Assembly (NCBI RefSeq): GCF_030013205.1
Contig: NZ_CP122648.1
Direction: 5' to 3' (one strand)
Origin: Escherichia coli
GTDB taxonomy: Bacteria > Pseudomonadota > Gammaproteobacteria > Enterobacterales > Enterobacteriaceae
DNA length: 64,000 nucleotides
In this document: piece after piece, positions 1 to 64,000 of the stretch
Layout of the letters: each line of letters begins with the position of its first letter
Numbering within the stretch: position 1 is the first letter of the stretch
Translations under genes and position numbers: made by a program
Notes under the pieces: generated by a model
Databases searched by the model: none
Told to the model about the DNA's origin: nothing
Seen by the model: the letters and a program-made list of their open reading frames with translations, nothing else

Positions 1-9767: not shown

Positions 9768-10709
9768 ATGGCTACTATTGCGCAATCAAAGAAACAAAAA
9801 AAACTTAAAATTGGTTTTTACACCAGCAGTTCTGGGACTATCCGCAGCCATTCAGTTGCTAAGCAAGCAATTGAAAATCTGTATAATACTTGCGTAACCG
9901 TTACGAATAATCATTTTGATACCATCTATAGAAATAAAAAGTTAAAAATAGCTTTTATAAATAAAGATACAAAAGCTAAATATTTCTTCGGCTACATGTC
10001 ATGCTCACGAGAAGAGTATCTCCTTCCTTATATTGGTGATGAACACTGGAATGAGCACAACATACCACTAGATGATAAAAAATACATAGTCGAAAGAACC
10101 TATTTTTTATATTATTACGATAGTGATATTTTAATATTAACTCAAAATCATCTTGGGCCGAAAGAATCGGATTTAGCTTATCTGCTTTACAGCCAGAGTG
10201 GTAATCCTGGAAATAACTTTTCATTCCAAGCCATCTGGAAAAAAGAGAGCGTCAAAGAGCTACTTGAAACAGGAAGTACTTTGAGAAGTTGTGATATTGT
10301 CCTGGCTGCTCCCAGGAACTTTGATGCAACAAATTACCAGCTAAATAGTTCATTTTCTAAGGAACTGGTAAATATGATGGTAGGGCTGGGTGGAACACGT
10401 CTCAAGTTAAATCTAAGGGGACGTGCATCAGGGAGAGTAAAAGTCAAAGGTTATTTATCAGATCTCGTTAAGGATGGTATTAAAGAACTCCTTGAAAAAA
10501 TGCCGGGAATTGTAAAAAAAGCGGCAGTAACACAGCCCAAAAATACCGTTGAACAAAGTCTTCTTGATCAGGTACTCATTTCAGAAAAAAACATATATAC
10601 CGTTAATGGTTATGGCACTGATAGTGATGTTCTGCAAGCCATGATTTCTGCTAAAATTGATAACAATGAATACCTTAAGCAATACGATATCAGCAAAAAG
10701 AAGGTATAG
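9768..10709 (+). CDS. RexA-like protein (candidate exclusion/abortive-infection component), uncharacterised
   Basis: 313 aa, soluble, AT-rich codons; first gene of a tightly linked pair; weak recalled similarity to lambda RexA (GFY near N-terminus, GP..SDL segment). Confidence 0.45.
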   Translation: MATIAQSKKQKKLKIGFYTSSSGTIRSHSVAKQAIENLYNTCVTVTNNHFDTIYRNKKLKIAFINKDTKAKYFFGYMSCSREEYLLPYIGDEHWNEHNIPLDDKKYIVERTYFLYYYDSDILILTQNHLGPKESDLAYLLYSQSGNPGNNFSFQAIWKKESVKELLETGSTLRSCDIVLAAPRNFDATNYQLNSSFSKELVNMMVGLGGTRLKLNLRGRASGRVKVKGYLSDLVKDGIKELLEKMPGIVKKAAVTQPKNTVEQSLLDQVLISEKNIYTVNGYGTDSDVLQAMISAKIDNNEYLKQYDISKKKV

Positions 10710-10712
10710 GAT

Positions 10713-11156
10713 ATGTTATTGAAATACTTAAGAAACCTGATTGTAAGTGTTTTTTGCACCTTGTTCCTACTGAGGTATATCCCTCAGATGGGGCATGCTG
10801 ACATACTTACAGCCTCCGGGGTTATTTCAACTGTATCCGGTATTTTATTTGGTTTTATTTTAGCCACAATATCAATTTTTAGTGCTGCTAGCGAAAACTC
10901 AAATGGAATAATAAAAGCATTAAAAAACAACAACATACTTCAAGTTATTATTGTAAATCTATTAACCGCAGGTGCATCTTTAATTACGGCATGCGTTATT
11001 GCTTTGATAGCAATGTTTGCCAATGAAAAGACATTGTTACATGGAGAAAAAATAGAATTTATTTTAATTATCGAATCTTTATCTCTTCTTATCATTTCAG
11101 TAATAACTTTTGCCTTTACATGGAGAAAAGTAAACTGGATACTCCCCCACATTTAA
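10713..11156 (+). CDS. RexB-like small inner-membrane protein with four predicted TM helices
   Basis: 147 aa, four hydrophobic helices, LRYIP motif after helix 1 similar to lambda RexB (FRHYIP, as recalled); starts 3 bp after the upstream gene. Confidence 0.5.
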   Translation: MLLKYLRNLIVSVFCTLFLLRYIPQMGHADILTASGVISTVSGILFGFILATISIFSAASENSNGIIKALKNNNILQVIIVNLLTAGASLITACVIALIAMFANEKTLLHGEKIEFILIIESLSLLIISVITFAFTWRKVNWILPHI

Positions 11157-11179
11157 AAAGGGCAGAAATGCCCTTTTTT

Positions 11180-11557
11180 CTACTCCATTTCAAGTTTAAC
11201 ATCCAGCATTGAAAGGCATCCATCAATAAACCCTTCAGCCATCTGTATCTCTATACGTATCAATTTCTCATCTTTTTTGCGAGCTCTTGCAAGCTTTCTT
11301 TTCGAGATGCCATACAGGTAATGGGCCACAATCAAAGAATGCTCGTACGGTTTTCGCTTTTTAAGAAGAGCAAGACAACCTTCAATAATTAATGCATCAC
11401 TATCTGAACAAGCCTGACGTGTTTTGCTTGTATAGGGAAGAAGCCCTTTAAACCCAGCAGCTATAGGAGAATAGTCTACTCCTGAACTATCACTCGCCGC
11501 CCATGCTCCCCAACGATCCAGAACCATTTGAATATCACGCATCAACTTTCTCCACAA
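11180..11557 (-). CDS. Late-gene antiterminator Q (QuuD/QuuQ-type)
   Basis: 125 aa; MRDIQMVLDRWGAWAA... matches the N-terminus of K-12 prophage Quu proteins as recalled. Confidence 0.75.
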   Translation of the reverse strand: MWRKLMRDIQMVLDRWGAWAASDSSGVDYSPIAAGFKGLLPYTSKTRQACSDSDALIIEGCLALLKKRKPYEHSLIVAHYLYGISKRKLARARKKDEKLIRIEIQMAEGFIDGCLSMLDVKLEME

Positions 11558-11559
11558 AA

Positions 11560-12555
11560 TCAGGCCAGCACGCCAGTTGCCAGCGCACGATCGATAAAAC
11601 GAAATATCAGCTCCAGCTGGGAGCCATACCTCTCTTCAAATGTCACGGTATCCGCATGCAGCTCGTCGTGATGCTTTCTGCACAAAGGCAACACAAAAAG
11701 GTCATGCGCTTTTGTTCCCATTCCACCCTGACCGTAACCTATCAGGTGGTGGGGATCATCAGCGGGCTTTCCACAACATGCACACGGCTGTGTCTTAACC
11801 CAGCGCGTGTACTTTTCATTAACCCAGCGGCGACGTTTTGGGCGTAACATAAAAGACTCCGGCGACTCCGGATCCACTTTCAGCGCCAGCACCTTTTTCG
11901 CCTTATCCTGGATGATGCTGGTGGCAGGAACCGAAGGCACAAGGTCACTTTCCCGGGTGACAGACGGCACAACAGGCTTCGGTAATCTCAGTGCCTTACG
12001 GGCTGCACTTTCCGGTAAGGCATCCGCCAGGTCATTACGAATCAGCCACCAGCACAGTTCCGGCATTGTCACAACGTGACTGTCATCAAAACCGAGATCC
12101 CGACGCACAACAGACAACACCCAGCGGGCACAGTTATCCGTTGCCATTGATTCCAGCCGTTCCGTGAACTGATCGCGCAGCTGGTTATCGCAGTGCCAGC
12201 ACAGACGGATTGCACCCGGAGCGTGTCGCATTGTGGTCATGTTCTCGCTGTGCCAGTCGGAATGAGGCCACTGGCAGCCTTTTTTACGAAGTAACCAGCT
12301 TTCAAGACATTCCACGCCACCAGCACGACGGATCACTGCCTCATTGCGGAACACGGCCCGAACGGCAGGATCATCCGCCAGCGGTTGTGACGCCGCGGGA
12401 ACGGCACCACTGGCGAAAGATGAATAATGCTCCGGCTCAGGCTCCAGCAGGACACGCCCCTGCATAAACAGGGGCATCAGCTCTGAACCGGGCCTGAACA
12501 ATACGATCCCCATACGCGGGGCAATTTCAGGGGTCAGTAGTGCTCTCACGGTCAC
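11560..12555 (-). CDS. DUF968-family lambdoid phage protein with C-terminal HNH-like Cys/His motif
   Basis: 331 aa; C-terminal CACCGKP...HHLIGYGQGG...CRKHHDELH. Confidence 0.5.
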   Translation of the reverse strand: MTVRALLTPEIAPRMGIVLFRPGSELMPLFMQGRVLLEPEPEHYSSFASGAVPAASQPLADDPAVRAVFRNEAVIRRAGGVECLESWLLRKKGCQWPHSDWHSENMTTMRHAPGAIRLCWHCDNQLRDQFTERLESMATDNCARWVLSVVRRDLGFDDSHVVTMPELCWWLIRNDLADALPESAARKALRLPKPVVPSVTRESDLVPSVPATSIIQDKAKKVLALKVDPESPESFMLRPKRRRWVNEKYTRWVKTQPCACCGKPADDPHHLIGYGQGGMGTKAHDLFVLPLCRKHHDELHADTVTFEERYGSQLELIFRFIDRALATGVLA

Positions 12556-12556
12556 C

Positions 12557-13366
12557 TCAATGAACGGTATCGAGCAGCTTTAACAGCTCAGGGAATCGGG
12601 ATTCGAAGAAATGCGGCTGCGTCTCGCGCGGATTTGCGGGACTGGTGATGTTCTTGCCGAACATGCAGCCTTTCGCTGTCAGCGACCAGAATTTTTTGAT
12701 GTTGTTAATCGCGGTACGGCTGTATCGTTCGCGTTGTTCAACGATCCCCAGCTTCGCCATCTGGTGATATGCCTGATTAGCCGTCAGGCGGATACCATAC
12801 TGTTTCAGCAGTGCACTCAGCGACAGCGTAGGGCGACTTGAGCCATCAGGCGCGTCAGCAGGAGCATCAATGGCATAGCGCGGTGCCAGATTCGGTAAGC
12901 CAACAGCCTCCTGGAGTTTCTGACAGGCACCAAGCACTGAAGAGTTAGACAGGTTTAACTCCCTGCGCATAAAGTCCAGCAGAATCACTCCAGCCTGCAT
13001 CTTGTCAGCAGCCTGCCCGGATAATTTTTCCGGTGCGCTGGTTACCATATCGAAAGTACGGATCACCTTCAGATGGAATGACGGGCTGATCCACATTGCA
13101 TAGGCATACACCAGTTCTTTGCAGACATACGTCCCCTGGTTATTTCCGCCATTAATGACGCTAACTGGTTGATTTTGTTCCAGAGGCGGAATTCCACCCT
13201 CGGTGAAAAGTTGTTCAATCAATTCACAGGTTTGCTTATTGGAGAGCCAGTATTTCGGGCGGTTTTTTTGTTCTCCCCCGGCTGCCCTGTGCAGATCGTT
13301 CAGGCTGTAACGCCCATAAGCATCACGACGAACTTCAATACCATCAATAACCATCAGATTATTCAT
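12557..13366 (-). CDS. KilA-N domain protein (antirepressor/Roi-like)
   Basis: 269 aa; N-terminal VIDGIEVRRDAYGRYSLNDLHRAAGG...RPKYWL has the KilA-N signature. Confidence 0.6.
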   Translation of the reverse strand: MNNLMVIDGIEVRRDAYGRYSLNDLHRAAGGEQKNRPKYWLSNKQTCELIEQLFTEGGIPPLEQNQPVSVINGGNNQGTYVCKELVYAYAMWISPSFHLKVIRTFDMVTSAPEKLSGQAADKMQAGVILLDFMRRELNLSNSSVLGACQKLQEAVGLPNLAPRYAIDAPADAPDGSSRPTLSLSALLKQYGIRLTANQAYHQMAKLGIVEQRERYSRTAINNIKKFWSLTAKGCMFGKNITSPANPRETQPHFFESRFPELLKLLDTVH

Positions 13367-13385
13367 ACTTCGTTTCTCCTCTTAA

Positions 13386-13589
13386 TCAGGCGGCTGCACC
13401 CGCCGGTTTCTCATACTTACTGATAGTGATCTCGACCTTCCCTTTCGGGATAACCGGTCCCCACTCCACCAGCATTCTTTTCACCTGTCTGTCGTCTTCC
13501 CACACACCCGCGTGGGTCAGGGCGTCAAACAGCGCCTTGTTATAGTTGTCCAGATCGCGGATCCGGTTATTTGCCGTTAAACTGTTCAT
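13386..13589 (-). pseudogene. rusA: Holliday-junction resolvase RusA, C-terminal fragment (about 60 of 120 aa)
   Basis: RDLDNYNKALFDALTHAGVWEDDRQV...KGKVEITI matches the RusA C-terminal half; the N-terminal half is missing. Confidence 0.65.
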
Positions 13590-14137
13590 GCGTTAGTTTC
13601 TCCACAGACACAAAACGCCACGACGCCCGGAGCTGCACACTCGCGGGCGTCACTCTTTTCTGGAGCGCAGAAAATTTTGTAGACCAGTGCCGCATGCTCC
13701 TGGAGCTTCGAAATTGACAGATACAATTCATCATTAATTGCTGTCTGCTCGTGTGGCTCCACTACCCCATCTTCGATTGCCGAACGAATCTGCTTTGAGT
13801 AACTCCCGATCTGTTCGATGACTTCCAGCAGGCGCTGGTTTATATCTGCGTTCTCTACTTCCTCAATTTCAGGAAGCGATACAAACACCCCACCAGCAGA
13901 CTGTGCGACAGCATCCGCAATGTAGTGAGTGCCAGCAGCACGCTGTAAAATCATTGCCCATCCCAGCGGGAAAATCTGATCGCCATCTGCACGAAGGCGG
14001 TTGAATAAAGCGTTCTCTGTAACATCCAGCCACTCAGCAGCTTCAGCGTAACCCCCCGGCAACGCCGCGATAGTTTTTCTGACAGCTTTCACGTACCACT
14101 CAGGCTGTTTTTCCACTTTCCAGTGATGATTACCCAC
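13586..14137 (-). CDS. Early regulatory protein immediately downstream of cro (YdaT/CII-like position); C-terminus possibly altered by a deletion junction
   Basis: 183-aa ORF overlapping the cro stop; family assignment is by position and weak recollection only. Confidence 0.35.
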   Translation of the reverse strand: MGNHHWKVEKQPEWYVKAVRKTIAALPGGYAEAAEWLDVTENALFNRLRADGDQIFPLGWAMILQRAAGTHYIADAVAQSAGGVFVSLPEIEEVENADINQRLLEVIEQIGSYSKQIRSAIEDGVVEPHEQTAINDELYLSISKLQEHAALVYKIFCAPEKSDARECAAPGVVAFCVCGETNA

Positions 14138-14390
14138 GGCTTACCTCCTGTTCCTGTGGTTTAAACCCATTCTGGTTTTGGCTAGATTGAAAACGTGCCG
14201 GATAAAGAATCTGCATTTCGCTGATTTCACCCTTAAAAAAATTGGCCAGACGTTCTGCAAGATCGATAGATGGAATTTGTTCCAGTCTTTCAATACGACT
14301 CAGCGTCGCTGGATTGACCTGAACGCCAGCAGCAACATGCTGCAAAGTAAATCCGTGCGCCTTACGCACATTCCGTAATGGTGATTGCAT
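14130..14390 (-). CDS. cro: Cro-like HTH (XRE-family) repressor
   Basis: 86 aa with HTH (GFTLQHVAAGVQVNPATLSRIE), divergent from the cI-like gene across a 97-bp operator region. Confidence 0.75.
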   Translation of the reverse strand: MQSPLRNVRKAHGFTLQHVAAGVQVNPATLSRIERLEQIPSIDLAERLANFFKGEISEMQILYPARFQSSQNQNGFKPQEQEVSRG

Positions 14391-14487
14391 ATGACCTCCA
14401 CATATTGCGTGATGAGCATATTATTTCACGCAAATATTTTGCGCAAGTTGATTTGCTTAACGCGCAATAAAGAAATGTAATAAACGC
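14391..14487. promoter_or_regulatory. Right operator/promoter region (oR, pR, pRM) with repeated TTGC-N7-GCAA-type sites
   Basis: Sites TTGCGTGATGAGCAT (14405-14419) and TTGCTTAACGCGCAA (14453-14467), plus palindrome CGCAAATATTTTGCG between them. Confidence 0.5.
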
Positions 14488-15180
14488 ATGAACATAGGAA
14501 ACCGAGTCAGACAACTTCGCCAGGCGAAGAACATGAAAATCGCCGATCTCGCTGAAGCAATAGGAGTGGATGCGGCGAATATCTCACGCCTGGAAACAGG
14601 TAAGCAGAAACAATTCACTGAACAAGCCCTGAGTAATATTGCCAAGAGCTTAGGTGTTGATATTGCTGATCTCTTTACCTCAGACTTCAAAAGTAATACT
14701 GTATGTAAAAACAGTATTAGTGAGGATGTTGCGCAGGTGAAGGATGTATTCCGTATTGAAATGCTGGATGTCAGTGCCAGTGCGGGAAATGGCCTTATCC
14801 AGGGCGGTGATGTCATTGATGTGATTCATGCCATTGAATACAGAACTGATAATGCTGTATCGATGTTTGGTGGACGGCCAGCCAATCACATTAAAGTTAT
14901 CAACGTTCGTGGGGACAGTATGTGTCCAACCATTGAGCCAGGAGATCTCATCTTCGTTGATGTCAGTATCAATCAGTTTGATGGAGATGGTATCTATGTA
15001 TTTGGTTTTGATGATAAAATTTATGTCAAACGACTGCAAATGATACCTGACAAACTACTGGTGATTTCTGATAACCAGATTTACCGTGAATGGGGAATTA
15101 CCAGCGAAAATGAACACCGGTTTATGGTCTTTGGAAAGGTCTTAATCAGCCAGTCACAAACCCTTAAGCGACACAATTAA
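14488..15180 (+). CDS. cI: CI-like prophage repressor (HTH-XRE N-domain and S24 LexA-like peptidase C-domain)
   Basis: 230 aa; N-terminal HTH (MKIADLAEAIGVDAANISRLETGK), C-terminal ...GDSMCPTIEPGDLIFVD...YVKRL with Ser/Lys dyad pattern. Confidence 0.85.
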   Translation: MNIGNRVRQLRQAKNMKIADLAEAIGVDAANISRLETGKQKQFTEQALSNIAKSLGVDIADLFTSDFKSNTVCKNSISEDVAQVKDVFRIEMLDVSASAGNGLIQGGDVIDVIHAIEYRTDNAVSMFGGRPANHIKVINVRGDSMCPTIEPGDLIFVDVSINQFDGDGIYVFGFDDKIYVKRLQMIPDKLLVISDNQIYREWGITSENEHRFMVFGKVLISQSQTLKRHN

Positions 15181-15200
15181 CCCTTACCTCCTCATCAATT

Positions 15201-15225
15201 AGCCACCCAAAGGTGGCTTTTCATC
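15201..15225 (+). terminator. Rho-independent terminator after cI
   Basis: AGCCACC-CAAA-GGTGGCT hairpin followed by TTTTCAT. Confidence 0.55.
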
Positions 15226-15229
15226 ACCC

Positions 15230-15280
15230 TTTAAATTGCATATCTCGCAACAAAAACACTTGCATAATGCGCAACTTCAT
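15230..15280 (+). promoter_or_regulatory. Putative left operator/promoter (oL/pL)
   Basis: Two sites with the same TTGC-N7-GCAA pattern as oR: TTGCATATCTCGCAA (15236-15250) and TTGCATAATGCGCAA (15260-15274). Confidence 0.45.
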
Positions 15281-15882
15281 TTTATCTTTCTTTCCAGACA
15301 AACAAACAAGGTACTAACAAAATTTGGTTGTAACACGGCGTATGGCACATGCGTCGTTAGCGGTCTGGGGACGTTAAAGGGGACAATCCACTCCTTGCTC
15401 GGGCAAACAAACCAGGTAGCCGGAATGTGCAAGTCAATGATGATGCTGATAAGACGCCTAACCAGCGTGGCGATTCGGTTTGACGCCTGGGAAGAGACCA
15501 GGGTGCAACGATGAGGGCATTTATGGAGCCGCGACAAAGTGTGGTGCCGTAACTGGCTAAGTGCTCTCAGCGTTGTGGTAATCCGCGAAATGGCGCGGCG
15601 GTAAGTATGGCGGGGTTACTCTTTCCCCGTTGAGGACACCGGATTGTCAGGTTGACCATACGCCTGAGTGACAACCCCACCACAACAGCCACTGCTTTGG
15701 CGGTACCAGTTTGTACCCTTGCTTCCGGCTGGTACCGCTCTTTTTACAAAACAGAGAAGAGCATCACCGGACGACGAGCTCATAACCCAATCCATCCGGG
15801 CGGCTGCCACCGCAGGTGTTCTTCTCCGTTTTGTGGAGAAACCAACCGACCTTGCAGGGTCGATATGATGAGGAGCAGCAAA

Positions 15883-16245
15883 ATGGCTAGCGAACGCAGT
15901 ACTGATGTGCAGGCATTTATTGGGGAGCTGGACGGCGGCGTATTTGAAACCAAAATCGGCGCAGTTCTCAGTGAAGTCGCTTCCGGTGTGATGAACACGA
16001 AAACCAAAGGTAAGGTCTCGCTCAACCTGGAAATCGAACCGTTTGATGAGAATCGTGTGAAAATCAAACACAAACTCTCGTATGTTCGCCCGACTAACCG
16101 CGGGAAAATTTCCGAAGAAGACACCACCGAAACGCCGATGTATGTCAATCGCGGTGGTCGCCTGACTATTCTGCAGGAAGACCAGGGACAATTACTGACT
16201 CTTGCTGGTGAACCTGACGGAAAACTCCGCGCAGCAGGTCATTAA
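15883..16245 (+). CDS. YfdP-like prophage protein (CPS-53 family), 120 aa
   Basis: GAGGAG ribosome-binding site 7 nt upstream of ATG at 15883; size and position match yfdP ahead of the yfdQ/yfdR homologues. Confidence 0.5.
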   Translation: MASERSTDVQAFIGELDGGVFETKIGAVLSEVASGVMNTKTKGKVSLNLEIEPFDENRVKIKHKLSYVRPTNRGKISEEDTTETPMYVNRGGRLTILQEDQGQLLTLAGEPDGKLRAAGH

Positions 16246-16310
16246 TATCGTTCTTAATTAACTGATTATTTATCTCATCACTGAATATCTTTATATAGTG
16301 AGGACTTATT

Positions 16311-17135
16311 ATGTCTCAGAACTTAGACGCAACCGCAATTAATCAAATCCATGCCCTTATTTCTGCTCAGGGTGTTAATGAAATTATCAGTAAGATTGGT
16401 GCCGATGCTGTGGCATTGCCTGAGAATTTCCGCATTCATGATCTGGAAAAATTTAATTTAAATCGCTTCCGTTTCCGTGGTGCGCTTTCCACTGCCAGCA
16501 TCGATGACTTTACCCGTTATTCTAAAGATCTTGCAGATGAAGGCACCCGCTGCTTTATCGATGCTGATAATATGCGTGCCGTCAGTGTGCTTAACCTGGG
16601 TACTATTGATGAACCAGGTCACGCAGATAACACCGCCACTCTCAAACTGAAAAAGACAGCACCGTTCTCTGCTCTGTTGTCTGTTAATGGCGAGCGTAAC
16701 TCCCAGAAATCACTGGCAGAATGGATTGAAGACTGGGCCGACTACCTTGTGGGCTTTGATGCTAATGGTGACACCATTCAGGCAACCAAAGCGGCTGCGG
16801 CAGTCCGTAAAATCACAATTGAAGCAAACCAGACCGCTGATTTTGAAGACAATGACTTCAGCGGCAAACGCTCCCTGATGGAGTCTGTCGAAGCGAAAAC
16901 CAAAGACATTATGCCAGTGGCATTTGAATTTAAATGCGTTCCGTTTGAAGGCCTGAAAGAACGTCCGTTTAAATTACGCCTCAGCATTATCACTGGCGAT
17001 CGTCCTGTACTGGTTCTGCGCATTATTCAGCTGGAAGCGATGCAGGAAGAAATGGCTAACGAATTTCGTGATCTGCTTGTTGAGAAATTCAAAGACAGCA
17101 AAGTAGAAACCTTTATTGGTACTTTCACCGCCTGA
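16311..17135 (+). CDS. YfdQ-like protein (DUF2303), 274 aa
   Basis: Length and gene order identical to CPS-53 yfdQ; no catalytic motif recognised. Confidence 0.5.
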
Positions 17136-17263
17136 TTTCATTACTGCAAATGCCCCTGCGGGGGCATTTATGGAAACGTAATTAACTCAATAATCACCGG
17201 ATGGTGAGAGCTTCCTTTTAGCAGAATTCAGCGCGGTGCAGCGCATATAAAGTGGAGAACTAA

Positions 17264-17800
17264 ATGTCATTTATTAAAACTTTTTCCGGGAAGCATTTTT
17301 ATTATGACAAGATAAATAAAGACGACATCGTGATTAACGATATCGCAGTTTCCCTTTCAAATATCTGTCGCTTTGCAGGACATCTTTCACACTTCTACAG
17401 TGTCGCCCAGCATGCGGTGCTTTGCAGCCAGCTGGTGCCGCAGGAATTTGCTTTTGAAGCGTTAATGCATGATGCAACAGAAGCATATTGCCAGGACATC
17501 CCAGCGCCACTGAAACGACTTCTTCCTGACTATAAACGGATGGAAGAAAAAATAGACGCCGTAATCCGTGAGAAATACGGGTTACCCCCGGTTATGAGCA
17601 CGCCTGTGAAATATCCCGATCTCATCATGCTCGCAACCGAACGCCGTGATCTCGGGCTTGATGATGGCTCTTTCTGGCCTGTACTGGAAGGTATCCCGGC
17701 AACAGAGATGTTCAAAGTTATTCCACAGTCGCCAGGCCATGCCTACGGGATGTTTATGGAACGCTTTAACGAGTTATCGGAGTTACGCAAATGCGCATGA
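17264..17800 (+). CDS. YfdR-like HD-domain 5'-deoxynucleotidase, 178 aa
   Basis: HD-type metal-binding residues (...HLSHFYSVAQHAVL...MHDATEAY...); size equals K-12 YfdR. Confidence 0.6.
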   Translation: MSFIKTFSGKHFYYDKINKDDIVINDIAVSLSNICRFAGHLSHFYSVAQHAVLCSQLVPQEFAFEALMHDATEAYCQDIPAPLKRLLPDYKRMEEKIDAVIREKYGLPPVMSTPVKYPDLIMLATERRDLGLDDGSFWPVLEGIPATEMFKVIPQSPGHAYGMFMERFNELSELRKCA

Positions 17801-17834
17801 GTCTTTCAACTGCACAACCATTGGAGGGGTAGCA

Positions 17835-18029
17835 ATGAACAACTTAATGACAACTAAACAGGTCGCCGACTTCTGTGGTGTTTCAATATCAACAGTGCTT
17901 CGCTGGAACAGCATAAACCATAGAACAGGTAAGAAATATAGACCAGACTTTCCTGATCCTGATATAAAATCCTGTCCCAATAAATGGGCATCACACAAGA
18001 TTTATAGGTTTGCGGGTATTATCGAATAA
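17835..18029 (+). CDS. AlpA/Xis-family excisionase-like DNA-binding protein (TorI-like)
   Basis: 64 aa from ATG at 17835 (GGAGGGG ribosome-binding site upstream); MTTKQVADFCGVSISTVLRW is an AlpA-type HTH. Confidence 0.6.
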   Translation: MNNLMTTKQVADFCGVSISTVLRWNSINHRTGKKYRPDFPDPDIKSCPNKWASHKIYRFAGIIE

Positions 18030-18761
18030 CATTTATTTGTTTCGATGTTAGCTGACACATCTATGGCACAGAGCAAAACCGAATATGATTGTCCACTCTG
18101 TGCTAGTAGAAAACATAGATATCAACTATCCGTACCAATCTGTGAGTATAGAATAAATTAATCTGCTCGCAACTAATAGCCTCTAACAGCCAATACAGTG
18201 CCACCGATGATACAAAAAACAATACTCCAAAAAGCGTCTGGTATTGGATTGTCATTACTAGCTTCCGAGGTGAGATATGCATTAAGCCAGGTGCGCTGGA
18301 AAAGTTATGTTTCCCTAATGGAATTGCCCATGACTCAACATATTTTTTCTCTGTTGCTAGCGAATAGACCTAAAATGATAAGCACCATTAACATCAACAG
18401 CGCCCCCTTGAGCTCTTCTTTTCGGTGAAAAGCCCATCATCAACGGCGCATTGCCTAACCCGAATTCTAGCCACCTTAGCCAGTATTTACCCCCTAGATA
18501 CCAAATGCTTACCCCTCTATTTGCTCTGATAATACTTTATTGCATAATCCCTCACTACATTAGACACTGCGTCAATCCTGCCTTCTATAGCTTGTTTTAA
18601 CGCTTTCGGCACATTCCTCTGAACCAGCCCAAGATATGGCTGTTAAATTTTTACTTACATTCAAAAAAACTTTAACTTTTGCAATCAGATCATATGATGT
18701 TGTTAATGGTAATATTCTGAATCTAAAATGACTTAAGAGTTCGTAGGTTAGAGGGACATGT

Positions 18762-64000: not shown

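Follow-up and report, generated by a model that had tools for sequence, protein, structure and literature searches.

Does a pair of genes lying between the antiterminator gene Q and the lysis genes of a defective lambdoid prophage encode a relative of the RexAB exclusion system of phage lambda? No abortive-infection system has been known for longer than RexAB, yet its trigger and mechanism are unsettled, and just five Rex-like systems have been described (2026 paper, PMC12894663). The window analyzed here, a stretch of 64,000 nucleotides of Escherichia coli DNA (NCBI RefSeq assembly GCF_030013205.1, contig NZ_CP122648.1), carries such a pair, which a sequence-only reading had likened to RexA/RexB by size, order and topology. 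The RexA fold match and the conserved partner with four transmembrane (TM) helices described below support that likeness. The pair is most likely a distant and so far unrecognized RexAB relative, because it combines a soluble protein of RexA fold with a small four-helix membrane protein. With a probability of roughly 0.62, it constitutes a two-component module of RexAB type for phage exclusion (abortive infection), from a sequence family distinct from lambda RexA/RexB; the best reading of the locus has this module relocated to a variable cargo site adjoining Q.

Gene layout and prophage context

According to the list of open reading frames (ORFs), the rexA-like gene (9768..10709, plus strand, ATG start) encodes 313 aa and the rexB-like gene (10713..11156, plus strand, ATG start) encodes 147 aa; the sequence agrees with the two co-oriented genes, 3 bp apart, that had been described. 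At the junction (10699..10712, plus strand), as read from the sequence, an AAGAAGG ribosome-binding site (RBS) falls within the 3' end of the rexA-like gene, ~8 nt 5' of the second ATG, and is followed by the TAG stop and the 3-bp spacer (TAG-gat-ATG). This layout is consistent with translational coupling. The pair is also more AT-rich than its surroundings, as had been claimed, with a GC content of 34.4% compared to 51.5% in the Q/DUF968/KilA-N genes and 55.7% in the lysis genes (flank range 51-56% versus ~34%) and 49% in the entire window. Both genes are real rather than chance ORFs, because they match PHROG families, have many homologues and show low pN/pS.

The earlier placement of the pair, with Q on one side and the lysis genes on the other rather than beside cI, is correct, and the pair and the phage late genes are encoded on opposite strands. 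Two holin-like ORFs (7138..7795, minus strand) and an M15 endolysin gene (6758..7141, minus strand) were recognized from the ORF list and the annotation of a near-identical locus, L001. A cI-like gene (14488-15180) is ~3.3 kb away from the pair; some relatives of the pair, described below, directly follow cI. The prophage is defective, having lost its terminase, head and tail genes, and the pair is kept intact.

The large protein has the RexA fold

The 313-aa protein matches a PHROG family at E 1e-151 and Pfam DUF6731 (PF20505) over residues 34-260 (hmmscan, E 2.1e-10), and an identical protein is labeled 'DUF6731 family protein' in RefSeq. The DUF6731 family profile retrieved 250 cluster representatives at E <= 0.001, the clusters being defined at 50% identity. 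No mention of DUF6731 was found in the literature searched.

RexA is the unique strong structural match for this protein among 48,164 chains and ranks first in both PDB structure searches. The two proteins share a two-domain, RdgC-like three-dimensional fold, with ~13% identity across the structural alignment, and the match to the RdgC fold itself is much weaker than that to RexA. At the level of sequence profiles, hhalign of a DUF6731 profile (80 sequences) against RexA, for which the alignment is shallow (6 sequences), returned a score of 27.0 (E 0.0044, probability 7.9%) over 215 co-linear columns, as against 19.2 for the reversed control and 19.6 for the best of 30 column shuffles. The aligned region takes in an N-terminal GFY and a G-P-x3-(S)DL motif. 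GFY was one of two short motifs previously singled out as resembling the lambda proteins, and it stands: in the profile alignment it falls on RexA G4-F5-Y6, and its F is invariant in both the DUF6731 and RexA families.

Overall similarity had been expected to be weak, and so it proved. BLASTP of the 313-aa protein against lambda RexA was not significant (E 0.25), and searches at E <= 10 (Pfam) and E <= 1 (PADLOC) gave it no match to the RexA sequence models (PF15969; PADLOC PDLC02339). As a positive control, lambda RexA matched the PADLOC RexA model at 9e-110 and lambda RexB its own PADLOC model at 1e-61. RexA was not recovered when PDB was searched by hmmsearch with the broad DUF6731 profile; the sole result, a marginal match to eIF2-alpha, was taken as noise. 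PADLOC, NCBIfam and PDB sequence searches returned nothing useful for the 313-aa or the 147-aa protein. Of the profile and structure searches proposed as a check, those run here gave a structural match to RexA and no match to any PADLOC defence model at E <= 1. We consider the 313-aa protein to be probably a cytoplasmic RexA-like protein that would dimerize and bind DNA.

The small protein is a four-helix membrane protein

The four TM helices proposed for the small protein were confirmed in two ways. Kyte-Doolittle analysis of the 147-aa protein gave four hydrophobic segments (1-20, 31-61, 74-109 and 112-137), and its AlphaFold model (pLDDT 85) contains four long helices (2-22, 28-62, 75-102 and 114-146). 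It therefore resembles RexB in being an inner-membrane protein of about 144 aa with four TM helices and a central loop. Orientation was assigned by the positive-inside rule (K4, R7; K69/K72; R138, K139) rather than by a topology predictor, and the proposed topology would have cytoplasmic N- and C-termini and a charged central cytoplasmic loop.

The protein matches phrog_8552 at E 1e-63, and did not match the RexB sequence models (PF15968; PADLOC PDLC02340). A shallow partner profile of 12 close sequences gave no signal against RexB. A broad profile of 20 sequences, for which distant partners were gathered from 16 genomes, scored 31.1 in hhalign (E 1.6e-4, probability 51%) against a RexB alignment that is itself shallow (13 sequences), compared with at most 18.0 in the controls. 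The 38 aligned columns cover TM2 and the central loop at equivalent positions (residues 44-82 versus 42-79), and this is the most conserved part of the partner. Two of the 20 family members touch Pfam RexB weakly (E 0.06). In a Foldseek search of BFVD with the model of the 147-aa protein, rank 2 was a 165-aa Sbash protein, which has the length of gp31; lambda RexB was not among the matches. Taken together, homology of the partner to RexB is suggestive.

The second of the two motifs, LRYIP, did not hold up. It was aligned to FRHYIP of RexB by BLASTP only (E 0.012), in a comparison that did not reach significance, is not conserved inside the partner family and lies outside the region bearing the profile signal, and its likeness to RexB is probably due to chance.

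Pairing, distribution and conservation

Co-occurrence of the two genes had been put forward as a check. A four-TM partner of ~140-150 aa lies directly downstream of the DUF6731 gene in 105 of 107 loci across Proteobacteria, and in the remaining two the large ORF is truncated or disrupted. The family thus has the operon form of an A gene followed by a membrane B gene, with conserved pairing; in distant homologues the genes overlap by 17-116 bp or lie 2-28 bp apart. The order in Pseudomonas phage AUS531phi is cI, A, B, and in Vreelandella a cI-like gene ends 57 bp upstream of the pair. Adjacency to the repressor, absent from the window, is therefore found in members of the family (AUS531phi and locus L023). 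The sequence-only reading had called the module displaced, which is fair for the enterobacterial branch because some family members directly follow a cI-like repressor.

Phage cdtI carries an identical pair, in which orf54 is 100% identical to the 313-aa protein and orf53 follows it. Carriers of the pair include porcine ETEC strains as well as this cytolethal-distending-toxin phage. Both genes are under purifying selection: relative to an 87%-identical allele, pN/pS is ~0.10 for the large and ~0.24 for the small gene, values for which synonymous sites are saturated. Three divergent alleles (~100%, 62% and 44% identity) are found at one and the same site.

The cargo site next to Q

On the Q side, the site ends at a Q antiterminator gene of the PF06530 type (11180..11557, minus strand), which is convergent with the pair and was identified from the ORF and from L001, where it is annotated as 'antiterminator Q family protein'. 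Nearly all enterobacterial loci have a Q homologue on the opposite strand, 16-45 bp past the partner's stop. The stop codons of Q and the rexB-like gene have a hairpin between them (11155..11179; A5-GGGCA-GAAA-TGCCC-T6). It folds at -13.4 kcal/mol on the plus and -13.0 kcal/mol on the minus strand (z -4.5 and -4.0), and none of 200 shuffles folded as well; a consensus terminator scan did not list it. The hairpin is a probable bidirectional intrinsic terminator.

On the lysis side, the site is bounded by a non-coding block (9612..9705, minus strand) defined by sequence conservation. This block is highly conserved even though the adjacent proteins are 44-65% identical, and it occurs in 49 phage records, among them those of Stx2a phages, SfII/SfIV and phiP27. 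It contains a minus-strand hairpin with a T-run at 9629-9617. As a whole it folds no better than shuffled sequence, and it has no Rfam match; only a tRNA was found by Rfam in 7800-11700. The block's probable role is that of a late promoter/terminator (pR'/tR'-like) region in this group of lambdoid phages. A late promoter in the 3' end of the rexB-like gene was also considered and rejected, since that end shows no conserved non-coding signal and the conserved block flanks the module at its opposite end.

The pair is preceded by an AT-rich leader (9706..9767, plus strand) with an RBS (TAAGG, 9758-9762), identical in phage cdtI. Because no promoter-like site in 9706..9767 reached the threshold of a promoter scan, we infer the module's own promoter, which presumably lies within this leader.

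Divergent from the pair is a gene for an AraC-family regulator (8746..9596, minus strand), split in the ORF list into 8973..9596 and 8746..8946. The earlier description of this gene as frameshifted was accurate: it is broken by a 1-nt deletion in a T-run (~8979-8985), and in strain W13-16 it is intact and encodes 283 aa (919/920 identity, one gap). The AraC gene is absent at most other loci with the pair; it is neighboring cargo, outside the module.

The site had also been equated with the slot that holds stx in Stx phages. In Stx2a_1447, however, the site proximal to Q holds a different two-gene cassette and stx lies beyond the conserved non-coding block, so stx is not exactly at the site of the pair. 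Unrelated cassettes encoding a soluble protein and a four-TM protein were seen at the same hotspot, for example in Shigella phage SfIV and a Stx2a phage. The Stx2a/SfIV cassette does not resemble DUF6731, RexA or RexB and was matched by neither Pfam nor PADLOC models.

Proposed mechanism and alternative explanations

If the pair is a RexAB-type exclusion module, the DUF6731 protein, with its RdgC-like two-domain fold, would sit as a dimer on DNA. Upon infection by another phage, it would sense a phage product or a replication or recombination intermediate and activate the co-translated 147-aa partner in the inner membrane. The activated partner may then depolarize or permeabilize the membrane, and the resulting growth stop would abort the infection, which is the anti-phage phenotype to be expected of the module. 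Transcription would probably start at the module's own promoter and end at the bidirectional hairpin shared with Q; expression in the lysogen would therefore be independent of Q, and the rest of the defective prophage would be dispensable.

Other explanations were weighed against this one. The pair might serve the prophage's own life cycle, with the RexA-like protein modulating the lysis-lysogeny switch or recombination and the membrane protein merely tethering or regulating it. Such a role would suit a fold shared with RdgC, a modulator of RecA, and the position of some family members in the immunity region beside cI; lambda RexA acts on the bistable switch independently of RexB (PMC11077077) and biases it toward lytic growth. 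In enterobacteria, however, the pair is remote from the immunity region and has stayed intact in a prophage that is itself defective. The four-TM partner, kept in nearly every locus, would be superfluous to a soluble switch modulator, and the three divergent alleles at one site are typical of diversifying accessory cargo, all of which makes this explanation unlikely. It is also improbable that the likeness to RexAB is convergent or superficial and that the pair is an unrelated soluble-plus-membrane module, such as a superinfection exclusion system blocking DNA entry at the membrane or an addiction module of toxin-antitoxin kind that keeps the prophage stable. In favor of this, similarity in sequence barely reaches the detection limit, membrane proteins with four helices and of small size abound and tend to look alike, and the defence libraries gave no match. 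Against convergence stand the singular structural match to RexA, the weak, independent signals above controls for both partners, and the agreement with rexAB in the order, sizes and coupling of the genes and, for some members, in their location after cI.

A further possibility concerns which partner does the killing. The window sequence does not fix which of the two is the effector, and the soluble protein could be a toxic antiviral effector that the membrane protein sequesters until infection, as PMC12894663 describes for Butters gp30/gp31. In four of the five Rex-like systems known so far, those of lambda and P. putida (the two Gram-negative ones) among them, the membrane protein is the effector (PMC12894663), and conservation of the partner here peaks at TM2 and the central loop, where mutations in Sbash gp31 abolish defence (PMC6426596). 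We thus regard the reversed arrangement as quite improbable. A last candidate was Kiwa, which consists of a four-TM KwaA and a soluble DNA-binding KwaB of ~310 aa (DUF4868) and so has a composition similar to that of the pair. The gene order of Kiwa is the reverse of that in the window, neither protein matched any PADLOC family at E <= 1, DUF4868 was not found in Pfam, and the PDB matches, headed by RexA in both searches, included no Kiwa structure. A Kiwa-like system is accordingly very improbable.

Returning to the RexAB-type reading, a broader proposal can be made tentatively, at somewhat less than even odds. DUF6731 proteins and their four-TM partners may form a large unrecognized RexAB clade across Proteobacteria whose ancestral place was after cI, the enterobacterial branch having moved to a hotspot between Q and the late-promoter block that would hold exchangeable membrane-effector abortive-infection modules. 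If this is true, a whole Pfam DUF family and its obligate membrane partner become linked to RexA, hundreds of natural variants could be used to map the residues for sensing and channel activation, and the PADLOC RexA/RexB models detect only a narrow slice of Rex-like systems. The lambdoid prophage site between Q and the late-promoter block would be a place to seek more defence cargo, and the module could alter the resistance of porcine ETEC and cdt-phage carriers to phages, therapeutic phages included.

Comparison with known systems

Lambda RexA/RexB (PF15969/PF15968; PDB 8TWQ) resembles the pair in being prophage-borne and organized as an operon of two genes, the first for the soluble protein and the second for a four-TM protein of ~145 aa (279/144 aa in lambda versus 313/147 aa here). 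It is the best structural match and shows weak co-linear profile similarity for both proteins. The pair differs from it in matching no RexA/RexB model, in lying between Q and the late region and convergent with Q, and in presumably not being co-transcribed with the repressor. Adjacency to cI is not universal among Rex-like systems, and those of Sbash, Butters and Rubeelu lack it (PMC11077077). E. coli RdgC (PDB 2OWL/2OWY) differs in being a housekeeping protein encoded on the chromosome, and it lacks a membrane partner.

Dimerization and non-specific DNA binding of RexA, Sbash gp30 and RexApp were examined by SEC-MALS and EMSA (PMC11077077, PMC12894663), and PMC11077077 also gives RexA-like proteins roles outside defence, modulation of the lysis-lysogeny switch being one. 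RexABpp of P. putida prophage P1 (PP_5643/PP_5644) was compared by its published description only: RexApp is larger (37.5 kDa with its tag, versus 313 aa here), RexBpp is longer than the 147-aa protein, with mutations reported up to residue 181, and unlike the pair in the window, RexABpp is near a cI-like repressor (PMC12894663). Butters gp30/gp31 is likewise a prophage-carried, Rex-like soluble and membrane pair, in which the roles are reversed, the soluble protein being the effector and the membrane protein sequestering it (PMC12894663).

Sbash gp30/gp31 and CarolAnn gp44/gp43 also combine a soluble with a four-TM protein (PMC6426596, PMC6426606), their hosts being Actinobacteria, unlike that of the pair described here. 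Both proteins are required for defence in each case, the membrane protein's central cytoplasmic loop matters for function, and loss of membrane potential is the proposed mechanism (PMC6426596, PMC6426606). Sbash gp30/gp31 is a validated defence pair in which mutations in the TM2/central-loop region of gp31 abolish defence (PMC6426596), and like the pair in the window it lies away from the repressor. Alignment by hhalign of the DUF6731 and partner profiles with Sbash gp30/gp31 gave no similarity. Against lambda RexA/RexB, Sbash gp30/gp31, queried as single sequences, scored 12.0/17.9, which is at background, compared with 27.0/31.1 for DUF6731 and its partner; allowing for that difference in query type, the profile scores would put the DUF6731 pair nearer to lambda RexAB than are the actinophage pairs already accepted as Rex-like.

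A gene pair under selection in a defective prophage

The two co-oriented genes recognized in the sequence-only reading as a RexA/RexB-like module were found at exactly the positions claimed, both on the plus strand: a 313-aa ORF at 9768-10709 and a 147-aa ORF at 10713-11156. The junction of the pair (AAGAAGG...TAG-gat-ATG) has a spacer of 3 bp and places the ribosome binding site within the 3' end of the large gene. As that reading had it, the pair is more AT-rich than its flanks, with a GC content of 34.4% versus 51.5% for the Q/DUF968/KilA-N genes, 55.7% for the lysis genes and 49% for the whole window. RefSeq/PGAP annotation starts the small gene at an internal Met, giving 122 aa (10289-10657 in L001, the matching prophage locus of strain W13-16) and losing the first transmembrane (TM) helix (window 10713-10787). 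The 147-aa form, first helix included, is conserved across homologues and is also the form annotated in phage cdtI (orf53). A sequence scan identified no promoter belonging to the module itself.

Both proteins matched PHROG families of unknown function (large, phrog_7651, E 1e-151; small, phrog_8552, E 1e-63), and the large protein belongs to Pfam DUF6731 (E 2.1e-10). In comparison with an 87%-identical allele, synonymous sites were saturated (pS ~ 0.79) while pN was low (0.08 for the large gene and 0.18 for the small), which indicates that both genes are under purifying selection.

Relatives of DUF6731 were collected from 107 loci, comprising 91 from viral contigs and 16 from genomes of diverse Proteobacteria (Halomonas, Vreelandella, Stenotrophomonas, Oxalobacter, Mariprofundaceae, Acidiferrobacterales, Enterobacter and others). 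A homologous partner lies directly downstream on the same strand in 105 of the 107; the remaining two have a truncated or disrupted large ORF. The pairing was recovered again when individual homologues were looked up separately. Partners are mostly 139-175 aa, with one ORF of 113 aa, and often overlap the upstream gene by 17-116 bp. Common to the small proteins are four hydrophobic helices and one conserved region, TM2 followed by a loop motif that in most partners reads D/N-R/K-x-L-x-x-N-M/L-x-x-T-G-H-Y.

The window derives from an E. coli prophage of a type known from porcine ETEC strains, and a search of 5,426 complete E. coli genomes found this allele in 24 at a query coverage of at least 80%. 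The prophage is defective: only truncated pseudogenes remain of its terminase, NlpC/P60 and RusA genes in W13-16. Over the region compared (3820-18046), the window is missing two segments of L001 (1260-4575 and 13072-14594, the latter including a Rha regulator). Its copy is thus more decayed than that of W13-16, with the RexAB-like pair still intact.

Relationship of the two proteins to RexA and RexB

Sequence libraries of defence systems and solved structures gave no match to the large protein, and BLASTP against lambda RexA was not significant. An AlphaFold model was built from 24 homologues (pLDDT 79) and compared with solved structures using Foldseek. Lambda RexA (8TWQ) ranked first (E 8.9e-7 and 1.7e-5 for two chains), E. 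coli RdgC was the runner-up, and no other structure fell below E 0.001. Because RexA has itself been reported as a structural homologue of RdgC (PMC11077077), these two fold matches back each other. A profile of 80 DUF6731 sequences was also compared with a six-sequence RexA alignment using hhalign. The result was a single, co-linear 215-column alignment (query 15-275, RexA 3-237; E 0.0044, probability 7.9%), with a score of 27.0 versus 19.2 for the reversed control and 19.6 for the best of 30 column shuffles. The alignment paired the N-terminal GFY of both families, a resemblance already remarked upon in the sequence-only reading, and matched the invariant DUF6731 motif D-x9-G-P-x3-D-L with RexA D99...G109-P110...D-L115. 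The fold modelled for the large protein is that of RexA, and distant homology between the two proteins is very probable; the large protein lies outside the RexA sequence family as that family is currently modelled. The earlier suggestion of a RexA-like protein with weak overall similarity agrees with both the Foldseek ranking and the BLASTP outcome.

The small protein contains four hydrophobic segments, and AlphaFold predicts a bundle of four long helices for it (pLDDT 85), in agreement with the four TM helices predicted earlier. The distribution of basic residues suggests, by the positive-inside rule, that both termini and the central loop are cytoplasmic. A shallow profile of the protein had no match to RexB. 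A 20-sequence partner profile that included distant members aligned with RexB (E 1.6e-4, probability 51%) at equivalent positions (44-82 versus 42-79) covering TM2 and the start of the central loop, with a score of 31.1 versus at most 18.0 for controls. Pfam RexB was touched by 2 of the 20 partners, at E 0.06. The best-matching predicted viral structures were those of an uncharacterised siphovirus protein (E 0.01) and, next, of a 165-aa mycobacteriophage Sbash protein (E 0.02, probability 1.0, TM ~0.5). The Sbash gene 31 product is 165 aa, and by this length the matched UniProt entry appears to be gp31, the RexB-like member of gp30/gp31, a validated system whose defence is abolished by central-loop substitutions (PMC6426596). 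The RexB-like architecture of the small protein is established, and homology to RexB is suggestive only.

Position of the pair and its cargo site

All phage genes around the pair lie on the minus strand, based on the ORF list and the annotation of L001, which is 100% identical. These include Q (11180-11557), two holin-like ORFs (7138-7795) and an M15 endolysin (6758-7141), so that the proposed location between Q and the lysis genes stands. An AraC-family gene divergent from the pair (8746-9596, minus strand) carries a 1-nt deletion within a T-run (~8979-8985) that breaks it into two ORFs, as the earlier report of a frameshift implied. The W13-16 copy is intact (283 aa), and the window differs from it by this single base (T8 to T7), a difference that may reflect a genuine frameshift, variation at a slippage-prone site or an error in sequencing. 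Just past the endolysin is an opposite-strand, AT-rich gene (6093-6686, plus strand; 32-40% GC), annotated in W13-16 as lipopolysaccharide core heptose(II)-phosphate phosphatase and likely another accessory (moron) gene.

At nearly all enterobacterial loci, Q is convergent with the pair and lies 16-45 bp past the partner's stop codon, and the lysis genes lie upstream on the opposite strand. This layout spans alleles 100%, 82-88%, 61-65% and 43-48% identical to that of the window, and a far more distant enterobacterial branch (~20% identity). In the complete genome of phage cdtI, orf54, whose product is 100% identical to the large protein, and the orf53 that follows it are flanked by Q on one side and by a methyltransferase and lysis cassette on the other. 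Non-enteric members carry the pair behind a cI-like repressor of the same orientation: Pseudomonas phage AUS531phi has the order cI, large gene, small gene; in Vreelandella the cI-like gene ends 57 bp upstream; and at two more loci cI-like genes lie 1.2-1.4 kb upstream. The family thus occurs in the position of lambda rexAB, and the enterobacterial branch is displaced, as had been proposed. In two Vibrio loci (L008/L009, 5001-6478), a 39%-identical DUF6731 gene and partner are surrounded by dehydrogenase/epimerase genes and preceded by a resolvase-type HTH gene. With neither Q nor cI in view, these loci show that the pair travels outside recognisable lambdoid prophages as well.

Where the stop codons of Q and the convergent rexB-like gene face each other, a hairpin with A5 and T6 on its flanks (11155-11179) folds stably on both strands (-13.4 and -13.0 kcal/mol; z -4.5 and -4.0). 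A consensus terminator scan did not list it; from its folding, it is probably a bidirectional terminator that would end both transcripts.

Directly upstream of the DUF6731 gene is a conserved non-coding block of ~95 nt (~9612-9705, minus strand). It hardly varies among alleles with proteins of only 44-65% identity and otherwise different neighbours. It is also present at loci L039, L005, L006, L003, L083, L132 (Stx2a_1447) and L133 (SfIV), and 49 phage records contain it, among them Stx2a phages, SfII, SfIV and phiP27. The block contains a minus-strand hairpin and T-run (9629-9617); it had no Rfam match and as a whole folded no better than shuffled sequence. The block probably constitutes the late promoter/terminator region for this group of lambdoid phages, and it marks the boundary of the cargo site. 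Downstream of the block, where Stx phages carry tRNAs, is a tRNA gene (8257-8328, minus strand; tRNA-Gly in W13-16) between the AraC gene and the holins.

Stx2a_1447 has the order Q, a different opposite-strand gene pair, block, small ORF, methylase, three tRNAs and stx2A; in SfIV the block is flanked by the holin on one side and by an opposite-strand cassette on the other. The pair does lie between Q and the lysis genes, although not exactly in the stx slot to which it had been assigned, as stx2A is beyond the block. With the block read as the late promoter, the RexAB-like pair would sit between Q and that promoter and be transcribed away, whereas stx would lie downstream and depend on late transcription. 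The opposite-strand pair of Stx2a_1447 (L132 2632-4195, genes 24/23) and that of SfIV (L133 1711-3093, genes 49/48; membrane gene cut by the locus end) are the same cassette type at the site between Q and the block, with soluble proteins of 343/356 aa and, in Stx2a_1447, a four-TM protein of 179 aa. This cassette had no Pfam or PADLOC match and no profile similarity to DUF6731, RexA or RexB, and may be another soluble-plus-membrane family in a hotspot.

Proposed function and comparison with known systems

The analyses show the fold, pairing, membrane character, selection and position of the two genes. By analogy with lambda RexAB, Sbash gp30/gp31 and, above all, P. putida RexABpp, the pair is proposed to form a RexAB-type module of sensor and membrane effector, with its activity inferred. 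Rival readings are that the pair acts in the prophage's own switch, that it follows a reversed, Butters-like logic, that it has an unrelated membrane-associated function, or that it corresponds to Kiwa.

In the defence-library check proposed in the sequence-only reading, the window proteins did not match the PADLOC RexA and RexB models, nor did Sbash gp30/gp31 or the AUS531phi homologue. The lambda proteins matched these models at 9e-110 and 9e-61. In hhalign, Sbash gp30 versus RexA (12.0) and gp31 versus RexB (17.9) scored at background, with single sequences as the Sbash queries. By this test, and with that difference in queries, the DUF6731 family and its partner lie closer to lambda RexAB than do the accepted systems of actinophages. 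Among the papers searched, none names DUF6731, PF20505 or the accessions of the proteins. Systems of this kind are already known; what is new is that a broad DUF family is assigned, with its partner, to the RexAB kind, together with the link to RexAB through cI-adjacent members, and the relocation to a Q-proximal cargo site.

What the first reader, a model, noticed from the sequence alone, without database searches (positions are those of the whole stretch)
13386..14137. Replication module missing and rusA truncated downstream of cro
The cro-like gene is followed by one regulatory-type ORF and then directly by the C-terminal half of rusA. No O/P-like or DnaC/helicase-loader-like replication genes are present, and the last residues of the 183-aa ORF look like run-on sequence. 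This is a second internal deletion, so the prophage keeps its repressor switch but cannot replicate.
Basis: partly seen in the sequence, partly recalled or inferred. Interest (0 to 1): 0.35.

Follow-up and report, generated by a model that had tools for sequence, protein, structure and literature searches.

The report
Prophage deletion scar at recurrent breakpoint
A decaying E. coli prophage has lost 3.8 kb holding its replication genes and origin, which is ordinary, but the cut inside the rusA gene falls on one exact spot where dozens of unrelated prophages are also broken, which is unexplained.

Summary
On the minus strand, cro-like (14130-14390) is followed by the 183-aa ORF (13586-14137) and then a 67-aa ORF carrying only RusA residues 70-129 (13386-13589).

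Intact relatives (phage mEp460; the ETEC1738 prophage at the same yjjG site) carry 3,837 bp more here. That stretch holds Rha/Ash, a 74-aa gene, the replication initiator with an internal repeat array (candidate origin), PerC-like, Dam, LexA-like and the rusA 5' half. None of it occurs elsewhere in the window.

The junction is a 7-bp microhomology (13564-13570). It fuses rha codons 1-8 in frame to rusA.

One detail is wrong. The 183-aa ORF is an intact YmfL, a CII-like regulator. Its tail is conserved across genera, and it is not a replication initiator.

Unexpected result: the rusA end point is not random. It lies on the central TA of the near-palindrome TCCGGATAACCGGA. I verified 13 further independent deletions at that TA at DNA level, running in both directions. 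About 40 distinct fusion ORFs in public data break there too, against 1-3 at any other rusA position.

The scar is ordinary prophage decay. The hotspot is real, and its cause is unresolved.

The parts
14488..15180 (+). cI-like repressor (HTH plus S24 self-cleaving peptidase), intact
   Evidence: Pfam Peptidase_S24 6.5e-19 and HTH families; annotated as an XRE-family regulator in the same position in sister genomes
14391..14487 (.). Divergent cI/cro control region with two operator-like palindromes (14405-14433 TTGCGTGA..TCACGCAA; 14438-14469)
   Evidence: Inverted repeats found; function inferred from position only
14130..14390 (-). cro-like HTH gene, intact
   Evidence: Pfam HTH_3 5.8e-10; same protein (WP_001191669.1) in the intact ETEC1738 prophage
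13586..14137 (-). ymfL, a CII-like regulator of 183 aa, intact and not truncated
   Evidence: Pfam PF06892 and PHROG 101 'CII-like transcriptional activator' 1.1e-72. Identical in intact relatives. Tail conserved. The AF2 model's eight best PDB fold matches are all phage 186 regulator entries (6VLI, 6VPE, 6VMH)
13571..13589 (-). 5' remnant of the rha/ash gene: its start codon (ATGA overlap with the ymfL stop) and first codons
   Evidence: Identical to the start of the 383-aa Rha gene in W13-16, ETEC1738 and mEp460
13564..13570 (.). Deletion junction: 7-bp microhomology CGGTTAT (coding strand ATAACCG), present once here and twice, 3,837 bp apart, in the intact prophage
   Evidence: blastn overlap and direct sequence comparison
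13386..13563 (-). 3' remnant of rusA (residues 71-129 plus stop). It keeps the residues that align with the catalytic Asp triad of E. coli RusA but lacks the N-terminal 69 residues
   Evidence: Pfam positions 76-123 of 124; alignment of the intact homologue to PDB 1Q8R; PGAP marks it 'incomplete, missing N-terminus'. Which residues are catalytic is from memory (Bolt et al. 1999)
13386..13589 (-). Chimeric in-frame ORF Rha(1-8)::RusA(70-129), 67 aa; probably an inert by-product
   Evidence: Translation compared with the parental proteins
11180..13366 (-). Retained downstream genes now brought next to ymfL: KilA-N (12557-13366), DUF968/HNH (11560-12555), antiterminator Q (11180-11557)
   Evidence: Pfam and PHROG hits; same order in mEp460 and ETEC1738
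13445..13458 (+). Second, weaker copy of the hotspot palindrome (TCGGGATAACCGGT) inside the retained rusA part; not itself a hotspot
   Evidence: Pattern search; end-point distributions

Best explanation
The interval is the scar of an internal deletion in a defective mEp460/SfV-type lambdoid prophage (e14-like ymfL immunity region) integrated next to yjjG.

Shown: relative to an intact prophage at the same chromosomal site, 3,837 bp are missing. Relative to the nearest sister allele (W13-16), 1,524 bp are missing. The lost DNA held rha/ash, a 74-aa gene, the single O-like/DnaD-like replication initiator with its internal 21-24-bp repeat array, a PerC-like gene, a Dam methylase, a LexA-DBD gene and rusA codons 1-69. 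The two ends were joined at a 7-bp direct repeat (ATAACCG), leaving an in-frame rha'-'rusA ORF of 67 aa directly after an undamaged ymfL.

Inferred: the element can still set its cI/cro/YmfL switch and may still transcribe through KilA-N, DUF968 and Q. It cannot initiate its own replication.

Shown: the rusA end point is a recurrent, nucleotide-precise break site, the central TA of TCCGGATAACCGGA.

Inferred: DNA is repeatedly broken, or a nascent strand released, at that TA. One end stays intact, the other is lost over a variable distance, and the ends are joined where a TA (often with a few more matching bases) is available. The agent that makes this site special is not identified.
For: Deletion and content:
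- The window is collinear with W13-16 at 99.98% identity apart from a 1,524-bp gap.
- It maps to ETEC1738 positions 6634-10463. The gene content of that interval comes from annotation, Pfam and PHROGs.
- The initiator matches PHROG 270 'replication initiation protein' at 2e-88. It contains 4-5 repeats of 21-24 bp, and these are absent from the window.
- No other copy of any deleted gene is in the window.

Junction: sequences. The allele is present in 5 of 5,426 complete genomes, all from swine.

YmfL is not an initiator.

Independence of alleles: the W13-16 and ETEC4073 deletions are not nested. Three SNPs group the window with W13-16 against ETEC4073.

Hotspot:
- Five more upstream deletions end at the same TA (ETEC4073, EC130, L012 cro-fusion, L013 Dam-fusion, L014). 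One more ends 2 nt away (Res13).
- Eight loci carry downstream deletions that keep RusA 1-69; two of the loci (L015/L016) share one junction.
- 14-15 distinct X|NRIRDLDNYN fusions and 25 distinct VLFPPD|X fusions are in the protein collection, against 1-3 at any other rusA position.
- Wherever the partner's intact sequence was available, a TA aligns with the hub TA (10 of 10).
Against: Replication incompetence is inferred from gene and repeat loss, not measured. That the repeat array is the origin rests only on analogy with lambda ori lying inside gene O.

Whether the window allele arose from an intact ancestor or from a W13-16-like intermediate cannot be decided; both need the same number of events.

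Hotspot caveats:
- The protein searches returned only proteins of about 120 aa or less, so they see only short, in-frame fusions.
- Many hits come from short-read or metagenome assemblies.
- One downstream junction (L017, into Q) shows TG rather than TA in the only reference allele available.
- The predicted hairpin at the site is not unusually stable (z = -1.1 to -1.7), so secondary structure alone is a weak cause.
- Hub-broken copies are a small minority of the 2,967 copies of this rusA allele in complete genomes.
Confidence: 0.85

Rival explanations
1. Ordinary random microhomology slippage with no special site. The shared rusA end point would then reflect ascertainment, or selection for removing the replication module from a prophage that cannot excise productively (escape from 'replicative killing').
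For: Replication genes are preferentially lost from incomplete prophages (PMC7744054). Induction of a trapped lambda prophage kills through in situ replication and selects replication-defective survivors (PMC6022878). At least two, and possibly three, independent deletions in 99.9%-identical sister prophages all disable the initiator. The window junction uses a 7-bp repeat.
Against: Selection cannot fix an end point to one dinucleotide. L013 uses the same end point and leaves the initiator intact. Deletions also run downstream from the same TA into Q, terminase or baseplate genes. Several junctions share only TA. The spike is 14-25 junctions against 1-3 elsewhere.
Confidence: 0.1
2. The arrangement is a natural mosaic variant of the phage rather than a deletion, and the 67-aa ORF is a genuine short gene.
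For: Lambdoid phages are highly mosaic. The ORF is in frame and inherits a translationally coupled start (ATGA overlap with ymfL).
Against: Its first 8 codons are the start of rha and the rest is the 3' 46% of rusA. One copy of a 7-bp repeat sits at the joint. It covers only positions 76-123 of the 124-position RusA model. 99.98%-identical relatives carry the intervening DNA. All phage-collection records inspected have the full interval.
Confidence: 0.02
3. The 183-aa ORF (YmfL) is a non-canonical replication initiator, so the prophage can still replicate.
For: None found. The protein has an N-terminal helical DNA-binding-like domain, as many initiators do.
Against: Pfam CII family and PHROG 'CII-like transcriptional activator'. 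The eight best fold matches are all the phage 186 regulator. Every intact relative has ymfL plus a separate initiator gene. The repeat array is absent from the window. ymfL overexpression gave no filamentation phenotype in K-12, so it is not the sfiC division inhibitor (bioRxiv 10.1101/2020.11.19.390815).
Confidence: 0.02
4. The hotspot is the pseudo-site of a conservative site-specific recombinase, for example the Gin/Pin-type invertase these prophages encode. It would recombine with secondary sites that share the central dinucleotide.
For: The obligatory 2-nt TA identity and a dyad-symmetric site are what serine recombinases need. An invertase gene (Resolvase plus HTH_7) lies in the same prophage family. 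From memory: Cin quasi-sites are selected by their central dinucleotide.
Against: All 14 DNA-level events are deletions in direct orientation and no inversion was seen. By eye, the site does not resemble my recalled gix/pix/hix consensus with TA at the centre. Partner sites share little beyond TA. Neither partner is a genuine inversion site.
Confidence: 0.1

Closest known systems
Early-right operon of phage mEp460 (JQ182728) and SfV/ST64B/cdtI-type phages
   Same: Same genes in the same order on both sides of the scar: cI, cro, ymfL-like gp40, then KilA-N, DUF968 and Q. Identity is 97-98%.
   Different: mEp460 keeps the 4-kb interval (Rha, gp42, replication protein, gp44, Dam, LexA-DBD, RusA) and forms plaques. 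The window element lacks it and also lacks the head and tail genes.
E. coli K-12 e14 prophage immunity region (cohE-croE-ymfL-ymfM)
   Same: The ymfL family protein (about 88% identity to an E. coli protein named YmfL in the collection) sits directly after a cro-like gene next to an S24 repressor.
   Different: From memory: e14 has ymfM and oweE after ymfL, not rha, and sits in icd. Here there is no ymfM, and the neighbouring genes are of the mEp460 type.
Replication-defective (RK-) survivors of non-excisable lambda prophages
   Same: Loss of initiator and origin in a trapped prophage that keeps its repressor. Repeated independent losses in sister lineages fit that selection (PMC6022878).
   Different: Those were laboratory selections. 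Here selection is only inferred, and it does not explain the nucleotide-precise end point.
Hotspots of illegitimate recombination in E. coli (lambda bio formation; gyrase cleavage at REP/BIME-2)
   Same: A fixed, sequence-defined break point joined to variable partners through very short homology. The hub shares CCGGATAA with REP elements. Gyrase prefers loops of REP hairpins (PMC6379681). The 4-nt loop ATAA equals the gyrase stagger.
   Different: No gyrase data exist for this site. It lies inside a phage coding sequence rather than in an intergenic REP. The strict TA requirement is not a known gyrase feature. The lambda bio comparison is from memory.
Homing-endonuclease targets in phage genes
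   Same: A unique, long, pseudo-palindromic site in the part of a conserved gene that codes for its catalytic motif, inside a recombination-prone phage region. An HNH-domain gene (DUF968) lies 1 kb away (PMC4118853).
   Different: No endonuclease has been linked to the site. The broken alleles sit beside the HNH gene rather than lacking it. Nothing was tested.

Membership tests
Defective lambdoid prophage carrying an internal deletion | Collinear with an intact relative on both sides of a gap, with truncated genes at the joint | tested here: met
   Window against W13-16, ETEC1738 and mEp460; rha 5' and rusA 3' remnants at the joint
Defective lambdoid prophage carrying an internal deletion | Loss of functions needed for autonomous propagation | tested here: met
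   Initiator gene and its repeat array absent. Head and tail genes also deleted. Loss of function itself was not measured
Short-homology (microhomology) illegitimate deletion | A short direct repeat at both end points in the parent and one copy in the product | tested here: met
   ATAACCG at ETEC1738 6627-6633 and 10464-10470; a single copy at window 13564-13570
RusA Holliday-junction resolvase (PF05866) | Complete domain of about 120 aa including the N-terminal half | tested here: not met
   Only model positions 76-123 of 124 are present; residues 1-69 are absent
RusA Holliday-junction resolvase (PF05866) | Catalytic aspartates (D70, D72, D91 of E. coli RusA, from memory) | tested here: met
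   The aligned D-L-D and E-D-D motifs are retained in the fragment. This is not sufficient for activity
Phage CII-like regulators (PF06892, YmfL family) | Profile match above the curated cut-off over the whole domain | tested here: met
   55.4 bits against 26, profile positions 5-141 of 146; PHROG 101 at 1.1e-72
Phage CII-like regulators (PF06892, YmfL family) | Fold like phage 186 CII | tested here: inconclusive
   The eight best Foldseek hits are all the phage 186 regulator. However, E = 6e-3, TM is 0.38-0.46 for the full length (0.69-0.70 for the N-terminal domain), and the model's pLDDT is 70
Phage CII-like regulators (PF06892, YmfL family) | Activates a lysogeny promoter | not testable with these tools
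   No experiment was possible. The literature only excludes a role in filamentation
Phage replication initiators (O-like HTH_36 / DnaD-like) | The 183-aa ORF matches initiator profiles or carries an origin repeat array | tested here: not met
   No initiator family hit. The true initiator is a separate 272-aa gene in relatives, with the repeats inside it
Site-specific break or recombination site | The same phosphodiester region used in many independent events | tested here: met
   14 DNA-level junctions, including the window, plus about 40 distinct fusion ORFs at rusA codon 69/70
Site-specific break or recombination site | Dyad-symmetric recognition sequence centred on the break | tested here: met
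   TCCGGATAACCGGA is symmetric at 12 of 14 positions about the TA, by direct reading of the sequence printed; the flanking TCCGGA and CGGATCCG palindromes were found
Site-specific break or recombination site | An identified enzyme acting at the site | not tested
   The candidates (nuclease, type II topoisomerase, invertase) are only conjectured

The most novel reading that the evidence does not exclude
The central TA of TCCGGATAACCGGA in lambdoid rusA is the target of a dedicated DNA-breaking activity. Candidates are a homing-type or restriction-like endonuclease, a strong type II topoisomerase site, or a site-specific nick converted into a one-ended break by replication. This activity would repeatedly trigger one-sided deletions and so act as a previously unrecognised driver of prophage 'grounding' in E. 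coli.
Probability: 0.35. Interest if true: 0.7.

Novelty: new variant of a known kind. Interest (0 to 1): 0.4.

Why it matters
The scar itself is routine prophage decay. It matters only for annotation: the element should be called replication-defective, ymfL intact, and rusA a pseudogene fused to a rha remnant.

The recurrent end point is the part worth attention. This rusA allele is present in 2,296 of 5,426 complete E. coli genomes. If a specific activity breaks it at one dinucleotide, then part of prophage erosion in E. coli is site-directed rather than random. That would explain why truncated rusA and missing replication or late modules recur. It would also give a short, clonable sequence on which the mechanism of end joining or template switching in E. 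coli could be tested directly.

Tried and rejected
The informative relatives came from similarity searches. K-12 RusA aligns only at protein level.
- PDB sequence search with YmfL: no hit at E below 1. The fold search was needed instead.
- Rfam over 9000-22000: nothing.
- Promoter and terminator scan: counts close to shuffled expectation, so not used.
- Deriving the window allele from the ETEC4073 allele to explain the shared rusA end: rejected. Three SNPs group the window with W13-16, which keeps rusA sequence that ETEC4073 lacks.
- In-frame selection as the cause of the shared end: rejected. The W13-16 and EC130 junctions are out of frame or create a stop.
- Chi protection: a Chi sequence lies 95 bp downstream on the coding strand. 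By my reading of the orientation rule (from memory), it faces the wrong way to protect the retained end.
- Hairpin stability: the hub sits in the loop of a 5-bp hairpin, but the energy is unremarkable.
- Invertase pseudo-site: no convincing resemblance to my recalled gix/pix consensus, and no inversions.
- Satellite integration into prophage genes (bioRxiv 10.1101/2022.07.18.500453): rusA is not mentioned among the targets.
- Intact partner for the L015 junction: no match in the phage collection.
- Literature search for a rusA hotspot: nothing relevant among the 12 papers listed.

Full report
**What is at 13386-14137**

All relevant genes are on the minus strand.
- A cro-like HTH gene (14130-14390) faces a cI-like HTH/S24 repressor (14488-15180, plus strand) across a 97-bp region with two operator-like palindromes.
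- Next comes a 183-aa ORF (13586-14137). It matches the Pfam family Phage_CP76/CII at 55.4 bits (cut-off 26) and PHROG 101, 'CII-like transcriptional activator'.
- Its stop codon overlaps, as ATGA, the start of a 67-aa ORF (13386-13589). That ORF matches only positions 76-123 of the 124-position RusA model.
- KilA-N (12557-13366), DUF968/HNH (11560-12555) and antiterminator Q (11180-11557) follow.

**What is missing**

The window is E. coli chromosome. The element is a prophage next to yjjG with an integrase at about 20053-21276. The region matches five complete swine E. coli genomes at 100% (K_EC180, ETEC1748, ETEC4067, ETEC4069, ETEC4079).

The same prophage in strain W13-16 is 99.98% identical on both sides. 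It carries 1,524 bp more between ymfL and the rusA remnant.

A prophage at the same site in ETEC1738, and the viable phage mEp460, carry the complete interval:
- ymfL
- Rha/Ash regulator (383 aa)
- a 74-aa gene
- a 272-aa replication initiator (HTH_36 plus a DnaD-like C-terminal part; PHROG 270 at 2e-88)
- a PerC-like gene
- Dam methylase
- a LexA-DBD protein
- RusA (129 aa)
- KilA-N

The initiator gene contains 4-5 repeats of 21-24 bp in its middle. By analogy with lambda ori lying inside gene O, this is the likely origin; that step is an inference.

Mapped on ETEC1738, the window lacks positions 6634-10463, which is 3,837 bp. tblastn with all seven proteins finds only RusA 69-129 anywhere in the 64 kb. 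The repeat motif is absent at up to three mismatches. The space between ymfL and KilA-N is 219 bp instead of 4,056 bp.

**The junction**

On the coding strand:
- rha reads ...GGCAAATAACCG|TTTGTC
- rusA reads ...CCGGATAACCG|GATCCGCG
- the window reads ...GGCAAATAACCGGATCCGCG

One copy of a 7-bp direct repeat therefore remains at 13564-13570. The product is an in-frame fusion of rha codons 1-8 to rusA codons 70-129.

The fusion inherits rha's translationally coupled start. It retains the residues that align with the catalytic aspartates of E. coli RusA (their identity is from memory). It lacks the N-terminal 69 residues, and PGAP calls it a pseudogene. I regard it as an inert by-product, although it may well be translated.

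**The 183-aa ORF is intact and is not an initiator**

The protein is the same accession (WP_000526665.1) in prophages that are undeleted in this interval. It is 97-98% identical to mEp460 gp40 along its whole length.

In an alignment of 25 family members from several genera, the tail FCxPEKSDARECAAPG...GETNA is conserved, with two invariant cysteines. The 'run-on' impression is therefore wrong, and the junction lies beyond the stop codon.

An AlphaFold model (pLDDT 70) is all-helical with a confident N-terminal domain. Its eight best PDB fold matches are all crystal structures of the phage 186 regulator. The scores are modest.

Every intact relative has a separate initiator gene.

**History**

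Three near-identical (99.9% or more) sister prophages carry three different deletions here:

| Allele | Positions lost (ETEC1738 coordinates) | Junction |
|---|---|---|
| window | 6634-10463 | in frame |
| W13-16 | 6701-9000 | out of frame |
| ETEC4073 | 6633-8472 | in-frame Rep(1-216)::RusA |

Source.
- The W13-16 and ETEC4073 deletions each retain DNA that the other lacks, so they are independent.
- Three SNPs group the window with W13-16 against ETEC4073 and the outgroup. The window event is therefore independent of the ETEC4073 event.
- It may have started from an intact ancestor or from a W13-16-like one; the event counts are equal.
- The late region shows the same pattern of lineage-private deletions.

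Repeated loss of the initiator fits the known preferential loss of replication genes from incomplete prophages (PMC7744054). It also fits the lethality of in situ replication of a trapped prophage (PMC6022878). Selection here is inferred, not shown.

**The unexpected part: a recurrent break point**

The window and ETEC4073 deletions end within 1 bp of each other in rusA. A divergent prophage in strain EC130 (flank only 85% identical) ends there too.

I followed this up by searching the protein collection with each half of RusA and aligning the hits to intact RusA.
- 14-15 distinct fusion ORFs have a RusA part that starts exactly at N70. Their upstream partners differ: Rep 1-15, Rep 1-27, cro 1-41, Dam 1-52, PerC-like 1-53, the 74-aa gene, an alternative Rep, and others.
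- 25 distinct ORFs keep RusA 1-69 and continue into unrelated sequence.
- Any other rusA position has 1-3.

DNA recovered for a sample confirms real deletions in direct orientation.
- Upstream deletions: cro (L012), Dam (L013, where the initiator is intact) and the 74-aa gene (L014).
- Downstream deletions: into Q (L017), terminase (L018), Mu-like tail genes (L015/L016, L021, L022), an unidentified partner (L023), and one near an IS66 (L025).
- One junction, in six Res13 genomes, is displaced by 2 nt.

The common crossover interval is the TA of GGA-TA-ACC. In all ten cases where the partner's intact sequence is known, a TA aligns with it, sometimes with no further homology. One further case, L017, is uncertain.

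The TA is the centre of TCCGGATAACCGGA, which is symmetric at 12 of 14 positions. It is also the middle of the ATAA loop of a small predicted hairpin, whose stability is unremarkable.

This rusA allele occurs in 2,296 of 5,426 complete genomes. Broken copies are a minority.

**What could cause it**

The pattern is one end exact, the other variable, both directions, deletions only, and an obligatory TA. This points to a break or strand release at the TA, followed by one-sided loss and TA-anchored joining.

Candidates:
- A site-specific endonuclease or nickase. The site is long, nearly palindromic and encodes the catalytic motif, as homing-endonuclease targets often do. An HNH gene lies 1 kb away (PMC4118853).
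- A strong type II topoisomerase site. The hub shares CCGGATAA with REP elements, gyrase prefers REP loops (PMC6379681), and a 4-nt loop equals the gyrase stagger.
- Polymerase template switching at the hairpin.
- A serine-recombinase pseudo-site. This is less likely, because no inversion was seen and the site does not resemble known invertase sites.

I could not discriminate further. No report of this hotspot turned up among the 12 papers listed by my one literature search.

**Verdict**

The finding is a correctly read, ordinary deletion scar in a decaying prophage, with one wrong detail (the YmfL tail). Its rusA end point exposes a recurrent, nucleotide-precise break site that I cannot explain and that deserves a proper census and an experiment.

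Noticed in passing
window 5076-5078 (late region, about 3000-6200): A second private deletion of this lineage. Relative to W13-16, 3,316 bp are missing between a terminase-large remnant and the J gene, joined at a 3-bp overlap. W13-16 and ETEC4073 each have different deletions in the same module.
   Followed up: partly
window 8986 (ORFs 8973-9596 and neighbours): A T8-to-T7 change relative to W13-16 frameshifts an AraC-family regulator gene that is intact (852 bp) in W13-16, ETEC4073 and ETEC1738.
   Followed up: partly
window 13466-13473: A Chi sequence (GCTGGTGG on the coding, minus strand) lies inside the retained rusA remnant, about 95 bp from the junction. By my reading of the orientation rule, it would not protect the retained end.
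   Followed up: partly
window 13445-13458: A second, imperfect copy of the hotspot palindrome (TCGGGATAACCGGT) lies 110 bp downstream of the hub position. About 0.26 such matches are expected in the whole window. No excess of break points was seen there.
   Followed up: partly
window 13586-13670 (YmfL residues 157-183): The YmfL C-terminal tail is predicted to be disordered (pLDDT about 30), yet it is strongly conserved, with two invariant cysteines and a terminal GETNA. It may be a degradation or metal-binding tail.
   Followed up: no
L002 7538-7553; L009, L006, L010; proteins P0138, P0140: Other end points are also reused with different partners: rep codon 39/40 (W13-16 and EC130); a site in the LexA-like gene, GGA|TACCGTTC (LZHX12 and PCP06173); and an alt-Rep ...RRQG| end joined either to that site or to the rusA hub. 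This may reflect sequential deletions among GGATA(A)CCG-like sequences.
   Followed up: partly
window 18042-18046: W13-16 carries an IS3-family insertion (1,331 bp) at this point. The window has the empty site.
   Followed up: no
window 9768-11156: Between Q and the lysis genes sit a DUF6731 protein (313 aa) and a 147-aa predicted membrane protein on the opposite strand. This is moron-like cargo of unknown function.
   Followed up: no
window 18762-19781: A DUF4365 gene is full length (339 aa) here, but is annotated as only 399 bp in K_EC180. The window therefore differs from that otherwise identical genome at this point.
   Followed up: no
window 24353-24476 and 58928-58940: REP-type elements containing G(C/T)CGGATAAGGCG lie in the chromosomal part of the window. 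They share the octamer CCGGATAA, or a near match, with the rusA hotspot.
   Followed up: partly

Follow-up and report, generated by a model that had tools for sequence, protein, structure and literature searches.

In phages 434 and P22 the repressor and Cro recognise shared operators, which read ACAA-N6-TTGT in 434 and are 18 bp long in P22, and in phage lambda the -10 box of pRM is followed by 6 nt to the ATG of cI, a geometry that recurs in the pRM predicted here. The nearest described relatives of the present locus are the phages mEp460, PhiR63_1, PhiR47_1, 1720a-02, phiSTEC1575-Stx2k, Stx2a_1447/WGPS2 and SfII, which carry the same cII-cro-OR-cI-terminator-OL module with cI proteins 97-99% identical. 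In phages of the mEp460/SfII type this module is part of complete genomes that also include replication genes and structural genes, whereas the window, the whole 64-kb stretch of Escherichia coli DNA that was analysed, holds it in a remnant. Records of these phages annotate cI and Cro, but not the operators. The searchable literature, from which subscription journals are largely missing, contains no operator description for ST64B, SfII, SfV, mEp460 or the 8-bp word TTGCGCAA, and no reports of binding, footprints or transcription starts for the mEp460/SfII-type repressor. An operator consensus for this immunity type is apparently unpublished.

Taken as a whole, the locus is very probably a lambdoid prophage's immunity switch that belongs to the mEp460/SfII immunity type, a reading that best explains its gene content, layout and candidate operators (Table 1). 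As the sequence-only reading had described, divergent cro-like and cI-like genes flank a 97-bp gap (14391-14487), a layout common to all relatives. The hallmarks of a lambdoid switch occur together: divergent genes with a short gap, a repressor that joins a helix-turn-helix (HTH) domain to an S24 domain with Ala-Gly and Ser/Lys residues, several dyads in the gap over pR and pRM (promoters predicted by eye), and a second operator cluster, OL, beyond the cI unit. The repressor and operators are near-identical to those of the mEp460/SfII homoimmune group; the lambda-type operator geometry of regular 20-24 bp spacing and three OL sites was not found.

The annotated counterparts of the cro-like gene in SfII, mEp460 and PhiR63_1 are named Cro. 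The cI-like protein matches the Pfam families Peptidase_S24 (E 6.5e-19) and HTH_3/HTH_26, and its Ala-Gly cleavage site, the Ser of GDSM and the Lys of VKRL (A99-G100, S143 and K180 in the numbering of the first sequence of alignment A1) are invariant in seven diverged homologues. A PDB search returned remote matches alone, with a best E of about 3e-4, among them UmuD', ClgR and a 434-derived design (dh434), as well as SinR. The cII-like gene matches Pfam PF06892 (E 8e-15) and PHROG 101, 'CII-like transcriptional activator' (E 1e-72), and is named ymfL in the annotation of an identical genome. Every relative has a cI terminator at the equivalent position, consisting of a differing GC-rich hairpin and a T-run, and the consensus fold shows compensatory changes at three of five pairs. 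An Rfam search of positions 13000-17000 gave zero family matches.

Table 1. Features of the immunity region, with positions in the window; operators are candidate sites and promoters are predictions
Feature	Position	Strand	Description
cII-like activator gene	13586..14137	-	third gene of the rightward operon; Phage_CP76 / YmfL family
cro-like gene	14130..14390	-	86 aa; Pfam HTH_3, E 6e-10
cro ribosome-binding site	14395-14399	-	GGAGG
OR site A	14405..14419		TTGCGTGATGAGCAT; covers about -8 to +6 of predicted pR
Predicted pR	14418..14446	-	-35 TTGCGC (14446 to 14441), 17-nt spacer, -10 TAATAT (14423 to 14418); start near 14411; assigned by eye
OR middle site	14439..14453		TTGCGCAAGTTGATT; consensus left half, weak right half
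OR site C	14453..14467		TTGCTTAACGCGCAA; exact motif; spans -35 to -21 of predicted pRM
Predicted pRM	14453..14481	+	-35 TTGCTT (14453-58), 17-nt spacer, -10 TGTAAT (14476-81); 6 nt to ATG
cI-like repressor gene	14488-15180	+	230 aa; N-terminal HTH and C-terminal S24 LexA-type autopeptidase domain
Intrinsic terminator	15201-15221	+	AGCCACC-CAAA-GGTGGCT then TTT; between cI stop codon and downstream sites; read from sequence
OL2	15236..15250		TTGCATATCTCGCAA; promoter-distal left operator; exact motif
OL1	15260..15274		TTGCATAATGCGCAA; overlaps -35 and spacer of predicted pL (-35 to -21)
Predicted pL	15260..15288	+	-35 TTGCAT (15260-65), 17-nt spacer, -10 TATCTT (15283-88)

The region is 100% identical to porcine enterotoxigenic E. 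coli (ETEC) chromosomes such as ETEC4067, in which prfC and yjjG flank the prophage. Immediately after cII comes a RusA fragment, at the place where mEp460 and SfII have Rha, O-like and replication genes; tail-tip and other prophage genes are pseudogenes in the annotation of an identical genome, and no head or terminase genes appear in the prophage annotation. These features bear out the earlier view that the prophage can neither replicate nor build particles. The gene for Q, two holin genes and an endolysin gene are still present downstream. The repressor and switch look intact, also as had been proposed: cI shares 99.1% identity with its PhiR63_1 counterpart, 98.7% with that of mEp460 and 97.0% with that of SfII, its catalytic residues are invariant, and the 97-bp gap of the window matches the allele most often seen in 80 near-identical viral contigs.

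At the nucleotide level, bases 14100-15320 are 96-98% identical to PhiR63_1, mEp460, PhiR47_1, phiSTEC1575-Stx2k, 1720a-02 and Stx2a_1447/WGPS2, and 91% identical to SfII. The intergenic region differs from that of mEp460 at one base (14393), which lies outside the sites, and SfII retains all half-site cores; all five window sites occur at matching positions in mEp460/SfII-type phages. The module is present at at least 90% identity in 1,039 of 5,426 complete E. coli genomes (about 19%), and a scan of IMG/VR gave 414 relatives. A first scan of viral contigs yielded solely copies 99-100% identical, and the repeat used an alignment led by a distant homologue, which provided 28 distinct class I gaps and 27 distinct class II gaps. 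The classes are defined by the cI recognition helix, D[AG][AG]N[IV]SR[LV]ETGKQ in class I (DAANISRLETGKQ in the window) and SDVGNLSRLERG in class II, as in Cronobacter phage ENT47670. Diverged relatives with an equal gap length include ST64B, 118970_sal3, Eeyore, phiNP and Klebsiella phages, whose cI proteins are 68-84% identical to that of the window.

Comparison of these sequences gives an operator consensus of TTGCG-N5-CGCAA, in keeping with the suggestion that the sites would yield one. Exact TTGC-N7-GCAA words occur in the region at 14453-14467, 15236-15250 and 15260-15274. The sequence-only reading had placed copies of the form in the gap at 14405 and 14453, of which the second is exact and the first reads GCAT instead of GCAA at its right end, matching seven of the eight specified bases. 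This ending of site A may be explained by its last two bases (AT), which would form the end of the pR -10 box. Across the 28 class I gaps the TTGCG and GCAT of site A are invariant around a variable centre, and the class II equivalent is ATGCG-N5-CGCAT. Site C likewise keeps TTGC and GCAA in class I with a variable centre, and reads TTGCG-N5-CGCAT in class II. The other invariant class I operator columns are the middle-site block TTGCGCAAG and TTTGC; outside the operators, two pR -10 bases, TGTAAT, one base of the cro ribosome-binding site and the ATG do not vary, whereas the site centres and the stretch matching 14420-14438 do. Among the 80 near-identical contigs nearly all polymorphisms fall outside the half-site cores, and positions 14439-14456 have none.

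The middle site includes the pR -35, and its centre falls at -42 relative to the predicted start of cI, where lambda has OR2. The middle site shares one base pair with site C, the two centres being 14 bp apart, and site A lies 34 bp away. The corresponding class II sequence is [AT]TGCGCAA-NNN-CGCTT; its centre bases vary, its CGC is conserved, and by sequence it is a clear, recognisable 15-bp site. The 8-bp word named above stands at 14439-14446, and the palindrome CGCAA-N5-TTGCG at 14429-14443. That palindrome is the one noted earlier as a related palindrome in the gap; it is present but not conserved, and the candidate for the third OR site is 14439-14453 instead. As a candidate for OR2 it was set aside in favour of 14439-14453, its left arm being unconserved (TACAG in ST64B, TAGTT in Eeyore and CGCTA in Klebsiella phages). 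Other arrangements in the gap were also discarded. The perfect 8-bp inverted repeat TTGCGTGA/TCACGCAA (14405-12 and 14426-33), considered as a hairpin or a long-spaced operator, has a right arm that is unconserved in relatives; a 32-nt pseudo-dyad of the whole gap is accounted for by sites A and C mirrored around its centre; and the resemblance of ACGCAAATATTTTGCG to a PurR box has the wrong spacing and an unconserved sequence. Beyond the proposed sites, the 97-bp gap contains no further conserved dyad.

Downstream of the cI terminator, the two further sites reported by the sequence-only reading are exact matches and lie 24 bp apart. Two sites in this position occur in 34 of 35 non-redundant class I relatives, at about +54 and +76 nt from the cI stop codon and 22-24 bp apart, and the remaining contig has the promoter-proximal OL site alone. 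In class II, OL consists of two exactly abutting sites (head-to-tail, 15 bp) about 135 nt past the cI stop codon.

The changes in the operators are matched by changes in the proteins. The class I cI helix DAANISRLETG is replaced in class II by DVGNLSRLERG, and ATGCG-N5-CGCAT stands at equivalent positions in the 27 class II gaps; the Cro helix, which is similar to that of cI, shifts alongside, from NPATLSRIERL or DPANLSRIERG in class I to DVGNLSRIERG in class II. No other sequence-level evidence for the operators, and for their being shared by cI and Cro, is as strong as this co-variation of protein and site. The search for the motif at matching positions of related prophages, which had been put forward as a check, thus found it conserved while centres and flanks diverge, and this conservation, together with the co-variation with both recognition helices, argues for the proposed OR/OL arrangement of a lambdoid immunity region.

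In the predicted promoters pR, pRM and pL, the TTGC half-site supplies the TTG of the -35 hexamer. The predicted pR geometry recurs in relatives, as TTGCGC-17-TAACAT in class I and TTGCGC-17-TATTAT in class II. For pRM, the TGTAAT box is invariant in class I, and class II retains a TnTAAT-like box 6-7 nt 5' of the ATG. With only 6 nt between the predicted -10 box and the ATG, the cI mRNA is probably leaderless, and a Shine-Dalgarno sequence is absent upstream of this ATG. The predicted pL would read into a leader of about 600 nt and then yfdP, yfdQ and yfdR; TATCTT is found at an equal distance in SfII, Eeyore, phiNP and Klebsiella phages, and the site-to-box geometry of OL1 and pL equals that of site C and pRM. 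A consensus promoter scan called none of the predicted pR, pRM and pL, and called a plus-strand match at 14397-14424 instead. That match was rejected as a promoter, its -35 being unconserved and the minus-strand TAACAT giving a better -10 in relatives.

Counted over the whole window, the exact motif occurs six times against 2.8 expected, and six or more occurrences were reached in 3 of 100 shuffles, which is weak when taken alone; three of the six matches fall within the 890-bp region (binomial estimate about 5e-5). A symmetrised weight matrix was built solely from sites of diverged relatives, with the window left out, and in a variant also without SfII. The sites at 15260 and 15236 have the top two scores in the window, 20.8 and 18.9 bits against a shuffled maximum of 15.7, and 20.7 and 18.2 bits against 16.9 in the variant. 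Site C at 14453 scores 15.1-16.6, near the shuffled maximum, and site A at 14405 scores 13.2-14.6, inside the chance range by score alone; the support for site A as an operator comes from positional conservation and not from its matrix score. The middle site is absent from the 15 best matrix matches in the window. A similar word stands in a host promoter region at 36251.

The alternative that deserves most weight, although it is rather unlikely, is that A and C are the only repressor sites in OR, and that the invariant block 14439-14456 has been kept as the back-to-back -35 hexamers of pR and pRM. The pR -35 does lie inside the proposed middle site (14439-14453), at whose last base the pRM -35 starts before extending to 14458; the block is missing from the top weight-matrix matches, and its right half in class I (GTTGMTT) mismatches the operator consensus and shows no variation. 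However, 18 invariant bases exceed what two -35 hexamers need, fully abutting consensus sites occur in OL of class II, and the first base of the class II form of the block, with its CGCTT right half, tracks the A/T switch between the clades in most members; L140 has TCGCTT. A reading with three OR sites is accordingly preferred to one with two, with the middle site as a putative operator.

Far less probable is that the TTGC..GCAA words are merely -35-like hexamers with chance dyads, the repressor binding elsewhere or another regulator (Cro only, cII or a host factor) using the sites. The excess of exact motifs over the window, only about twofold, the similar word near the host promoter and the coincidence of left half-sites with predicted -35 hexamers would fit such an origin, but OL2 and site A have no -35 overlap, and the right halves (CGCAA) are equally invariant though they are not promoter elements. 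The T-to-A switch of the half-site, which accompanies both the cI and the Cro helices, and the lack of any other conserved dyad in the 97-bp gap also count against it. Another view, also improbable if less so, is that the switch is a silent relic, intact in sequence, with a cI that is no longer expressed or needed and sites conserved merely through recent acquisition. Replication and morphogenesis genes have been lost, and 96-98% identity to sequenced phages implies little time for decay. Yet no disabling change is seen, cI, Cro, the five sites and both -10 boxes being the commonest allele, and the Q, holin and endolysin genes downstream give a reason to keep repression; moreover, this possibility bears on present activity and not on the identity of the sites. 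The preferred reading remains that of an intact switch of the mEp460/SfII type with five candidate operators.

Under the preferred reading, dimers of the 230-aa cI-like repressor would recognise 15-bp dyad operators, and Cro, with an HTH paralogous to the N-terminal domain of cI, would most likely recognise the same sites and compete with cI. The three OR sites would act at different promoter elements, site A at the start of pR, and the middle site and site C at the -35 boxes of pR and pRM respectively, while OL1 beyond the cI terminator would cover the pL -35, with OL2 beside it. Since the TTGC half-site provides the TTG of all three -35 hexamers, occupancy of the sites would be expected to exclude RNA polymerase. 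In a lysogen, cI on site A, the middle site, OL1 and OL2 would silence pR and pL, shutting off cro, cII, KilA-N, DUF968 and Q from pR, and the leader, yfdP, yfdQ and yfdR from pL, whereas pRM would probably be stimulated from the middle site and limited from site C. RecA-stimulated self-cleavage at Ala-Gly, through the Ser and Lys, would lift repression and induce. Such a circuit is most likely a lambda-type bistable switch. In the remnant it would give no phage output, but immunity to homoimmune phages would remain, and KilA-N, Q and the lysis genes would be held silent; immunity and silencing together offer a plausible reason for retention of the switch.

Some details sit less easily with this scheme. 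Site C is a good match to the consensus, yet it would repress cI's own promoter, which makes the proposed balance of activation and autorepression less certain. The 14-bp centre spacing between the middle site and site C is without lambda precedent, and it was counted against the best explanation. Because these two sites share a base pair and the OL sites of class II stand head-to-tail, abutting sites appear habitual in the family, and it is conceivable, if somewhat doubtful, that this repressor family uses abutting operators as a rule, in which case neighbouring dimers would lie on different helix faces. If so, the activating and autorepressing sites could exclude each other, or a tetramer could read a 29-bp composite site, and the logic of the switch would be unlike that of lambda's 23-24 bp cooperative pairs.

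The consensus and the five mapped sites provide an operator model for an immunity type found in about one-fifth of complete E. coli genomes, and the same type occurs in several Stx2-converting phages and Shigella serotype-converting phages. The consensus would predict which prophages are homoimmune, and the remnant could protect porcine ETEC from mEp460-type and some Stx2 phages. The two clades also form a clean natural example of co-variation between operator and recognition helix. The practical value is modest.

Among known systems outside the mEp460/SfII type, the clade of Cronobacter phage ENT47670 (class II) has a cI about 50% identical to that of the window and is alike in its three-site gap, leaderless-type cI start and Cro paralogue, but differs in its recognition helix, in its ATGCG-N5-CGCAT operators and in the abutting, more distant OL pair. 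The cI proteins of HK022 and ST104/BTP1 are about 42-43% identical to that of the window, and in e14 (YmfK) the genes follow the same order, including a YmfL-type cII. HK022, ST104 and e14 have other N-terminal DNA-binding domains and operators, with TGAAC-N5-GTTCA-type words in HK022 and TGTAC-type words in e14, and were rejected as operator models, their resemblance to the locus being confined to the C-terminal domain or the order of the genes. Like 434 and P22, the locus has an all-helical Cro/C1-type HTH (Pfam HTH_3) in both repressor and Cro, and the N-terminal domain gives a weak PDB match to the 434-derived design dh434 (E 6e-4); unlike in those phages, the operators follow a different sequence, and there is no close sequence relationship.

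As in lambda, cI and cro diverge, the repressor is a self-cleaving protein of the S24 type, the gap is of comparable size and holds three dyads, one of which is centred at -42 of pRM, and the predicted starts are about 77 bp apart; cI is of the leaderless type, OL comes after the cI unit and an OL pair is spaced by 22-24 bp. Unlike in lambda, the operators are 15 bp long rather than 17 bp (TATCACCGCCAGTGGTA in lambda), OL has two sites instead of three, and the OR spacings are 34 and 14 bp instead of steps of 23-24 bp; in addition, rexAB is absent, Cro is an HTH_3 protein paralogous to the N-terminal domain of cI, and OR and OL lie only about 0.8 kb apart. Collectively, this is an ordinary lambda-style switch, well resolved and intact inside a crippled E. 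coli prophage; it is not surprising, and conceptually it bears out the lambda paradigm and poses no challenge to it.

Between pL/OL and the yfdP gene lies a non-coding stretch of about 600 nt containing a homologue of sRNA-17, a published ArcA-modulated sRNA of E. coli K1 RS218 (PMC7719688), which was located by mapping the primers published for it onto the window. The paper's "promoter" fragment and the full-length primer could both be placed, whereas the primer for the other end had no match at up to 9 substitutions; the mapped primers put the RNA on the plus strand. A strong hairpin, GGCGGTACCAG...CTGGTACCGC, with TCTTTTT directly after it, closes the 3' end of the RNA, and the homologue may therefore simply be the terminated 3' portion of the pL leader. 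The region folds better than its shuffles (z -3.3), and an Rfam search of window 13000-17000 returned no family for it.

Coordinates of features in the window and in relative phage or contig sequences (L-numbers)
Feature	Sequence	Position	Strand
Non-coding pL leader	window	15290-15883	+
Non-coding pL leader, part with the sRNA-17 homologue	window	15552-15746	
sRNA-17 "promoter" fragment	window	15322-15571	
Full-length sRNA-17 primer	window	15713-15744	-
sRNA-17 as placed by primers	window	~15552-15744	+
Inverted repeat in cI	window	14694-14719	
Operator-like word	window	36251-36265	
453-aa ORF	window	36305-37666	
IS200C copy, between Q and lysis genes	window	7364-7822	
tRNA-Gly gene	window	8253-8327	-
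AraC-family regulator gene	window	within ~7364-10709 / 18762-19781	
DUF6731 and DUF4365 genes	window	within ~7364-10709 / 18762-19781	
Class II OL pair	L095-L123, L131, L137-L139	~135-165 nt past cI stop	
AACAGGCAGGACGCCCACGAAGTAGCCGCC element	L003 (ST64B)	~2590-2640	
AACAGGCAGGACGCCCACGAAGTAGCCGCC element	L005; L089		
AACAGGCAGGACGCCCACGAAGTAGCCGCC element	L094 (e14)	downstream of ymfK	

The gene contents of the remnant prophage (window ~7364-10709 and 18762-19781) were taken from the annotation of an identical genome, a porcine ETEC chromosome, and include the IS200C, tRNA-Gly, AraC-family, DUF6731 and DUF4365 entries in the table. Sister strains carry an additional IS3 and a Rha gene inside the stretch corresponding to window 9000-20000. 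These differences, together with the contents of the remnant, suggest that IS-mediated deletion shaped it.

The linker-coding part of cI harbors a perfect 9-bp inverted repeat (TAATACTGT / ACAGTATTA, 8-nt loop). Elsewhere in the window, the word TTGCGTAATGCACAA ranks third or fourth by the operator weight matrix, at 16.2-16.7 bits, a score close to the highest seen in shuffled sequence. The word sits in intergenic DNA of the host, approximately 40 nt upstream of the 453-aa ORF, within a longer dyad (CGTAAT..ATTACG), and is probably either the site of a host regulator or a chance occurrence.

Among the relatives, the two OL sites of the ENT47670 clade (class II) are arranged exactly head-to-tail, ATGCGCTTGACGCAT|ATGCGCTATACGCAT, and TTGACG within the invariant center of the first is likely the pL -35. 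A third clade of cI homologues (L124-L130 and L132-L133), with the helix WDVGNISRLERG, has a differently organized gap, whose site words include ATGCG..ACAT and TTATGTATAAAATACAAAT. Here a GGGGG ribosome-binding site precedes cI, which thus does not look leaderless.

A conserved element, AACAGGCAGGACGCCCACGAAGTAGCCGCC, is common to ST64B, Eeyore, phiNP and K-12 e14, directly past their pL-type promoters; the window lacks it and has an unrelated leader. This element could be a leader RNA element, and e14 carries it despite having a different repressor and different operators.

Follow-up and report, generated by a model that had tools for sequence, protein, structure and literature searches.

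Conserved structured RNA modules in the early-left leader of an N-less lambdoid prophage of Escherichia coli

In this work we analyzed the region between the cI-like repressor gene and yfdP of a lambdoid prophage that is carried in a 64-kb stretch of E. coli DNA (assembly GCF_030013205.1, contig NZ_CP122648.1; this whole stretch is called the window, and coordinates without a locus number refer to it). In this N-less prophage, positions 15230-15880 form the untranslated leader of the pL (early-left) operon. This leader consists of a series of conserved, folded RNA modules located 3' of pL and joined in mosaic fashion. Among them is a pseudoknotted RNA (15331-15578), which lies upstream of the motifs described in the initial annotation of this DNA and was missed there. 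Regarding the function, we tentatively favor, while not regarding it as established or even as probable, a cis action of this promoter-proximal RNA that would enable polymerase coming from pL to pass the terminator tL0 further downstream, termination there yielding an early RNA of about 450 nt.

The early-left region and its coding capacity

PHROGs assignments place a Cro-like gene (14130-14390, minus strand) and a CII-like gene, both facing left, next to a CI-like repressor gene facing right (14488-15180, plus strand). YfdP (15883-16245, plus strand) is encoded by the first gene 3' of the leader and is followed on the same strand by YfdQ, YfdR and the excisionase (xis). An N-like gene is not found among these neighbors, in agreement with the initial annotation. 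On the pR side, the ORFs in the window are contiguous and leave no non-coding gap. Elsewhere in the window, a 339-aa ORF (18762-19781, plus strand) with no PHROG match, possibly a cargo or defence gene, is located in AT-rich DNA that separates the excisionase gene from the integrase gene. A tRNA-Gly(UCC) gene (8254-8328, minus strand) is located left of the immunity region, and a naRNA4/REP-type element (24395-24477, minus strand) and three tandem tRNA-Leu(CAG) genes (24625-24947, plus strand) are located past the integrase gene; these elements probably mark the host chromosome.

The cI-like gene ends in a terminator hairpin read from the sequence (15201-15223, plus strand), AGCCACC-CAAA-GGUGGCU followed by UUUU, the homologue of which carries a terminator annotation in SfII. 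Two operator-like palindromes were likewise read on the plus strand, TTGCATATCTCGCAA at 15236-15250 and TTGCATAATGCGCAA at 15260-15274, together with a putative pL consisting of a -35 element TTGCAT (15260-15265) and a -10 element TATCTT (15283-15288). Since a consensus promoter scan did not call this site at 15260-15288, the promoter is only inferred here, and transcription would start near 15296. Among relatives, the operator/promoter segment 15236-15288 varies with immunity type.

As the initial annotation had stated, the region is non-coding. Within 15230-15880 there are only a 92-aa ORF (15236-15514) and an upstream extension of yfdP, both of which start with TTG. In 38 diverged copies of the core RNA described below, neither frame is conserved, no frame anchored on an invariant motif is open in more than 11 copies, and no conserved small ORF was found that would explain the region. 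These copies are 153-182 nt long, and their length differences are not divisible by three. Thus, a small protein, encoded either by the 92-aa ORF or as an N-terminally extended YfdP, has little to recommend it beyond the presence of both candidate ORFs in the window: their TTG starts, the position of the start of the 92-aa ORF within an operator, the loss of frame among the copies, the unrelated genes that stand 3' of the same RNA modules and the compensatory nature of the stem substitutions all argue against it. We regard this explanation as exceedingly improbable and protein coding as effectively excluded.

Architecture of the leader RNA

BLAST comparison with phage records splits the leader into three blocks with different distributions, B (~15322-15578), C (~15579-15698) and D (~15697-15882). 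The single-sequence fold of the leader is only modestly better than that of shuffled sequences (z = -2.8, plus strand), and the structural case is therefore based on comparison with relatives. To this end, two alignments were used. For block B, more than 220 viral-contig loci obtained from two pattern scans were grouped into 39 clusters at 92% identity and represented by 38 sequences (alignment A2); alignment A3 contains 13 diverged copies of block D, comprising tL0 and the domain D_H behind it. In A2, 92.4% of the cells are paired for the 28 proposed pairs as compared to at most 48% with slid partners, 16 pairs are changed on both sides, and none of 500 shuffles reaches the observed values. 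In A3, the share of paired cells is 92.9%, compensatory changes are seen in 12 pairs, and again none of 500 shuffles reaches these values. For both alignments together, 92-93% of paired cells stand against at most 49% with slid partners, matched by none of 500 shuffles. The proposal of the initial annotation that the leader is structured thus holds among relatives, since in this covariation check the core, tL0 and the 93-nt domain D_H all show compensatory base changes.

Judging from these changes, block B is a genuine structured RNA. Its core is a pseudoknotted module of 175 nt (15331-15505, plus strand), delimited by A2 and by the covariance model R1 built from it, which finds only one copy in the 64-kb window (15331-15505, 142 bits, E = 2e-47). 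Helix P1 (15336-15356) carries the invariant loop GGCAC, and helix P2 (15365-15368 with 15412-15415) closes a variable arm, the tip of which keeps YUCCUUG. An invariant stretch, GUAGCCGGAAUGUGCAAG, follows at 15416-15433. Helix P3 could not be aligned reliably (57% paired in A2) and was treated as a variable hairpin. Helix P4 (15454-15457 with 15465-15468) has a 7-nt loop that pairs with a downstream GGUKU to form the pseudoknot (15460-15463 with 15477-15480), and helix P5 (15486-15490 with 15498-15502) closes the loop GGAAGAGA. Frequent G-U pairs, which would not pair on the opposite strand, assign the core RNA to the plus strand. About 55 nucleotides, most of them unpaired, are invariant among the 38 aligned copies from viral contigs and from E. 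coli and Klebsiella phages. A second pseudoknot may form between GCACAU of the P1 loop and AUGUGC at 15425-15430; all bases involved are invariant, so that this pairing gives no covariation signal.

The core is followed by the hairpin H2 (15506-15578, plus strand), CAACGAUGAGGGCA ... UGCUCUCAGCGUUG and then UGG, which folds at -33.9 kcal/mol. Its tip is variable, and the H2 strands pair at -23.7 kcal/mol with their own partners as compared to -15.7 kcal/mol with the 3' strands of other copies. In about 200 of 227 loci, H2 is the next element 3' of the core, and core and H2 together form an RNA of about 250 nt that starts about 40 nt past the predicted pL start. In some copies, an insertion of about 60-100 nt is found at the tip of H2 (SPN1S, L125 2615-2712; L091; L443 1205-1300). 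These insertions hold two T-loop-like hairpins, CUGGUUCAAUUCCAG and GUCCGUUCGAUUCGGAC, in which ARAGORN calls no tRNA. The sequence GTTGTGG (15572-15578 in the window and present in many loci) forms the 3' end of H hairpins; the mosaic modules switch there, and recombination or processing may take place at this site.

Linker module C (15579-15698, plus strand) was delimited by the mosaic BLAST pattern and an alignment of alleles. It opens with the hairpin CCGCG-AAAUGG-CGCGG, and at least three alleles, this one included, are interchangeable at its position. The element following it, tL0 (15699-15745, plus strand), is a predicted intrinsic (Rho-independent) terminator in which a covarying GC-rich hairpin precedes a U-run. 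The 11-bp stem (GGCGGUACCAG / CUGGUACCGCU, -21.2 kcal/mol) encloses a 19-nt pyrimidine-rich loop and is followed by CUUUUU; in A3, four stem pairs are compensatory and UUUUUAC is invariant. This terminator is present in all of the 76 viral loci in which YfdP is identical; these loci form the sibling set used below.

The hairpin followed by CGCUCUUUUUACAAAAC that the initial annotation had pointed out is present at 15699-15752, a few bases away from its earlier placement. Its reading as a boxA-like element was not confirmed: in relatives, CGCUCUU is replaced by CGCCCUU, CGACCUU or CGUCCUU. Since the word varies while hairpin and U-run are kept, CGCUCUU is the tail of tL0 and not a boxA. As in lambda nut sites and in the leaders of rrn operons, a hairpin stands beside the CGCUCUU word in an early leader, and this word matches the start of lambda boxA and most of rrn boxA. 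A lambda- or rrn-type nut site, where the hairpin and CGCUCUUUUUACAA would recruit NusB/NusE with or without an unrecognized N-like protein, could be proposed on this basis. In contrast to lambda nut and rrn boxA, the word in the window is unconserved and part of a terminator tail, and no N-type protein is encoded by the early-left genes 3' of pL. Similar UGCUCU words in the H hairpins are base-paired. We therefore judge a nut site to be very unlikely, and boxA/nut is effectively excluded.

The long inverted repeat of the initial annotation is real and forms the outer stem of D_H (15746-15838, plus strand), a 93-nt domain with three inner helices and the invariant loop CUCAUAACCCAAUCC that ends in GUGGAG. 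In this 20-bp stem, ACAAAACAGAGAAGAGCAUC (15746-15765) pairs with GGUGUUCUUCUCCGUUUUGU (15815-15834); the stem is conserved, with four compensatory pairs. Block D stands before different first genes in different phages. A small hairpin read from the sequence, CGACC-UUGCA-GGGUCG (15847-15862, plus strand), covaries in relatives, e.g. to GGCGG-UUGCA-GCCGCC, and a Shine-Dalgarno sequence GAGGAG (15870-15875, plus strand) precedes the yfdP start codon at 15883. A promoter scan found no promoter-like site between tL0 and yfdP, and no strong plus-strand terminator was found past tL0 within yfdP-xis. In the CPS-53 prophage of E. coli K-12, all these leader modules are absent upstream of yfdP.

Distribution of the core and its alternatives

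Of 5426 complete E. coli genomes, 1833 contain block B, in every case without annotation. It occurs in three unrelated settings, namely lambdoid pL leaders, Uetakevirus loci and the ban operon of P1. The 227 viral loci with a full core comprise 112 of the Uetakevirus type, about 74 lambdoid and two P1-like loci. With R1, full copies were also detected in P1, SPN1S and a Klebsiella phage, and further full copies are present in a Salmonella phage and in Citrobacter genomes. In a 14-mer scan of a genome collection, six of the matches listed are real, five from Enterobacteriaceae and one from a short contig labelled Bacillota; most of the matches listed are due to chance, including one in a coding gene of a Lachnospiraceae genome, and the host range of the core is therefore only roughly bounded. 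In all settings the core is oriented in sense, with a promoter nearby and ORFs 3' of it, and no partner gene co-occurs with it across settings.

In Uetakevirus phages such as TL-2011b, SPN1S and a Klebsiella phage, the core is flanked by the portal and terminase genes, and in 107 of 110 Uetakevirus loci it lies 40-100 nt past a conserved TTGACA and the palindrome TTACCTTTNAGGTAA. This arrangement (e.g. SPN1S, L125 2376-2420) looks like a repressor-controlled promoter for a unit of the RNA and tRNA-Arg. The tRNA-Arg(UCU) gene begins at the final G of GUUGUGG in 50 loci, and in the five examples that were read (from 26 distinct sequences) the RNA continues over 600-800 nt, passing one or two terminators before an RBS and an ORF are reached. 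In the Klebsiella phage ST512-KPC3phi13.3 (L126 2953-3474), an ORF with a DUF2829 domain, presumably the fold of phage anti-defence proteins, follows the RNA and tRNA-Arg unit, which would make this locus an accessory or anti-defence hotspot. In P1 the core (L002 3010-3191, between trnI and ban) stands in the middle of the C1-controlled ban operon, starts about 10 nt past the 3' end of tRNA-Ile, lacks H2 and has no terminator behind it; it is unannotated although the P1 genome is well annotated.

In the sibling set, the element nearest to pL is the block B core in 47 of the 76 loci and a different module, P, in 25; both are present in one locus and neither in three. In the latter three, pL is followed by another linker allele and then by the identical tL0. 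B and P were each found behind the same cI gene and operators, so that the choice between them is not simply linked to immunity. Module P is a structured module of 60 nt, AACAGGCAGGACGCCCACGAAGUAGCCGCC-hairpin-GGAUGAUUCG, the hairpin of which covaries (CCUGG/CCAGG, CCGG/CCGG, CCCGG/CCGGG); the words GUAGCCG and GAUUCG are common to P and the block B core. P comes first after pL in the N-less lambdoid phages ST64B (L442 ~950-1010), phiNP (L443 ~840-900), SfV (L445 ~700-760) and SfII (L001 ~3180-3240), where the non-coding leaders are 800-1000 nt long. In SfII, a truncated first hairpin of the core, ACACGGUGCAUGUGUCGU (L001 3125-3175), is fused to module P, as if recombination between the two alternatives had left a scar there. 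Overall, the distribution of core and P suggests interchangeable alleles for one job, the pattern expected in that case.

Relation to known RNAs and possible functions

The initial annotation had also raised the possibility of an unannotated RNA element in the leader. This is borne out by the core, for which Rfam holds no match. A search of 15100-16000 against Rfam 15 gave no family match, including ROOL, GOLLD, C4 and tRNA-like families, with two chance-level matches at E = 1.8 and 9.1. No gathering score was reached in the window or in 10 related loci, except by tRNA, isrK and C4 elsewhere. In searches of the window and 13 related loci at gathering and permissive thresholds, no family covers the region, and the sole lead was the sub-threshold STnc100 score of sibling alleles described below. 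ARAGORN detects no tRNA or tRNA-like gene in 15230-15880, and a full-text literature search with invariant sequence words of the core gave no match.

The put RNAs are cis-acting, protein-independent antiterminators that bind the beta-prime zinc-binding domain of RNA polymerase. Those of HK022 and HK639 are about 70 nt long, consist of two stem-loops and bind RNA polymerase (PMC9378689). Like put, the core is located just past pL in an N-less lambdoid phage, is structured with conserved unpaired bases and is followed by a terminator. Helix P1 shares ACGGCG...CAUGCGUCG with put stem I, a likeness without statistical support, and a stretch CUCAGGAAGAG in HK639 resembles P5. In contrast to put, the core has about 175 nt and five helices including the pseudoknot, with H2 in addition; it is also present in Uetakevirus phages and P1, next to tRNAs; and while HK022 has both putL and putR, the window has a single copy of the core and none on the pR side. 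At maximum sensitivity, nhmmer gave no match in the put regions of HK022 or HK639, and with filters off the best R1 score against both phages (5.8 bits) belongs to a terminator hairpin that is not part of put. A put family does not exist in Rfam. A 14-nt stretch identical to HK022 sequence was discarded because it falls within the nun coding sequence. In the HK639 record (L240 37910-37969), an 'M3-like RNA' is annotated past cII in addition to a putL-like RNA. Thus, the suggestion of the initial annotation that the leader holds a put-like element of the HK022 family was not sustained, as the HMM and covariance-model searches are negative, the fold differs and a pR-side copy is absent. A put-like function, i.e. 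protein-independent read-through, is nevertheless suggested by the position of the core and the pattern of alternative elements. For yfdP-type lambdoids the absence of N has been noted, and a put-like RNA has merely been suggested (PMC12315714).

Other RNAs resemble parts of the leader. STnc100 and PasD have been described as prophage-borne, Hfq-bound small RNAs. The SfV and ST64B alleles of the segment from the H hairpin to tL0 score 39.5 and 35.1 bits with the STnc100 model (RF02076), which is below its gathering score of 47, and the module C allele of the window itself gives no match to STnc100 at E up to 10. Since the SfV and ST64B alleles resemble STnc100, which is related to PasD, this analogy suggests that RNAs ending at a terminator of the tL0 kind can accumulate. 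Unlike the leader, published copies of STnc100 and PasD lie in the late region near Q, lysis genes or stx and not after pL. EPEC Pas small-RNA probes are absent from the window. ROOL and GOLLD are associated with tRNAs, and like these multi-domain structured phage RNAs the core often stands beside tRNA genes; in contrast to them it is smaller and has no Rfam match to either, and its named sources are all Enterobacteriaceae genomes and phages except for the short contig labelled Bacillota. In lambda 6S RNA and StxS, a promoter-proximal terminator likewise gives a discrete RNA unless polymerase is terminator-resistant (PMC7547250). These RNAs depend on Q protein at pR', whereas the leader of the window has a pL promoter, no evident protein factor and a far larger RNA (~450 nt).

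According to the reading favored here, transcripts started at pL would continue into yfdP-yfdQ-yfdR-xis or, if stopped at tL0, yield a structured early RNA about 450 nt long. The promoter-proximal RNA would act on the polymerase that made it and let pL-started complexes pass tL0, while read-through from the co-oriented cI gene would be halted there. The job of put would thus be performed by an unrelated and larger fold. We infer every functional step of this scheme; the structures, their order and conservation, the ubiquity of the terminator and the alternative-element pattern are observed. Several lines of evidence argue for it. The structure is real and lies on the plus strand, with compensatory changes. 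Since there is no promoter-like site between tL0 and yfdP and tL0 occurs in 76 of 76 loci, early-left expression including xis needs read-through of tL0. Core and P are nearly exclusive at pL (47 versus 25, both in one). In Uetakevirus phages the core again lies past a promoter-like motif and, in the five examples, upstream of one or two terminators, and in P1 it belongs to a C1-controlled operon. The roughly 55 mostly unpaired invariant nucleotides fit binding to a conserved host machine, and the lack of an N-like gene, the speculation in the literature on a put-like RNA in yfdP-type lambdoids (PMC12315714) and the short likeness of the P1 hairpin to put stem I point in the same direction. 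On the other hand, three of the 76 loci have the identical tL0 with neither core nor P, the pR operon has no second copy as putL/putR of HK022 would lead one to expect, and processive antitermination is not obviously needed because no strong plus-strand terminator follows tL0 within yfdP-xis. In addition, the P1 core stands in mid-operon after a tRNA with no terminator behind it, read-through in Uetakevirus phages would enter the convergent terminase genes, the direct fusion to tRNAs better fits a processed, stable RNA, and the put likeness lacks statistical support.

The strongest rival explanation, which we consider possible and nearly as likely, is that core and H2 form a non-coding RNA that acts in trans, is processed and stable, and is synthesized early once the prophage is derepressed. 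Such an RNA would counter a defence system or target a host component (e.g. a protein, tRNA or the ribosome) by binding or mimicry; the downstream part ending at tL0 would be a small RNA of the Hfq type, and the leader would be a parking place. Processing of the directly fused tRNA genes (tRNA-Arg(UCU) in 50 loci, tRNA-Ile in P1) would free the RNA, P1 carries the core with no tL0 behind it, and the large number of invariant unpaired bases would be in keeping with a specific partner being recognized. The sub-threshold STnc100 score of a sibling allele of the terminator-proximal part, reminiscent of Hfq-bound PasD, and the DUF2829 gene beside the RNA in one Uetakevirus locus can be added. This explanation does not sit easily with the lack of a co-occurring partner gene across settings, with the constant sense orientation near promoters and upstream of ORFs, or with the missing STnc100 match of the window's own module C, and the near mutual exclusion with P at one spot is harder to explain for accessory cargo.

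Two further explanations have less in their favor. A conditional attenuator, in which the RNA fold would respond to a signal (metabolite, protein or uncharged tRNA), set the degree of stopping at tL0 and thereby time xis and the other early-left genes, agrees with the order of promoter, complex conserved RNA, intrinsic terminator and gene known from riboswitches and attenuators, and with the excisionase gene in the operon. The pyrimidine-rich tL0 loop is moreover, as read by eye, complementary in some register to the invariant purine loop of P5, GGAAGAGA. By eye, no alternative antiterminator pairing with the tL0 strands was found, the core is about 190 nt away from tL0 with interchangeable modules in between, the P1 core has no terminator, and no Rfam riboswitch matches; we consider this explanation improbable. 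It is also rather unlikely that the leader is a passive structured spacer, the folds of which keep Rho off a long untranslated leader and insulate the early genes from cI read-through, with modules being mosaic filler swapped at GTTGTGG. The folding of the whole leader, the free exchange of modules at GTTGTGG and the three loci with neither core nor P would be in line with this, but a spacer would not keep about 55 mostly unpaired invariant nucleotides and a pseudoknot over three phage lineages.

Going back to read-through in cis, a more far-reaching and doubtful possibility is that 15331-15578 represents a new class of RNA, a large, pseudoknotted, protein-independent elongation regulator unrelated in fold to put. 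It would cause terminators to be ignored from a repressor-controlled early promoter and would be a portable cassette acquired by lambdoid, Uetakevirus and P1-like phages. Many lambdoid phages, such as Stx2c, cdt-converting and serotype-converting phages, have to express their early-left genes without N, and if true, this reading would answer how yfdP-type lambdoids do so. The leader offers testable candidates in this respect, namely a covariation-backed pseudoknotted RNA, a conserved terminator and natural variants with an alternative element or none. The RNA formed by the core and H2 (175-250 nt) occurs in about one third of the complete E. coli genomes as well as in phages from several genera of enterobacteria, and so far neither Rfam nor genome annotation includes it. 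Adding it to both would improve the annotation of prophages and would draw attention to an abundant early transcript of phages with possible contacts to the host machinery.
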